This document shows, one piece after another, positions 1 through 64,000 of a DNA stretch of 64,000 nucleotides; the first letter of the stretch is position 1; each line of letters starts with the position of its first letter. The stretch is from assembly GCA_003220675.1 (NCBI GenBank), contig QHTD01000054.1, forward strand, positions 18,241-82,240. Direction: 5' to 3'. Below the pieces are notes generated by a model. That model searched no databases, had not been told where the DNA came from, and was given only the letters and a program-made list of their open reading frames with translations. Source of the DNA: Candidatus Rokuibacteriota bacterium. Its GTDB lineage: Bacteria > Methylomirabilota > Methylomirabilia > Rokubacteriales > CSP1-6. Position numbers and translations under genes: made by a program.

Positions 1-128
1 CTGTTGAGGATCAGGAAGGCACGCTCACGGCGGCAGAGGACGAAGCTCCTCCGGTCGTCGGTGCCGGAGAGGGCCTCGCAGAAGACGCAACCGGTGGGCG
101 CCGCCCGCGAGACACCGACGTACTCCAT
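1..128 (-). CDS. HIT-family protein, N-terminal 42 codons only; the gene runs off the window
   Basis: Reverse-strand translation from the ATG at about 126-128 reads MEYVGVSRAAPTGCVFCEALSGTDDRRSFVLCRRERAFLILN, a HIT/Ap4A-hydrolase-like N-terminus with an open frame to the window edge. Confidence 0.35.
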   Translation of the reverse strand, partial: MEYVGVSRAAPTGCVFCEALSGTDDRRSFVLCRRERAFLILN

Positions 129-171
129 GCGCCAGGGCGCCCAGAGGCGCTTCACGCCGGCCGGGACGAGC

Positions 172-447
172 TCACGCGTTGACGAGCTCGCGCAGTCGCT
201 TTCCTACCTTGAAGAACGGCACCCGTTTCTGGGGGACGTCGACGCTCGACCCCGTCTTGGGATTGCGGCCCTTGCGCGAGTTCCGGTGACGGATGCGGAA
301 GCTGCCGAACCCCCGCAGCTCGACCTTGTCGCCCTTCGACAACGCGTCGGTGATGTTGTCGAAGACCGTGTTGACGATCGTCTCGGTCTCTTTCTTGGTC
401 AGGTTCGCGATCTTCGAGACTTCGTCGATCAGGTCAGCCTTGGTCAT
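172..447 (-). CDS. ihfB: HU/IHF-family DNA-binding protein, probably IHF beta
   Basis: MTKADLIDEV...RGFGSFRIRHRNSRKGRNPKTGSSVDV...FKVGKRL is an HU/IHF fold signature. Its position downstream of rpsA matches the conserved cmk-rpsA-ihfB arrangement. The track ORF begins 9 codons earlier. Confidence 0.7.
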   Translation of the reverse strand: MTKADLIDEVSKIANLTKKETETIVNTVFDNITDALSKGDKVELRGFGSFRIRHRNSRKGRNPKTGSSVDVPQKRVPFFKVGKRLRELVNA

Positions 448-498
448 CGTCCGCTCCCGTCCTGATTGGCGCAAAACTTTCGCTTGGAACTATCTGGC

Positions 499-528
499 AA
501 CCTAGCATGGCGCATGGAAGAATGTCAA
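499..528 (-). promoter_or_regulatory. candidate sigma70-like promoter for ihfB
   Basis: The minus strand reads TTGACA - 18 nt - TAGGTT about 55 nt upstream of the ihfB ATG, in a 285-nt AT-richer spacer. GGGAG sits 8 nt before the ATG. Confidence 0.3.
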
Positions 529-733
529 CCAGCGTAAGGAGTTAGCCGCCACCCGCACACTGGTGGGGCCCCGATGCGGGGTCTCGAGAAGAAATGCCAT
601 TTCCCACGCCGTGTTGGGGTGGGCTCGCTCCAAATGGTGGGTGGAGTTGAGAGTCCATATTTAGCAATCACTACCGTTGCTTACCCATCAACAAGTACGA
701 ACTGACTCTAGCGACAGCTGGCGATCATCGTTC

Positions 734-1648
734 TCAGTCCATCAGGTAGAGCGGCGTCTTGAATAGCGGGAGGGAGGGTGTGGCGAGGCCCGTCAGGCCG
801 AGCTGATTCCGGAGCAGGTCCACCACCGAGAAGCGGCGCCGCGGGCCGACGACCTTTGGCGGCTTTGGCAGCCCCGCAAGGGTGGCGGCGCCGTCAACCG
901 CGTCTTCGAGCCCGCCGAGCGCGTCGATCATGCGGAGCGCCTTGGCTTGGCTCCCCGAGAAGACGCGACCGTCCGCGAACCGTCCAACCTCTGCGCGGTC
1001 GAGCTTGCGGCCGTCGGCAACCGCAGCGATGAACTGGCCGTGGACGTCGTCCAGCAGCGTCTTCAGAAGACGGCGCTCCTCGACGGTCATGGGCCGCGCA
1101 AAGCTGCCGATGTCCTTGAACTCGCCCGCCTTGACGACCACGTACTCGACGCCCACCTTCTTCATGAGCGCGTTGAGGTTCGCGATCTGCATGACCACGC
1201 CGATGGACCCGGTCAGCGTCCCCGGGTTCGCGTAGATCTGGTCGGCCGCGACGGCGACGTAGTAGCCGCCCGACGCGGCCACCGAGCCAAGCGAGGCGAC
1301 CACGGGCTTGCCCGCCTCCCGGAGCCGCCGGATCGCGCCGTACAGCTCTTGCGTGGGCGCGACGGCGCCGCCGGGGCTGTTGATGCGGATCACGACGGCG
1401 CGGATGGCGGCGTTGTCACGATATGCCTTGATCTCGCGGACCAGGTCGTCGACGTCGACGATGACGCCCTCCAGCTCCACGATGGCGACGCGCTCGCCGA
1501 AAAGGGCGCCACCCGCGCCCCGGGAAGCCCCGAGCATGGACGAGGCAAACGCCACGAAGAGCGCGGTCGTGCCGAGGTAGATGACGAGCGCCCCGCCGAT
1601 CACCGCGAGGCGGCGGGGCGGTCTACTCCTCGTCGTCGTCGAAGTCAT
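734..1648 (-). CDS. sppA: signal peptide peptidase SppA (36K type, ClpP/crotonase fold)
   Basis: It has an N-terminal TM segment, then the SppA/S49 core ...GGYYVAVAADQIYANPGTLTGSIGV... The start may lie a few codons downstream, since it overlaps the rpsA stop by 26 nt. Confidence 0.8.
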   Translation of the reverse strand: MTSTTTRSRPPRRLAVIGGALVIYLGTTALFVAFASSMLGASRGAGGALFGERVAIVELEGVIVDVDDLVREIKAYRDNAAIRAVVIRINSPGGAVAPTQELYGAIRRLREAGKPVVASLGSVAASGGYYVAVAADQIYANPGTLTGSIGVVMQIANLNALMKKVGVEYVVVKAGEFKDIGSFARPMTVEERRLLKTLLDDVHGQFIAAVADGRKLDRAEVGRFADGRVFSGSQAKALRMIDALGGLEDAVDGAATLAGLPKPPKVVGPRRRFSVVDLLRNQLGLTGLATPSLPLFKTPLYLMD

Positions 1649-3356
1649 CCCGCTGCTTGCCGCGCTTGCCCCGGCGGCCGCGGGGGCCCTCCTCTGGCCG
1701 CGGCGGCTCGATGGCGTGAGCGAGTTCCTTCAGCGAGAGCCCGATGCGCCGCTCGTTGGGATCGACGCGGATCACGAGCAGCGTGAGCTCGTCACCGACG
1801 CTGACCAGCTCGTCGGGCCGGGCGATCGGTCGATTCGACATCTGCGAGACGTGCAGGAGGCCGTCCACGCCGGGCTCGAGCTCGATGAACGCGCCGAAGT
1901 CCGTGAGCCGGACGACCTTGCCGGTGACGCGCGAGCCCATCGGGTAGCGCTGGGCGACCGTCGCCCACGGGTCGGGCTGGATCTGCTTGAGCCCGAGGGA
2001 GATCCGCTTGTTCTCCTTGTCGATGTTGAGGATCTGCGTCTCGATCTCCTGCCCCTTCTTGAGAATTTCAGACGGGTGGCCGACGCTGCGGGTCCAGGAC
2101 ATGTCGGAGATGTGCAGGAGGCCATCCACGCCGGGCTCGAGCTCGATGAACGCGCCGAAGTCGGTCAGGTTGCGCACCTTCCCCGCGACCCGCGTCCCCG
2201 GGCGGTAGCGCTCCTCGATCGTCGCCCACGGGTCGGGCTCGACCTGTTTCATGCCGAGCGAGATGCGCTTCGCGGCGCGGTTGACGTCGAGCACGATCAC
2301 GTCCACCTCGTCGCCGACGTTCACCAGCTTGGAGGGATGACGCACGCGGCGCGTCCACGACATCTCCGAGACGTGGACGAGCCCCTCGACGCCGGGCTCG
2401 AGCTCGATGAAGGCGCCGTAGTTGGTGAGGCTCACCACCCTGCCGCGGGTCTTCGTGCCCGGCGCGAACGTCTGCTCCACGCGCTCCCACGGGTCCGACG
2501 ACTTCTGCTTGTAGCCGAGCGAGACGCGGCCCGTCTCGCGGTCGAAGTGCAGCACGACCACCTCGATCTGGTCGCCGACCTGGAAGATCTCCGAGGGATG
2601 GCCCACGCGCCCCCAGCTCATGTCGGTGACGTGCAGGAGGCCATCGATGCCGCCCAGGTCGATGAAGGCGCCGTAGTCGGTGATGTTCTTCACGGTGCCC
2701 GTGAGCACCATGCCCTCGGAGAGCACCTCGAGCGTGTGCTTCTTCTTCTCCTCGCGCTCCTCCTCGAGGACGGCGCGGCGGGAGAGGACGACGTTGCCGC
2801 GGCGCCGGTTCACCTTGATCACCTTCGCGCGAATCGTCTGCCCGACCATCGCGGCGAGATTCTTGACGGGGCGGAGGTCCACCTGTGAGCCGGGGAGGAA
2901 GGCCTTCACGCCCACGTCCACCGCCACGCCGCCCTTGACGACCTCGACGATCCGGCCCTCGACGGGCAGCCCCTTCTCGTGGGCCTGCATGATCGCGTCC
3001 CACACCTTGATCTTGTCGGCCTTGTCCTTCGAGAGGACGATCAGCCCCTCGGAGTCCTCCTTGGCCTCGAGGTAGACCTCGATCTCCTCGCCGACCCTGG
3101 GGAGCTTGCCGTGACGGTGAAACTCCTCGATCGGGATCGCGCCCTCGCTCTTGTAGCCGACGTCCACGAGGACCTCCGTCGAGGTCACCTGGACGACACG
3201 GCCGCGCACGACCTCGCCCTCCTCGAACTCGCTGCTGGTCCCTTCGTGGAACCAGTCCTCCATCCGCTCCTCGGCCGCGTCGTGTCCCTCCTTTCGCAGC
3301 GCGCCGAGGGAGTTCTTGGGTTCGTCCGTCTTCATCCCGCCAGTTCCTCCAGTCAT
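1623..3356 (-). CDS. rpsA: 30S ribosomal protein S1
   Basis: Six tandem S1 domains with the repeated G-x-V-x-G-x-V...FGAFIELEPGVDGLLHISDMSW motif. It lies between cmk and ihfB as in many bacteria. Confidence 0.9.
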   Translation of the reverse strand: MTGGTGGMKTDEPKNSLGALRKEGHDAAEERMEDWFHEGTSSEFEEGEVVRGRVVQVTSTEVLVDVGYKSEGAIPIEEFHRHGKLPRVGEEIEVYLEAKEDSEGLIVLSKDKADKIKVWDAIMQAHEKGLPVEGRIVEVVKGGVAVDVGVKAFLPGSQVDLRPVKNLAAMVGQTIRAKVIKVNRRRGNVVLSRRAVLEEEREEKKKHTLEVLSEGMVLTGTVKNITDYGAFIDLGGIDGLLHVTDMSWGRVGHPSEIFQVGDQIEVVVLHFDRETGRVSLGYKQKSSDPWERVEQTFAPGTKTRGRVVSLTNYGAFIELEPGVEGLVHVSEMSWTRRVRHPSKLVNVGDEVDVIVLDVNRAAKRISLGMKQVEPDPWATIEERYRPGTRVAGKVRNLTDFGAFIELEPGVDGLLHISDMSWTRSVGHPSEILKKGQEIETQILNIDKENKRISLGLKQIQPDPWATVAQRYPMGSRVTGKVVRLTDFGAFIELEPGVDGLLHVSQMSNRPIARPDELVSVGDELTLLVIRVDPNERRIGLSLKELAHAIEPPRPEEGPRGRRGKRGKQRDDFDDDEE

Positions 3357-4729
3357 TGGATTTGAGCGTGCACGCGCGGCTTCAGCCGCGCCCCGTCAGC
3401 CGCCACGCTATCTTTGAGTCGTGCGATCGCGGCCATCATCTCCCGGCCCGCAGCCTCGTACTGCGCGCGCCGGTGGCCTCCGGCCCGCCGCCCGCCGTCG
3501 AAGGAGAGCGGCGGGCCGAACACCACCGTGATCCTCGCGGGCCGGAAGAAGCGGCGGCCGCGTGGCCACGCGCGCCCGCTTCCGCTGATGTACACCGGCA
3601 CGACCGGCGCGCCGCTCGTGACCGCGAGCATACCCGCGCCGGTCTTCGCGGGCCGGAGCACCCCTTCCTCGCCCCGCGTCCCCTCGGGGAAGATCAGGAG
3701 CGCGCCCTCGGCCTCGAGGACGCGGAGCGCCGTCCGGAGCGCGCCAGGGTCCGGTCCCTGGCGCCGGACCGGTCGCGCGTTGAGACGCCGGATCAGCGTC
3801 CCGAAGAGCGGGATCCGGAACAGCTCCACCTTGGCCAGAAACCAGAGCTGCCGCGACACGGCGGCGCCGACCAGCGGCGGATCGAGGAAGCTCGAGTGGT
3901 TGGCGACGAGCAGGACGGGTCCCCTGGACGGCACGTGGTCCGGGTTCTTCGCCTCGAGCCTGAAGAAGAGCCGCAACAGGGCCGCGGCGACCGGCTTGGC
4001 AAACGCGTAGAGCCCGCTCATCGGCGCCCCGTCCGCGGCGCGGCCCTCCGCCCGGCACCCGCGGCGCCGCTCGACCTCGGCCAGCATCCGCTCGACCACC
4101 TGCTCGATCGTGAGTTCCGACGTGTCCACCTCGATCGCGTCGTCCGCTTTCCTCAACGGCGCGAGCGCGCGGGTCGTGTCCTGGACGTCGCGCCGCCCGA
4201 TCTCGCCGCGGACGGTCCCGAAGTCCGCCTCGAGGCCGCGCGCCCGCAGCTCGGCCTGCCGGCGCCGCGCGCGCTCGTCGAGCGTCGCGTCCATGTAGAA
4301 CTTCACCTCGGCATCCGGGCACACGACGGTCCCAGTGTCGCGCCCCTCGAGGACCACGCCGCCCGCCGCCGCCGCGCGCCGCTGGAGCGGCGTGATCTTC
4401 TCGCGGACCGCGGCGAGCCGCGTGAGCCGCGAGGTCAACTCGCTGATCCGTGGCGTCCGGATCTCGGCGGTGACATCCCGGCCGTCGAGGAGCAGCCGGT
4501 CCCCCCGGAGGCGGACGTCCACGCCCTCGAGGTGGGCGCGGAGCTTCGCCTCGTCGTCGGGCGAGAGCCCGGCCGCGTCCACCGAGAGCGCCAGCGCGCG
4601 GTACATGGCCCCGGTGTCGATGAACCGGAAGCCGAGCCGCTCGGCGAGGCGCCGGCCCACCGTGCTCTTGCCCGCAGCCGCCGGACCGTCGACCGTGATC
4701 ACCGGCTCACGCCCTTCGGCTCCCCTCAT
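3353..4729 (-). CDS. cmk: bifunctional fusion of cytidylate kinase (N-terminal) and a PlsC-type 1-acyl-sn-glycerol-3-phosphate acyltransferase (C-terminal)
   Basis: The N-terminal half VITVDGPAAAGKSTVGRRLAERLGFRFIDTGAMYRA carries the Cmk P-loop. The C-terminal half LLVANHSSFLDPPL...LIFPEGTRGEEG has the LPLAT HX4D and EGTR motifs. It is one uninterrupted frame. The start is probably the M at codon 27 (4729), and the track ORF extends to 4807. Confidence 0.8.
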   Translation of the reverse strand: MRGAEGREPVITVDGPAAAGKSTVGRRLAERLGFRFIDTGAMYRALALSVDAAGLSPDDEAKLRAHLEGVDVRLRGDRLLLDGRDVTAEIRTPRISELTSRLTRLAAVREKITPLQRRAAAAGGVVLEGRDTGTVVCPDAEVKFYMDATLDERARRRQAELRARGLEADFGTVRGEIGRRDVQDTTRALAPLRKADDAIEVDTSELTIEQVVERMLAEVERRRGCRAEGRAADGAPMSGLYAFAKPVAAALLRLFFRLEAKNPDHVPSRGPVLLVANHSSFLDPPLVGAAVSRQLWFLAKVELFRIPLFGTLIRRLNARPVRRQGPDPGALRTALRVLEAEGALLIFPEGTRGEEGVLRPAKTGAGMLAVTSGAPVVPVYISGSGRAWPRGRRFFRPARITVVFGPPLSFDGGRRAGGHRRAQYEAAGREMMAAIARLKDSVAADGARLKPRVHAQIQ

Positions 4730-6040
4730 GCCTCGACGGTCACTGCCGGCCTGCCGGCCAGCGCGTTGAGCATCTCGACGAACTGGGGAAAGGACGTCGC
4801 GACGCACGCCGTGTCCTCCACGACCGTCTCGCCGTCGGCCACGAGGCCTGCGACCGCCAGCGCCATGGCCATCCGATGGTCGCCGCCGCTCGCCACGCGT
4901 GCGCCGCGGAAGCGCTGGGGCCCCTCGATCACCATCCCGTCAGCCCGCTCCTTGACGCTCACGCCCATCTTCTTGAACTCACGCGCCAGCGCGGCGATGC
5001 GGTCCGATTCCTTGACGCGGAGCTCAGCGGCGTCGCCGATCGTGGTGGCCCCGCGTGCGGCGACGGCGGCGACGGCGAGCGCGGGGATCTCGTCGATGAG
5101 GCGTGGCACGAGCTGGCCGCCGATGGCCGTCGCCCGGAGGTCTGCCGAGCCGAGGGTGAGACTCACCGAGGGTTCCGCGTCCTCCTCCGCTCCGGCCCCC
5201 ACCGATTCGACGCGCGCGCCCATCGCCTCGAGGACGACCAGGATCCCCGTGCGCGTCGGGTTCACGCCGACCCGCGTCACCGTCACGCGCGCGTCGGGCA
5301 CGATCGCCGCGGCGACGAGCAGGAACGCCGCCGAGGAGATGTCGCCGGGGATGTGCACGGTGGTCCCGCGGAGGTCGCCGGGCTCGAGCGTCACCGCGCC
5401 ACCGTCGACGCGGAGCCGCGCACCGAACTGGCGGAGCATCCGCTCGGAGTGGTCGCGCGAGGGCGCGGGCTCCTCCACCGAGACCGGGCCGTCGGCGTAG
5501 AGCCCCGCGAGCAGGATCGCCGATTTGACCTGCGCCGATGCGACGGGAGACGTGTGCGCGATCGCCCAGAGGGGCCGCCTCCCCTTCACCGCGAGCGGCA
5601 GGCGCGTGGCCTGGGCACGCCCCACAACCGCCGCGCCCATGCGGCCGAGCGGCTCGGTCACGCGCGCCATCGGGCGCTGCCTGAGCGACGCGTCGCCAGT
5701 GAGCAACGTCCAGAAGGACTGGCCCGCCAGCACGCCCAGCAGAAGGCGCGCGGTGGTGCCGGAGTTGCCGCAGTCGATGACGTCGCCCGGTTCCTGGAGC
5801 CCGTAGCGACCCGCGCCCGCGATCCGATAGTGGCCGGGCCCCTTGCGCGTAACCTCGGCGCCGAGGGCCTGGACCGCCGCGATCGTGCGCAGGCAGTCCT
5901 CGGCCTCGAGGTAGCCGTGAATCTCCGTCACGCCGTCCGCGAGCGCGCCGAGGAGCGCCGCGCGGTGGGAGATGGACTTGTCCCCCGGCACCTCCGCGGT
6001 CCCCGCGAGCCGGTCTACGGGGCGGACCCTGAACCTCACT
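4726..6040 (-). CDS. aroA: 3-phosphoshikimate 1-carboxyvinyltransferase (EPSP synthase)
   Basis: KSISHRAALLGALADGVTEI...LDCGNSGTTARLL...VKESDRIAALAREF. The GTG start sits at the VRFRVRP position (about 6040) and overlaps the tyrA stop. The first 200 codons of the track ORF are read-through of tyrA in another frame. Confidence 0.9.
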
Positions 6041-6884
6041 GCATCGCCTCCCGTGCCGCCTTGATCCTCGCGAGCGCGGCGCGAAGCTCCGCTGCGGAGC
6101 CCCGCGTGACGCAACGCTCGAGCTCCGCGAGCGCCCGCCGGAACGCGTCGAGGCTCGTCGCGAGCGCCGCGCGGTTGGCCAGGAAGATCTCGGTCCAGAC
6201 GTCGGGGTCGGAGGCGGCGATGCGCGTCGTGTCCTTGAACCCGCGCGCGGCGAGCTCGAGGGCGGCGGGCTCGAAGCGCGTCACGCCGTCCACGAGGGCG
6301 CAGGCGACGAGGTGCGGCAGGTGGCTGATCGCCGCGACCGCCTGGTCGTGGGTCGGAGCGTCGAGCGCGCTCACGCGCGCGCCCATCGCCTCCCAGAACT
6401 CGGTCACGGCCTTCACGGCACGCGGCTCGGTCCGGTCGGTCGGCGTCAGGATCACCGTGGCCGCCCGGAAAAGGTCGGCCCGCGCGACGCCGTAGCCGCT
6501 CCGTTCGGAGCCCGCCATCGGGTGACTTCCCACAAATGCGAGCGCCCGCCGCGCGGCAAGCTGGTCGGCGACGCGGACGATCCCGGCCTTCGTCGAGGCG
6601 ACGTCGGTCACGGTGGCGCCGTCCGGCGCCGCCCACCACACGCGCGGCAGGAGCGCCTCGACCGCCAGCACCGGGACGGCGAGGAGGACAAAGTCGGCGT
6701 CGCGCACGCCCGCTTCGAGGTCCGTGGTGACGCGGTCCAGCGCGCCGTCGCGGAGGGCCGTGCCCAGGCGCGCTTCGTCGCGACCCACGCCGACGATCTC
6801 GCGCGCCAGCCCGCCGGAGCGGACCGCCTTGGCGACCGATCCTCCGAGGAGGCCGACGCCGACGATCGTGAGCCGCTGGATCAC
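6036..6884 (-). CDS. tyrA: prephenate dehydrogenase
   Basis: The N-terminal NAD-binding motif IVGVGLLGGS and the PDH-family body. It sits in an aromatic amino-acid cluster between hisC and aroA. Confidence 0.8.
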   Translation of the reverse strand: MIQRLTIVGVGLLGGSVAKAVRSGGLAREIVGVGRDEARLGTALRDGALDRVTTDLEAGVRDADFVLLAVPVLAVEALLPRVWWAAPDGATVTDVASTKAGIVRVADQLAARRALAFVGSHPMAGSERSGYGVARADLFRAATVILTPTDRTEPRAVKAVTEFWEAMGARVSALDAPTHDQAVAAISHLPHLVACALVDGVTRFEPAALELAARGFKDTTRIAASDPDVWTEIFLANRAALATSLDAFRRALAELERCVTRGSAAELRAALARIKAAREAMQ

Positions 6885-7993
6885 GCAGACTGCTTTCCGA
6901 GCACCCGGCGAAGGGCCTTGACGAGCTTCCGGTTCTCTTCGGGGGTCCCCACCGTGATGCGCAGCGCCGTCTCCATCCCGAACGGGGTCATCGGCCGGAC
7001 GATCACGCCCTCGTGGAGGAGCTTCTGGTAGATGTCAGCCGCGCTGCGCCCGACGTCGACCAGGATGAAGTTGGCGCGCGCCGGCACGTACTGCACGCCG
7101 AGCGTCTTGAACTCGTCATAGAGGAAGTGGCGTCCCGCCTCGATCATCCGCACGCACTCGAGGATGTGGCCGTCGTCCTCGAGCGCGGCAAGCGCGGCCG
7201 CCTGCGCGAGCGAGTTCACGTTGAACGGCTGGCGGATCCGGTTCATCAACGCGATCGCATCCGCGTCCGCGACGCCGTAGCCGACGCGCAGCCCGGCGAG
7301 GCTCGCCGCCTTCGAGAAGGTGCGGAGGACGGCGACCTTGCGCCCCTGCTTGACGTAGTTGAGCGTGTCCGGGAAGTCCGGGCCCAGCGCGAACTCGATG
7401 TACGCCTCGTCGAAGACGACGATGGTCCGCTCGGGGACGCGCGTCATGAAGCGTTCGACCTCATCGGCCGTCACGATCGTCGCGGTGGGGTTGTTGGGGT
7501 TCGCGATGAAGACGACCTTCGTCATCGGGGTGATCGCGCGCGCCATCGCCTCGAGATCGAGGCGATGCTCCTTCAGCATCACCATGACGCGGACGCCCCC
7601 GGCCGCCTGGACGATCATCGGGTACACGACGAAGGACGGGTGCGGGACCACCGCCTCGTCGCCGGGCCGGAGGAACGCGCGGACGAGCAGCTCGATCAGC
7701 TCGTTCGAGCCGTTGCCGAGCACGATCTGGTCGGGCGACGCTCCGTGTTTCTTGGCGAGCGCCTGCCGCAGATAGAAGCCGCTGCCGTCCGGGTACCGGT
7801 TGAGGTGGTTGAGCGCGGCGAGGATCGCCCGCTGCACGCGGTCGGAAGGCGGCAACGGGTTCTCGTTCGACGCGAGCTTGATCGCGTTGTGGATGCCCAG
7901 CTCGCGCTCCAGCTCCTCGATCGGCTTGCCCGGCTCGTACGGCGCGATCCCGAGGATGTGTTCGTTGGCCAATGACTCCCACTGCGTAGGCAT
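6881..7993 (-). CDS. hisC: histidinol-phosphate / aromatic aminotransferase (class II PLP enzyme)
   Basis: LASNENPLPPS...YP... HisC-family signature. Embedded in the pheA-tyrA-aroA cluster, so it may act as the aromatic aminotransferase. Confidence 0.8.
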   Translation of the reverse strand: MPTQWESLANEHILGIAPYEPGKPIEELERELGIHNAIKLASNENPLPPSDRVQRAILAALNHLNRYPDGSGFYLRQALAKKHGASPDQIVLGNGSNELIELLVRAFLRPGDEAVVPHPSFVVYPMIVQAAGGVRVMVMLKEHRLDLEAMARAITPMTKVVFIANPNNPTATIVTADEVERFMTRVPERTIVVFDEAYIEFALGPDFPDTLNYVKQGRKVAVLRTFSKAASLAGLRVGYGVADADAIALMNRIRQPFNVNSLAQAAALAALEDDGHILECVRMIEAGRHFLYDEFKTLGVQYVPARANFILVDVGRSAADIYQKLLHEGVIVRPMTPFGMETALRITVGTPEENRKLVKALRRVLGKQSA

Positions 7994-8002
7994 GCTCTCT
8001 CC

Positions 8003-9064
8003 TTAGGCGGCCGGATACGACCCGAGGATCTTCAGGTACAAGGTCCGTTCCCCGATCTCACGAAGCACGGACGCGACCAGCGGAGTGTCGCGATGTCCCT
8101 CGAGGTCGACGAAGATGACGTACTCCCAGGGACTCTGCTTGGCCGGTCGCGACTCGATCTTCGTGAGGTTGATGCCGTCGCGGGCGAGCGGCTCCAGGAT
8201 CCGGTAGAGGGCGCCGGGCACGTTCCGCATCGCGAAGAGGATCGAGGTCTTGTCGCGCCCGGTCGGGCCAATGGGCCGGCGACCCACGACGAGGAAGCGC
8301 GTCGCGTTTTGCGGGTTGTCCTCGATACGCGACTCCAAGACGGGGACGTTGTAGAGCTGCGCGGCGAGCTCGGAGGCGATCGCCGCCACCGTCGCGTCGG
8401 CAGCCGCCAGCTCCGCCGCGACCGCGGTCGAGAGCGTGTCCTCCGTGGCGACCTCGGCCAGGTGCTCGGCGAGCCACCCCCGGCACTGCGCGAGCGCCTG
8501 CGGGTGCGAGACGACGCGCTTGACCTCGTCGAGCTCGGCAGCGCGCGACAGGAGGTGATGGGTGATCTCGAGCTTGAGCTCGCCGCAGATCAGCGTGTCG
8601 GAGACGATAAGGCGGTCGAGCGTCACGTTGACGGCGCCATCGGTCGAGTTCTCGACGGGCACGACGCCGACGTCGGCGCGCCCGCGCTCGACGTCGTCGA
8701 AGACCTCACCGATCGAGCGGCCCGGGCGGAACGTCGCCGCCGCGCCGAAGCGCTGGAGCGCCGCCTGGTGCGTGAACGTCGCCTGCGGGCCCAGGTACGC
8801 AACGGTCAGAGGGGCCTCGACCGCGCGACAACCGGACAGGATCTGGCGCCAGACGGCGGCGACGGTGTCGGAGGCCAGCGGCCCGCGGTTCTTCTCGATC
8901 AGGCGCCGGACGATGTCGGCTTCACGCTCCGGCGCATACGACGGCGCGTCCTGACGTCGTTTGAGGTCTCCGATCTGGAGGGCGGCCTCGGCGCGTTGGG
9001 TGAGGAGGTCTAGGATTTGGTTGTCGAGGTCATTGATCCTGGAACGCCAATCGTCCAGGTTCAT
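8003..9064 (-). CDS. pheA: bifunctional chorismate mutase / prephenate dehydratase (P-protein)
   Basis: An N-terminal chorismate mutase helix (LDDWRSRINDLDNQILDLLTQRAEAAL), the PDT domain (VAYLGPQATFTHQAA) and a C-terminal ACT domain. Confidence 0.85.
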   Translation of the reverse strand: MNLDDWRSRINDLDNQILDLLTQRAEAALQIGDLKRRQDAPSYAPEREADIVRRLIEKNRGPLASDTVAAVWRQILSGCRAVEAPLTVAYLGPQATFTHQAALQRFGAAATFRPGRSIGEVFDDVERGRADVGVVPVENSTDGAVNVTLDRLIVSDTLICGELKLEITHHLLSRAAELDEVKRVVSHPQALAQCRGWLAEHLAEVATEDTLSTAVAAELAAADATVAAIASELAAQLYNVPVLESRIEDNPQNATRFLVVGRRPIGPTGRDKTSILFAMRNVPGALYRILEPLARDGINLTKIESRPAKQSPWEYVIFVDLEGHRDTPLVASVLREIGERTLYLKILGSYPAA

Positions 9065-9099
9065 AGGGACTCCTGCCGACCCTGCTCTCTCGAATCGCG

Positions 9100-9133
9100 C
9101 TCATTATAGGCCCACGACGGAGACGAGGGCAAG
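9100..9133 (-). promoter_or_regulatory. candidate pheA promoter
   Basis: The minus strand reads cTTGCCc - 18 nt - TATAAT about 35 nt upstream of the pheA ATG, in the 69-nt rluB-pheA spacer. Confidence 0.3.
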
Positions 9134-9880
9134 TCAGCTGACGCGCCGTCCCCCGGCGTGCTCGGCGACCGCCGCCCGCAGCGCGGCGACCTCGCGCGGC
9201 GTGAGCCGGCGGACCGCGCCCGGCGCGAGACCGCCGAGCGCCACCGGCCCGAAGGCGATCCGCCGGAGCCGGACCACGCGATGCCCGAGAGCCTCGCAGT
9301 AGCGCTTGACCTCGTGCTTGCGCCCTTCGGTGAAGGTCAGCCTGAGACGGCTCCGGCCGGCGCTCGAGTGGACGAGCTCGACCGCGACGGGCTTCGCCGG
9401 ACCGTCGTCGAGCACGGTGCCCCGACGCCAGCGCCCGAGGGCGCCGGGCGCCACTCTCCCCTCCACGTCTGCCTCGTAGACGCGCGGGAGCGCGTAGCGC
9501 GGGTGGAGGAGCCGGTGGGTCAGCGCACCATCGTTGGTCAGGAGGAGCAGGCCCTCGACGTCCCGGTCGAGGCGCCCGACCGGGTAGAGGCGCGCGCCGA
9601 CGTCCGCAAGGTCAGCGACGACGGGACGTCCCTGGGGGTCGGCGAGGGTCGTGACGTAGCCGCGGGGCTTGTTGACGAGGAGGTAGTGCTTCGCCTCCGG
9701 CGGCGGCAGTTGCCGGCCGTCGACGGCGATCCGGTCGACGTCGGGATCGGCGAGGGTGGCTTGGTTCCGCGTGACCACGCCGTTGACGGCGACGTGGCCC
9801 TCGGCGATCAGGCCGTCAGCTCCCCGCCGGGACGTCAGCCCCGCCTGCGCCAGGATCTTGTTGAGCCTCAGCTTCGCCAT
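9134..9880 (-). CDS. rluB: 23S rRNA pseudouridine synthase (RluB/RsuA family, S4 domain + PUS core)
   Basis: The S4 domain MAKLRLNKILAQAGLTSRR and the catalytic motif VGRLDRDVEGLLLLTNDG. Its position after scpA-scpB is the conserved arrangement. Confidence 0.8.
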   Translation of the reverse strand: MAKLRLNKILAQAGLTSRRGADGLIAEGHVAVNGVVTRNQATLADPDVDRIAVDGRQLPPPEAKHYLLVNKPRGYVTTLADPQGRPVVADLADVGARLYPVGRLDRDVEGLLLLTNDGALTHRLLHPRYALPRVYEADVEGRVAPGALGRWRRGTVLDDGPAKPVAVELVHSSAGRSRLRLTFTEGRKHEVKRYCEALGHRVVRLRRIAFGPVALGGLAPGAVRRLTPREVAALRAAVAEHAGGRRVS

Positions 9881-10415
9881 GCTCGGCCACGGCGGCCAGC
9901 TCGGGCATCTGGAGGTCGCCCTCGACCTTCGGCAGGTCACCGAGGTCGCGCAGGCCGAACGCGACGAGGAACTCGCGCGTGGTCTCGAAGAGGTACGGCC
10001 GACCCGGGGCGTCCTTGCGGCCCGTGATGCGGATGAGGCGCCGCTCGAGCAGGTTGTCGAGCACGCCCTCGGAGTTCACGCCACGAACCGCGTCCAGCTC
10101 GGGGCGCGATACCGGCTGCTTGTAGGCGACGATCGCCAGCGTCTCGAGCGCAGGTCGCGTCAGGCGCTGCTTCGTCCGCGACCGCGTGAGGCGCACCAGC
10201 CAGGGCGCCAGCTCGGGCCGCGTGACCATGCAGTAACCGCCGCCGACCTCCACGATCTGGAGGCCGCGGTCGGTGTAGCGGGCGGAGAGCTCCTCGACGA
10301 GCTCACGCGCGGCGGCGACCGACGGGAGCTCGAGCACCTCGCGGAGGCGCGCGAGCTCCAGCGGGGTGTCCGAGGCGAAGAGCAAGGCTTCCAGGATGTC
10401 AGTTCGAGCCGGCAT
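9816..10415 (-). CDS. scpB: segregation and condensation protein B
   Basis: ILEALLFASDTPL...LQIVEVGGGY...SRPELDAVRGVNSEGVLDNLLERRLI ScpB winged-helix repeats. Confidence 0.85.
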   Translation of the reverse strand: MPARTDILEALLFASDTPLELARLREVLELPSVAAARELVEELSARYTDRGLQIVEVGGGYCMVTRPELAPWLVRLTRSRTKQRLTRPALETLAIVAYKQPVSRPELDAVRGVNSEGVLDNLLERRLIRITGRKDAPGRPYLFETTREFLVAFGLRDLGDLPKVEGDLQMPELAAVAEHGEAEAQQDPGAGGADVPAGS

Positions 10416-11172
10416 GGGTCTCTCCGCTGTGGCGTTCGATGACGATCTCGCCGAAGAGCTCGGTCTGTTGGGTGCGGATCCGCCCGAGACGGACCAGCTC
10501 CAGCACCGAGAGCAGGGTGACCACGACCTCGGAGCGGCGGCGCTCGCCCCCGACGAGCGACGAGAACAGGAGCGACCACGTGTCGCGGAGCAGCGTGAGG
10601 ATCTCGGTCATCCGCTCGAGGACCGAGGGCGGGTTGGGCTCGATCTCGCGGGGCGTCTTGCGGAGCTGCTCCTCGATCAGGCGCCGCATCGCCCGCTCGA
10701 GCAGGTGGGCCGACAGGTCCTCGAGCGGGACCTCCCCTGGCGGTGGCAAGGCGCCCGCCGGGCGACTCCAGAGGAGCGCTTGCTCCGCCTCTCGCGTCCC
10801 CAACCACGTGCCGAGGGCCTTCACGCGCGCGTACGCGCGCAGCCGCTCCTCGAGCTCGAGCCGAAGCGCCTCGCCCTCCTCGTCCAGCGCCTCGGTCTCG
10901 CTCGGATCGGGCGGCACGAGCAGCTTGGACTTGAGGTGGATGAGCGTCGCGGCCATCACCAGGTACGCGCCGGCGGCCTCGAGGTCGCGGAACTCGATCG
11001 CCTCGAGGTGCACCAGGTACTGGTCGGTGATCGTCCGCACCGGCAGCCGCGCCAGGTCGATCTCGTTGGTGCGGCAGAGGTGGAGCAGCAGGTCGAACGG
11101 GCCCTCGAAGGCCCCTACGCGGAGCGTGAGGTCCCGGGGCGGCTCGAGGGTCTTCGGCGCGTCCGCCGTCAT
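10399..11172 (-). CDS. scpA: segregation and condensation protein A (kleisin)
   Basis: FEGPFDLLLHLCRTNEIDLARLPVRTITDQYL...IHLKSKLLVP. The start is the M at MTADAPKT (about 11172), just after the trpS stop. Confidence 0.85.
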   Translation of the reverse strand: MTADAPKTLEPPRDLTLRVGAFEGPFDLLLHLCRTNEIDLARLPVRTITDQYLVHLEAIEFRDLEAAGAYLVMAATLIHLKSKLLVPPDPSETEALDEEGEALRLELEERLRAYARVKALGTWLGTREAEQALLWSRPAGALPPPGEVPLEDLSAHLLERAMRRLIEEQLRKTPREIEPNPPSVLERMTEILTLLRDTWSLLFSSLVGGERRRSEVVVTLLSVLELVRLGRIRTQQTELFGEIVIERHSGETHAGSN

Positions 11173-12158
11173 GGCGTGAGATTCACCGCTCCGCGGACCT
11201 CCTCCATCGTCGCCTGCGCCACCGCTCGGGCGCGCCTCGCGCCCTCCTGCAAGACGTCGACGATCACGTCCGGCCGCTCGGCGAACTTCTGGCGGCGCTC
11301 GCGGATGCCGTCGAGCCTGGGCACGAGGTGGCGGAGCAGGACGTCCTTGCAGTCGAGGCAGCCGATCCCCGCCGTGCGGCATCCCGTCGCGCACGCCTCG
11401 CGCTCGGCGGCGGGAGTGAAAATCTTGTGCAGGTCGAACACCGGGCAAACGTCGGGGTTGCCCGGGTCGCTCCGGCGCTTGCGCGCCGGGTCGGTCACCA
11501 TGGGCTTGACCTTCCGGATGATCACGTCCGGCGGGTCCGAGAGGTAGATCGCGTTGCCATAGGACTTCGACATCTTGCGCCCGTCGGTCCCCGGCACCTT
11601 GGGGATCTCCGTGAGCTTGGCGTCGGGCTCAGGGAACACGGGCGTGAACGCGTTGTTGAAGCGCCGTGCCACCTCGCGCGTCAGCTCGACGTGCGGCACC
11701 TGGTCCGCGCCGACCGGTACCCAGCGGGGCTTGTACATCAGGATGTCGGCCGCCTGGAGCAACGGGTAGCCGAGCAGCCCGTAAGACGGCGACGCGATCC
11801 CCTGCTGCTCGATGCGCTCCCTGTAGGTCGGCACGCGCTCGAGCCAGCCGACCGGGGTGACCATCGAGAAGAGCAGATGGAGCTCGGCGTGCTCGGGTAC
11901 CTGCGACTGGATGAACAGCGTCGAGCGGTGCGGGTCGAGGCCCGCGCCGAGCCAGTCCGCCACCATCTCTACCGTGTCGCCCGGGACCGTGGTCGTATCG
12001 GTGTCGTCGGTGAGGGCATGCCAGTTCGCGACGAAGTAGTAGCACTCGTATGCGTCCTGCAACTTGACCCAGTTGTCGAGCGCGCCGAGATAGTTGCCCA
12101 GGTGGACCTTCCCGCTCGGCCGCATCCCCGACAGCACACGCTCCCTGGCCCCCGTCAT
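11169..12158 (-). CDS. trpS: tryptophanyl-tRNA synthetase
   Basis: Class I motifs: HIGH-like SGKVHLGNYLGAL and KMSKS. The start is at MTGARERVLSGMRPSG. Confidence 0.9.
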   Translation of the reverse strand: MTGARERVLSGMRPSGKVHLGNYLGALDNWVKLQDAYECYYFVANWHALTDDTDTTTVPGDTVEMVADWLGAGLDPHRSTLFIQSQVPEHAELHLLFSMVTPVGWLERVPTYRERIEQQGIASPSYGLLGYPLLQAADILMYKPRWVPVGADQVPHVELTREVARRFNNAFTPVFPEPDAKLTEIPKVPGTDGRKMSKSYGNAIYLSDPPDVIIRKVKPMVTDPARKRRSDPGNPDVCPVFDLHKIFTPAAEREACATGCRTAGIGCLDCKDVLLRHLVPRLDGIRERRQKFAERPDVIVDVLQEGARRARAVAQATMEEVRGAVNLTP

Positions 12159-12913
12159 CAGCCCCTCGCTCTCTCCCAGACCTTCGCTGAACGGACGAAC
12201 ACATAGTACGCGTAGAGGGCGGCCAGAAGGAAGCCTCGCCAGCCGTCGAGGAACCCGGCGCGGGCCACGTACATCCCGAGGAACCTGCCGGCAGGCCGCA
12301 GCACGAGGTCCGAGAGCCTGACTGGCCGCCCGCTTCGGACCCATGCCTCGGCGGCCAGCGTCGAGTACCGGTCGGCGCGCGCCAGGAAATCGGTCACCCC
12401 GCGGTAGCTCCGGTGGACGAGCGGTGCCCCGAGCCGTCCGACGGTCCCGGTCACCTTCACCGACTCGTGGACGGCGTGGTCCACGAACTGGCCCCGGCCG
12501 CGCTGGAACAGCCTGAGCTGCCAGTCCGGATAGAGTCCGCCGTGACGGACCCAGTGGCCCCAGAAGATGTTCCGCCGCGGTATCCGGTAGCCGTCCGCGG
12601 CCTCACCTCTGCCCTCGAGCACCCTTCCGATCTCAGCCCTGAGCTCAGGCGAGACCTCCTCGTCCGCGTCGACGGAGAGGACCCAGTCGCGGGTCGCCTG
12701 TTCGAGGGCGAAGTTCTTCTGGCTGGCGAACCCGGGCCACGGCCGGACCCAGACGCGGTCGGTAAACTCGCGCGCGATCTGGACCGTCTTGTCGCTCGAC
12801 TCGGCGTCCACCACGATCAGTTCATCGGCCCAGGCCAGGCTCTCGAGGCAGTCGCGCAGGCGCTCTTCCTCGTTGAACGTGATGACGACCGCCGAGACGC
12901 CGAGCCGGGTCAC
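12158..12913 (-). CDS. family 2 glycosyltransferase (LPS core-type)
   Basis: VSAVVITFNEEERL...LIVVDAESSDKT...VLSVDADEE GT-A fold with the DXD motif. GTG start at about 12913. Confidence 0.7.
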   Translation of the reverse strand: MTRLGVSAVVITFNEEERLRDCLESLAWADELIVVDAESSDKTVQIAREFTDRVWVRPWPGFASQKNFALEQATRDWVLSVDADEEVSPELRAEIGRVLEGRGEAADGYRIPRRNIFWGHWVRHGGLYPDWQLRLFQRGRGQFVDHAVHESVKVTGTVGRLGAPLVHRSYRGVTDFLARADRYSTLAAEAWVRSGRPVRLSDLVLRPAGRFLGMYVARAGFLDGWRGFLLAALYAYYVFVRSAKVWERARG

Positions 12914-13995
12914 GGTTGCGGGGGCCGCGAAGTCGGCGCGGTCGGTGGGTGGCCTGAGACGAGGCGCGACCCAGACGAGGTCTGCCCGGCGGACTCGAGC
13001 GCCGCGATGACGCCCGCGAGCACCGCCTCCACGTCGATCCCGGCGAGCGTGCCGTCCGGGCTCTGGAGCGCCCGGCGGACCTGTCCCCAGGGGCCGTTGC
13101 GCTCGGCGGCGGTCGGTCCGTAGAGCCCGACACACGCGACTCCGAGGGCGGCGGCCAGATGGAGCGGCCCGGTGTCGCCCCCGACGACGACCGCCGCGCG
13201 CCAGAGCAGCGCGACGAGCTCCTCGATGGAGCTCGTCGGAGCGAGCAGCGCCCGGCCGTCGCGTGCCGAGTCCACGATCGCCTTCGCGGTATCGTGCTCC
13301 CCGGGGCCCCACACGACGAGCACCGACGCGCCGGTCTCCGCGGTGAGGCGTGCGCCGAGGGCGGCGAAGCGGTCGGCGGGCCAGCGCTTGTCGGCCCTCC
13401 CCGCGCCCGGCAGAAGGGCGACGAGCCGATCGCTGGGCTTCACGCCCGACCGCACGAAGAACGCGTCAGCACGCGCCTCGGCGGCGGCATTCCTCGGCAG
13501 CGGGAACTCGATCGCGGCGGGCCGGACGCCGAGCGGTTCGAGCAGCGCGAGGTACTGCTCGACCACGTGCCGCGCGGTCGCGGGCGGCGTCACGTGCCGG
13601 TTCGTCAGGAGCGCGCTCCAGCGCTCACGGCAGAGGGCGGGGGCGAAGCCGATCCTGAGCGGGGCACGCGTCGCCGCCGTCAGGAGACCGCTCTTCAGGA
13701 GCCCCTGGAGGTCCAGGGCGACGTCGAACCGCGCCGCACGCAGATCCCGCGCAAGCTCGCTGAGACCGCGGCCCGCGCGCGCGAGGTCCACGGGCGCCAG
13801 CGCGCGGCGCCAGCCGCGCGTGTCCACGGGCACGACCGCGTCGAGGATCGCGTTGCCCCTGAGCAGCGCCGCCTCGCGGCGCTCGACGATCCAGCTGAGG
13901 CGCGCGTGGGGCAACCGCGCGCGAAGCGCTGCCGCGACCGGGAGCGCGTGGACAACGTCGCCGAGCGACGAAAGCTTCACGAGCGCGATGTTCAC
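12910..13995 (-). CDS. ADP-heptose:LPS heptosyltransferase (GT9, WaaC/WaaF family)
   Basis: [25 protein letters not shown]...[25 protein letters not shown]9 signature. Confidence 0.8.
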
Positions 13996-14456
13996 CTGAA
14001 CCGCTCGACGATCCGCGAGATCAAGTCCCGCGTGGAGTGATTCTTCGGGTCGCCGACGACGGCCACCTCCCCGCCCACCGCCCGGACCGTGAGCACCTCA
14101 GGCACCGAGTCGGTCCCGTAGTCCGTCCCCTTGGCGTGCACGTGGGGCCGGAGCGAGGTGATCAGCCGGTCTGCCGTGTCGTCGTCGAATACGACGACGT
14201 GGTCGACGTCGCGGAGCGACGACAAGAGCTCGGCGCGCTCTGCGGCCGGCATCAGCGGACGCCCCGGGCCCTTCAGGCGCGCCACCGCGGCGTCCGAGTT
14301 GATGCCGACGAAGAGCACGTCGCCGAGCCGCCGGGCGGCGCGAAGGTAGCGGAGGTGGCCGACGTGCAGGAGGTCGAAACAGCCGTTCGCGAGGACGATG
14401 CGTCGGCCCTCGGCCCGGAGCCGCGCGGCGAGGGCGGCCGCTTCGTCGAGGGTCAT
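13992..14456 (-). CDS. hldC: D-beta-D-heptose 1-phosphate adenylyltransferase (stand-alone RfaE domain II)
   Basis: [35 protein letters not shown] is a cytidylyltransferase-like HxGH fold, at about 154 aa. Confidence 0.8.
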
Positions 14457-14466
14457 GGCGGCGGCG

Positions 14467-15456
14467 TCACGGCTCCCCGCGGAGGCCGAGTGCCTGCCTC
14501 AACTCAGCGCGCGAGACCGTGGCGGTACCCCGCTTCATCACCACGATCCCACCCGCGACGTTCGCGAGCGCCGCGGCAACGGCGGGCGCGGCGCGGCACG
14601 CCAGGGCGAGCGTGAAAGTGCTGATGACGGTGTCGCCCGCCCCCGTGACGTCGGCGATCTCGTCGGTGCCGTGGATCGGGACGAAGGTCGTCGCGCCGTC
14701 GCGCTCGAAGAGGGCCATGCCGCGGCTGCCCCGGGTGACGAGGAGAACGCGCGCGTCGAGCCGCTCGAGCAGCTGGCGTCCCGCCTTCTCGACGCTCCGC
14801 TCATCGTCGACGGGCATGCCGGTGAGCTGCTCGAGCTCCGCCTCGTTGGGCGTGGCGGCGGTGGCGCCCCCGAAGCGGGGAAGCTGGTAGCGGCTGTCGA
14901 CCGTGACGATCGCATTCGCGCGGCGGGCGACGGTCTTGACGCGCTCGAAGACGCGCGGCGTGACGGTTCCGTAGCCGTAGTCCGAGACGAGGATCGCGTC
15001 GGCGCGCGCCGCGAGCGCCGTGAGCCGGCCGAGCAGCGCGTCCTCCGTGGTCGGCGAGAGCTCACCGGCCGGCTCGCGGTCGAGGCGGACCACCTGCTGG
15101 CGCGTCGCCTGGTAGCCGCCGGCCATGATCCGCGTCTTCACGGTCGTCGTGCGGCCCGCCTCCGACACGACGCCGTCGGTCGGGATGCCGGCGGCGTGAA
15201 GGAGTGCCACGAGTTCCTCACCCGCCCCGTCGCGCCCGATGACGCCGATGGGGATCGCCCGCGCGCCGAGCGCGCACACGTTGTGCGCCGCGTTCGCCCC
15301 GCCGCCCAGCAGCACCTCGCGCTCGGCGAATCTCAAGATCACGACCGGCGCCTCGCGCGAGATCCGCGTCGGCTTGCCGAAGAGATACTCGTCCGCGATG
15401 AGGTCGCCGAGGACCACGACCGTGCGCGCGCCGAAGCCGTCGACCGCGGCGCGCAT
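14467..15456 (-). CDS. hldA: D-beta-D-heptose 7-phosphate kinase (stand-alone RfaE domain I, PfkB family)
   Basis: [29 protein letters not shown]...[13 protein letters not shown] is the PfkB ribokinase signature. The start is probably the M at MRAAVDG (15456). Confidence 0.8.
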
Positions 15457-15473
15457 CCCGTTCGTCGCCTCGG

Positions 15474-16091
15474 TCACGCGGAGCGCCTCGCGAGCACCCA
15501 GTCGACGGCCTCGAGGAGGTCCGCGGCCACGTGATCGGGCCGGACCGGAAAGGTCGAGCGCCGATACTCCCACTCGCCGAGCCCGTAACCGGTCAGGACG
15601 AGCACACTCTGCGCCCCGACGGCGCGCGCCGGCACGAGGTCGGACGGCCTGTCGCCGACCAGCGTGGCCTGCGAGAGATCGAGCCCGTGATCGGCGGCGG
15701 CGCGATAGAGGAGCCCTGGCTTGGGCTTGCGGCAGTCGCAGACCGCCCGATACGGGGGCTCGCCGTCGGTCGGATGATGCGGGCAGACGTAGATGCCGTC
15801 CAGGTAGGCGCCTTCGTCCTTGAGCCTTGCGACGAGCGCCGCGTTCACCGCGGCCAGAACTTCCTCCGAGAAGTATCCACGAGCCAGGCCCGCCTGGTTG
15901 GTCACGACGAGGGCCGCGATGCCGGCCTCGTTCAGGCGGCGGATCGCCTCCGCTGATCGAGGCAGCAGTCGTAGCCGACTGGGATGGTTGACGTAGCCCA
16001 CCTCGTCCGTGAGCGTCCCGTCACGATCGACGAAGACCGCTGGGCGAGAACCCACGCCGCCGAGTTTAAGACGCATATCCGGATTTCTCAA
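15474..16091 (-). CDS. gmhB: D-glycero-D-manno-heptose 1,7-bisphosphate phosphatase
   Basis: HAD motif I FVDRDGTL, then CDCRKPKPGLL..VGDRPSD, plus the Zn-binding CPHH..C motif. Confidence 0.85.
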   Translation of the reverse strand: MRNPDMRLKLGGVGSRPAVFVDRDGTLTDEVGYVNHPSRLRLLPRSAEAIRRLNEAGIAALVVTNQAGLARGYFSEEVLAAVNAALVARLKDEGAYLDGIYVCPHHPTDGEPPYRAVCDCRKPKPGLLYRAAADHGLDLSQATLVGDRPSDLVPARAVGAQSVLVLTGYGLGEWEYRRSTFPVRPDHVAADLLEAVDWVLARRSA

Positions 16092-17200
16092 GGAAAATCG
16101 TGCCTTGCGGCTGCAATCCGATGATAGATCCGGGCGAATCCGGCGACCTGCGCGGCGAACGTGAAGGGCTCGGCGGCGCGGCGCGCGGCATCGGTGAGCT
16201 CGTCAGGGTTCCGCTCGCGGAGGCGCCCGAGCGCCGTCGCGATCGCGCGCGCATCGCGTGGGTCCACGACCGCCCCGCTCTGACCGTCCACGATCGCCTC
16301 GGCGCCGCCGGCCGCGGCGCTCGCGACGACCGGGACTCCCGATGCGAGCGCTTCGAGGTGGACGTTGCCGAACGGCTCGTAGCGGCTCGGCAGGACGACG
16401 ACGTCAGCGGCGGCGTACCAGCGCTCGACGTCGTGCCGCGGACCGAGCCACGTGATCCGGGTGTCCACTGCGAGGCGGGCCGCCCGCTCCCGGAACGCCT
16501 GCGTGGCGCCCCGGCCGATGACGATGAGGCGACTCGAGCGGTCTGCGGAGATGGCGAGCGCGTCGATCACGGTGTCAAGGCCCTTGCGCTCGAAGCCGCT
16601 CCCGACGAAGAGCAGGGTCCACGCGTCGGCGACCACCCCGGCCTCGGCGCGGGCGAGGTACCGCTGCGCCGCGCGGTTCTTCGGGTGGAAGCGCTCGAGG
16701 TCCACACCGTTGTAGACGACCGAGAGACGCTCGCGCGGGACGCCGTAGAGGTCGGCGATCTCCGCCGCGCTGCGGCGGGAGATCGCGACGATGTGCGCAG
16801 TCGCCGCGAACACGCGCCGCTCGAGCTCGAGCACGACGCGGTGGAACAACGGGCGACGCCGCCGCGAATCGCTCATGCTCTCGAGGTAGGCCCGGTGGCA
16901 ACCCTCCCCCGCCCGGTAGATGTCCTGGCGGAGCGTGCGCTCGTGGCTCTGCACGACGTCCCAACCGCCGCCGGCCACGACGACGCGCGCGACAGCCGCG
17001 AGCGCCAGGGCGCGCGCCGCGGACGGGAGCGGGGGGAGCGGGAGCACCCGCCGTGTGACGCCAGGCATCCGCGCCTGGCCATACGCGCTCAGGAGGTGGA
17101 CATCGTAGCCGTGCTGTACCAGCGCGTCCACGAGACCGGCCGTCGCCCGCTCGACGCCGCCGTGAAAGACGAAGGGGCGCGCGATGATGAGAAGCTTCAC
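16088..17200 (-). CDS. family 4 glycosyltransferase (WaaG-like LPS core glycosyltransferase)
   Basis: GT-B fold with the EPFGNVHLEALASGVPVV E-X7-E-like motif. Confidence 0.75.
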   Translation of the reverse strand: MKLLIIARPFVFHGGVERATAGLVDALVQHGYDVHLLSAYGQARMPGVTRRVLPLPPLPSAARALALAAVARVVVAGGGWDVVQSHERTLRQDIYRAGEGCHRAYLESMSDSRRRRPLFHRVVLELERRVFAATAHIVAISRRSAAEIADLYGVPRERLSVVYNGVDLERFHPKNRAAQRYLARAEAGVVADAWTLLFVGSGFERKGLDTVIDALAISADRSSRLIVIGRGATQAFRERAARLAVDTRITWLGPRHDVERWYAAADVVVLPSRYEPFGNVHLEALASGVPVVASAAAGGAEAIVDGQSGAVVDPRDARAIATALGRLRERNPDELTDAARRAAEPFTFAAQVAGFARIYHRIAAARHDFP

Positions 17201-18318
17201 GCCGAGAGAAGGCGCTCGATGAGGGGAAACAGGGTGGCCCGCGCGGCGCGGAAGCTATACCGCTCGTCGCAGCGCCGGCGGGCGCGCGCGCCGAGCTCTC
17301 TGGCCTCCGCGGGGTGCTCGAGCAGGCGCCGGATCGCCGCGGCGAGCCCGCGCGGCTCCCCCGGCGCCACGACGAGACCGCAGCCGTCGAGGATCTCCGG
17401 GATCATCGAGACGGCCGTGGAGACAATCGGACGCCCGAGCGCCATCGCGTCGAAGAGCTTCGCAGGCACCTGTCCGACCGTGTCCGTCGTGGCCCGCTGG
17501 GGCACCGCCACGACGTCGGCGGCGACGAGGTAGTGCGGGACCTCGTCGAACGGGATCTCGCCGAGGACCTTCACGTGCGGCAGCGCCGCCCAGCGCCGTA
17601 CCGCAAGGCGTTCGCGATTCGCGCCGACCATGGCGAGAACCACGCCCGGCCCGAGGAGGCCCACCGCCTCGACGAGATCGTCCACGCCCTTGTAGGCGCG
17701 CGGCGTGCCGAGGAACATGACGACCTTCTCCCGCCCGACGCCGAGCGCCGCCCGCGCTCCCGCCGGATCGTAGCGGGCGGGATCCCAGGCATCGGTGTCG
17801 CGCACGTGCGGGAGCAGGACGCCGCCGAAGCGCTCGGCGAGGAAGCGCGAGGCGACCGTGAGGGCGTCGGCGCGCCGGACGAGGCGAGCCGTCATCCACG
17901 TCCACGCGAGCCCGTTGGGGTCGGCGAGGTCGAGCGCCCGGCCGACGCGGCCCCAGACCCCCGCACGGTAGAAGAACCCGAGCTCCCAGTCGTCGATGTC
18001 GAGAAGCAGCGGCCGCCGACGACGCGACCGGGCGAGCAGGCCGAGACCGTAGCTCGTCGGGCGCGGCTTCGACGCGACGATGAGGTCGCCGTCGATCAGG
18101 GAGAGCAGCGCGGGAAGACGCCGAAGAAATCCCGGATACTTGCCCGTCCGGCTCGTGCGGTGTCTGACACTGCCGCCCTCGGCAGGCTTCCAGAGCGACG
18201 GACCGAACTGGGGGCCGACGACCTCGACTTCCCAGCGCGCCGCGAGGAGGCGCGCGAGCAGATCGGCGCGGCCCGTCGCGTTGTCGGAGAGGTCGAAGGC
18301 GACGACCGAGATCTTCAC
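17197..18318 (-). CDS. family 4 glycosyltransferase
   Basis: A GT4 body (KISVVAFDLSDNATGR ... PQRATTDTVGQVPAKLFDAMALGRPIV). GTG start at about 18318. The first 159 codons of the track ORF are an Arg-rich out-of-frame artefact. Confidence 0.7.
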   Translation of the reverse strand: MKISVVAFDLSDNATGRADLLARLLAARWEVEVVGPQFGPSLWKPAEGGSVRHRTSRTGKYPGFLRRLPALLSLIDGDLIVASKPRPTSYGLGLLARSRRRRPLLLDIDDWELGFFYRAGVWGRVGRALDLADPNGLAWTWMTARLVRRADALTVASRFLAERFGGVLLPHVRDTDAWDPARYDPAGARAALGVGREKVVMFLGTPRAYKGVDDLVEAVGLLGPGVVLAMVGANRERLAVRRWAALPHVKVLGEIPFDEVPHYLVAADVVAVPQRATTDTVGQVPAKLFDAMALGRPIVSTAVSMIPEILDGCGLVVAPGEPRGLAAAIRRLLEHPAEARELGARARRRCDERYSFRAARATLFPLIERLLSA

Positions 18319-19439
18319 GGGCCCGCGGCCGCCACGAATCGCGCGTAGCGGGCTTCGAGCGCGGCGGCCAGACAAGCGCCCGAGTACCGGTTTTCGACAA
18401 GCTTCCGTCCCGCGCGGCCGAGCCGGTCTCGCTCGGCAGGGTTCCCGAGCAGGCGCGCGACCGCGTCGGCGAGCGCCGCGGTGTCGCCAGCGGGCACGAG
18501 AAGCGCGCTCGCGCCGTCGGTGAGCACCTCGGGCACGACGCCCACGCGCGAGGCGATCAGCGGTCGGCCGGCGCCGAGGCACTCGAAGACGACGCGCGAC
18601 ATGCCGTCTGACTCGAGCGGGACGTAGAGGACGAGGTCGAGCGCCGCGAGCACCTGGGGCAGATCGTCCGCGAATCCCGCGACGGTGAACTGGGCCTCGA
18701 GGCCCGCGGTCCGGATCGCCTCGCGGATCGAGGGCTCCATCGCGCCGCGCCCGACGAAGACGAAGCGCGGGCGCAGTCCCGTAGCGGCCAGGCACGATGC
18801 GGCCTCGATCACGACGGCGTGGCCCTTCATCACCCTGAGCCCCGCGACCATCCCGACGAGCGGGCGATCGGGCTCGCCGCCGAGCCGCCGACGGATGGCC
18901 GGGTCCGCCGGGAGCGGTCGGTACGCCTCAGTGTCGACGCCGCCCGGGAGCGCCGTCACGCGCTCGGGCTCGAGGAGCCCCGAGGCGATGTACTGGCCGC
19001 GAATCGCGTCGGTCACCGTGACGACCCATGCCGTCGCCCGCCGGTAGAGCCAGCGGTTGGCCGCGTGCGCCCGGACCGCGTGCGCGATGTGGCGTGTGCG
19101 GACGATCGGGCGCGGCGTCCGGCTGAGCCGGTTGGCGGCGGCGGCGAGCCAGTGCTCCTTGCCGCGATGGACGTGGACGAGGTCGGCCTCCCCGAGCTTC
19201 GCGACGAGCCGGCGCACGTCGGCGGCGTCGGCGCGGGGCTTGAGCCCGCTCGCGAAGGCGAACGTCTCGATGCGCTGGATCCCCAGGGACCGCGCTGGCG
19301 CGATCACCCTCTGCTCCGCTCCCGCGCGGCAGCCGAGCGTCACCTGGTGGCCGCGACGCTCGAGCTCGCGGCACACGCGTGCGGCCCAGTACGCGTCGGA
19401 GGACCAGCCGCGGCAGGAGACGAGATGGAGGATCCTCAC
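18315..19439 (-). CDS. family 4 glycosyltransferase
   Basis: VRILHLVSCRGWSSDAYWA ... ESDGMSRVVFECLGAGRPLIAS. The start overlaps the downstream gene's stop. Confidence 0.7.
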   Translation of the reverse strand: MRILHLVSCRGWSSDAYWAARVCRELERRGHQVTLGCRAGAEQRVIAPARSLGIQRIETFAFASGLKPRADAADVRRLVAKLGEADLVHVHRGKEHWLAAAANRLSRTPRPIVRTRHIAHAVRAHAANRWLYRRATAWVVTVTDAIRGQYIASGLLEPERVTALPGGVDTEAYRPLPADPAIRRRLGGEPDRPLVGMVAGLRVMKGHAVVIEAASCLAATGLRPRFVFVGRGAMEPSIREAIRTAGLEAQFTVAGFADDLPQVLAALDLVLYVPLESDGMSRVVFECLGAGRPLIASRVGVVPEVLTDGASALLVPAGDTAALADAVARLLGNPAERDRLGRAGRKLVENRYSGACLAAALEARYARFVAAAGP

Positions 19440-20542
19440 ACGAGGCTCCGATAGACCCGCTCCACCCCGTCGATTGACCGCTCGGGGCTGAACACATCGT
19501 GCACGCGGCGGCGCCCGGCGGCGCCCATCGCGCGCGCACGCTCCGGCGCCACGAGCGCGGCGGCGAGCGCGGCGCACACGCTCTCGGGCCGGTCGTCGTC
19601 GATCAGGAGACCCGTCTCGCCGTGAACGACCGTCTCGGGCAGTGCGCCGACGCGTCGTGCGACGACCAGACGCCCTGCCGCCATCGCCTCGAGCGCCGCC
19701 CGGCACGACTCGTCGGAGCCTGCGGACATCAGCGCGAAGCAGTCGGCCGCCGCGAGGACCAGCGGGAGATCACGATCGCGGTAGCCGGTGAAGACGACCT
19801 GGTCCCCGAGCCCGAGCTCGGCGACGAGCCGCTCGAGATACCCGCGCGTCTCCCCTTTGCCGACGAGGAGCAGCCGCGCGGCCGGGAGCTCCCGGAGGAG
19901 CAGCCGGAAGCCCGCCAGCAGGAGGTCGTGCCCGCGGTTCGGCGCCAGACGCGCGACCGAGACGATCACCGGCGCGTCGCCGATCTTGAACTCGTCGCGC
20001 ACGGGCCGAGGGTCGGCCGCGGCGGCGAAGCGCTCGAGCGCCACCGAGCCCGGGATCCAGTGGACGCGGCCCGGCGGGATGCCGACCTCGCGACAACGTG
20101 CCTCGATCTGGCGCGAGACCGCGAAGGCCGCGGCGGTGCGCCGGTAGAGCCCGGCCGCGAGCCGGTCGCGTTTCACAGCGCGGAGGTTGTGGAACGTCCG
20201 CACGACGTGCGGACGCCGGCGATCCCCGAGGATCGGACGCGCGATCAGCGCGAGCCAGTGGTCGTGCGAGTGATGGGCGTGGACGATGTGGATCCCCTCG
20301 CGACGGATCGCGGCACGCAGGCGAAGCGCGTCGCGGGCGACTGCGCCCGGAGTCAGCGTGAGTCCCTTCACGAGGTCGAGGCCCGCCTCCCGCGCCTTCG
20401 CCTCGAACCGGTCGCCCGGGATCACGCCGAGACAGACACGGTGGCCGCGAGCCCTCAGGCCGGCCACGAGCTGGATCGTCGGGTCCGCGCTGCCCGTCCA
20501 CCAGCGGTTGGCCGCCAGGTGCAGGATTCTGAGAGGCGTCAC
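19436..20542 (-). CDS. family 4 glycosyltransferase
   Basis: LRILHLAANRWWTGSADPT ... SAGSDESCRAALEAMAAGRLVVA. Confidence 0.7.
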   Translation of the reverse strand: MTPLRILHLAANRWWTGSADPTIQLVAGLRARGHRVCLGVIPGDRFEAKAREAGLDLVKGLTLTPGAVARDALRLRAAIRREGIHIVHAHHSHDHWLALIARPILGDRRRPHVVRTFHNLRAVKRDRLAAGLYRRTAAAFAVSRQIEARCREVGIPPGRVHWIPGSVALERFAAAADPRPVRDEFKIGDAPVIVSVARLAPNRGHDLLLAGFRLLLRELPAARLLLVGKGETRGYLERLVAELGLGDQVVFTGYRDRDLPLVLAAADCFALMSAGSDESCRAALEAMAAGRLVVARRVGALPETVVHGETGLLIDDDRPESVCAALAAALVAPERARAMGAAGRRRVHDVFSPERSIDGVERVYRSLV

Positions 20543-21546
20543 GCGCGCTCCGCGAGAAGCGCGTCGAGGCGCTCGATGACGGCGGTCGCCTCGATCGCGC
20601 GCATGCACGGGTGATCGATCGGGCACGTCCGGTAGAAGCACGGCGCGCACGGCGCGTCGCCGCGAATCACGGCGACCGGGCCGCGCGGGGCCGTGAGCCG
20701 AGGATCGGTGGGACCGAAGAGCGCGACGACGGGTGTCCCGAGGGCCGCGGCGAGATGGGCGACGCCGGTGTCGCCGCTCGCGAGGGCGTCGAGCTCGGCG
20801 AGGAGCGCCAGGAGGAGCTCGGGACTATCGCGCCCCGCGAGGCTCGGCGCCCGGGTCGCGCGGCTCACCTCTTCCACGAGCGGCACGTCTCCCGGCGCGC
20901 CGAGCAGGACCGCCGTGTCACCCCGCTCGCCGAGCAGTCGGCAAAGCTCGACGACGCGCACGGGATCCCAGACCTTGGCGCTGCCGTACGCCGCGCCCAG
21001 GTGGACGCCGACGAGGCGGGCTGCTCCCGCGGGCTCCGGCACCCCCGCCTCGCGCATCAGCGCGCGCACGCGCCGCCGCTCGGGCGACGCCGCGTCGGGC
21101 GGCGCCATGCGCGGCTCGCGGACGTCGACCGCGACGCCGAGCGGCTCGACGAGAAGCGCGAACTCGTCCACCTGGTGCGGGCGCGGCCGGGGGAGCTCGA
21201 CCCGGTCGGTGAGGAGCCAGCTCCGTCCGCCCACGGCGAAACCGATCCGCCGGCGCGCCCCCCAGTAGAGCGCCGCTGCCGCCGCCTCGAACGAGTTCGG
21301 CAGGAGCACCGCCGTGGAGCCGCCGAAGTCGCTCACGGTGTCGGCGGTGGAGAGCCGCCCGCTCCACGAGCGCGGATACGTGACGAGCACGTCGGCGAGC
21401 GCCTGATCTCCGAGGATGGCCGCCCAGGGGCCCGCCAGCAGGAGCGGCGCGCCGTCGAGGGCCTGGCGGAGCGCGCGGATGGCGGGCACCGCCATCACGG
21501 TGTCCCCTAGCCAGTTCGGCAGACGAACGATCACCCTGTCGGGCAC
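20539..21546 (-). CDS. ADP-heptose:LPS heptosyltransferase (GT9)
   Basis: VIVRLPNWLGDTVMAVPAIRAL...GDTGVAHLAAALGTPVVALFGPTDP. A GTG start at 21534-21546 overlaps the lpxK stop. Confidence 0.75.
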   Translation of the reverse strand: MPDRVIVRLPNWLGDTVMAVPAIRALRQALDGAPLLLAGPWAAILGDQALADVLVTYPRSWSGRLSTADTVSDFGGSTAVLLPNSFEAAAAALYWGARRRIGFAVGGRSWLLTDRVELPRPRPHQVDEFALLVEPLGVAVDVREPRMAPPDAASPERRRVRALMREAGVPEPAGAARLVGVHLGAAYGSAKVWDPVRVVELCRLLGERGDTAVLLGAPGDVPLVEEVSRATRAPSLAGRDSPELLLALLAELDALASGDTGVAHLAAALGTPVVALFGPTDPRLTAPRGPVAVIRGDAPCAPCFYRTCPIDHPCMRAIEATAVIERLDALLAERA

Positions 21547-22622
21547 GCGCGCTTGAAGGCGGATTGCCAGAGGTCCTCGCCCGCGACGAGGACGAGGCGG
21601 ATCGCCAGGACGTACAGGAGCCGCCCCGGCAGCGGCAGCTTCCTGAGACGCACCCAGTCTTTCTCGGTCGTCATGAGGCCCTCGACGCCGAGGTCGCCGG
21701 CCCGCGCATCGAGCGTCGCGATCTCGGCGGGCGTGTACCAGTGGTGGTCGGCGAACTGGAGGAACTGCTGGACGGTGACGCCCGCGGCGCGGAGCGTCTC
21801 CTCGAACGCACGGGGTGCGGCGATCCCGGCGAACGCGAGCACTCGCTTGCCCGCGAGCTCTGCGAGACTCACGAGCCGCATCCGGTTCGCCTCCCAGCAC
21901 TCCGCCGGCGCGGAGACGGCGGTCAGGACCGGGACCTCGGGCGCGTACGCGGTGACGGCGCTGACGACTTCGGCGGCGTCCTCCCGGCGCTCGACACCGG
22001 TGGCGACGACCAGGTCCGCACGGCGGAGCGCTGCGAGAGGCTCTCTCAGCGGCCCCGCCGGCAGGAGCTTGCCATTGCCCCACGGGTTCTCCGCGCGCGC
22101 CATCACGATCTCGAGGTCTTTCTTGAGCGTGCGGTGCTGGAACGCGTCGTCGAGGACGATCGCGGTGACGCCGAACCGGTCGAGCGCGAGGCGCGCCGAG
22201 TCGTAGCGGTTCGAGCCCACGACCACCGGCACGCCCGGCAGGCGACGCGCGAGCAGGAATGGCTCGTCGCCCGCCTCCTCGGCGTCGAGCCGGATCGACG
22301 CCGCGTCGGCGACGACCCGGATGCCACCGGTGCCGCGGCCGTAGCCGCGACTGACGACCGCGGGCCGGTGCCCGAGGGCCGCGAGCGTCTGCACCGCGAC
22401 CTCCACCGCCGGCGTCTTGCCCGTGCCGCCGACCGTCAGGTTGCCGACCGAGACCACGGGCACCGGGAGCGCGCGCGACTTGAGGACGCCGCGCTTATAG
22501 AGCCACTCGCGCGCGCCGAGGAGGCCACTGTACCCCTTGCCCGCGGCGCCGAGGAGCCGCCCCTGGGCGGCCGGAAACCCATTCTCCCATCCCCGCACGA
22601 GCCGCGAGCCGCGCGCCTTCAC
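21531..22622 (-). CDS. lpxK: tetraacyldisaccharide 4'-kinase
   Basis: P-loop VPVVSVGNLTVGGTGKTP and the LpxK body. GTG start near VKARGSRL. Confidence 0.85.
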   Translation of the reverse strand: MKARGSRLVRGWENGFPAAQGRLLGAAGKGYSGLLGAREWLYKRGVLKSRALPVPVVSVGNLTVGGTGKTPAVEVAVQTLAALGHRPAVVSRGYGRGTGGIRVVADAASIRLDAEEAGDEPFLLARRLPGVPVVVGSNRYDSARLALDRFGVTAIVLDDAFQHRTLKKDLEIVMARAENPWGNGKLLPAGPLREPLAALRRADLVVATGVERREDAAEVVSAVTAYAPEVPVLTAVSAPAECWEANRMRLVSLAELAGKRVLAFAGIAAPRAFEETLRAAGVTVQQFLQFADHHWYTPAEIATLDARAGDLGVEGLMTTEKDWVRLRKLPLPGRLLYVLAIRLVLVAGEDLWQSAFKRACPTG

Positions 22623-23902
22623 ACGCGTTCTCCCGGTGCCAGGAAACGGCCGACGAGCTCGAGCGTCTCGCGCACGGCGCCGTGGCGCGAGGCGACCGCC
22701 CCGTACCCGGCCTCGCCGGTCTTCGCCCTGAGGCCGGCGTCCGCGAGGAGCCGCGTGAGCTCGCGGCCGAGCTCCCCGCCGTCCCGCACGACCCACGCAG
22801 CGCCCACGGACTCGAGGAGCGCCGCCGACTCACGGAAGTTCTGCGTGTGCGGGCCCATGAGCACGGGCTTTCGCCTGAGCGCGGGCTCGAGCATGTTGTG
22901 GCCGCCGAAGGGGACGAGGCTCCCGCCGACGAAGACGACGTCGGCGACGGCGTAGAGCGTCGCCAGCTCGCCCACCGTGTCGAGCACGATGACGGCGCGC
23001 GGCTCGCGCACGCGCCCGAGCTCACTGCGCCGCACCGCGGGCCAGCCCCGGGCGGCGACGAGACCGAGGACCTCCGCTGCCCGCTCCGGATGCCGGGGCG
23101 CGATCACCAGTCCCAACTCGGGGCACTCCCGCAGCGCGGCGCGATGCGCGTCGAGCACCGCTTCTTCCTCGCCTTGATGCGTGCTCCCTGCAATCCACAC
23201 GGGCCGGCCAGGCTCGAAGCCGAGAAGCCGGCGCCAGAGGTCCGCCGAGCCCGCCGTGTCGGGCAGCGGCTCATTCTTGACGTTGCCAGTGACGAAGACG
23301 CGCTCCGGGCTGACGCCGAGGGCGATGATCCGCCGGGCGTCCTCGGCCGACTGCATGGCGAAGACCCGCACGTCGGCGAGCACGGTACTCATGAAGGCGC
23401 GCAGGAGCCGGTAACGACGGTACGAGCGGTCGGAGATCCTTCCGTTCGCGATCATGACCGGGACCCCGCGCGCAGCGAGCGTCCGCAGCATGTTCGGCCA
23501 GAGCTCCGTCTCCATGCACACCAGGAACGCCGGGTCGAGCGAGGCGACGAACCGCCGCGTCGCCCAGGGCAGGTCGAGCGGGAAGAACCGGTGGCTCGCG
23601 AGTCCCGCGTAGCGCTCGCGGACGACCGTCGCCCCGGTCTTCGTCACCGTGGTCATCACCAGCGGAAGCGCGGGCCAGAGCCGGCGTAGCCCCTCGACGA
23701 GCGGCGCCGCGGCGATCGCCTCGCCGACGGAGACGGCGTGGAGCCACCCGGCGCGTGCGCCGCGGCTCGGCGCGGCGCCCCCCAGGCCCAGGCGTGCGCG
23801 CGCGTCGAGGGGCACGCCGCGGCGGAGGCGCTTGGCCACCGCCGCCGGCGCATAGAAGAGCACGAGCGCCACGAGCATCGCCGCTGTGTAGAGCATGTAC
23901 AT
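22619..23902 (-). CDS. waaA: 3-deoxy-D-manno-octulosonic acid (Kdo) transferase
   Basis: WLHAVSVGEAIAAAPLVEGL...IAGSTHQGEEEAVL...VGGSLVPFGGHNMLEPA KdtA signature. The start is at MYMLY (23902). The first 239 track codons are an artefact. Confidence 0.85.
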   Translation of the reverse strand: MYMLYTAAMLVALVLFYAPAAVAKRLRRGVPLDARARLGLGGAAPSRGARAGWLHAVSVGEAIAAAPLVEGLRRLWPALPLVMTTVTKTGATVVRERYAGLASHRFFPLDLPWATRRFVASLDPAFLVCMETELWPNMLRTLAARGVPVMIANGRISDRSYRRYRLLRAFMSTVLADVRVFAMQSAEDARRIIALGVSPERVFVTGNVKNEPLPDTAGSADLWRRLLGFEPGRPVWIAGSTHQGEEEAVLDAHRAALRECPELGLVIAPRHPERAAEVLGLVAARGWPAVRRSELGRVREPRAVIVLDTVGELATLYAVADVVFVGGSLVPFGGHNMLEPALRRKPVLMGPHTQNFRESAALLESVGAAWVVRDGGELGRELTRLLADAGLRAKTGEAGYGAVASRHGAVRETLELVGRFLAPGERV

Positions 23903-24570
23903 CACAGCGCCGCCAGCGTCTCGGCCGCGGCCGTCGCCTCGGCGAGGCTTCGCTCGACGTCCTTCATCGCGCGTACGCGATCGGCGTCCCGCGCCACGGC
24001 GAGCGGCGGACCGAAGACGACCGCGCACCGCGCGAACGGCAGCGGGATCGTGAACGCGTCCCAGCTCCGGAGCCGAAGCGCCGGCCGCGCGGCGACGGCG
24101 AGCGGCACGATCGGCGCGCCGGTGAGCGCGGCGAGCGCGACGACGCCCGGCTGAAGCTGCCCACACGGCCCGCGCGGCCCGTCGGGGACGATCGCGACGT
24201 CGCGCCCGCGTCTCACCGCCGCTACGAGCGCGCGCCCCGCCTCGCCAGCACCGCGCGACGTCGAGCCCCGCACACTGTCGAGCCCGAAGCGGGTCAGGTA
24301 GCGCGCGACGATCTCCCCGTCCCCGGAGCGGCTGACCAGCGCCGTCGCGGGCCGCGCGCCGTGGCTCGCGCGGAGCCGCTCGTTGAGCCACGGCACCATG
24401 AGGATCTGACCGTGCCACACGGCATAGATGACGGGCTGGCCCGCGGCCCAGTGGCGCCCCACGTCCTCCGTGCCCGCCACCCTCAGGCGGAGCGTCGTCC
24501 CGAGCGCCCTCACCAGGGTTGGAGCGATCGGCGGCGCCAGCGGGCCTGCGACGCGGGAGAGCGCGCTCAC
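23902..24570 (-). CDS. DUF374-type lysophospholipid-acyltransferase-like protein that commonly accompanies waaA
   Basis: VIYAVWHGQILMVPW...ALVSRSGDGEIVARY...VAIVPDGPRGP, about 222 aa, starting at VSALSRV just after the lpxB stop. Confidence 0.6.
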   Translation of the reverse strand: MSALSRVAGPLAPPIAPTLVRALGTTLRLRVAGTEDVGRHWAAGQPVIYAVWHGQILMVPWLNERLRASHGARPATALVSRSGDGEIVARYLTRFGLDSVRGSTSRGAGEAGRALVAAVRRGRDVAIVPDGPRGPCGQLQPGVVALAALTGAPIVPLAVAARPALRLRSWDAFTIPLPFARCAVVFGPPLAVARDADRVRAMKDVERSLAEATAAAETLAAL

Positions 24571-25727
24571 GGCGCCACCCCGGCCTCGGCGAGCACGAGG
24601 CGCGCGGCGCGGGCGCCAACGCCGGGCTCGCCGAGCTGACCCTGGAGCTCCCTGAACGCGGCGCGCTGCGCGTCGAGCGCCTCGCGGCTCCCGAGAAGCC
24701 TCAACGCCTCGCGACCGAGGCGCTCGCCGGTCGCCGCCTCCTGGTATAGCTCCGGGACGACTGCGCGCCCGAGCGTCAGGTTCGGCAGGCTGATCCACGG
24801 GACGCGCATCAGCGTCCGGACCATCACCTCGGTCAGGCGCGACACGCGGTAGCACACGACCATCGGCGTGCCGAGGAGCGCCGCTTCGAGCGTCGCCGTG
24901 CCCGAGGCCACGAGGAGCAGGTCGGCGGCGCGCATCACGGCGTGGGCCCGGTCGCGGGCGATCGCGACCGTCCGCCCGGCGCCGAGCCGGCGCTCGACCG
25001 CCGCGGGCTCGATCGTCGGCGCCAGCGCGAGCACGCAGCGCGCATCGGGTCGCGCCGCGCCGACGGCCGCGACCGCCTCCCGCATCGCCGGGAGCACGCG
25101 CTCGACCTCCTCGCGGCGACTGCCGGGCAGGAGCCCGATCACGAGCGTCCCGTCGTCGAGCCCGAGCTGGCGGCGCGCGGCCGCCCGGTCGGGCGCGCCG
25201 GCGAGCGCGTCGAGGAGCGGATGGCCGACGAATTCGACGGGCACCCCCGCGCGCCGGTACAGCGCGGTCTCGAAGGGAAAGACCGCGAGCACGAGCGAGA
25301 TCACGCGGCGAATCGTCCTGACACGCCACGACCGCCACGCCCAGATCTGGGGCGGGATGAAATACACGACGGGGACACCCGCGCGGCGCGCCGCCCGCGC
25401 CAAGCGCAGGTTGAACTCGGGAAAGTCGATCACGACGAGGACGCCGGGGCGTCGGGCACCGTCGAGCACCGCCCTGAGCCGCCGGTACGCGCGGTACAGC
25501 AGCGGCACGAGGCTCACGGCCTCCCCGCCGGCGGCCGCGACGGCGGTGACGTCGACCAGCAGATCCATCCCCGCCGCCGCCATGCGCGGGCCGCCCATCC
25601 CGAAGAGTCGGCAGCCCGGCGCCTCCGCGCGGAGCGCATGGCACAGCGCGGCGCCGTGGAGATCGCCCGATGCCTCGCCCGCGGCGAGCATGATCGACGG
25701 CGCGTCAGCCCGCATCCTCGACACCAA
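24567..25727 (-). CDS. lpxB: lipid-A-disaccharide synthase
   Basis: IMLAAGEASGDLHGAAL...VIDFPEFNLRLA...GTATLEAALLGTPMVVCYRV. Confidence 0.85.
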   Translation of the reverse strand: MVSRMRADAPSIMLAAGEASGDLHGAALCHALRAEAPGCRLFGMGGPRMAAAGMDLLVDVTAVAAAGGEAVSLVPLLYRAYRRLRAVLDGARRPGVLVVIDFPEFNLRLARAARRAGVPVVYFIPPQIWAWRSWRVRTIRRVISLVLAVFPFETALYRRAGVPVEFVGHPLLDALAGAPDRAAARRQLGLDDGTLVIGLLPGSRREEVERVLPAMREAVAAVGAARPDARCVLALAPTIEPAAVERRLGAGRTVAIARDRAHAVMRAADLLLVASGTATLEAALLGTPMVVCYRVSRLTEVMVRTLMRVPWISLPNLTLGRAVVPELYQEAATGERLGREALRLLGSREALDAQRAAFRELQGQLGEPGVGARAARLVLAEAGVAP

Positions 25728-26493
25728 CGAACGCGATCCCGGCGAGGTCGGCGTGCCGCACGCACGCCTCCCTGTCCACGATCAGCACGCGCCCCGCCTC
25801 GACGGCGACCACCGACGCGCGGCCGGCCGCGGCGGCCTCGAGGCTCTCCGGGCCGATCACGGGCGTGTCGAAGCGGTAGTCGTGGTCCCGCGCCACCGCC
25901 TTGACGATCACGGCGCCGGGGCCGGCGAGTGCCGCGCCGCGGCGGATTGCCTCGGTGGTCCCTTCGAGTGCCTCGACGGCCGTGACCGCGCCCCGGCGCA
26001 GCACGACGGTCTGACCGATGCGCGCCTCGGCCGCCTGGCGGGCGAGACTCAAGCCGCGCTCGACCTCGCGCCGTTCCTCCGCTGTCGGCTGACGCGACGA
26101 CCAGCAGCCCGCCGTGGCGAGGCCGTCGCCGAGGAACCCGCGCTGATCGAGGAGAGCGATGTCCACCTCCGCCAGCTTCGTCACGATCACGTCGAGCATG
26201 CGCACCTCGGTCAAGGCACCCGCCCGCGCCGCCATTCCGACGAACGTCGCGTCGGCCCGGCGCGCGCCGAGCACGTCCTGCGCCCAGAACTTCCCCGCCA
26301 GCAGGACCGCCGCGACCCTCTCGGCGGTGAGGGCCTGGAGCACGGCGCCGAGCTCGGTGAGCCGGCTCGGGATCACGCGCTCCGCGTGTACGCCGACGCC
26401 CGGGGAGTCGCCGAAGACCAAGGCCACGACGCGCCAGCCCTGGCGCCGCGCCTCCATCGCCATGCGCGCCGGCAGCGTGCCGGCGCCGCACAT
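25705..26493 (-). CDS. lpxI: UDP-2,3-diacylglucosamine hydrolase, LpxI type (DUF1009)
   Basis: LGLMCGAGTLPARMAMEARRQGWRVVALVF...; about 262 aa in the lpxA-x-lpxI-lpxB position. The ATG overlaps the upstream stop (ATGA). Confidence 0.75.
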   Translation of the reverse strand: MCGAGTLPARMAMEARRQGWRVVALVFGDSPGVGVHAERVIPSRLTELGAVLQALTAERVAAVLLAGKFWAQDVLGARRADATFVGMAARAGALTEVRMLDVIVTKLAEVDIALLDQRGFLGDGLATAGCWSSRQPTAEERREVERGLSLARQAAEARIGQTVVLRRGAVTAVEALEGTTEAIRRGAALAGPGAVIVKAVARDHDYRFDTPVIGPESLEAAAAGRASVVAVEAGRVLIVDREACVRHADLAGIAFVGVEDAG

Positions 26494-27524
26494 CAGGCCG
26501 AGTGACCGCTCCACGGCGGGGTGTTCGGGTAGACGACCTCGCACCGCCCGTCCCGGATCATCCGCTCGATCTCGAGGGCCATCGCCAGCGATCGCACGTC
26601 CTCGTCCTGCGCGAGGAGGGCCGACTCCCCCGCACGCGCCCGCTTCACCGCGCGGGCGAGGTGGAGGATCTCGAGCTTCAACGGGTTGTCCTTGTGCACC
26701 TGGACGTGCTCGACGAAGGAGGCGCGGCGGTAGCGGATCGACTCCCGGTTGAGCGTGTACTCCTGCGCGGCGCGCCGGTGGACACGGATGTCCTGCTCGG
26801 CGTAGTCGAGGACGATGTACGCGTCGGGCTGCGTGACCGCGAGCGTGCGGATCTTCTCCTCGGTGGCGCGGCTCGCCGTGATGACCGCGATCGTCCCCGA
26901 CTCGAACCCGATCTGGACGTTCGCGACGTCCACCGACCCCGAGTGGACCGTCGAGCCCATCGCGGTCAGGCGCCGCGGCGGCGAGTCGATGAGGCCCAGG
27001 ACGATGTCGAGGTCGTGGATCATGAGGTCCATCACGACCGTGTCCTTCTGCACGCGCGGCTCGAACGGGCCAAGTCGGCGCGACTCGACGAGGAGCGGCC
27101 GCTCGACGATCTTCTTGAGCTCCTGCACCGCCCCGTTGAACCGCTCGACGTGACCGACGTGGAGGACGGCCCCGGTGCGGCGCGCGACGGCGAACAGCTC
27201 GCGCGCCTCTTCGAGCGTCGGCGTGATCGGCTTCTCCACGAGCACGCTCACGCCCGCCTCGAGAAAGTCGCTCGCGACCTGGAAGTGGTGCTCGGTGGGC
27301 ACCGCGACGCTGACGAGGTCGACCCGACCGATCAGGGCGCGGTGGTCGGCGAACGCGCGCGTATCGTAGTGGGCGGCCACGCGCGCGGCGCGGTCGCGGT
27401 CCACGTCGACCACACCCACGAGCTCCATGTCCCACAGCTCGGCGTAGACGAGCATGTGGTACTGGCCCATGTGGCCCGCGCCGACCACCCCCGCGCGGAG
27501 CCGCCCCTCGGCGCGCGCCATCAC
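26493..27524 (-). CDS. Gfo/Idh/MocA-family NAD(P)-dependent oxidoreductase (GnnA-like)
   Basis: Rossmann motif LRAGVVGAGHMGQYH and the Gfo/Idh/MocA C-terminal domain, embedded between lpxA and lpxI. Confidence 0.8.
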   Translation of the reverse strand: MMARAEGRLRAGVVGAGHMGQYHMLVYAELWDMELVGVVDVDRDRAARVAAHYDTRAFADHRALIGRVDLVSVAVPTEHHFQVASDFLEAGVSVLVEKPITPTLEEARELFAVARRTGAVLHVGHVERFNGAVQELKKIVERPLLVESRRLGPFEPRVQKDTVVMDLMIHDLDIVLGLIDSPPRRLTAMGSTVHSGSVDVANVQIGFESGTIAVITASRATEEKIRTLAVTQPDAYIVLDYAEQDIRVHRRAAQEYTLNRESIRYRRASFVEHVQVHKDNPLKLEILHLARAVKRARAGESALLAQDEDVRSLAMALEIERMIRDGRCEVVYPNTPPWSGHSA

Positions 27525-28363
27525 ACGGGCTCGCTCTCGGGCGTCCGTGTCACGTCCCCCGTCTCATCCGCGCCCCGCCGCGCAGCCCCGCAGACCCCGT
27601 GCCGCGCGGCCGCGACGAACTCGACCAGCCGAACGACGGGCGGCAGGGTCGGGAGCTCGCTCCGGATCCGCTCGAGCGCGCGCTGGGGCGTGAGCCCCGA
27701 GCGGTAGAGCAGGCGGTAGGCGTCCTGGAGGACACGGCGCTCGGGGGCCGGCATCCCGGCGCGCCGGAGCCCGACGACGTTGATGCCGTGGGCGACCGCC
27801 GGGATCCCGTCCACCAGCATGTAGGGCGGCACGTCCGCGGTCACTTTCGACACGCCGCCGACGTACGCATAGGCGCCGATCCGCGTGAAGGGCACCATGC
27901 CCGTGAGCCCGCCGATCGTCGCGCGCTCGCCGATCTCGCAGTGGCCCGTGATCCCGGCGTAGTTGATGATGATCGCGCCCTGGCCGACCTTGCAATCGTG
28001 GGCGATGTGGCTCATGGCCATGATGAGGCAGCCCTCGCCGACGTCGGTCCAGCCGTCGGCGCGCGTCGCGCGGTGGATCGTGACGTACTCACGGAGCACG
28101 GTCCCCGCGCCGATCCTGACCCCGGACGGCGTGCCCTCCTTGAACTTCAAGTCCTGAGGCCGGCCGCCGAGCACGGAGCCGTGGCCGATCTTCACGCCGC
28201 GCCCGAGCTCCACGCGCCCCTCGAGCACGCAGTGGTGGCCGACCTCCACGTCGGCGCCGATCGTCGCCTCGGCGCCGACGATCGAGAACGCGCCGATCCT
28301 GGCGGCCGGATGGATTCGCGCGCCGGGGTCCACGACGGCGGTCGGGTGGACGGGCTCAGCCAT
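27521..28363 (-). CDS. lpxA: acyl-ACP--UDP-N-acetylglucosamine O-acyltransferase
   Basis: Left-handed beta-helix hexapeptide repeats and an LpxA C-terminal helical domain. The start is at [13 protein letters not shown], overlapping lpxD by 8 nt. Confidence 0.9.
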
Positions 28364-29417
28364 TCGGCACCTCCCCGGCGCCCAGCCGCGCCTCGAGGGC
28401 TGCGAGCCGCCGCTCGGCCGCGCGCAGCCGGCGGACGACCTCCGGCAGCTCGCCCTCGAGGAGGAAGATCCGCTTGGCCTGCAGCAAGGGGCGCGCCGGC
28501 GTGCCGAACACCTTCTCGCCCGGCGCGACGTCCTGCGCGAGGCCGGTCTGCCCGGCGACCACGGCGCCGTCACCGATCGTGAGGTGGTCGGCGACGCCCA
28601 CCTGCCCGGCGAGCACGACGCCGCGGCCGATCCGGCACGACCCCGCGATTCCCACCTGGGCCACGATGATCGAGTGCTCGCCGATCTCGACGTTGTGGCC
28701 GATCTGCACCAGGTTGTCGATCTTGGTCCCGCGGCGGATGATCGTCTGCCCGAGCGTGGCGCGGTCGATCGTCGTGTTCGCCCCGATTTCGACGTCGTCC
28801 TCGACCAGCACCGAGCCCACCTGCGGGATCTTCCGGTGCGCTTCGCCGTCGAAGGCGTAGCCGAAGCCGTCGGCGCCAATCACTGCGCCCGCGTGAACCA
28901 CGACGCGCTTGCCGAGCGTGACCCCCGCGCACAGCGCCACGCGCGCGTGCACGACCGACGCCTCGCCCACCTCCGCGCCCGCCCCGACGAAGGCCAGCGG
29001 GCCGATCCGGGCGTACGGGCCGATCACGGCGCCCGACTCGATCACCGCGAGTGCCCCGATCGTGGCGGTCGGGGCGACCTTGGCGTCCCTGGCGACGACC
29101 GCCGACGGGGCGATGCCGGGCACCGCGTCCGTCGGCGGGTGGAACAGGGTGAGCAACTCGATCAGCGCCTGCTGGGGCGCGTGCACGCGCAGCACCGGGC
29201 CCGGCAGGCCCGAGACGTCGGGCCCCGCCAGAAAGGCGCCGGCGCCCGAGGCTCGCGCTGCCTCCGCAAAGCGCACATCGACGAGGAAGGAGATCTGACT
29301 GGGGCCCGCGCTCTCGAGCGGCGCGACGCCGGTCACGACGGCCGCCGGGTCACCCTCCAGCGTGGCGCGGAGGGTGCGGGCGAGCTCACCGAGGGTGAAC
29401 CCGGCTGCCTTGCCCAT
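28356..29417 (-). CDS. lpxD: UDP-3-O-acylglucosamine N-acyltransferase
   Basis: An N-terminal LpxD domain, hexapeptide repeats and a C-terminal coiled helix. The start is at [12 protein letters not shown]. Confidence 0.9.
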
Positions 29418-29424
29418 CGGCGCC

Positions 29425-29964
29425 CTACTTCTTGTCCTTGCCAACGTTCTGCTGGTCGTACGCCCGGATGATCTCGTCGGTCAGGTCCGCCTCGGGCGAG
29501 GCATACAGAAGCAGGCGACCGTCGAAAATCGCCGTGTATCCTCGCTCCTTCGCGATGCGCGTCACAACACCTTCAATCTCACGCAGCACTCGCTGGCTGG
29601 CAGTCTGCTCCTTCTTCGCCAGCTCTTTCTGCAAGTCATCCATCAGCCGGGAGGCGTCCCGCTGCTTTCGCTCGAGGAGCTCACCCTTTTCGCGTCGCGC
29701 CTCCGCCGTCATCAACGGCCCCTTCTTTTCCAGCTCCTCGCGAAGGCCCTTGAGCTCCTGGAGCTTCGCGTCCACTTCCTTCTGCATGCCCGCCTTCTCG
29801 CGTTCGAGCTGCTCGCGCGCGGCGACGCCGGCGGCGGAACGCGCCGCCACCCGCTGGATATCGATGAACGCGATCTTCGGTGTCGCCGGCTGCGCCCACG
29901 CCGGTGTAGAGACTGTGATGACGGCGACGGCCGTGAGCGTGAGTGCGCTCCCCAGGGCCCTCAT
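29425..29964 (-). CDS. skp: periplasmic chaperone Skp/OmpH
   Basis: Signal peptide [15 protein letters not shown]...AWA, then a Lys/Glu-rich coiled-coil OmpH body, between bamA and lpxD. Confidence 0.8.
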
Positions 29965-29974
29965 TCCACCCCTC

Positions 29975-32242
29975 CTAGAACGGCGTACCCACCGAGAAGT
30001 TAAACGCGCCAAAATCCTCGCCGGCCTTCCGGTCCGGGTTGATACCGTAGTCGACACGGATCGGCCCGAACGGCGACTGCCACCGGACGCCGCCGCCGAC
30101 GCCTTTCTTCAGATCCGTCAGATCGAACTTCGTCCCGAACCCGTACACGTTGCCGACGTCGAAGAATCCGGCGAGCCGCAGGCCGAATGGTAGCGGGATG
30201 ATGTACTCCGCGTTGCCCAGCACCTCGCTCGAGCCGCCGATCCGGAGACCGCTCTCATCCTTCGGCGATATCTGGCGGAACTTGAAGCTCCGGATCGAGT
30301 TCGGGCCGCCAAGGTAGAACCGCTCGAACACCGGCAAGCGCTCGTCGGCCCAGCCGACGCCGTAGCCCGCCTCGACACGGCCGGCCAGGATGTGGCCAAG
30401 CCAGATCGGATAGTACTGCGTGACGAAGGCCCCGGTCTTCACGTACTTCGAGTCGCCACCGAGTCCGGCGAACTCTGCCGTCAAACTATTCTGTCCACCC
30501 TTCGTCGGCGCGATGGCATTGTCACGACTGTCGCGGCCCAGGCCTCCCGACGCAGCCGAGGTCACGCGGGTCCCCACCTGCTCGACGAGCTCCGGCGAGA
30601 GCGCGGCGACCTCGCTCAGGTTGCTGATCTTGTCGTTCGACGCGCGGTAGCCGAGGTTCCACCGCCAGTACTCGAAGAACGGGCGGCCCAGCCGGAGCCC
30701 CGCGCCGAGCGATCGGTAGCGGTACTCGATGTACTGTCGGTCGTTACTGTAGAGGTCGAACCCGCCGGAGAGCGGGCGGTCGAACAGCCACGGATCCGTG
30801 AAGCTGATCACGCCCTGTTGAGTTCGGCCGCCGCCCCGCAGGCGCACCGACGCCTCCCAACCACGCCCCAGGAAGTTGCGTTGCGCGAGGTCGATGGTGC
30901 CGACGAAGCTATCCACCGACGAGAAGCCGCCGCCCAGGCTGAAGATGCCCGTGGGGCGTTCGGTGACCTCGACGTTGACGATGATCCTCGTCTTGTCGGA
31001 CCCCGGCTGCGTGTTGACCTCGACCTTCTCGAAGTAGCCGAGGTTCACGAGCTTCTGGCGAGCCCGCTCTTTCTTCTGCAGCGTGTACAAGTCGCCCTCG
31101 TGGAGGGGGATCTCACGTCGCAGGATCTTGTCCTGACTCCGCACGTTGCCGCTGATGTTGATGCGCTCCACGAACACCTCGGGCCCCTCGTTGATCTCGA
31201 TCGCGACGTTGAGCGTGTTCTCGCCAGGGACCTGATCCGTCTTGGGGACGACGTCCACCGACGCGCGGCCGATCGTGCTGTAGAGGTTCTCGATGTTCCT
31301 GATGCTCTCACGGAGCTTCGACCTCGAGAACACGTCCCCGCTCTTGAGCGTCAGCTGGCGCTGGACCTCAGGCTCGGGGAGGAGCGTGACCCCGGCGAGC
31401 TTGAGCGTACCGACCCTGAACTGCGGCCCCTCGACGATCGTGAAGGTGATCGTCACGCGCGCTTTCTCGCGGTCCACCGCCACATCGGTCGACTCGACTC
31501 GGGCCTGGATGTAGCCGTGGTCGTTATAGAGCTGGATGATCCGCTCGACGTCCTCCTCGAGCCGCTGGCGCTGAACCTTGCCCCGGAGAATGAAGTACTG
31601 CCGCTCCTGCGTCGCGAGCGCCGCCTTGAGCTCACGGTCCGTGAGCCCCTTGTTGCCCGTGAACCGGATCCTGTCGATCTTGATCTGGCGCCCCTCGACG
31701 AGGTTGAACACCACGCGCACGTCGCCGTCGGGGAACTTCTCGACATTCGGTGTCAGCTGGACCTCGAAGTACCCCTCGTCCTCGTAGAAGTCCCTGAGCT
31801 TCTCGACGGCGCGCTGGACGTCCACCGGGTTGTACACGCTGCCCAGCTTGATGTCGACCTTGTCCTGGAGCTCGGTCGTCTTCAGGGCCTTGTTGCCGAC
31901 GAAGTCGACGTCTCGCACGAAGGGCCGCTCGCTGACGACGAAGGTCACCTTCACTCCGCCTTCGAAGTCCTCGACCCGCGTCTGCACGTCGTCGAAGAAG
32001 CCCAGGCCGAAGATCGACCGGATATCCTCGGAGAGGAGGCTCGGGTTGAAGGGGGAGCCGACGGCGCTCTTGACCCGGCCCAGCACGACGGCCTCCTGAA
32101 CCCGCTTCGTGCCCTCGACCGCGATCTCCTTGATGATGATCGGGGGCTGCTGGGACCGCTGCGCGGCGGCCAGCGACGCCTGGAGGAGCGGCGCGACAAG
32201 GGCGAGAACAATGGTGAGACGGACTCGCCCCGCGGTCGACAC
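29975..32242 (-). CDS. bamA: outer membrane protein assembly factor BamA
   Basis: A signal peptide, five POTRA domains and a C-terminal 16-strand barrel ending ...FNFSVGTPF. The start is probably a GTG near 32242, and the 370 track codons upstream are an artefact. Confidence 0.85.
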   Translation of the reverse strand: MSTAGRVRLTIVLALVAPLLQASLAAAQRSQQPPIIIKEIAVEGTKRVQEAVVLGRVKSAVGSPFNPSLLSEDIRSIFGLGFFDDVQTRVEDFEGGVKVTFVVSERPFVRDVDFVGNKALKTTELQDKVDIKLGSVYNPVDVQRAVEKLRDFYEDEGYFEVQLTPNVEKFPDGDVRVVFNLVEGRQIKIDRIRFTGNKGLTDRELKAALATQERQYFILRGKVQRQRLEEDVERIIQLYNDHGYIQARVESTDVAVDREKARVTITFTIVEGPQFRVGTLKLAGVTLLPEPEVQRQLTLKSGDVFSRSKLRESIRNIENLYSTIGRASVDVVPKTDQVPGENTLNVAIEINEGPEVFVERINISGNVRSQDKILRREIPLHEGDLYTLQKKERARQKLVNLGYFEKVEVNTQPGSDKTRIIVNVEVTERPTGIFSLGGGFSSVDSFVGTIDLAQRNFLGRGWEASVRLRGGGRTQQGVISFTDPWLFDRPLSGGFDLYSNDRQYIEYRYRSLGAGLRLGRPFFEYWRWNLGYRASNDKISNLSEVAALSPELVEQVGTRVTSAASGGLGRDSRDNAIAPTKGGQNSLTAEFAGLGGDSKYVKTGAFVTQYYPIWLGHILAGRVEAGYGVGWADERLPVFERFYLGGPNSIRSFKFRQISPKDESGLRIGGSSEVLGNAEYIIPLPFGLRLAGFFDVGNVYGFGTKFDLTDLKKGVGGGVRWQSPFGPIRVDYGINPDRKAGEDFGAFNFSVGTPF

Positions 32243-32271
32243 CGGGCTCTCAGCGGTGTGGGAACGGCGTC

Positions 32272-34731
32272 CTAGTGCTCTGCAAGCTCGAGCGGCGCAT
32301 CGACAGCCTGCGCCTCGCGGAAAGTAAAGGTCGCCCCGTCGACATCCACTTCGATCCGGGCGCTTTCCGCGACCTGGCCACGCACGATCGCCTCGGCCAG
32401 GGGATCCTCGATGTACTTCTGGATCGTGCGACGGAGCTGCCGCGCGCCGTAGGTGGGATCGTACCCCTTCTCGACGAGCGTCGCCTCGGCGGCCGTCGTG
32501 AGCACGAGCGCGATCCCCTTCTCGGCGAGCTGTTTGTTGATCCGGTTGATCATCAACCGGATGATCTGCTTGATGTGATCCTCGGACAGCCCGTGGAACA
32601 CCACGGTCTCGTCGACCCGGTTGAGGAACTCGGGCCGGAACGCCCGCTTGAGCTCCTCCAGGACGCGTTCCTTCATCTTCTCGTAGGAGGCCTCGTTCGA
32701 CTCCTGCAGGAACCCGGGTGACACACGCTTGCCGATCAGGCTCGTGCCCAGGTTCGAGGTCATGATCAGGATCGCGTTCTTGAAGTCCACGACGTGGCCG
32801 AGCGAGTCGGTCAGCCGCCCGTCGTCGAGCACCTGCAGCAGCATGTTGAACACGTCGGGGTGCGCCTTCTCGATCTCGTCGAAGAGCACGACCGAGTACG
32901 GACGCCGCCGGACCTTCTCGGTCAGGAAGCCGCCCTCCTCGTAGCCCACGTAGCCGGGCGGGGCGCCGAGCAGGCGCGAGACCGAGAACTTCTCCATGTA
33001 CTCCGACATGTCTACGCGGATCAAGGCGTTCTCGTCGCCGAAGAGGTACTCGGCGAGCGCTCGCGCCAGCTCCGTCTTCCCGACGCCCGTCGGCCCCAGG
33101 AAGATGAACGAGCCGACCGGCCGCTTCGCGTCCTTCAGGCCGGCGCGCGAGCGCCGGATCGCCCGCGACACGGCCGCCACCGCGTCGTCCTGGCCGATGA
33201 TCCGCCCGTGGAGCGCCTCTTCCATGCGCGCGAGCTTCTCGGACTCCTTCTCCTCGAGCTTCGCCAGCGGAATGCCGGTCCAGCGCGACACGATGAACTC
33301 GACGTCCTCCTCCTCGACCGACTGGGTGCCCTTGCCCTTGTTCTTCTCCCACTCGCGCTTGAGCTCCTCCTCGCGGTGCCGGAGGATCTTCTCCTTCTCG
33401 CGGAGCGAGGCCGCCTTCTCGAACTCCTGCGCCTCCAGGTACATGTCTTTCTCGCGGGTGACGCGCTCGAGCTCTTTCTCGAGTTCCTTAAGCTCCGCAG
33501 GCGGCGTGAGCGCCATGAGCCGTGTGCGCGACGACGCCTCGTCGATCACGTCGATCGCCTTGTCCGGGAGATGTCGGTCGGTGATGTAGCGGTCGGCGAG
33601 GTACACTGCGGCAGAGATCGCCCGCTCCGTGATCTTCACCCTGTGGTGCGCCTCGTACTTGGGCTTGAGGCCGCGGATGATCTCGATCGCCTCCGGGACC
33701 GTGGGTGCCTTCACGATGACCGGCTGGAAGCGCCGCTCGAGCGCGCCGTCCTTCTCGATGTACTTGCGGTACTCGTCGAGCGTCGTCGCGCCAATCGTCT
33801 GGATCTCGCCCCGCGACAGCGCCGGTTTGAGCATGTTCGAGGCGTCGATCGCCCCTTCGGCGGCGCCGGCACCGATGAGCGTGTGCAGCTCGTCGAGGAA
33901 CAGGACGACGTTCTCCGACTGGCGGATCTCTTTCATCACCGCCTTGAGGCGCTCTTCGAACTGGCCCCGGTACTTGGTGCCGGCGACCAGCGCGCCCAGG
34001 TCGAGCTGGAGCAGCCGCTTGTTCACGAGCACGTCGGGCACGTCGTGGTTGACGATCTTCTGAGCGAGGCCCTCGACGATGGCCGTCTTGCCCACGCCCG
34101 GCTCGCCGATCAGCACCGGGTTGTTCTTCGTGCGCCGGGCCAGGATCTGGATGACGCGCTCGATCTCCTGCTCGCGCCCGATGACCGGATCCAGCTTACC
34201 CTCGCGGGCCAGCTGCGTGAGGTCACGGGCGAACTCGTCGAGGACGGGCGTCTGCGACCGCTTCTTGGGCCGCGGGTAGTACTGGTCGCCGAGGAGCGCG
34301 AGCGTCTCCTGCCGGACCTCGTCCAGACGTGCACCGAGCGACTCGAGAATCTTCGCGGCGATCGACTGGCCTTCCTTCATCAGGCCGAGGAGGAGGTGCT
34401 CGGTGCCGATGTAGTTGTGGCCGAGCTGGCGGGCCTCTTCGATCGAGAGCTCGAGGACGCGCTTGGCCTGCGGCGTAAAGGGCACTTCACCGAACGTGAG
34501 CGTCTTGGGGAAGCCGGCCAGGGCCCGCTCGACCTCCGCCTTCACCGTCTCGAGCCGGAGGCCCAGACGTTGGAGGACGGCGGTCGCGATCCCCTCGCCG
34601 TCGCGAATCAGGCCGAGGAGGACGTGCTCTGTGCCGACGAAATCGTGACGGAAACGGCCCGCTTCCTCACGTGCCAGAATGATGACCCGTCGCGCCCGCT
34701 CGGTGAATCGTTCAAACACTGGCTTGACCAC
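32272..34731 (-). CDS. clpC: ATP-dependent Clp protease ATP-binding subunit ClpC (class I AAA+, two NBDs, UVR linker)
   Basis: A double Clp_N repeat, Walker A GEPGVGKT and GPTGVGKT, a UVR-type linker helix, and a middle domain shorter than ClpB's. Confidence 0.9.
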
Positions 34732-34742
34732 CCCTTCCCGAG

Positions 34743-34789
34743 TCGCCGAGACGAAATTCTCTTTCGGCGACGCCTAGTTAGTGACTAAC
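34743..34789 (-). promoter_or_regulatory. paired palindromes in the clpC leader (candidate operator)
   Basis: TCGCCGA-N14-TCGGCGA (34743-34770) and the perfect 13-nt palindrome GTTAGTGACTAAC (34777-34789) lie 20-60 nt upstream of the clpC ATG. Confidence 0.3.
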
Positions 34790-34904
34790 GCACTCAGTAT
34801 AGCCCAGCAGGCAACACCCCGGCTAGCCTTTTTCTCCACGCGCGAGTAACTGCGCGAAACGTCGCGCGTCTTCTCGCCCCGGCGTGGCCCGGCCGTCACC
34901 GTGC

Positions 34905-35600
34905 TCAGCCGGTACCCGCGTCGATCTCCCGGGCCCGCCCCTCGACGAGCCGGTATCCCCGCTCGGCCTTCTGCGCCAGGTCGGGATTGTGGGTCGCGAC
35001 GAGGAAGGCGATGCCGCGCTCGACCTGGAGCCTGAGGAACAGGTCGTAGATGATCTCGCTCGTCTTCGGGTCTAGATTGCCCGTGGGCTCGTCGGCGAGA
35101 ACCAGCCTGGGGCCGTTCGTGAGGGCCCGGGCGATCGCGACGCGCTGCTGCTCGCCACCCGACAGCTCGCCCGGGTAATGGCGCAGCCGGTCGGCCAGGC
35201 CGACCTCGGCGAGCGCGGCCGCGGCCAGCTCCCGCGCCTGGGCGGGCGGCTTGCGCAGGAGGAGCGCCGGGATCATGGCGTTCTCGAGCGCGGACAGCTC
35301 GCCGAGCAGGTTGTAGAACTGGAAGACGAAGCCGACGTTCTGTCGCCGGTAGTGGACAAGCCCCGCCTCGCCGCGCGCGAACAGGTCCTCGCCACGGAAG
35401 AGGACGCGGCCCGCTGTGGGCCGGTCGAGCGCGCCGAGGAGGTGAAGGAGCGTGGACTTGCCGACGCCGGACGCGCCCACGAGCGCGACGATCTCGGCCG
35501 GTCGCACGACGAGGCTCGCACCCCGAAGGACGCGCACAACTTCGGGGCCCGTCCGATACTCCTTCTCCAGCTCCTCGGCGACCAGGAGCGGCTCGCTCAC
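34905..35600 (-). CDS. lolD: lipoprotein-releasing system ATP-binding protein
   Basis: ABC ATPase with Walker [10 protein letters not shown] and signature [15 protein letters not shown], adjacent to a LolC/E permease. Confidence 0.85.
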
Positions 35601-36826
35601 TCGTACCTCAGGACGTCCACCGGCTCGAGCGCGCCCGCCCGACGCGCCGGGATGATCGTCGCGAGAAACGAGAGGAAGAGCGTCGCGCCGATCACCATGA
35701 GCCCGTCCGACAGCGTCAGCTTCATCGGCAGGTAGTCGATCTGGTAGACGTCGCTGGCGAGGCGAATCACCTTGTAGGTGTTCTGCACCCAGATGATCAG
35801 GAGACCAACGACGCTGCCGGCGACCGTGCCCGCCACGCCGATCGCCATCCCCACGGCGAAGAACGTCGCGGTGACGGACTGCCGCGAGGCGCCGATGGCC
35901 TTGAGGACCCCGATCTCTTTGCGCTTCTCCGCGACGAGCAGGACGAGGTGGCCGATGATGGCGAACGCCGCCACGAGGACGATGATCGTCACGATCACGA
36001 ACAGCGCGAGCTTCTCGAGCTGGAGCGCGGCGAAGAGGCTCCGGTTCATGTCCATCCAGTCGCGGACCCAGTACGGGAACCCGAGCGCGGCGACGACCGC
36101 GCGCCCCACGCGCTTGGCGTCGAACGCGTCGGCGAGCTTGACTTCGATGCCCGTGACGCCCGCGAGCCCGGCGAACTCCTGCGCCACCGGCAGCGCGAGG
36201 TAGGCGAACGAGGCGTCGAACTCGTACATACCGACCTCGAAGATCCCCGCGACGGTGTACCGACGCATCTTCGGCACCATGCCGACGGCCGTCAGCGCGC
36301 CCTTCGGCGAGATCACCGTCACCGTGTCGCCCGGCAGGACGCCGAGCGCCCGGGCGAGCTCACGCCCGAGCAGGATCGCCGGCTCGCCGCTCTCGACGGG
36401 CTCGAGGGCCCCGCTGCGAAGCTGCGAGCGAATGTCCTGGACCACGGCCGGCGTGCGGAGATCGATGCCGCGAACGAGACCCCCGTGGGAGCCGCCTCCC
36501 GGCGTGGTGAAGAGCGCCTGCTGGTGGACGAACGGCGTCGCCGAGCGGACGCCTGGGATCGCCGCGATCCGCGCGACGACCACGCCCGGGTCCGCGAGCC
36601 CGGCGCCGCCCGACTGGTAGACGAGCAGGTGCGGGTTGGCGGCGATGATCCTGTCGCGGATCCCGTCCTGGAAGCCCGTCATCACCGCGAGCACGACGAT
36701 GAGGGCCGCCACGCCGAGGAAGACCCCGCCGACGCCGATCCACACGAACAGCGACAGGTTCGTCCGCTGGCCGCGGGCGCGAAGGTAGCGCAGGCCGAGA
36801 AACAGCTCGAAGGGAAGCCCGCCCCT
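35597..36826 (-). CDS. lolC: lipoprotein-releasing system permease (LolC/LolE/FtsX family); it is the only permease gene present
   Basis: A MacB-like periplasmic domain between TM1 and TM2 and a C-terminal FtsX 3-TM bundle. GTG start near 36826 overlaps the lysS stop. Confidence 0.8.
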   Translation of the reverse strand, partial: RGGLPFELFLGLRYLRARGQRTNLSLFVWIGVGGVFLGVAALIVVLAVMTGFQDGIRDRIIAANPHLLVYQSGGAGLADPGVVVARIAAIPGVRSATPFVHQQALFTTPGGGSHGGLVRGIDLRTPAVVQDIRSQLRSGALEPVESGEPAILLGRELARALGVLPGDTVTVISPKGALTAVGMVPKMRRYTVAGIFEVGMYEFDASFAYLALPVAQEFAGLAGVTGIEVKLADAFDAKRVGRAVVAALGFPYWVRDWMDMNRSLFAALQLEKLALFVIVTIIVLVAAFAIIGHLVLLVAEKRKEIGVLKAIGASRQSVTATFFAVGMAIGVAGTVAGSVVGLLIIWVQNTYKVIRLASDVYQIDYLPMKLTLSDGLMVIGATLFLSFLATIIPARRAGALEPVDVLRYE

Positions 36827-38331
36827 CACGAGGCGTCGCCCTCGCCCGCCCGTCCCGCCTCGGGCCTCAGGTGCGGGAACAGGATGACCTCGCGGATCGA
36901 CGGCTGGTTGGCAAAGAGCATCACCAGACGGTCGATGCCGATCCCCTCGCCTGCCGCCGGCGGCATCCCATACTCGAGCGCGCGGACGTAGTCCTCGTCG
37001 AGCCAATGCGCCTCTTCGTCGCCCCGCGCGAGGAGCTGGGCCTGCTCGCGGAAGCGGGCGAGCTGGTCGATCGGGTCGTTCAGCTCGCTGTACGCGTTGG
37101 CCATCTCGCGCTGCCCGATGAACAGCTCGAAACGGTCCGTGAGCGCGGGGTTGTCGCGCTTCTTCTTGGCGAGCGGCGAGAGCTCGATAGGAAAGTCCAC
37201 GACGAACGTGGGTTGCACCAGCGTGGGCTCGACGACCTGCTCGAAGACCTCCTTCCAGAGCTTCCACGGCGGGCCGTCGGCGATCTGGATCCCGCGCGTG
37301 GTCGCGGCGCGGCGGAGCATCGCCGCGTCGGTCTCGGGCGTGACACGGATGCCGAGCGCCTCCGTGAGACCATCGAAGAACCCGAGCCGCCGCCAGGGCG
37401 GCGTGAGATCGATCGCGTGCTCCCCCCAGGTGAGCGCGCGCGTCCCGCGCACTGCCTGGGCGAGCTCCGTGAACAGCGCTTCGGTCAGGTCCATGAGGTC
37501 CGTGTAGTCCGCGTACGCCTGGTAGAACTCGAGCATGGTGAACTCGGGGTTGTGCTGGGTCGAGACGCCCTCGTTCCGGAAGTTCCGGTTGATCTCGTAG
37601 ACCCGCTCGAACCCGCCCACGACGAGCCGCTTGAGGTAGAGCTCCGGCGCGATTCGCAGATAGAGGTCCATGCCGAGCGCGTTATGGTGGGTCTTGAACG
37701 GCCGCGCGATGGCACCGCCCGGGATCGGCTGCATCATCGGCGTCTCGACCTCGAGGAAGCCGCGCGCGTCGAGGAACTTCCGGATCGCCGCCACGAGCCG
37801 GGCACGGAGCACGAAGATCGCCCGCACCTCCGCGTTGACGAGGAGGTCGACGTACCGCTGCCTGTAGCGCGTCTCGACATCGCGGAGGCCGTGCCATTTC
37901 TCGGGCAGCGGCCGGAGCGACTTGGCGAGGAACGTGAACGCCTTGACGGCAACCGTCAGCTCGCCGGTCCGCGTCCGGAACATCTCGCCGGTGACGCCGA
38001 CGAAGTCGCCGCGGTCGAGGTCGGTGAAGCGCGCGTAGTCGTCGCCGAGCTGGTCCGCCCTCGCGTAGAGCTGGATCCGCCCCGTGTAGTCCATCAGGTG
38101 GCCGAAGCACGACTTGCCGTGATGGCGTAGGGCGACGATGCGTCCGGCCAGGCTCACGGGGCCGAACCCCTTCAGCTCCTCGTCGCCGGCGGTGCGGAGC
38201 CGGTCAGCGAGCGGCAGCGCCCAGTGGGTCACCGGGAAGCGGCCGCCGAACGGATCGATCCCCGCCCCCCGAAGCGCCGAAAGCTTTTCGTGCCGCGGGC
38301 GGATCAGCTCGTTCGCGTCGTCTGGGCTCAC
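36826..38331 (-). CDS. lysS: lysyl-tRNA synthetase, class II
   Basis: An OB anticodon-binding domain plus class II motifs ([35 protein letters not shown]). Confidence 0.9.
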
Positions 38332-38341
38332 CGGCCCGCCT

Positions 38342-39446
38342 CTAGGCCTCGCGTCCGCGCGTCCAGAGCAGGTAGGCCCGGATCAGCCCGTCGAGGTCGC
38401 CGTCCATCACCGCCTCGACGTTGCCGATCTCGAGCCCCGTCCGGTGGTCCTTGATGAGCTGGTAGGGATGAAACGTGTACGAGCGGATCTGACTGCCGAA
38501 GGCGATCTCCTTCTTCTCGCCGGTGAGCTCGTCGAGCTCCTCGCGCTGCTTCTTCTGCGCCAGCTCGTAGAGCCGCGCTTTGAGAATTCGCATCGCCGTG
38601 TCGCGGTTGCGAAGCTGCGAGCGCTCGTTCTGGCACTGGACGACGATGCCCGTCGGCAAGTGCGTGATGCGGACGGCCGAGTCGGCGGTGTTGACCCCCT
38701 GGCCGCCGGGACCGGAGGCGCGGAAGACGTCCACCCGGACCTCGTCCTCCCTTAGGTTCACCTCCACGTCGTCCACCTCCGGCACGACCGCGACCGACGC
38801 GAAGCTCGTCTGCCGGCGGCGCGAGGCGTCGAACGGCGAGATCCTGACGAGCCGGTGAACGCCCGTCTCGCCCTTGAGGGAGCCGTAGGCGTACTCGCCC
38901 GTAATCTCGACGGTCGCCGACTTGATCCCCGCCTCGTCGCCGGGGAGGAGGTCCACGACCTCCGCCCTGAGGCCCGCGCGCTCACACCAGCGAAGGTACA
39001 TCCGGAGCAGCATCTGCGCCCAGTCCTGGGACTCCGTACCGCCGGCGCCCGGATGGATCGAGAGGACCGCGGCCTTGGCGTCGTGGGCGCCCGACATCAT
39101 GACCTTCAGCTCGAACTGGTCGAGATCCTTGCGGAGGCTCACGACGCCGGCGGCGATCTCGGCGTCGAGACTCCCATCGTCCGCCTCGGCCGCGAGCTCG
39201 AGGAGCACGGTGAGGTCCTCGGTGCGGGTGGCCAGCTCCTTCAGCCGGCTGACGCTCCGGCTGAGCTCCGTGCGCTCCCGGATGAGCTCCTGGGCGCGGC
39301 GGTTGTCCTCCCAGAACGCGGGCGACGCCATCTCTGCGTCGAGCGCAGCGAGCCGCCTTTCCCTCGCGGGGACGTCAAAGATGCCCCCGGAGCTCGTTCA
39401 CCCGCGTGGCGAGGTCGGCGACGTCACGCTTGAGCTCGCCGAGCAT
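38342..39446 (-). CDS. prfB: peptide chain release factor 2, made by a programmed +1 frameshift
   Basis: Frame 0 reads [23 protein letters not shown] then TGA. The +1 frame continues [25 protein letters not shown]... into a SPF-motif RF2 body with GGQ. The site is CTT TGA C with a GGGGG SD-like element 3 nt upstream. Confidence 0.9.
39374..39380 (-). other. RF2 autoregulatory +1 frameshift heptamer CUU UGA C
   Basis: The minus strand reads CGGGGGCATCTTTGAC, the canonical shifty stop with an upstream SD-like stimulator. Confidence 0.85.
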
Positions 39447-40978
39447 TAGCCCCTCCGCCCGCGCGCGCTCGCCACCAGCGTCCCCACGGTGACGCCGAGC
39501 GCGAGGTACGCTAACCATTCGCCGAACCGCGAGTAGAGCGTCTCGCCCGCGCGGAGCGGGAGGCGCTCGGCCATGACGGCGCGGCGGTAGAGCGACAAGC
39601 GCCGCAGGATCTGCCCGGTGGGTACGATGAAGACGGAGACGCCGGTGTTCGCCGCGCGTACGAGCGCCGTTCGGTGCTCGACGGCCCGGAACGGGTACAT
39701 GGCGAGGTGCTGCCACGGACCGTCCGTGCGACCGAACCAAGCGTCGTTCGTCATGTTCACCATCAGACGCGCTCCACCTCTCACAAATTCGCGAACGAGC
39801 TCGGGGAAGATCCCCTCGTAACAGATTACGACACCGAACGGGGCGGGCGGACCCTGGAATACCACCGCGTTCGCGCCGGGATCGAGCTCGGAGATGAACT
39901 CGGCCCAGCCCCGGATGAACCCGAGCAGGCCCGAGAGCGGGACGAACTCGCCAAACGGGACGAGGTGGATCTTGTCGTACCTGTCGACAATCCCGCGTTC
40001 CGTTAATAGAAACGCTGAATTAGTTAGTCTCGGTGGAGTCGTTTCCTTAACGTCGATCGAGCCCACGAGGAGTGGCGCCTTGACGGTTCTCGACAGGGCG
40101 ATCAGGGTGTTGAGGAGGCGCGGGTCCCCCCGTAGCGCCGCAGGCGTCGCCGTCTCCGGCCACACGACCAGGTCCGGGTGCTCGGCGCTCGCGAGCCGGG
40201 TCAGCGAGGTGTAAATCCCGAGCGTCGTCGGCGCGTGGGTCGGATCGAACTTCAGCGGCTGTTCGATCGACGGCTGCACGATGGCCACGGTGACCTCGCC
40301 CGGCCGCGCCGGCTCGGCGAGCCTCGCGCTCCCGAACGCGAGCGTCGCCGCGAGCAGCGTCCCGGCGAGCGCCGCCCCGGCGAGAGCCCCTCGCCACGGC
40401 AGCACGAGACAGCCCGCGACCGCGGTGTTCACCGCCACGAGGACGAACGACACGGCGTGGACACCCCCTAGCTCGGCGATCTGGATGACCGGCAATCTCA
40501 GATACTGCGAGTAACCGAGGGTGCCCCACGGGAACCCGCCGAGCAAGCGGGCCCGCACCCACTCCCCGGTAACCCACAGGAAGGGCGCGGCCGCGAGGGC
40601 GAGCGCGGGAGCCCGCCGCCTGCCAATCCACGACACCGCCCACGTGAAGGCGCCGACGTAGAGCCCGCAGTAGGCGGCGAGCGCGACGATCGGCAGCCAC
40701 ATGACCGGCCACGGGATGGCGCTGTACACCGTGAACGTGTGGCCAAGCCACCGGAGGAGCACGAGGAAGAACACGGTGCCGAAGAACCAGCCCCAGCCGA
40801 GCGCCACGCGCGGCGCGCGGCTCAACGCGGTGACAATGACCGGCACCACGAGGAGCCACGCGACGCCGTCCCAGTCGGTGCGCGGGAACGCGAGGGCGAG
40901 GCCGATCGCGCTGACCGACAGCAGCGCGGCGAGAGCGAGGTCCTCGCGCAGGGCCGACGCCCCGATCAGGCGCCCCAT
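39446..40978 (-). CDS. lnt: apolipoprotein N-acyltransferase
   Basis: An N-terminal multi-TM domain and a C-terminal nitrilase/CN-hydrolase domain (VVWPETA, E-K-C triad context). The start is at MGRLIGASAL, and the 193 track codons upstream are an artefact. Confidence 0.85.
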   Translation of the reverse strand: MGRLIGASALREDLALAALLSVSAIGLALAFPRTDWDGVAWLLVVPVIVTALSRAPRVALGWGWFFGTVFFLVLLRWLGHTFTVYSAIPWPVMWLPIVALAAYCGLYVGAFTWAVSWIGRRRAPALALAAAPFLWVTGEWVRARLLGGFPWGTLGYSQYLRLPVIQIAELGGVHAVSFVLVAVNTAVAGCLVLPWRGALAGAALAGTLLAATLAFGSARLAEPARPGEVTVAIVQPSIEQPLKFDPTHAPTTLGIYTSLTRLASAEHPDLVVWPETATPAALRGDPRLLNTLIALSRTVKAPLLVGSIDVKETTPPRLTNSAFLLTERGIVDRYDKIHLVPFGEFVPLSGLLGFIRGWAEFISELDPGANAVVFQGPPAPFGVVICYEGIFPELVREFVRGGARLMVNMTNDAWFGRTDGPWQHLAMYPFRAVEHRTALVRAANTGVSVFIVPTGQILRRLSLYRRAVMAERLPLRAGETLYSRFGEWLAYLALGVTVGTLVASARGRRG

Positions 40979-41691
40979 GCGAGGCGATCGGCGAGGTACC
41001 GCGGCAGGCCGCCAGCGACGATCTTGCGCTGGGCGGCGTCGACGTCGTATGGCACCCGCCTGATGACGATCGCTCCACGCTCGGCGTCCCAGAGCGCGTA
41101 CGCCGCGCGTGGGTCGCGGTCTCGGGGCTGGCCGACGCTCCCCACGTTCACGAGGTAACGGCGGCCGTGCTCGAGGTCGACCTCCACCGTACCTGGCATC
41201 CACTCGGGGCCCGTCGAGCCGAGCGACCACACGCCCGGCAGGTGGGAGTGCCCCACGAAGCAGAGGCGCGTCGTGAACGCCGCGAACACCCTGAAGCCGT
41301 CCGCGGCCGACATGAGGTACTCCCACTCCTCGGGGTGGTCGGGCGAGGCGTGGACGAGCGTCGCGTCGTCCACGTGCGCGACCAGCGGCAGCGCCGAGAG
41401 ATAGCTCCGGTGATCGTCGTCGAGACGCTCGCGCGTCCATTCCGCCGCCGCACGCGCGTAGCGGTTGAACCAGCCGAGGTCGAGGAGGCCGGCGACGGCG
41501 TGCTCGTGGTTGCCCGCCGTGATCACCTGCGCGCGCTCGGCCAACCGCTCGACGCACGCGCGCGGGTCAGCGCCGTAGCCCACGACGTCGCCGAGGCAGA
41601 GTACCGCGTCCGCCCGACCCGCCGCATCGGCCAGGACGGCGTCGAGGGCCTCGAGGTTACCGTGGATGTCAGAGACGATCGCGTAGCGCAC
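40966..41691 (-). CDS. metallophosphoesterase (calcineurin-like, YfcE/MJ0936-type)
   Basis: MRYAIVSDIHGNLEAL...LCLGDVVGYG...GNHE...GHSH metal-binding motifs. Confidence 0.7.
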   Translation of the reverse strand: MRYAIVSDIHGNLEALDAVLADAAGRADAVLCLGDVVGYGADPRACVERLAERAQVITAGNHEHAVAGLLDLGWFNRYARAAAEWTRERLDDDHRSYLSALPLVAHVDDATLVHASPDHPEEWEYLMSAADGFRVFAAFTTRLCFVGHSHLPGVWSLGSTGPEWMPGTVEVDLEHGRRYLVNVGSVGQPRDRDPRAAYALWDAERGAIVIRRVPYDVDAAQRKIVAGGLPRYLADRLAWGA

Positions 41692-41697
41692 GCCAGG

Positions 41698-42114
41698 TCA
41701 GGAAGCGGGTCGCAGCTCTTTGTGGATCCGGTCGAGGACGCCGTTGATGAAGCGGCTCGACTCCTTCGTGCCGAACTTCTTGGCGATCTCGATCGCCTCG
41801 TTGATCACGACCTTCGCCGGCACCTCGGCGGTGCAGAGGATCTCATAGACGGCCACACGCAGAATGTTGCGGTCCACGACCGCCATGCGCTCGAGGACCC
41901 AGTTCTCGGTGTACTGCTCGATCACCTGGTCGATCTTGGCCTGGTTCGTCTTCGCGCCACGGACGAGCGTCTCGGCGAACGTCCTCGCCTCGCCGGAGAG
42001 CGCATGGCGCGCCCAGAACTCCTGCTCGTGCGGGACGGGATCGTCCTCGCCCTGAAGATCGAGCTGGTAGAGGAACTGGAGAGCGACTTCCCGGGCCCTC
42101 CGGCGCGTGCCCAT
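41698..42114 (-). CDS. nusB: transcription antitermination factor NusB
   Basis: RRRAREVALQFLYQLDL... NusB fold, last gene of the rib operon as in many bacteria. Confidence 0.9.
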   Translation of the reverse strand: MGTRRRAREVALQFLYQLDLQGEDDPVPHEQEFWARHALSGEARTFAETLVRGAKTNQAKIDQVIEQYTENWVLERMAVVDRNILRVAVYEILCTAEVPAKVVINEAIEIAKKFGTKESSRFINGVLDRIHKELRPAS

Positions 42115-42693
42115 TTATCGGGTGCCGCGAGGCCGCAACAGGCGTGGGTGGCCCGAAAGAGGCGCGCGGAGCTCCGCGCGCGCGGACTTTGCGGGGCGTA
42201 CGGTCGTCGCGTCATGCCGCAGCCGGTCGATCCATTCGGCCATCGCGAGCGCCGCCTCGGCGGCCTCCTCGCCCCGGTTCGCCACCTCGCCGCCGGCGCG
42301 CGCCCACGCCTGCTCCTCGCTCAGCGCCGTCACCACGCCGAAGGTCGCGGGCACGCCGGTGGTGAGCGCCACCTCGCGGATCCCGGCCGCCGCCTCGCGC
42401 GCGACGAGCTCGAAGTGGGGTGTTTGGCCCCGGATGACCACGCCGACGCACACGATGCCCGCGTAGCGCCCGGTCGTCGCGAGGTGCTGGGCGGCCTGAG
42501 GGAGCTCGAACGACCCCGGTACCCAGTGGACCTCGACGGCGTCCCCGGGGAGGCGCGCGCTGCGGAACACCTGGAGCGCGCCGTTCACGAGACGCTGCGT
42601 GATGCGCTCGTTGAAGCGGGCGGCGACGATCGCGAACCGGAGGGAGCGCCCCAACGGACGCGCGCGGCGCACTCTGGGCGCGCGACCGGCCAT
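42115..42693 (-). CDS. ribH: 6,7-dimethyl-8-ribityllumazine synthase
   Basis: LRFAIVAARFNERIT...VPGSFELP...GVVIRGQTPHFE. Confidence 0.9.
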   Translation of the reverse strand: MAGRAPRVRRARPLGRSLRFAIVAARFNERITQRLVNGALQVFRSARLPGDAVEVHWVPGSFELPQAAQHLATTGRYAGIVCVGVVIRGQTPHFELVAREAAAGIREVALTTGVPATFGVVTALSEEQAWARAGGEVANRGEEAAEAALAMAEWIDRLRHDATTVRPAKSARAELRAPLSGHPRLLRPRGTR

Positions 42694-42694
42694 C

Positions 42695-43906
42695 TCAGTC
42701 CGGGAGCGACGAAAGGAGATGCCCGAGCTTGTCGCGCTTCGTGCTCAGGTACTTCCGGTTGGCTTCGTTGGCCGGGATCTCGATCGGCACGCGCTCGGCG
42801 ATGTGCAGGCCGTAGCCCTCCAGCCCGACGATCTTCTTCGGGTTGTTGGTGAGCAGCCGGAGGTGCTTCACGCCCAGATCCACGAGGATCTGGGCGCCGA
42901 TCCCGTAGTCGCGCAGATCGGCCTTGAAGCCGAGCGCTGCATTGGCCTCGACCGTGTCCTTTCCCTGGTCCTGGAGCTCGTAGGCGCGCATCTTGTTGAG
43001 CAGCCCGATGCCCCGCCCTTCCTGGCGCATGTAAACGAAAACGCCGCGCCCCTCGGCCTGGATGATCGCCAGCGCCTTCTCGAGCTGGAGCCCGCAGTCG
43101 CACCGGCGCGAGTGGAAGACGTCGCCGATCAGACACTCGGAGTGGACGCGGACGAGCACCGGGGCGTCCCCCGCCACCTGCCCCATGACGAGGGCGAGCG
43201 GCACGCGACTGTCCACGCTCGTGTCGTAGGTGATCGCGATGAATTCGCCCCAGTCCGTGGGGAGCTTGGTTGTGGCGATCCGTCTGACCAGCTTCTCCTT
43301 GCGGATCCGGTACTCGATCAGATCCTTGATGGTGATCATCGTGAGTCCGTGCGCCAGGGCGAGCTCCTGGAGCTCGGGCACCCGCGCCATCCCGCCATCC
43401 TCGTCGAGGACCTCGCAGATGACACCGGCCGGGTAAGAGCCCGCGAGCCGCGCGAGGTCCACCGCCGCCTCGGTGTGGCCGGCGCGGCGCAGGACGCCGC
43501 CCGGCATCGCCCGCAGCGGAAGGACGTGGCCAGGGCGGGTGAGATCCTCGGCCCGCATCTGCGGATCGACCAGCGTGCGGATCGTGACCGCGCGGTCGTA
43601 GGCGGAGGTGCCGGTCGTGACGCCACGTCTGGCGTCGACCGTCACGGTGAACGCGGTCGCCATGGGCGCCGTGTTGTCCGAGACCATCATCGAGATCTTG
43701 AGTTCGTCCAGCCGCTCGCCGGTCATCGGTACACAGATGAGGCCGCGGCCGTACTTGGCCATGAAGTTGACGGCCTCCGGCGTGACCTTGTCGGCGGCCA
43801 TGACGAGATCGCCCTCGTTCTCGCGATCCTCGTCGTCGACGACCACGAGGATGCGTCCCGCGCGGATCTCCTCGATGGCCGCCTCGATGCTCGCAAACCC
43901 CGTCAT
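42695..43906 (-). CDS. ribBA: bifunctional 3,4-dihydroxy-2-butanone-4-phosphate synthase / GTP cyclohydrolase II
   Basis: The N-terminal DHBP synthase ([11 protein letters not shown]) and C-terminal GCHII (CxCxxC-type Zn site CDCGLQ). Confidence 0.9.
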
Positions 43907-44505
43907 GTCGCCCCCCTGAGCGCCAGCGATCGGACCAGGTACTTGCCGATCAGGTCGGCCTCGACGTTCGTCGCCTGCCCGGGCCTGAGCCGGCCGAGCG
44001 TCGTCGCGGCCAGCGTATACGGAATCAGCATGACCTCGAAGCTCATGTCGCCCAGCGCGGCTACTGTGAGGCTCACGCCGTCCACGGCCACCGACCCCTG
44101 GGGAATCAGCAGCGGCTCGAGCTCCCGGCTAGGCAGCGCGATCCGCACCCGCGTGGTTGATTCTACACGCGTTACCTCCTCCACGGTGCCGACTCCGTCC
44201 ACGTGCCCGAGCACAAGGTGGCCGCCCAGCGCGCCCCCGAAGCGCAGCGGCCGCTCGAGGTTGACGGGGTCGCTCGGCTGGAGCCGACCGAGCGTCGTCC
44301 GGGCGAGCGTCTCCGGCCCGAGCTCGAAGACGAACCGGTCCGCGCGGCGCTCGACTACCGTGAGGCACGCGCCGTTCACGGCCACGCTCGCGCCGACGTC
44401 GCTGCCCTCAAGGCTCACCGTGGCCTTGACGCTGAGCCGCGTGGCCTCGCCCCCGCGCGCAAGCCCGACGACGGTCCCCATCTCCTCGACGATCCCGGTG
44501 AACAT
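43903..44505 (-). CDS. ribE: riboflavin synthase alpha subunit
   Basis: [10 protein letters not shown]... two lumazine-binding repeats. The start is at codon 30 of the track ORF. Confidence 0.85.
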
Positions 44506-44673
44506 CTCAACGTCGGCCGGGGGAGTCCGAGGGGGGCGTAGCCCCCTTCGGCTGGTGAGACCGGCGCCGCATCCCCGGCCGACACCCCCCACCGGTCACC
44601 CGCGCCGCCCTGACCCGCACACCGTTTGCGCGGGCGAAGCCCGCGCTCGAACCGCGGTTCGTCCCACCCATCC

Positions 44674-45795
44674 TTAGGCTTCCCGCGGCCCGCGGATCAC
44701 GTCCGCCTCCACCAAGATATCGTCGCCGACCGGCGTGACAGTGAGCGGCCCGAGCCTCACCCCGTTCTTCAACTCCCGGCCGGCGCCACCGACGACGGAG
44801 GGCGCCGCGCGCCCGCCCACGAGGAGCGGTGCCAGGAAGACCGCCACGCGGTCCACGAGACCAGCATCCAGGAAAGCCGCGTGGACCTCTCCGCCACCCT
44901 CCACCAGGACGCCCCGCACTTCGCGCGCAAAGAGCTCACCCAGGAGGAACCCCAGATCGACGCGCCCGTCGCGTGTCGGGCACCTGATGACGGTAGCGCC
45001 CACCGCCCGAAGCGGGCGGACCCGTTCCTCGGGTACCCCGTCGCCGACGGCGACGACTGCGCGCGCCGGATCCCCGGCTGACATGAAGCGCGCCCCGGGC
45101 GGCGTGCGCCCCTCGGTGTCGAGCGCCACGCGGTACGGCTCCCGCGGCCAGGGTTCGTCGAGGCGGACGGTCAGCTCGGGGTCGTCGCGCAGTACCGTGG
45201 TGACGCCGACGATGATGGCGTCGGCCTCGCTCCTGAGCCGGTGCGCGCGCGCCCGGGCCCGCTCGCCCGTGATCCAGCGGGAGGCACCCTGGGTGTCGGC
45301 GATCTTCCCGTCGAGCGTCATCGCCGCCTTGAGCGTCACGTGGGGCCGTCGCTCCCGCATCGCGGTGAAGAACACCCGGTTCTGGAGCGCGGCCTCCTCC
45401 GCAAGGAGCCCGACGGCCACCTCGACTCCTGCCCGGCGCAGGACCTCGAACCCGCGGCCCGCGACGAGCGGGTTCGGATCCACGAGCGGGGCTACGACGC
45501 GCGCCACGCCCGCGCCGACTATCGCCGTGGCGCAGGGCGGCGTGCGGCCCTGGTGGGCGCACGGCTCCAGGGTCAGGTAGAGCATCGCGCCGCGCGCGCG
45601 AGGCCCCGCCGCGCGGAGCGCCTCGATCTCGGCGTGCGGCGCGCCAGCCTTCATGTGGACCCCCTCGCCGACGACCGCACCGCTCGGCGCAACGACGACG
45701 GCGCCGACCATCGGGTTCGGCGACGTGAGCCCCCGCCCCCGCTCGGCGAGCTCGAGCGCCCGCCGCATGAAGCGCTCGTCGCTCGAGGTCATCCG
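44674..45795 (-). CDS. ribD: bifunctional diaminohydroxyphosphoribosylaminopyrimidine deaminase / 5-amino-6-(5-phosphoribosylamino)uracil reductase
   Basis: The CDA Zn motif HAEIEAL...LEPCAHQGRTPPC plus a C-terminal RibD reductase domain. The start MTSSDERFMRRALELA overlaps the ftsY stop. Confidence 0.85.
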   Translation of the reverse strand, partial: RMTSSDERFMRRALELAERGRGLTSPNPMVGAVVVAPSGAVVGEGVHMKAGAPHAEIEALRAAGPRARGAMLYLTLEPCAHQGRTPPCATAIVGAGVARVVAPLVDPNPLVAGRGFEVLRRAGVEVAVGLLAEEAALQNRVFFTAMRERRPHVTLKAAMTLDGKIADTQGASRWITGERARARAHRLRSEADAIIVGVTTVLRDDPELTVRLDEPWPREPYRVALDTEGRTPPGARFMSAGDPARAVVAVGDGVPEERVRPLRAVGATVIRCPTRDGRVDLGFLLGELFAREVRGVLVEGGGEVHAAFLDAGLVDRVAVFLAPLLVGGRAAPSVVGGAGRELKNGVRLGPLTVTPVGDDILVEADVIRGPREA

Positions 45796-46715
45796 GCCGG
45801 CACCAGAGCGTCCACGAACGCCTCCGGGTCGAACGGCTGGAGGTCGTCGATGCGCTCGCCGACGCCGATCAGCTTGATCGGGACCTTCAGCTCGCGCACG
45901 ATCCGCACGACGATGCCGCCTTTGGCGGTGCCGTCGAGCTTCGTGAGGGCGACCCCCGTGAGACCGATCGCCTCGTGGAACATGCGCGCCTGGGCGAAGC
46001 CGTTCTGGCCCGTCGGCGCATCGAGGACCATGAGCGACTCGTGCGGAGCGCCCGGGAGCTGCCGCTCGATCACCCGCTTGAGCTTCGCCAGCTCCTCCAT
46101 CAGGTTCGTCTTGGTGTGCAAGCGCCCGGCCGTGTCGATGATCAGCGCATCCACCCCGCGGGCTGTCGCCGCCTTCACCGCGTCGAACACGACCGCCGCG
46201 GGGTCCGAGCCGGCCGCCTGGTGGATCACCTCGACGCCGATCCGCTCGCCCCATCGCTGGAGCTGCTCGATCGCCGCGGCCCGGAACGTGTCCGCGGCTG
46301 CGAGGAGGACTTGCTTGTGCGATCCCTTGAGGGCGGCGGCGAGCTTGGCCGCGGTCGTCGTCTTCCCCGCACCGTTGACCCCGAGCATCAGCACCGTGGC
46401 GGGCCGGTGGTCGAGGTTGAGCGACCGCGCCGCGGGCTGGAGGGTATCGGCGAGGAATCGGCGGAAGAGCGGGCGGAGCTGGTCGGCGCGCGTGACGGTC
46501 CCGAACATGACCTCCTCGCGCGCGCGGTTCGTGAAGTCGGCGGCGAGCGCGGCGCCCAGGTCGGCCGCGATGAGCAGCTCCTCGAGCTCCTCGTAGAGCG
46601 CATCGTCGATCGGCCGCTCGGGCTCGAGCACCGCGCTCAGACCGCTCCCGAGGTACTCCTGCGACCGCTTGAGCCCCTCGCGGAGCCGGTCCCTGAGGCC
46701 GGAGAGGAACGTCAC
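45789..46715 (-). CDS. ftsY: signal recognition particle receptor FtsY (NG domain only)
   Basis: GVNGAGKTTTAAKLA ... DTAGR ... TKLDGTAKGG SRP-GTPase motifs. Confidence 0.85.
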   Translation of the reverse strand: MTFLSGLRDRLREGLKRSQEYLGSGLSAVLEPERPIDDALYEELEELLIAADLGAALAADFTNRAREEVMFGTVTRADQLRPLFRRFLADTLQPAARSLNLDHRPATVLMLGVNGAGKTTTAAKLAAALKGSHKQVLLAAADTFRAAAIEQLQRWGERIGVEVIHQAAGSDPAAVVFDAVKAATARGVDALIIDTAGRLHTKTNLMEELAKLKRVIERQLPGAPHESLMVLDAPTGQNGFAQARMFHEAIGLTGVALTKLDGTAKGGIVVRIVRELKVPIKLIGVGERIDDLQPFDPEAFVDALVPAG

Positions 46716-47554
46716 GGACCTTCCGGCACGACGAGCCGCGCGATCACGGTGCCGCTCGGGCCGAGCGGCGGCAGGAGGCGGCCGTTCAGCTCGAGGGTGA
46801 CCCCTCCCGCGTTACCGATGCTGAGGACGAACGGCTCGTTCGAGATCCACTCGCGGACCTCGCCGGCCGGGATGTTCTCCTCGCTCGTCCGTCCATCCCC
46901 GGTGCGCACTCGCATCCACGTCGCCTCCGTCGTGCGGGCGACGAGCCGATAACGTGACGCAACGTCGTCGATCACACCAACGGGGGTGGAGGTGGGCGGC
47001 ACCGGCGGTCTCGGCCCCGACGCCACTGTGGTTGACGGTAGCACCGACGAGGGCTCGAGACTCGGCGCCTTGGCCGCCACGCTGGGCCGCGCCGCCGGCG
47101 GCGCCGGGGGCGCGCCCGCCGACGCGGGCGCCCGCTGCTCGCCCCGGCGCTCCCCCGCAGGCTGGAGCGCGAGCGTCACCAAGAAGAGGGCGACGCCGAG
47201 GACGACGAGCAGGACGAAGCTCACGAGGACCGCGCCGCGACCACGGTTCTCCCGGCGCGTCCCCAACTCCCGCGACTTCCGCGACTCGGGCAGAGCGGCG
47301 TCGTGTCCGTGGACGGCGTGCGGCTGCACCCCTTCCTGATAGCGGGCGAGCGCCTCGTCAGGAGGCTCGCGGAGGACCTGACAGTACGCGCGGATGAATC
47401 CCCGCGTGAAGGCGGGGGCCGGAAGCGCGGCGAGATCGTCCGCCTCGAGCAATTCCAGATATTGGTGCAGGACCCGAGTGGAGCGGGAGATCTCGTCGAG
47501 GGAGAGCCCTCGCCGCTCGCGGAGCTCGCGGAGATAAGAGCCGACCGACGACAT
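46712..47554 (-). CDS. RodZ-like cytoskeleton protein (XRE HTH, one TM, Pro-rich linker, DUF4115)
   Basis: N-terminal HTH LRELRERRGLSLDEISRSTRV, a TM VLVSFVLLVVLGVALFLV, and a C-terminal DUF4115-like beta domain. Confidence 0.55.
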   Translation of the reverse strand: MSSVGSYLRELRERRGLSLDEISRSTRVLHQYLELLEADDLAALPAPAFTRGFIRAYCQVLREPPDEALARYQEGVQPHAVHGHDAALPESRKSRELGTRRENRGRGAVLVSFVLLVVLGVALFLVTLALQPAGERRGEQRAPASAGAPPAPPAARPSVAAKAPSLEPSSVLPSTTVASGPRPPVPPTSTPVGVIDDVASRYRLVARTTEATWMRVRTGDGRTSEENIPAGEVREWISNEPFVLSIGNAGGVTLELNGRLLPPLGPSGTVIARLVVPEGP

Positions 47555-47616
47555 ACCTGCGTCGGCGAGTTTAGCCTATTTCGTCAGCCCCTTCACCGAT
47601 TTACTGAGCGCTCGCC

Positions 47617-50600
47617 CTAGGCGTTGAGGTTGACCGAGACGAGCTTCGAGAGCCCAGGCTCCTCCATGGTGACGCCGTAGAGGATGTCGGCTGCCTCCAT
47701 GGTCTTCCGGTTGTGCGTGATCACGAGGAACTGGGTCCGGCTCGTCAGCTCACGCAGGACGCGCAGGAACCGGTGGATGTTGGCATCGTCGAGGGGCGCG
47801 TCTACCTCGTCGAGGACGCAGAACGGGCTTGGCCTGAAGTAGAAGATCGCGAACAGGAGCGCCAGGCCCGTCAGCGCGCGCTCACCGCCCGAGAGCAGCG
47901 TCACGGACTGCAGGCGTTTGCCCCGGGGCTGGGCCATCAGCTCCACGCCGGTGTCGAGCGGGTCGCCGCCCTCTTCCGCCTCGACGAGCCGGAGCTCGGC
48001 CCGGCCGCCCTCGAAGAGACGCTCGAAGAGCTCCACAAAGTGACGGTTGACGTCCTGAAACGCCTGGGCGAAGCGCTCCTGCGCGCTCCGCGTCATGCCC
48101 CGCAGCGCTTTTTCGAGGTCTTTGATCGAGGCGACGAGGTCGTCGTGCTGTGTCTGGAGGAACCCGAGCCGCTCGTCGAGCTCGCGGTACTCGTCGTCGG
48201 CGACGAGGTTCACGGGTCCGATCGCGGCCAGCTTTCCCTCGAGCTCGACGATTCGCGCCCGGACCGTCTCGAGGTCCCGCGCCGGGTCGTGCTGGGCGGC
48301 GAGCGCCGCGTCCGCCACGCCGTACGCCCGCCACGCCTCCTGCTCGAGCTCCTCGCGCCTCACCCGGCACTCCGTCGCCCTCAGGTCGATCTCGTGGATC
48401 GAGGCGATGAGCCGGCCGAGCTCGCCGTCCACCGCCCGCTGGTCGACCTCGATCGTGCGCAGCTCCCCCGCGAGCTCCTCGTGGCGCTCTGCCGCCCTCC
48501 GCACCTCGGCGTCCATCCGATCGCGCTCGACCGCGACTTCGCGCGCGCTCGCGTCGGTGCGCTCCCTCTCCTCGCCGAGCCAGGCTCCCCGGTCGGCGAG
48601 CTGCGTCTGGCGCTGTCGGGCCTGGTCGATGCGCACGGTGAGGTCTCGCTCGATGTCGTCGATCCGGGTGAGCTCGCGGCCCAGCGCCTCCACGCGCTCC
48701 GTGGTGGACGCCAGGTTCACGCGGCACCCGGTCGTCTCCGCGACCAGCTCCGTTTCCCGCGTCTGCGCGGCCTCGATCGCCTCTCGGAGCCGTGCCATCT
48801 GCGCCTCGTGGGTCGCCTCGGCCTCGCGCGCGAGCGCAACGCGCTGCTCGAGCTGGCGGAGTGTCGCCACGGTTTCGGCGCCCTCCTGCGCGACCTGGCG
48901 TGCCTCCACCTGGATCGTCTCGCGGTGCCGGTGGACCCGCTCGTGCTCCCGCGCCGCCTGCTCGAGGTCCTTCGCGCTGGCGAGCTGGTCCGCCTCCCGC
49001 GTGTGGAAGGTCCGCTCGATCCCGGCGAGCTCGGCCCGGATCGCCGACACCTCGACCTCGAGCCGTGCCACCCGGGCTTGGGTCTCGCCCGCCACGGTCG
49101 AGAGGCGGCGCACCTCCTCCTCGAGCTCGCGCACCTGGCGCTTGCGCGCGAGCAGCGAGTGCTCGACGTCGGCCGCGGGCGCCGGGCCACCGCCGTGGAG
49201 CCGTCCGGTCGGGCCGAGCACCTCGCCCGCCGGTGTGACGTACGTCGCCACGACGCCGTTCAGCCGCCAGAGCGCCTCCGCCTGGTCGAGGTGGTCGACG
49301 ATCACGACCTGCCCGAGGAGGTAGTGGACGAGGCTCAGGCTCGGCGCGCCCACGCTCAGCGCCACCCAGCTCACGCCGTTCTGGTCCGGCAGCGGGCCAG
49401 TCGGCACGGGCAGGTGTTCGAGCGGCAGGAACGTGGCCGCACCCAGCGAACGCTCTTGGAGGTACGCGACCGCCGCGCGCGCGTGCTCGAAGCGTTCGAC
49501 GACCACCCACTGGAGACGCTCGCCCAGGACCGCTTCGATCGCGCGTTCCATGCCCGGTGGCACCTCCAGGAGGTCCGCCACCGTCCCCACGACGCCCGCC
49601 AGCGCCGCCGCGCGTCCTTCCCCGAACACGGCGCGCACGCCCGCGCCGTAGCCCTCGCGGGCACGCTCGAGCTCTGCAAGCGCTTCGAGACTCGACCGCC
49701 GAGCCGCGAGCGTGACCCGCGCGTTCGCCAGCGCGCCCGCCGCCTCGGCCAGGCGACGCTCCTCCGCCGCGAGCCGCGCCGCGAGGCGCTCGCGCTCGCC
49801 CGCGAGCGCGCCGAGCTCCGTCTCGGCCACGTCGCGCGCTTGGGCGAGGCTCGCGCGGAGTGCCAGAATCCGCGCCGCCTCGGCCTCCGCGTCAGCGACC
49901 TCGGCCGCGAGCCGCTCCGCGCGCCGGCGGAGCTGGGCCTCGCGCTCCCGCAGCTCGCCCGCGTGCCGCATGAGGTCGACGCGCTCGGCGGCCACCCGCA
50001 CCTGCTCGAGCCGCGCCGCCTCGGCTCGCTCGCGCTCCGCGGTGAGGGCCTCGCGGTGGCGCTCGAGTGCGGCGGCGAGCGCGTCCGCCGTGCGCGCCCG
50101 CTCCTCGGCGAGCCGTGACGCTTCGGTGAGCGACTGCCGCGCGGTCTCACGCTCGCCGACGATCGCGCCGAGCCGCTCTGATGCGGTGCCGATCTCCTCG
50201 TCGAGGCGGAGGGCCTCCTCGCGGAGCTCCTGGAGCTGGACGCCCATCTGCTCGCGCCGCTCGAGCAGCCGCTCGAGCTCGCCCTGCACCTTCTGGACCG
50301 ACTGCCGGAGGTCCGAGAGGCTGTGGTCGCTCTCCTGGAGCCGCTCGCGCTGCCGCGCCTCCCGCGCCGCGAGCTGGGCGGAACGCGTCCGGAGCGCCTG
50401 CTCCTGGTCGCGCAGACGGGTGAGCTCCCCCGCGAGCCGCTCGCCCTCCGCGACGCGCGCCATGTACTCGGCCGCGAGAACCGCGAGCGCGAGGTCGCGC
50501 TTTGTAGTCTGGAGCGCCTTGTACTGCCGTGCCTTTTTCGCCTGCCGCTCGAGCGAGGAGAGCTGGCGCTTGACCTCGTCCATGACGTCGCGCACGCGGA

Positions 50601-51162
50601 CGAGGTTCTGGCGGGTCGCGTCGAGCTTGCCCTGGGTCTCGTTGCGCTGCTGCTTGTAGCGCGCGATCCCCGCGGCCTCCTCGATGAAGACGCGCCGCTC
50701 GTGCGGCTTCGCGGTCAGGACGTGGTTGAGCTTGTCCTGGTCCATGACCGAGTAGGCGCGCGGGCTCGCGCCGGTGCCGGCGAAGAGGTCCAGGATGTCG
50801 CGCAGGCGCGAGGGGCTGTTGTTGAGGAGGTACTCGCTCTCGCCCGTGCGGTAGAGCCGCCGTGCGACCGACACTTCGGCCCACGGCACCGAGAGGGTGC
50901 CGTCGTTTCCGAAGGTCAGCTCGACCTCGGCGAGCCCGACCGGCTTTCGTGACTGCGACCCGCCGAAGATCAGGTCTTCCATGCGCTGACCGCGGAGCGA
51001 CCTCGAGCTCTGCTCCCCGAGGGCCCACCGCACGGCTTCTGCCAGGTTCGTTTTCCCGCAGCCGTTCGGCCCGACGATCGCGGTGATACCGGGCAGGACC
51101 TTGACGACAGTCTTCTCACCGAAGGACTTGAACCCGTGCAGCGTGACGGACTCGAGGCGCAT
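47617..51162 (-). CDS. smc: chromosome partition protein SMC
   Basis: N-terminal Walker A GPNGCGKTN, long coiled coils and a hinge, and a C-terminal LSGGE signature and Walker B. The start is probably at MRLESVTLHGF. Confidence 0.9.
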   Translation of the reverse strand: MRLESVTLHGFKSFGEKTVVKVLPGITAIVGPNGCGKTNLAEAVRWALGEQSSRSLRGQRMEDLIFGGSQSRKPVGLAEVELTFGNDGTLSVPWAEVSVARRLYRTGESEYLLNNSPSRLRDILDLFAGTGASPRAYSVMDQDKLNHVLTAKPHERRVFIEEAAGIARYKQQRNETQGKLDATRQNLVRVRDVMDEVKRQLSSLERQAKKARQYKALQTTKRDLALAVLAAEYMARVAEGERLAGELTRLRDQEQALRTRSAQLAAREARQRERLQESDHSLSDLRQSVQKVQGELERLLERREQMGVQLQELREEALRLDEEIGTASERLGAIVGERETARQSLTEASRLAEERARTADALAAALERHREALTAERERAEAARLEQVRVAAERVDLMRHAGELREREAQLRRRAERLAAEVADAEAEAARILALRASLAQARDVAETELGALAGERERLAARLAAEERRLAEAAGALANARVTLAARRSSLEALAELERAREGYGAGVRAVFGEGRAAALAGVVGTVADLLEVPPGMERAIEAVLGERLQWVVVERFEHARAAVAYLQERSLGAATFLPLEHLPVPTGPLPDQNGVSWVALSVGAPSLSLVHYLLGQVVIVDHLDQAEALWRLNGVVATYVTPAGEVLGPTGRLHGGGPAPAADVEHSLLARKRQVRELEEEVRRLSTVAGETQARVARLEVEVSAIRAELAGIERTFHTREADQLASAKDLEQAAREHERVHRHRETIQVEARQVAQEGAETVATLRQLEQRVALAREAEATHEAQMARLREAIEAAQTRETELVAETTGCRVNLASTTERVEALGRELTRIDDIERDLTVRIDQARQRQTQLADRGAWLGEERERTDASAREVAVERDRMDAEVRRAAERHEELAGELRTIEVDQRAVDGELGRLIASIHEIDLRATECRVRREELEQEAWRAYGVADAALAAQHDPARDLETVRARIVELEGKLAAIGPVNLVADDEYRELDERLGFLQTQHDDLVASIKDLEKALRGMTRSAQERFAQAFQDVNRHFVELFERLFEGGRAELRLVEAEEGGDPLDTGVELMAQPRGKRLQSVTLLSGGERALTGLALLFAIFYFRPSPFCVLDEVDAPLDDANIHRFLRVLRELTSRTQFLVITHNRKTMEAADILYGVTMEEPGLSKLVSVNLNA

Positions 51163-51195
51163 GGCTTTTTCTAACACGCAGGGGTGCGTACGACC

Positions 51196-51240
51196 AAAAT
51201 AAATGTACCAGGGGTGGGGCCGGAGGGCTGTGCCGACCCC
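51196..51240 (-). terminator. candidate intrinsic terminator after secA
   Basis: On the minus strand a GC-rich imperfect hairpin GGGGUCGGCACAGCCCUCCGGCCCCACCCC is followed 6 nt later by UUUAUUUU. Confidence 0.3.
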
Positions 51241-51266
51241 AGATGTCGAGGGTCAGGCGGCGGTGG

Positions 51267-54047
51267 TCATCCTTTCAGATAGCAGCACTTCTTGTACTTC
51301 TTGCCGGAGCCGCAAGGGCACGGGTCGTTGCGCCCGACCTTGGCGCCCGTCGGGGTGCGCACGGGCTCGCGCTTGAGGGGCGGGGTGGAGCGTCCGGGCT
51401 CAGCCGGCAGCTCACCGCGGGACTCGCGCGCGTCGGCCCAGGCCGTGATCGCGGGCAGCTCCATCGGCGCGTCCCGCACGATCTGCACCTTGAACAGCCG
51501 CTCGACGACCGCCGCCTTCACGCGCTCGACCATGTCCTGGAAGAGGTCGAACGCCTCCTTCTTGTACTCGGTGAGCGGGTCCCGCTGGCCGTAGCCCCGG
51601 AGGCCGATCCCCTCCTTCAAGTGGTCGATGGAGAGGAGGTGGTCCTTCCACTGCGCGTCGATGACCACGAGCATCTCGTGGCGCTCGAGCGCGCGCACGA
51701 GGTCCGGGCCGAGTTCGCGCTCGCGGTCCGAGTAGCGCTCACGCACCGCCGCCCCGACCAGCTCGGCGAGCCCCTCGCGCGAGACGGCCTCCCCGAAGCG
51801 CGCAGACGGGATCCGCACGTCGAACTGGCGGTAGAGCGCCTCGCCGAGCCCGCCGAGGTCCCAGTCCTCGGGGTGGGCGCCCTCGGCGGCGTAGGCGTCG
51901 AGCGTCACCGCGACGAGGTCCTCGATCCACTCCGCGATCGTGTCCGCCTGGGGCTCCCCCTCGAGGATCTGGCGGCGCATGCCGTAGATGATCTCGCGCT
52001 GCTTGTTCATCACGTCGTCGTACTCGAGGAGGTGCTTACGGATCTCGTAGTTGTGCGTCTCGACGCGCTTCTGCGCCGTCGCGATCGCGCGCGTCACGAG
52101 CTTGTGCTCGATCGGCTCGCCCTCCTCCATCCCGAGGCGCTCCATGATCTTCTGGATGCGGTGGGAGCCGAAGATCCGGAGCAGGTCGTCCTCGAGCGAC
52201 AGATAGAAGCGCGAGGAGCCCGGGTCGCCCTGGCGCCCGCTTCGGCCGCGAAGCTGGTTGTCCACGCGCCGCGCCTCGTGCCGCTCCGTGCCGAGAATGT
52301 GGAGCCCGCCGAGCCCGACGACGCGCGCGTGCTCCGGCTCGGTGATCCGGCGTGCCTCCCCGAGCGCCGCCGTGCGCTCCCCGGGCGCCGCGGTCGCCGG
52401 GTCGAGCCCCTTCTTCCGGAGGATCTCCTTCGAGAGGAAGTCTGGGTTGCCGCCGAGCAGGATGTCGGTGCCGCGGCCCGCCATGTTGGTCGCGATCGTG
52501 ACGGAGCCCTCGCGGCCGGCCTGGGCGACGATCTCGGCCTCGCGCTCGTGGTACTTGGCGTTCAGGACCTCGTGGCGGATCCCGCGCTTCTTGAGGAGCT
52601 TCGAGAGCTGCTCGGACTTCTCGATCGAGACCGTGCCGACGAGAACGGGCTGACCCCCCGTGTTGCGCTCGATGATGTCCTCGACCGCCGCGTTGAACTT
52701 CTCGCGCTCGGTCTTGTAGACGACATCCGGGAGGTTCACCCGGACGAGCGGCCGGTTCGTGGGGATGACCGTGACGTCGAGCTTGTAGATCTTCGCGAAC
52801 TCCTCGGCCTCCGTCTCGGCGGTGCCGGTCATGCCGGCGAGCTTCTCGTACATCCGGAAGTAGTTCTGGAACGTGATCGTCGCGAGCGTCTGGTTCTCGC
52901 GCTCGATCCGCACGCTCTCCTTGGCCTCGACGGCCTGGTGCAGGCCGTCCGACCATCGGCGCCCCGGCATGAGTCGGCCCGTGAACTCGTCCACGATGAT
53001 GACCTGGCCGTCCTTGACGACGTAGTCCACGTCACGCTTGAAGAGCGCGTGTGCCCTGAGGCCCTGCTGGATGTGGTGGAGGAGCGTGATGTGCTGGGGA
53101 TCGTAGAGGTTGTCGACGGAGAGCAGCCGCTCGCACGTGGCGATCCCCTGCTCCGTGAGCGCCACGGCGCGCGCCTTCTCGTCGACGATGTAGTCGCCTT
53201 CCTTCTGCGCCTCGATCTCGGAAAGCTTGCCTTCGACGATCGTCGCCGCCCGCTTGAGCTTGGGAATGATGCGGTCGAGTTTGTAGTACAGGTCCGTGGA
53301 TTCGTCCGCCGGCCCCGAGATGATCAACGGCGTTCGTGCTTCGTCGATCAGGATCGAGTCCACCTCGTCCACGATCGCGTAGTGCAGCTCGCGCTGGACG
53401 AGCTCGTCGAGCGTGAAGCGCATGTTGTCGCGGAGGTAGTCGAAGCCGAACTCGTTATTCGTGCCGTACGTGACGTCCGCGCGGTACGCCTCCTGGCGCG
53501 CGCACGGCCGGAGCGCCGTCATCCGGACGTCCGAGGTGACATAGGCCGGGTCGTAGCGGAACGAGGCTTCGTGTTGGATCACCCCCACGGTCAGGCCGAG
53601 CGCGTGGTAGATGGGCCCCATCCACTGGGCGTCGCGCTTGGCGAGGTAGTCGTTGACCGTGACGATGTGTACGCCGCGGCCCGTGAGGCCGTTGAGGTAC
53701 GCGGGGAGCGTTGCGACGAGCGTCTTGCCCTCGCCCGTCGCCATCTCGGCGATCTTGCCCTCGTGGAGGACCACGCCGCCGATCAGCTGGACGTCGAAGT
53801 GGCGCATGCCGACGGTGCGCCGCGCCGCTTCACGGCAGACGGCGAACGCCTCCGGGAGCAGCTCGTCGAGCGGCTCGCCCGCCTCGAGCCGCTTGCGGAA
53901 CTCGTCGGTCTTCGCCTGGAGCTCGGCGTCTCCGAGCGCCCGGACCGAGGGCTCGAACGCGTTGCTCGCCACGACCGTGGGCATGATGCGCTTGACGTCC
54001 CGCTCGTGCTTGGTGCCGAAGATCTTCCGGAGGACCACGTCGATCAT
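51267..54047 (-). CDS. secA: preprotein translocase ATPase SecA
   Basis: DEAD motor, PPXD and HWD domains, and the C-terminal Zn finger [13 protein letters not shown]. Confidence 0.95.
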
Positions 54048-54075
54048 CAGAATCGATTATGGCACACCGCGCGAC

Positions 54076-55764
54076 TCACGCTCGCCTTCCGCGCGGTCCT
54101 GACGTGCCGAGCAGCTCGCGCGCGTGGCCGCGCGCGGTGTCGGTGACGCGTTCGCCCGCGAGCATGCGCGCGATCTCCTCGACGCGGGCGTCGCCGGCCA
54201 GCACCTCGGCGGCGACGCGCACATGCCCGGCGCGCACGCTCTTGATCACGCGCACGTGGTGGCTGGCGCGCGCGGCGATCGGCGCGAGGTGGGTCACGCA
54301 GAGCACCTGGCGGCCCTCCGCCGCGGTCGCGAGCTTCTGCGCGACGACCGAGGCGACGCGTCCGCCGATTCCTGCGTCCACCTCGTCGAAGACCATCGTC
54401 GGCACTCGGTCTGCCTTCGCGAGGACGGTCTTGAGCCCGAGCATCGTCCGCGAGAGCTCGCCCCCGGACGCCACGCGCGCGAGCGACCGCACCTCCTCCC
54501 CGGGATTGGTCGACAGGCGGAACTCGACCCGCTCGAGCCCCCGGGGCGACACGGCCTCGAGCTCCGCCCGCTCCACCCCGATCCGGAATACGGAGCGCTC
54601 CATTCCGAGCGCCCGCAGCTCTCGCTCCACGGCCGGAGCCAGGCGCTCCGCCGCAGCCCGCCTCCGCTCGGAGAGCGCGGTGACCGCCTGGGCCAGCTCG
54701 GCATGGAGCTCGCCCAGCCTCCGCTCCTCCGCGGCGAGGATCTCCTCGTGGCGCGCGAGGCGGTCGAGCTCGGCGGCGACCTCGTCGCGGAACTTGAGCA
54801 TCGCCTCCTCGGTGTCGCCGTACTTCCGCTTGAGGCGCGTGAGGGCGTCGAGCCGCTCGTCGATCCCCTCGAGTCGGCCCGGCTCGAGCGTCACCGAGTC
54901 GCGGAGCCCCCGGACCGCCGCCCGCACCTCTTCGAGCTGCGCCCGGGCCGCGTCGAGAGGCTCGATGGGCGCGGCGAACGCGGGGTCGAGACGCGCCAGG
55001 TCGCCGAGGACCCGCGCCGCGCGGTGGAGCCGTGCCGTCGCGGAGTCGCGATCGTCGTCCAGGAGCGCCGCGACGTCGGCGAGCCCCGCAGTGAGCTTGT
55101 CGGCGTGCTGACGCCGCCGCCGCTCCTGCCGGAGTTCCTCCTCCTCGCCCGGACGCAGACGCGCGCCGTCGAGCTCGGAGAGCTGGAAGCGCAAGAGATC
55201 CTCGCGCTGGGCGCGGTCGCGCTCGGCGGCGCGCATCCGCTCCGTCTCGGCGCGCGCGGCGCGGAACTTCGCCACGAGGCCCGCCACGCGCTCCCTGAGC
55301 TCCTCCGTGTCGGCGAAGCGGTCCAGGAGCTCGAGCTGGCGGGCGGGCTCAAGCAGGCGCTGGTGCTCGTGCTGGCCATGCACCTCGACGAGGTGGTCGC
55401 CGAGGCGTTCGAGGAGCCCGACGGTGACAGCCGCGTCGTTGACGAAGGCGCGGTGGCGGCCCGAGCGACCGAGCTCCCGCCGCGCCACCAGGAGACCGTC
55501 GTCGAGCGCGAGCCCCGCCTCGTCGAGCGCCGCGACGACGGCGCCGCGCGGCTCGACGTCGAAGACCGCCTCGAGCGTCGCGGCGTCGGCGTCGCTTCGG
55601 ATCACGTCAGTCTGGGCGCGCCCGCCGAGGACTAATAGGATGGCGTCGATGAGCATCGACTTGCCGGCGCCGGTCTCGCCGGTCAGGACGTTGAGGCCCG
55701 GGCGAAACTCCACTGCGACGCTTTCGATGACGGCGAAGTTCCGGATGCGAAGCTCGCGGAGCAT
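54076..55764 (-). CDS. recN: DNA repair protein RecN
   Basis: MLRELRIRNFAVIE...LTGETGAGKSMLIDAI, a long coiled coil, and C-terminal GGELSR and Walker B. Confidence 0.9.
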   Translation of the reverse strand: MLRELRIRNFAVIESVAVEFRPGLNVLTGETGAGKSMLIDAILLVLGGRAQTDVIRSDADAATLEAVFDVEPRGAVVAALDEAGLALDDGLLVARRELGRSGRHRAFVNDAAVTVGLLERLGDHLVEVHGQHEHQRLLEPARQLELLDRFADTEELRERVAGLVAKFRAARAETERMRAAERDRAQREDLLRFQLSELDGARLRPGEEEELRQERRRRQHADKLTAGLADVAALLDDDRDSATARLHRAARVLGDLARLDPAFAAPIEPLDAARAQLEEVRAAVRGLRDSVTLEPGRLEGIDERLDALTRLKRKYGDTEEAMLKFRDEVAAELDRLARHEEILAAEERRLGELHAELAQAVTALSERRRAAAERLAPAVERELRALGMERSVFRIGVERAELEAVSPRGLERVEFRLSTNPGEEVRSLARVASGGELSRTMLGLKTVLAKADRVPTMVFDEVDAGIGGRVASVVAQKLATAAEGRQVLCVTHLAPIAARASHHVRVIKSVRAGHVRVAAEVLAGDARVEEIARMLAGERVTDTARGHARELLGTSGPRGRRA

Positions 55765-55823
55765 CGGAGACGATGCTAGGTCACTCGCCGCGGCCGCTCA
55801 AGTCGTATCCGGGGGAAGACGCC

Positions 55824-56681
55824 CTAGCGCTCCCCCCACTTCAGCTTGGTCCGGAGGACAGAGAAGAACTCCTTCTGCGGGAAGCGCACGAGGCGGATCC
55901 TGGCGGCGGCCTTGACCACCTCCACCGTGTCGTGCTCCCGGAGGCCCACCCCGATCTGGCCGTCCACGGTGACCATGACGTCCTGGTCCGCCATGAGCGT
56001 GACCTCGACCCGGTGCACGCCGGGGAGGACGATCGGCCGGTTCGTCAGGGTGTGGGAGCAGATCGGCGTCAGCACGATCGCGTCCATGGTCGGGAACAGG
56101 ATCGGCCCGCCGGCCGAGAGGTTGTAGGCGGTCGAGCCGGTGGGTGTCGAGATGATGAGGCCGTCGGCACGGTACGAGGTGGCGTGCTGTCCCTCGACGG
56201 ACACCGCGAGGTCGATGATGCGACTCATCGCGGACTTGGTGATGACGATGTCGTTGAGGGCGGCGTACTCCCCGAGCCCCTGGCCGTTCCGGACGACGCG
56301 CGCGGTCAACATCATGCGCTCGTCCACCGCCATCCGGCCCGCGAGCAACGCCTCGAGCGCCGGGAACATCTCCTCGAGCGTCGTCGCGGTGAGGAAGCCG
56401 AGCCCGCCGAGGTTCACGCCGAGGAGGGGTACCCCCAAATCGCCAACCGCGCGCGCCATGGAGAGGAGGGTCCCGTCGCCGCCGAGCACGACGAGCAGGT
56501 CCACCTGCGCCGGCAGCTCCGGCTTGCTCACGGACGGGACGCTCGCCGCCGGGACCAGCCCGGCGGTCTCCTTCTCCAGGACCGCGGAGAGCCGCCGCGC
56601 CTGGAGCCACTCGAGGAGTTCCTGGATCGGGGCCCGCGCCTCGCCCGCGCCGGGCTTGGCCACGACGCCGACGCGCTTCAC
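55824..56681 (-). CDS. nadK: NAD kinase
   Basis: GGDGTLL and NDIVITKS...DGLIISTPTGSTAYNLSAGGP motifs. Confidence 0.85.
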   Translation of the reverse strand: MKRVGVVAKPGAGEARAPIQELLEWLQARRLSAVLEKETAGLVPAASVPSVSKPELPAQVDLLVVLGGDGTLLSMARAVGDLGVPLLGVNLGGLGFLTATTLEEMFPALEALLAGRMAVDERMMLTARVVRNGQGLGEYAALNDIVITKSAMSRIIDLAVSVEGQHATSYRADGLIISTPTGSTAYNLSAGGPILFPTMDAIVLTPICSHTLTNRPIVLPGVHRVEVTLMADQDVMVTVDGQIGVGLREHDTVEVVKAAARIRLVRFPQKEFFSVLRTKLKWGER

Positions 56682-57487
56682 GCAAGCGCCTCGACGCTCC
56701 GGTCGATCATGGACTCGAGGTCGCTCGCGGTGCGCCCGTGGCTCGAGCAGTGAAGGAAGAACTCGCGGTTGCCCTTCGGGCCCCGGAGCGGCGAGGCGGT
56801 GACGCCGAGCACGTGCCAGCCGCGCAGCACCGCGTATCGGGCGAGGCGGGCGACCGCCTGACGGTGGAGCGCCGGGTCGCGCACGACGCCGCCTTTGCCC
56901 ACGGCCTCGCGCCCTACCTCGAACTGGGGCTTCACCAGCGCGACGACCTCGCCGCGCGGCGCCAGCACGCCGAACACCGATGGCAGGATCTTCTCCAACG
57001 AGATGAACGAGACGTCGATGACGGCGAGCGTCGGCTGCTCGCCGAAGATCCGCGGGTCGAGCGCCCGCGCGTTGGTCTTCTCCATCACGACGACGCGGGG
57101 GTCCTTGCGCAGCCTGACGTCGAGCTGGCCCGTGCCGACGTCCACGGCGTACACGCGCGCGGCGCCGCGCTGCAGCAGGCAGTCGGTGAAACCGCCCGTG
57201 GAGGCGCCCACGTCGAGGCAGACGCGGCCGGCCACCTTCATCTGGAAGGCGTCGAGCGCGTGGACGAGCTTCTCGCCGCCCCGGCCCACGAACGGCGTAC
57301 GCCCCTGGACCTCGACGCTCGCTTCCCTGGCGACGAGGGCGCCCGCCTTGTCGACGCGCTTGCCGTCCACGAGCACCTCGCCCGCCAGGATGAGGCGGAC
57401 GGCCTGCTCCCGGCTCTCGACGAGCCCGCGCTCGACGAGCACACGGTCGATACGCACGCGCGCCACGGGCTTGGTCACGCCCTTCAT
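56678..57487 (-). CDS. tlyA: TlyA-family rRNA 2'-O-methyltransferase (hemolysin A-like)
   Basis: An S4 domain then the FtsJ-like fold LDVGASTGGFTDCLL. The start is at MKGVTKP. It forms the conserved tlyA-nadK-recN trio. Confidence 0.8.
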   Translation of the reverse strand: MKGVTKPVARVRIDRVLVERGLVESREQAVRLILAGEVLVDGKRVDKAGALVAREASVEVQGRTPFVGRGGEKLVHALDAFQMKVAGRVCLDVGASTGGFTDCLLQRGAARVYAVDVGTGQLDVRLRKDPRVVVMEKTNARALDPRIFGEQPTLAVIDVSFISLEKILPSVFGVLAPRGEVVALVKPQFEVGREAVGKGGVVRDPALHRQAVARLARYAVLRGWHVLGVTASPLRGPKGNREFFLHCSSHGRTASDLESMIDRSVEALA

Positions 57488-58203
57488 TATAGGCGACCGC
57501 CCCGCCGCGACCGCATCAGAAACAGCAGAACGATCCCCGCGAGAAACCCGCCGATGTGAGCGAACCACGCTATCCCTCCTGCCTCGACGCGGCCATGCGC
57601 CGACGCGCTGACGGTGATCAGGCCGTTGAGAAACTGGACGACGATCCAGAAGCCGAGCACGATGATTGCCGGGACGTGCACGGGTCGGATGAAGAAGCCG
57701 AAGATCAGAAGCACGTGGACCCGCGCATACGGGAACAGGAACAGGTAGGCGCCGAGGACGCCGGACACGGCGCCGCTCGCGCCGATCATCGGCACCGCCG
57801 AGTCGGGGTGGACGAGCGTCTGGGCAAAAGCCGCCGCGACGCCTGACGCGAGATAGAAGAGGAGGAACCGCCCGTGCCCCAGGGTGTCCTCGACATTGTT
57901 CCCGAAGATCCAGAGGTAGAGCATGTTGCCGCCGACGTGAAACAGCCCGCCGTGGAGGAACATCGCCGTGAAGATCGTGATGGCTGGGTGCGGGAACTCA
58001 TCGGCGACCGTGCAGCTACCGCTGAGCCGGCATGGGATCGCGCCGAACTCCGTCACGAACGCCTCGGCGACCCTCGCCGTGTGCGGATCGTCGCTCATGC
58101 CGAGCGAGGCCTGATAGAGAAACACGACGACGTTCGCCGCGATGAGGCCGATCGTGACGAACGGAACGCTGCGGCTGGGAACGTCGTCGCTGATGGGGAT
58201 CAT
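57487..58203 (-). CDS. rhomboid-family intramembrane serine protease
   Basis: Six TMs, the catalytic GASGAVSG serine and the AHIGGF histidine. The start is at MIPISDD. Confidence 0.8.
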   Translation of the reverse strand: MIPISDDVPSRSVPFVTIGLIAANVVVFLYQASLGMSDDPHTARVAEAFVTEFGAIPCRLSGSCTVADEFPHPAITIFTAMFLHGGLFHVGGNMLYLWIFGNNVEDTLGHGRFLLFYLASGVAAAFAQTLVHPDSAVPMIGASGAVSGVLGAYLFLFPYARVHVLLIFGFFIRPVHVPAIIVLGFWIVVQFLNGLITVSASAHGRVEAGGIAWFAHIGGFLAGIVLLFLMRSRRGGRL

Positions 58204-59510
58204 CGGGGTGGGGGCTGGAGGACGACGATCGACGGGCGGTTCAGGTAGCGCTGCGCGACGGCCTCGACATCGGCGGTCGTGACCGCTTCGAGCGCACGCG
58301 CGTAGCGCTCGGGGAAATCCCAGCCCACACCGATCACCTCGAAGAACGCGAGGTGCCACGCCTGTCGCGCGTTCGTCCGGCGGTCCAGCGCAAAGCTCCC
58401 GAGGAGGTATGCCTTCGCCCGAGCGAGCTCCTCGTCGCTGACCGGCGCCCGGCGGAGCTTCTCGAGCTCGGCGAGGAGGCCCGCCTCGGCCGCCGCGGAG
58501 TTCTCGGGCGCCGTGCCCAGGTAGGTGACGAGGAAGCTGGGTCCGGTGCGAAACGGCGTCAGGGCACCGAGCGAGTACGCAAGCCCGCGCTTCTCCCTGA
58601 GCTCGGCGAAGAGCCGGCCTGCCGTCCCGGCGCCGAGCACGGCGCCGAGCACGCGGAAGGCGGGATACGCGGGGTCGTTAAGCCCGGGACCAAGGTAGCC
58701 CGCGAGGATCTGCGCCTGCTGAGCGGGCCGCTCGAGGACGCGCCGCTCGCCGCTCGGCGCGGCGGGCGGGGCGGCGCCGACTTCGTGCGCGCCGGAGCGC
58801 GGAAGCTTCGTGAAGAGCCGCTCGGCGGCCCGGACGACGCGCTCGCGCGACACCTGGCCGCTCACCGCGAGAACCGCCCGGTCCGCCCGGAAGACCGCGC
58901 GGTAGTGCGCGGCGAGCTGCGCGCGCCCGAGCCGCTCGACGGCCGACTTGAGGCCGAGGCTATGCCATGCGTACGGATGGCTGCCGTAGAGCTCCCGCAG
59001 CAGGGTGTCGAGGCTCAGCGAGAACGGCGTCTCGGCACGCGTCTTGATCTGGCTCAGAACGAGCCGCCGCTCGCGCTCGATCTCCTCGCCGCGGAGCGAG
59101 GGCTCGAGCGCGACCTCGGCGATCAGCCCGAGCAGCTCCTCCCAGTGGCGTGCGAGCGCCTCGCCGCGGATCTCCGCGGCCTCCACCTCACCCGAGGCAT
59201 CCAGGCTTCCGCCGATGTCCTCCGCCGTCTCGGCGACCTGCGTGCCCGAGCGCCGCGCTGTGCCGCGGATCATCGTCCGCACCAGGAAGTTGGTGATGCC
59301 GGCGGTCTCCGCCGTCTCGAACCTCGAGCCGGCCCGCACCTGGAGCGACGCCGTGACCACCGGCGCCACCGGATTCTCGCGCACGACGACCGCCATCCCG
59401 TTGGGCAGGACGTGACGAGTGACGCTCGGCGGTTGCGCCACGGCGGTGCCGGCTGCCGCGACGAGCGCCGCGAGCGAGGCGAGCATGGCGGAGCTCCGCC
59501 CGGGCGTCAT
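58200..59510 (-). CDS. M16-family peptidase, inactive (non-catalytic) subunit
   Basis: A signal peptide and the M16 fold, but no HxxEH motif. Paired with the upstream active M16. Confidence 0.75.
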   Translation of the reverse strand: MTPGRSSAMLASLAALVAAAGTAVAQPPSVTRHVLPNGMAVVVRENPVAPVVTASLQVRAGSRFETAETAGITNFLVRTMIRGTARRSGTQVAETAEDIGGSLDASGEVEAAEIRGEALARHWEELLGLIAEVALEPSLRGEEIERERRLVLSQIKTRAETPFSLSLDTLLRELYGSHPYAWHSLGLKSAVERLGRAQLAAHYRAVFRADRAVLAVSGQVSRERVVRAAERLFTKLPRSGAHEVGAAPPAAPSGERRVLERPAQQAQILAGYLGPGLNDPAYPAFRVLGAVLGAGTAGRLFAELREKRGLAYSLGALTPFRTGPSFLVTYLGTAPENSAAAEAGLLAELEKLRRAPVSDEELARAKAYLLGSFALDRRTNARQAWHLAFFEVIGVGWDFPERYARALEAVTTADVEAVAQRYLNRPSIVVLQPPPR

Positions 59511-60859
59511 CGCGCGGGCGGCACGAACGCCAGCCGGGCGTAGCGTTCGGGATCGAGGTAGCGGCGGGCCGCCGAGCGGATCTGGGCGGGCGTGACCGAG
59601 CGGAGGCGATCGACGTAGGCGAGCTCCTCCTCGAGGCGCCACACCGTCTCCGCGCGGCCGAACGCGTAGGCGCGGCCCTCCGCGGTCTCGGTCGAGAAGG
59701 CGTAGCGCGCCTCGGCCGCCGTCACGGCGCGCCTGAGCTCGGCGTCCGTCACGCCACGCTCGCGCACGCGCTGGAGCTCCCTCAGGATCTGTGCCTCGGC
59801 GCGCGCCAGGTTCGCCGGCTCGAGTTGCGCCGTGACCGTCACCGCGCCGGCCGCCTCGAGTGCCGAGTAGGCCGTGCTCACGGAGCTGACGAGGCCGAGC
59901 CTTTCGCGCAGCATCTGCGGCAGCCGCGACGATCGCGACTGGCCGAGGATCGACACAAGCAAGTCCACAACGGGCGTGTCCGCATGGTCGAGCTTTGGGC
60001 CGAGCCACGCCATCCCGAGATAAGCCTGCGTCCCGGGCCGCTCGATCTCGAGCCTCGCCGAGCGCCCGGCGTCGGGCGCGGACAGGGGAAGCCGCTTGAG
60101 TCCGCTGCGCGGTAGCCGCCCGAGTGTGCGTTCCGCCGCCGCCAGCACCTCCGAGGCGATGATGGGTCCGACGACGACCAGCACGAAAGATTCCGGGACG
60201 TAGTGCCGGCGATAGAAGCCGACGAGCGTCTCGCGCGTGAGCACCTGGATGAGCTCCGAGGTGCCGATCACCGGTCGGCCGTAGGGGTGCCCGTCGAACA
60301 GGAGCTCGTAGAGCTGCCGCGAGAGACGGCGACGCGGGTTGTCCTCCCCCAGCCGCATCTCCTCGAGCACGACACGCTTCTCGAGGTCGAGCGTCTTCTC
60401 GCTGAGCGTCGAGTTCACGCTCATGTCGGCAAGCATCTCGACGGCCGGGATCGCGCGCGGCGCGGGAAGCACGGTGTGGTAATACGTGTAGTCGAGCGAA
60501 GTCCCGGCGTTGATGCGCCCGCCGACGCCTTCCACCTCGCGTTCCACGAAGCCCGGAGCGCGGGTGACCGTGCCCTTGAAGAGCATGTGCTCGAGGTAGT
60601 GGGCGAGCCCGAGCTCAGACGACGCCTCGTCACGGGCGCCCACCCCAACCCAGAGCTGGACCGCGACGACATCGCTGGCGTGGAATTCCTGGACCACGAC
60701 CCGGACGCCGTTCACCAGAATCCGCCGGGTGGGCATCGAGCCCTCGGACGGGTTGGGGCTCGAGGGGGTCACCGCGCTGCACGCGCTCCCGAGCAGTGAC
60801 GCCAGCAGCACGGGCGCGAGCCGCGCCGGACAGGACATACGTGTCAGCGAGGGTACCAC
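59507..60859 (-). CDS. M16-family zinc metallopeptidase, active subunit
   Basis: An inverted zincin HYLEH motif plus a downstream E. N-terminal signal peptide; the start may be at the internal M at 60838. Confidence 0.8.
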   Translation of the reverse strand: MVPSLTRMSCPARLAPVLLASLLGSACSAVTPSSPNPSEGSMPTRRILVNGVRVVVQEFHASDVVAVQLWVGVGARDEASSELGLAHYLEHMLFKGTVTRAPGFVEREVEGVGGRINAGTSLDYTYYHTVLPAPRAIPAVEMLADMSVNSTLSEKTLDLEKRVVLEEMRLGEDNPRRRLSRQLYELLFDGHPYGRPVIGTSELIQVLTRETLVGFYRRHYVPESFVLVVVGPIIASEVLAAAERTLGRLPRSGLKRLPLSAPDAGRSARLEIERPGTQAYLGMAWLGPKLDHADTPVVDLLVSILGQSRSSRLPQMLRERLGLVSSVSTAYSALEAAGAVTVTAQLEPANLARAEAQILRELQRVRERGVTDAELRRAVTAAEARYAFSTETAEGRAYAFGRAETVWRLEEELAYVDRLRSVTPAQIRSAARRYLDPERYARLAFVPPAR

Positions 60860-61143
60860 ACGGGTCGTTTACGAACGGGCAGAATGCCGGGTCGACCCTC
60901 GGGTCGCCGTCGGGCACAACGCCGGGACCTCACCATAATCCCGTGGGGTAACCTATTGATATTTCGACATTCTTTCGGCTATGGTCGCTTGGCAACTGCT
61001 TTGCTCATTACCGGGCCACGGAGATTCCGGTGTGCTGACTCGACTCGCAGGATGAAAGGGGGGTTGAAGCCGGCTGGCTCGGAAGGAATCACAGTGAAGA
61101 GCGCCGCACCACACCTCAACAACGTAAAAGGAACGGGAGAAAG

Positions 61144-61764
61144 ATGAAAAGACTTTTCGCAGTCATCATGAGCGTGGCAGTGTTCGGCGCCCTGGCGCCT
61201 ACGGTGGACGCTCAGTCGGCCTGCCCCGAGGTTGAGCAGGCGAAGGAGATGTTCAGCAAGGTCGCCAAGGCTCAGGATGTTCAGGCGCCGCGCACGCTCG
61301 CCGGCGCTCGTCAGGACCAGCAGGCTCCGCGAAGCCAAGACGTTCAGGCGCCGCGATCGCTGGCCGGCGCTCGCAGTCAGGATGTCCAGGCTCCGCGTGG
61401 TCAGGATGTTCAGGCCCCGCGTGGTCAGGAGACGCAGGCTCCGCGTGGTCAGGATGTTCAGGCGCCGCGTGGTCAGGAGACGCAGGCTCCGCGCGGTCAG
61501 GACACCCAGGCTCCGCGTGGCAAGCAGGACGTGCAGGCTCCGCGTGGTCAGGATGTTCAGGCCCCGCGAGGTCAGGATACGCAGGCTCCGCGCGGCCAGG
61601 ATGTTCAGGCCCCGCGTAGCGGTCAGGCTGCCGGTCAGGCTATTCAGGCGCCGCATAGCAGCGACGCCGCGAAGCTGATCCGTGAGGCCGAGGCCGCGTG
61701 CAAGGCCGGCAAGATGGCTGAGGCGAAGGCGAAGGCCGAAGCCGCGATGAAGATGCTGAAGTAA
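61144..61764 (+). CDS. secreted tandem-octapeptide-repeat protein (about 13 copies of QDVQAPRG) with an amphipathic Ala/Lys-rich C-terminal helix
   Basis: SD GGGAGA lies 5 nt upstream. Signal peptide MKRLFAVIMSVAVFGALAPTVDA. The repeat block is residues 44-160 and the C-terminus is EAEAACKAGKMAEAKAKAEAAMKMLK. A strong terminator follows. Confidence 0.7.
   Translation: MKRLFAVIMSVAVFGALAPTVDAQSACPEVEQAKEMFSKVAKAQDVQAPRTLAGARQDQQAPRSQDVQAPRSLAGARSQDVQAPRGQDVQAPRGQETQAPRGQDVQAPRGQETQAPRGQDTQAPRGKQDVQAPRGQDVQAPRGQDTQAPRGQDVQAPRSGQAAGQAIQAPHSSDAAKLIREAEAACKAGKMAEAKAKAEAAMKMLK
61273..61620 (+). repeat. imperfect 24-bp tandem repeat array (coding), consensus CAGGATGTTCAGGCCCCGCGTGGT
   Basis: About 13 head-to-tail copies are visible directly. 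The variants encode QDVQAPRG, QETQAPRG and QDTQAPRG, with one 27-bp copy. There are no spacers, so it is not CRISPR. Confidence 0.8.
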
Positions 61765-61783
61765 GAAGCAGGACGCGTCACCG

Positions 61784-61821
61784 AAGGCTCCAGGGGTGAC
61801 CCCCCTGGAGCCTTCTTTTTC
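61784..61821 (+). terminator. rho-independent terminator
   Basis: AAGGCTCCAGGGG-tgac-CCCCTGGAGCCTT is a 13-bp perfect stem followed by TCTTTTT. Confidence 0.75.
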
Positions 61822-61848
61822 GTCCGAGCGGGGTATAAGATTCGTTCG

Positions 61849-63198
61849 ATGCGTTCCTGGATCACGGGCGCGCTCCTCCTCCTCCTTCCGGTCACCTCGA
61901 CGGCCGCCGAGATCTCCGTGCAGGAAGCCCTGCTCCGCGCGAAGCCTGCCGTCTCCCTCGTCGTCGCAGAGGTCGGCTCGGAAGTCATCGTGACCTGTGG
62001 CGGAGGCGGAGAGAAGCTCATCCGTCCGGCGCCGTTCCGCGAGACCGGGACCGGCTGGTTCATCAGCCCGAGCGGATGGATGATCACGAACGCGCACCTC
62101 GTGTCGCCTGCCAGCCAGACACCCGCGTGGGTTGCCGACCAGCAGGCGCGCAGGGCCGTGCGCGAGGCGTGCGGGGAGCTCTCGCCCCAGGCGCTCGCGG
62201 CTGCCGTCGCGAGGGCGAAAGTCAAGCTGGACCCGTCGATCTCCGTCATCCTCTCGAACGGAATCCGCCTCCCCGCCACCGTGAGCAAGTACAGTCCCCC
62301 CGTCGCGGGCGAGAGCATGTCGGGTCGTGATCTGGCGCTGCTCAAGCTCGAGGCCGTTGACATGCCCACGCTCTCGCTCGCCGATTCCTCGAACGCGCAG
62401 ATCGGCGACAAGATTCACATCCTGGGCTTCCCGGGCGTGGTGCTGAGCCACGAGCTCCTCAACGCGTCGGCCAAGGCCGAGGCGTCGGTGACGAGCGGCG
62501 CGATCTCCGGGTTCAAGCAGGACCTCAAGAACCAGCCGGTCATCCAGATCGACGCGCCGGCGGCGTGGGGCAACAGCGGCGGCCCCGCGGTGAGCTCGCA
62601 GGGCGAGGTCCTCGGCGTCCTCACGTTCGTCTCGGTCGCCGGCGGCACCGATGAAGGCGTCGTTCAGGGCTTCAACTTCGTCATCCCGTCAGCCGCGGTG
62701 CGCGAGTTCCTCAAGGGCACCGGTGTCCCCCTCGAGGAGCCGAGCCGGTTCAACGCCGCCTGGCACGCCGGCCTGCGCGCGTACTTCTCGGGCGACTACT
62801 CGCGCGCTGAGAAGTATTTCGCGGAGGCCAACCGGCTCGTCCCCGAGCTCCCCGACGTCCGTCGCATCACCGCTGAGGCGAAAAACCCGCCGCCGAAGCC
62901 GTTCCCGTGGGCGACCGTTGCAGCGGTCGTCACGGCCCTGAGCCTCGGCGCCTACGCCGGTATGTGGGGGCTCCGCTGGCGGCGCAACCGCTATCGTATC
63001 CGCCCGTCCGAGGTGGTGCGCCTGATCGAGGCATCGAAGGAGCGTCCGATCATCCTCGATGTGCGCGACGCCGCGACGTACCAGAAGAGCCCGGTCCGCA
63101 TCCCCGACTCCAAGCACATCACGCCCCAGGAGCTCGAGTCCGGCGTCACCGCGCTCAAGATCGAGCCGACCCGCACCGTTGTCGCCTACTGCACCTGA
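61849..63198 (+). CDS. membrane-anchored periplasmic trypsin-like (S1/DegP-like) serine protease fused to a cytoplasmic C-terminal rhodanese domain; the frame ends at an in-frame TGA inside the rhodanese active-site loop
   Basis: A signal peptide, the triad H (TNAHLV), D (RDLALLKL) and S (GNSGGP), a TM helix WATVAAVVTALSLGAYAGMWGL, then the rhodanese region ILDVRDAATYQ...VVAYCT followed by TGA. Confidence 0.7.
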   Translation: MRSWITGALLLLLPVTSTAAEISVQEALLRAKPAVSLVVAEVGSEVIVTCGGGGEKLIRPAPFRETGTGWFISPSGWMITNAHLVSPASQTPAWVADQQARRAVREACGELSPQALAAAVARAKVKLDPSISVILSNGIRLPATVSKYSPPVAGESMSGRDLALLKLEAVDMPTLSLADSSNAQIGDKIHILGFPGVVLSHELLNASAKAEASVTSGAISGFKQDLKNQPVIQIDAPAAWGNSGGPAVSSQGEVLGVLTFVSVAGGTDEGVVQGFNFVIPSAAVREFLKGTGVPLEEPSRFNAAWHAGLRAYFSGDYSRAEKYFAEANRLVPELPDVRRITAEAKNPPPKPFPWATVAAVVTALSLGAYAGMWGLRWRRNRYRIRPSEVVRLIEASKERPIILDVRDAATYQKSPVRIPDSKHITPQELESGVTALKIEPTRTVVAYCT

Positions 63199-63348
63199 CC
63201 GGACGAGGCGACCAGCGCCCGGGTGGCGCACAGGCTAAAGCAGCTCGGCTACCAGGACGTCAGAATCCTCAAGGGCGGCCTTGGGAGCTGGGCCAACGCC
63301 GGCCTGCCTCTCGAGGCGAAGACCTCGCCCGCCGCGTCGTCCGCTTAG
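63199..63348 (+). other. in-frame continuation after the TGA that encodes a conserved rhodanese C-terminus (PDEATSARVAHRLKQLGYQDVRILKGGLGSWANAGLPLEA...)
   Basis: Same frame as 61849-63198. It matches the rhodanese helix/GG motif region, with no stop until the TAG at 63346-63348. Confidence 0.5.
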
Positions 63349-63485
63349 CTGTTCAGCCGGCGGGCGTCTCGCACCGCGCCGTCGACGAAAGGCCCGGCGA
63401 GCAGCGTGTGCTCGTCGAAGACCGCCCGCATCTCGGGCGTCGAGAACTGGTCGCCGAAGAGCTGGTAGTCGATGACGTGGCTAGC
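63345..63485 (-). pseudogene. 47-codon N-terminal remnant of a fumarate-lyase-superfamily gene (3-carboxymuconate cycloisomerase / adenylosuccinate lyase-like)
   Basis: GTG then VASHVIDYQLFGDQFSTPEMRAVFDEHTLLAGPFVDGAVRDARR matches the family N-terminal motif LFGD..S..EMRAIFSD. The frame stops where the plus-strand stretch ends. Confidence 0.35.
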
Positions 63486-63819
63486 CACCGCCGCCCCGGG
63501 CGCCGGCGAGGAAGTGCATGTGGACGTGGTAGACGACCTGCCCGCCCTCTGGCCCGCAGTGCACTCTGAGCCGGTAGCCGCGCTCGGCGAGGCCCTTCGC
63601 CTCGCCCAGCGCTCGGGCCGCAACGAAGCAGCGGCCCAGCACTTCGGCGTCGCCAGCCTCCATCGCCATGACCGACGGGATGTGGCGCCGCGGGACGATC
63701 AGGAGGTGGACGGGCGCCTTGGGGTAGATGTCTCGGAACGCGACGACCGCGTCGTCCTCGTACTCGATGTCGGCAGGAGTCTGGCGGTCGATGATGCGGC
63801 AGAACACGCAGTCCGTCAC
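63481..63819 (-). CDS. HIT-family (histidine triad) nucleotide hydrolase
   Basis: MTDCVFCRII... and the HVHMHFL triad. Confidence 0.85.
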   Translation of the reverse strand: MTDCVFCRIIDRQTPADIEYEDDAVVAFRDIYPKAPVHLLIVPRRHIPSVMAMEAGDAEVLGRCFVAARALGEAKGLAERGYRLRVHCGPEGGQVVYHVHMHFLAGARGGGG

Positions 63820-63837
63820 GGCGCCTCCTCGACGCCC

Positions 63838-63846
63838 TGCTATAAT
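63838..63846 (+). promoter_or_regulatory. extended -10 element TGcTATAAT in the divergent spacer
   Basis: A perfect TATAAT with TG at -14/-15, 42 nt upstream of the ATG at 63888. Confidence 0.4.
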
Positions 63847-63887
63847 ACCCGCCTGTCGAGCTGCAGCGACTCCCGAAGGAGCTCCCG

Positions 63888-64000
63888 ATGGGAACGTGTC
63901 CGAAGTGCAAGCGCAGGATCCGGAAGAACGGCAACCACGTGAAGCTCGGGTCTACCTGGTACCACAAGGTGTGTCCCGGCCGTTCCGCCCGACTCGCCCC
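63888..64000 (+). CDS. small Cys-rich (zinc-ribbon-like) protein, partial because it runs off the window
   Basis: SD AAGGAG lies 7 nt upstream of the ATG. It reads MGTCPKCKRRIRKNGNHVKLGSTWYHKVCPGRSARLA... with CPKC...CPG. Confidence 0.4.
   Translation, partial: MGTCPKCKRRIRKNGNHVKLGSTWYHKVCPGRSARLA

What the first reader, a model, noticed from the sequence alone, without database searches (positions are those of the whole stretch)
63150..63350. In-frame TGA inside a rhodanese domain, with about 50 codons of conserved sequence continuing after it
The protease-rhodanese ORF stops at TGA (63196-63198) two codons after the rhodanese catalytic Cys, reading VVAYCT-TGA. The same frame then continues without a stop for 50 codons, reading PDEATSARVAHRLKQLGYQDVRILKGGLGSWANAGLPLEA. 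This is the canonical rhodanese C-terminal helix and GG loop, so the downstream sequence is still under a protein-coding pattern.

Four explanations fit: a very recent nonsense mutation (GGA or CGA to TGA is one step), a sequencing error, programmed stop-codon read-through, or selenocysteine.

Selenocysteine is less likely. The catalytic Cys is retained, and the stem-loop 17 nt downstream (GCGCC-CGGGU-GGCGC) is only 5 bp.
Basis: seen in the sequence. Interest (0 to 1): 0.6.

Follow-up and report, generated by a model that had tools for sequence, protein, structure and literature searches.

The report
Conserved selenocysteine codon in protease-rhodanese gene
The "stop" inside this rhodanese domain is almost certainly a selenocysteine codon kept in every Rokubacteria relative examined, so the real product is a 499-residue membrane protease-rhodanese selenoprotein that public gene calls cut short.

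Summary
TGA at 63196-63198 interrupts a rhodanese domain, and the frame stays open for 49 more codons to TAG 63346-63348.

It is not a mutation or a sequencing error. The same TGA is present in all 112 orthologous Rokuibacteriota/Methylomirabilota loci fetched (54 distinct sequences). Downstream dN/dS is 0.125 at dS about 0.8. More distant homologs (Chloroflexota, Dormibacterota, Bacteroidota) carry TGC/TGT (Cys) at that codon.

A hairpin, GCGCC-[C/A]G[G/U]GU-GGCGC (63215-63229), starts 16 nt after the UGA. It meets every criterion of the published bacterial SECIS model. It is invariant even at three four-fold degenerate sites, while all 20 other such sites vary.

TGA ends 33 of 43 window genes, so the recoding is site-specific.

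The best NCBIfam hit is NF041203 "rhodanese_LYCAU (seleno)protein", the known CxU rhodanese selenoprotein. The score (75-78 bits) is below its 115-bit cutoff, and here the domain is fused to a periplasmic trypsin-like protease through one transmembrane helix.

Verdict: a new, unannotated member or architecture of a known selenoprotein kind.

Not shown: sel genes in the same genome, and actual selenium incorporation.

The parts
61849..63348 (+). Full selenoprotein gene. It encodes a 499-residue read-through product (449 codons, then Sec-UGA, then 49 codons, then TAG).
   Evidence: ORF and translation. Trypsin_2 plus Rhodanese; the same architecture, about 440-535 residues upstream of the TGA, in nearly all Rokuibacteriota loci.
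61849..61911 (+). Predicted N-terminal signal peptide (MRSWITGALLLLLPVTSTAAE).
   Evidence: Hydrophobic N-terminus. The assignment as a signal peptide is inferred, not predicted with a dedicated tool.
62047..62619 (+). Trypsin-like serine protease domain (PF13365). Candidate triad motifs: TNAH at 62086-62097, DLALL at 62329-62343, GNSGGP at 62569-62586.
   Evidence: 87.1 bits against a cutoff of 27.6; motif coordinates. HtrA/DegP models score far below their cutoffs, and no PDZ domain was found.
62908..63003 (+). Single transmembrane helix (WATVAAVVTALSLGAYAGMWGL) followed by the basic stretch RWRRNRYRIR. Under the positive-inside rule this places the rhodanese domain in the cytoplasm.
   Evidence: highest Kyte-Doolittle peak at residue 357. 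The model of homolog P0003 shows a long helix before the domain. The topology is inferred.
63007..63297 (+). Rhodanese domain, spanning the UGA.
   Evidence: PF00581, residues 387-483; the model of a Cys homolog matches rhodanese structures (Alr3790, BH2092, 6mxv, YgaP).
63190..63198 (+). Active-site loop motif Cys-Thr-Sec (TGC ACC TGA). The Sec codon is 63196-63198, and the next base is C in all but one of the 112 loci (L121 has T), giving a UGA-C context.
   Evidence: TGA in 112 of 112 orthologous loci; TGC/TGT in 26 distant homolog loci.
63215..63229 (+). Predicted bacterial SECIS core: a 5-bp G/C stem (63215-63219 pairing with 63225-63229) and a 5-nt loop CGGGU (63220-63224).
   Evidence: -7.6 kcal/mol; it is the only helix in the RNAalifold consensus; the stem's three four-fold degenerate sites are invariant in 54 distinct sequences while the 20 others vary; all model criteria are met.
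63199..63345 (+). The 49 codons after the UGA that complete the rhodanese fold (C-terminal helix, the GG loop and the last strand).
   Evidence: dN/dS 0.125 and dS 0.80 over codons +1 to +38 in 50 distinct sequences. Of those 50 sequences, 38 (frame +1) and 12 (frame +2) carry a stop in the alternative frames.

Best explanation
UGA 63196-63198 is a selenocysteine codon. While the mRNA is translated, the small G/C hairpin 16 nt downstream (63215-63229) acts as a bacterial SECIS. It recruits SelB carrying Sec-tRNA(Sec), which inserts Sec in competition with release factor 2, and translation continues to TAG 63346-63348.

The product is a 499-residue bitopic membrane protein. It has a signal peptide, a periplasmic trypsin-like protease domain, one transmembrane helix, and a cytoplasmic rhodanese domain. 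The rhodanese active-site loop reads Cys448-Thr-Sec450-Pro-Asp-Glu.

The invariant Cys most likely sits at the canonical rhodanese nucleophile position. The Sec two residues later would then act as a second, more reactive chalcogen in the same loop, for example by forming or resolving a Cys-S-Se-Sec bond or by carrying a persulfide or perselenide.

Shown here: conservation of the TGA, Cys at the same codon in homologs, translation of the downstream frame, nucleotide-level constraint on the hairpin, and its fit to the bSECIS model. Inferred: SelB dependence, actual selenium insertion, membrane topology, and the chemistry of the CxU pair.
For: 1. TGA is at the identical codon in 32 loci from the first fetches and in 80 of 80 metagenome loci.
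2. There are 26 homolog loci in Chloroflexota, Anaerolineae, Dormibacterota and Bacteroidota with TGC/TGT at that codon, and one close ortholog with Cys (L006/P0003).
3. Downstream dN/dS is 0.125 at dS 0.80.
4. The hairpin is invariant in 53 of 54 distinct sequences. The stem's three four-fold codons (GCC, GUG, GCG) have zero third-position entropy, while the 20 other four-fold columns have 0.56-1.87 bits (P about 6e-4 that the three lowest are the three stem columns). The loop Arg codon uses only G or U at its third base and never C.
5. The hairpin meets all four bSECIS criteria from PMC13188914.
6. The hairpin is absent or weak (weaker than -4 kcal/mol when forced into the same fold) in 24 of 26 distinct Cys/Thr homolog sequences.
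7. The best NCBIfam hit is NF041203 'rhodanese-related (seleno)protein', named for its LYCAU motif, at E = 3e-22. CxU rhodanese is a catalogued selenoprotein form.
8. TGA is the ordinary stop for 33 of 43 window ORFs, so the recoding is local.
9. Methylomirabilota are reported to be rich in selenoproteins: a MAG with 63 predicted selenoprotein genes, and Sec-type group 4 hydrogenases.
Against: - No selA, selB, selC or selD was seen. There is no tRNA in the window, no tRNA-Sec in 30 related loci, and no sel gene among the 10 window ORFs scanned. Only 64 kb of the genome is available.
- The hairpin is minimal, and -7.6 kcal/mol is barely inside the -7.5 limit.
- The stem never varies, so it has no covariation support.
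- The wider region folds no better than shuffled sequence, z = 0.36.
- No Rfam model matches.
- One Cys-form homolog (L007/L008) keeps the identical hairpin, so the hairpin is not strictly specific to the Sec form.
- In minor lineages of the same fusion family the site is Thr, Glu, Ala or 'Trp', so the residue is not universally essential.
- There are no experimental data.
Confidence: 0.85

Rival explanations
1. Programmed or leaky read-through without selenium. A near-cognate or suppressor tRNA (inserting Trp, Cys or Arg) decodes the UGA, helped by the weak UGA-C context, and the hairpin only slows termination.
For: The frame is clearly translated past the UGA. UGA-C is known from E. coli work to be a weak termination context (my own knowledge, not tested here). 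The site tolerates Thr, Glu, Ala and Cys in related lineages. One database protein, P0005, reads Trp at the site, but its DNA could not be fetched. No sel genes were seen.
Against: If any residue would do, a costly stop codon should have been replaced quickly by a one-step sense mutation. Instead it persists in 112 of 112 loci at dS about 0.8. Homologs specifically carry Cys. The motif and the best family hit are those of a known selenoprotein. The hairpin fits the SECIS model, including its loop G[G/U] rule.
Confidence: 0.08
2. Translation really stops at the UGA. The functional product is the protease plus a truncated rhodanese stub, and the downstream 49 codons are made separately, for example from GTG 63223, or not at all.
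For: All public gene callers annotate it this way (P0002, P0004, P0006-P0009, P0117, P0136). One caller called a downstream fragment as a separate ORF (P0010). A GTG-initiated 41-codon ORF exists at 63223-63348.
Against: Codons +1 to +8, which lie between the UGA and that GTG, are conserved as protein and differ by synonymous changes such as CCC/CCG/CCA/CCT and ACC/ACG/ACA/ACT. A rhodanese domain cut inside its active-site loop would lack its C-terminal helix and strand. Cys homologs are continuous proteins.
Confidence: 0.04
3. A recent nonsense mutation (pseudogene), or a sequencing or assembly error, at this one position.
For: TGA is one step from TGC, TGT, TGG, CGA and GGA. This is the default reading when only a single sequence is available.
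Against: The TGA is identical in 112 independent loci from many assemblies and samples, including about 28 species-level MAGs. Selection on the downstream codons is strongly purifying.
Confidence: 0.01
4. Genome-wide reassignment of TGA to a sense codon (genetic code 4 or 25).
For: P0005 reads Trp at the site, which could come from a gene caller that used code 4.
Against: 33 of 43 predicted genes in the window end at TGA. Several orthologs of this very gene end with TGA as their true stop, for example L003, L012 and L014. The genome is 71% G+C.
Confidence: 0.01

Closest known systems
NCBIfam NF041203 'rhodanese_LYCAU, rhodanese-related (seleno)protein'. [quoted passage not shown] 2026 (PMC13188914) and 'COG0607 form 2, CxU' in PMC9312934. 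It was first predicted by Zhang & Gladyshev 2005 (bSECISearch).
   Same: It is the best NCBIfam hit (E = 3e-22, profile positions 34-126 of 126). Both have a single rhodanese domain, Sec two residues after a Tyr-Cys (Y-C-x-U), Cys-containing homologs at the Sec site, and a UGA followed by a small in-frame hairpin.
   Different: The score is 74.6-78.5 bits against a curated cutoff of 115, so the protein is not an equivalog by NCBI's rule. NF041203 models a stand-alone protein of about 126 residues. Here the domain is the cytoplasmic C-terminus of a 499-residue signal peptide/protease/TM fusion. None of the CxC relatives tested reaches the cutoff either, so this gene belongs to the wider CxC/CxU-P-[DN]-E rhodanese clade rather than to the narrow curated family.
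Other rhodanese selenoproteins: forms 1, 2 and 4 (UxxS, UxxG) and TsoB (NF045694, UxxxxU).
   Same: Each has a rhodanese fold with Sec in or at the active-site loop, and all were predicted from Sec/Cys pairs.
   Different: In those forms Sec replaces the nucleophile itself. Here the canonical Cys is kept and Sec is an additional residue at +2. The TsoB model scores only 20-24 bits against a cutoff of 805.
E. coli fdhF-type bacterial SECIS and the general bSECIS model.
   Same: The element lies inside the coding region just after the UGA. It has a short G/C stem and a small apical loop with G followed by G or U, and the loop starts 21 nt after the UGA (allowed range 16-37).
   Different: It is much shorter than the fdhF element: 15 nt, 5 bp, no conserved lower stem and no bulged U. 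SelB binding has not been tested.
GOS 'trypsin-like serine protease' and 'MucD-like' selenoproteins (PMC2398784).
   Same: These are serine-protease-containing proteins that were predicted to be selenoproteins.
   Different: In them the Sec lies inside the trypsin domain or in a CxxU thioredoxin-like module. Here the protease domain has no Sec, and the Sec is in a fused rhodanese domain.
Membrane-anchored rhodaneses such as E. coli YgaP, and the Na+/H+ exchanger-rhodanese fusions of Anaerolineae.
   Same: A cytoplasmic single-domain rhodanese is tethered to a membrane protein. YgaP is among the structural matches. The Anaerolineae fusions carry the same Y-C-T-C-P-D-E loop.
   Different: Those proteins use Cys only and have different membrane partners.

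Membership tests
Bacterial selenoprotein gene (Sec-UGA with in-frame bSECIS) | In-frame UGA conserved among orthologs | tested here: met
   TGA in 112 of 112 Rokuibacteriota/Methylomirabilota loci, 54 distinct sequences.
Bacterial selenoprotein gene (Sec-UGA with in-frame bSECIS) | Homologs carry Cys at the aligned codon | tested here: met
   TGC/TGT in 26 homolog loci and in ortholog L006. Many CxC-P-[DN]-E representatives were also found.
Bacterial selenoprotein gene (Sec-UGA with in-frame bSECIS) | Protein-level conservation on both sides of the UGA | tested here: met
   dN/dS is 0.125 downstream and 0.48 for the 13 codons upstream. Pfam Rhodanese spans the UGA.
Bacterial selenoprotein gene (Sec-UGA with in-frame bSECIS) | bSECIS consensus: 4-16 bp stem, 3-9 nt loop, G in the first two loop positions (usually G[G/U]), 16-37 nt from the UGA to the loop, MFE of -7.5 or lower | tested here: met
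   5 bp stem; 5 nt loop [C/A]G[G/U]GU; 21 nt spacing; -7.6 kcal/mol, or -8.7 in the AGU-loop variants. The energy is borderline.
Bacterial selenoprotein gene (Sec-UGA with in-frame bSECIS) | RNA structure supported by compensatory changes | tested here: inconclusive
   All five pairs are invariant, so there is no covariation. Indirect support comes from the invariance of the stem's synonymous sites.
Bacterial selenoprotein gene (Sec-UGA with in-frame bSECIS) | selA, selB, selC (tRNA-Sec) and selD present in the same genome | not testable with these tools
   There is no tRNA in the window, no tRNA-Sec in 30 related loci, and no sel gene among 10 window ORFs. Only 64 kb of the genome is held. 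Literature reports Sec use in the phylum.
Bacterial selenoprotein gene (Sec-UGA with in-frame bSECIS) | Selenium shown in the protein | not testable with these tools
   This needs mass spectrometry or 75Se labelling.
NCBIfam NF041203 rhodanese_LYCAU | HMM score at or above the curated cutoff of 115 bits | tested here: not met
   74.6 bits for the full protein and 78.5 bits for the domain alone, each with Cys substituted for Sec.
NCBIfam NF041203 rhodanese_LYCAU | Y-C-x-U motif in the active-site loop | tested here: met
   The window reads A-Y-C-T-U. That the U of the family name aligns with this codon is inferred from the family name and the CxU listing. The residue-level HMM alignment was not shown.
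NCBIfam NF041203 rhodanese_LYCAU | Stand-alone protein of about 126 residues | tested here: not met
   The product is a 499-residue protease/TM/rhodanese fusion. Profile positions 1-33 are unmatched.
Pfam PF00581 Rhodanese | HMM score above the gathering threshold, and the rhodanese fold | tested here: met
   48.2 bits against 22.2. The model of Cys homolog P0003 matches rhodanese structures at Foldseek probability 1.00.
Pfam PF13365 Trypsin_2 (S1-type serine peptidase) | HMM score above the gathering threshold, and His/Asp/Ser motifs | tested here: met
   87.1 bits against 27.6. The motifs TNAH, DLALL and GNSGGP are present. Which residues form the triad is inferred from the motifs.
HtrA/DegP/DegS family | Family HMM cutoff and PDZ domain(s) | tested here: not met
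   TIGR02037 scores 68 bits against 416, and no PDZ hit was found.

The most novel reading that the evidence does not exclude
The Sec-containing cytoplasmic rhodanese domain may be a redox, sulfane-sulfur or selenium sensor that controls the periplasmic protease across the membrane. That would be a previously undescribed selenoprotein-gated proteolytic signalling module specific to Rokubacteria. The same Y-C-T-C-P-D-E module attached to Na+/H+ exchangers in Anaerolineae would be its Cys counterpart, regulating other membrane machines.
Probability: 0.12. Interest if true: 0.65.

Novelty: new member of a known kind. Interest (0 to 1): 0.4.

Why it matters
Every public gene call for this protein stops at the UGA, or miscalls the tail as a separate ORF, so the family is invisible as a selenoprotein in current annotation.

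Recognising it does three things:
- It adds a phylum-wide conserved selenoprotein to Rokuibacteriota/Methylomirabilota, a soil and groundwater lineage already suspected of very large selenoproteomes.
- It extends the CxU rhodanese selenoprotein type to a new architecture, a membrane-tethered fusion to a periplasmic serine protease.
- It provides a very compact 15-nt candidate SECIS with clear synonymous-site constraint, which would be useful for training selenoprotein predictors.

It does not reveal a new recoding mechanism.

Tried and rejected
- Thermodynamic folding of 63190-63270 gave z = 0.36 against shuffles, so stability of the wider region is uninformative.
- Rfam gave no hits at gathering thresholds on the whole window, and only noise at E up to 10 on 63150-63350.
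- RNAalifold and pair counting on 29 sequences found no extended lower stem and no covariation.
- The tRNA-Sec search of the window and 30 related loci found only tRNA-Ala.
- A Pfam scan of 10 window ORFs of the sizes expected for SelA, SelB or SelD found housekeeping genes only.
- A GC3-based scan for other Sec-type TGAs found nothing convincing in the window or in 395 kb of Rokuibacteriota flanks.
- The DNA of P0005 ('Trp' at the site) was unavailable, and no fetched locus encodes it. TGG and a code-4 gene call therefore cannot be told apart.
- It remains uncertain which residue is the canonical nucleophile. A pairwise phmmer alignment to 6mxv puts the Sec site on the catalytic Cys. The profile alignment, the model of a Cys homolog and the invariance of the first Cys favour the upstream Cys. 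I adopted the latter with moderate confidence.
- The window translation with its stop could not be submitted for alignment or structure prediction, and 'U' was rejected by hmmscan. Cys substitution and the Cys homolog P0003 were used instead.
- Literature searches for Rokubacteria with selenocysteine and for a protease-rhodanese selenoprotein fusion found no prior description.
Full report
**1. The observation**

The + strand ORF 61849-63198 encodes 449 residues and ends ...TRTVVAYCT-TGA, with the TGA at 63196-63198. The same frame runs on for 49 sense codons (PDEATSARVAHRLKQLGYQDVRILKGGLGSWANAGLPLEAKTSPAASSA) to TAG 63346-63348.

With the stop replaced by Cys, Pfam finds two domains:
- Trypsin_2 at residues 67-257 (87 bits).
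- Rhodanese at residues 387-483 (48 bits), which runs straight across the stop at residue 450.

The hairpin GCGCC-CGGGU-GGCGC is at 63215-63229. Its stem begins 16 nt after the UGA and its loop begins 21 nt after it.

**2. Not an error, a pseudogene or a reassigned codon**

A first protein search returned six independent metagenome proteins, 62-96% identical, that all end at ...VVAYC[T/S]. One more starts just after that point. Full-length relatives have Cys, Thr or Trp at the site.

DNA for these proteins, a scan of one genome per species and a metagenome scan together gave 112 orthologous loci. Nearly all are labelled Candidatus Rokuibacteriota, Methylomirabilota or Methylomirabilia. Every one has TGA at this codon.

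Over the 38 codons after the TGA, 50 distinct sequences give dS = 0.80 and dN/dS = 0.125. Of those 50, 38 (frame +1) and 12 (frame +2) carry a stop in the two other frames. The tail is therefore translated and under purifying selection, and the TGA has been kept through a great deal of synonymous divergence.

TGA is also the normal stop for 33 of the 43 predicted genes in the window, and for several orthologs of this gene itself. The genetic code is standard and the recoding is site-specific.

**3. Why selenocysteine**

More distant homologs have TGC or TGT at exactly this codon, in the same loop Y-C-T-C-P-D-E (26 loci). They include Na+/H+ exchanger-rhodanese fusions in Anaerolineae and stand-alone rhodaneses in Chloroflexota, Dormibacterota, a Bacteroidota MAG and unassigned metagenome contigs. 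An exhaustive profile search shows that the C-x-C-P-[DN]-E rhodanese loop is widespread. A conserved UGA paired with Cys in homologs is the standard signature used to predict selenoproteins (PMC13188914).

The best NCBIfam match for the domain is NF041203 'rhodanese_LYCAU, rhodanese-related (seleno)protein' at E = 3e-22. [quoted passage not shown] The 2022 review lists the same form as COG0607 form 2. The window reads A-Y-C-T-U.

**4. The SECIS candidate**

The published bacterial SECIS model requires four things:
- a 4-16 bp upper stem;
- a 3-9 nt apical loop;
- a G in the first two loop positions, usually followed by G or U;
- 16-37 nt between the UGA and the loop, with an MFE of -7.5 kcal/mol or lower.

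The hairpin here has 5 G/C pairs, a 5-nt loop [C/A]-G-[G/U]-G-U, 21 nt spacing and an energy of -7.6 kcal/mol, or -8.7 in the AGU-loop variants.

RNAalifold on 29 sequences keeps only this helix. All five pairs are invariant, so there is no covariation. The region as a whole folds no better than shuffled sequence, and Rfam has no match.

The positive evidence is constraint at synonymous sites. Among 54 distinct sequences there are 23 columns with a conserved four-fold degenerate codon. Exactly three of them never vary, and they are the three in the stem arms (GCC at +7, GUG at +9, GCG at +10). The other 20 have 0.56-1.87 bits of entropy (an earlier version is). The chance that the three lowest columns are those three is about 6e-4. 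The loop Arg codon (+8) uses only CGG, CGU or AGU and never CGC, although CGC is the commonest Arg codon at position -8. That is what the loop G[G/U] rule predicts.

In Cys and Thr homologs the hairpin is absent or weak. The exception is L007/L008, a stand-alone Cys form that keeps the identical 15 nt. It could be a SECIS relic or a precursor. A recent hydrogenase study discusses the same phenomenon.

**5. What the protein is**

The read-through product has 499 residues, arranged as follows:
- a hydrophobic N-terminus (residues 1-21);
- a trypsin-like domain with the TNAH, DLALL and GNSGGP motifs;
- a helical linker;
- one transmembrane segment (residues 354-375) followed by RWRRNRYRIR;
- the rhodanese domain.

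By the positive-inside rule the protease faces the periplasm and the rhodanese domain faces the cytoplasm. This topology is inferred. The architecture is conserved in nearly all Rokuibacteriota loci that have enough upstream sequence.

Which residue is the canonical rhodanese nucleophile is not fully settled. A pairwise alignment to 6mxv puts the Sec position on the catalytic Cys. The profile alignment puts the upstream Cys there. An AlphaFold model of the Cys ortholog P0003 (mean pLDDT 72) ends the central strand at Tyr, makes the first Cys the first loop residue and places the Sec-equivalent Cys at +2. The first Cys is invariant in all homologs, whereas the Sec site is Cys, Thr, Glu, Ala or 'Trp' in minor lineages of the same fusion family.

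I therefore take Cys448 as the nucleophile and Sec450 as a second redox-active residue in the same loop. The chemistry, whether a selenenylsulfide or a persulfide/perselenide relay, is inference.

**6. Relation to what is known**

The gene works like, and is closest to, the catalogued CxU rhodanese selenoprotein. It fails that family's curated cutoff (75-78 bits against 115). So do all the CxC relatives tested. Its fusion architecture also differs from the stand-alone 126-residue model. I file it as a new member or architecture of a known selenoprotein kind, not as an NF041203 equivalog.

The 'trypsin-like' and 'MucD' selenoproteins of the GOS study have Sec in other domains. Searches of the held literature found no description of this fusion, or of selenoproteins specifically in Rokubacteria. 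Methylomirabilota are, however, reported to include a MAG with 63 predicted selenoprotein genes and Sec-type hydrogenases.

**7. What is missing**

No Sec machinery was seen. The window has no tRNA gene. Thirty related loci have only tRNA-Ala. Ten candidate window ORFs are housekeeping genes. No other Sec-type TGA turned up in the window or in 395 kb of related flanks. With 64 kb of a multi-megabase genome, this is absence of data rather than evidence against Sec.

Selenium incorporation, SelB binding and function are all untested. Plain read-through (about 8%) and termination with a split product (about 4%) remain as minor rivals. Mutation, sequencing error and code reassignment are excluded.

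Noticed in passing
window 63349-63480 (- strand): In-frame remnant of purB (adenylosuccinate lyase). About 27 N-terminal codons (SHVIDYQLFGDQFSTPEMRAVFDEHT) are joined directly to about 17 C-terminal codons (LLAGPFVDGAVRDARRLNS). About 1.2 kb present in L001 (1909-3116) is missing. L003 and L004 also run straight from the rhodanese gene to the HIT gene.
   Followed up: partly
window 61144-61764 (+ strand): A secreted 206-residue protein lies immediately upstream. It has about 14 tandem octapeptide repeats (Q-D-V-Q-A-P-R-G and variants) between a signal peptide and a Lys/Ala-rich C-terminal helix. Its function is unknown.
   Followed up: no
L007 2885 / L008 555: A stand-alone Cys-form rhodanese (TGC), next to a DsbA gene, keeps the exact 15-nt hairpin GCGCCCGGGUGGCGC and the peptide SARVAH. 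It could be a SECIS fossil after a Sec-to-Cys reversion, or a pre-existing hairpin that made the Cys-to-Sec switch easier.
   Followed up: partly
L037-L047 (e.g. L037 8735-10339): The Anaerolineae, Chloroflexota and Bacteroidota Cys homologs are Na+/H+ exchanger (PF00999)-rhodanese fusions with the same Y-C-T-C-P-D-E loop. This rhodanese module is evidently attached repeatedly to the cytoplasmic end of different membrane proteins.
   Followed up: partly
P0001/L009, P0003/L006, P0005, P0017, P0018: Within the protease-fusion family the Sec site is Thr (ACG), Cys (TGC), 'Trp', Glu or Ala in minor lineages, while the upstream Cys never changes. The DNA for the 'Trp' form could not be fetched, so it may be a TGA translated under genetic code 4.
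   Followed up: partly
P0002, P0004, P0006-P0010, P0117, P0136: All database gene calls for the Sec form are truncated at the UGA. P0010 is a spurious ORF that starts in the tail and runs on into downstream DNA. This is a systematic annotation gap.
   Followed up: yes
L015 8876-10360; L020; L090 about 2238: Ortholog L015 reads GNNGGP where the window has GNSGGP, so the protease serine may be lost. L020 reads GVSGAP. L090 has a single hairpin-breaking change, GCG to CCG (Ala to Pro), seen in only one contig.
   Followed up: no
window 41698-41700 (- strand): This is the only other place where a coding signal continues through an in-frame TGA. It is the stop of a 138-residue ORF whose N-terminus resembles NusB (my reading of the sequence; not scanned). 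It is followed two codons later by the GTG start of an ORF with a DxHG-type metallophosphoesterase motif. It is an ordinary gene boundary, not recoding.
   Followed up: partly
L001 356-1704: In this contig the protease-rhodanese gene is called as two overlapping ORFs (356-1099 and 1096-1704), which suggests a frameshift or an assembly error in the protease part.
   Followed up: no
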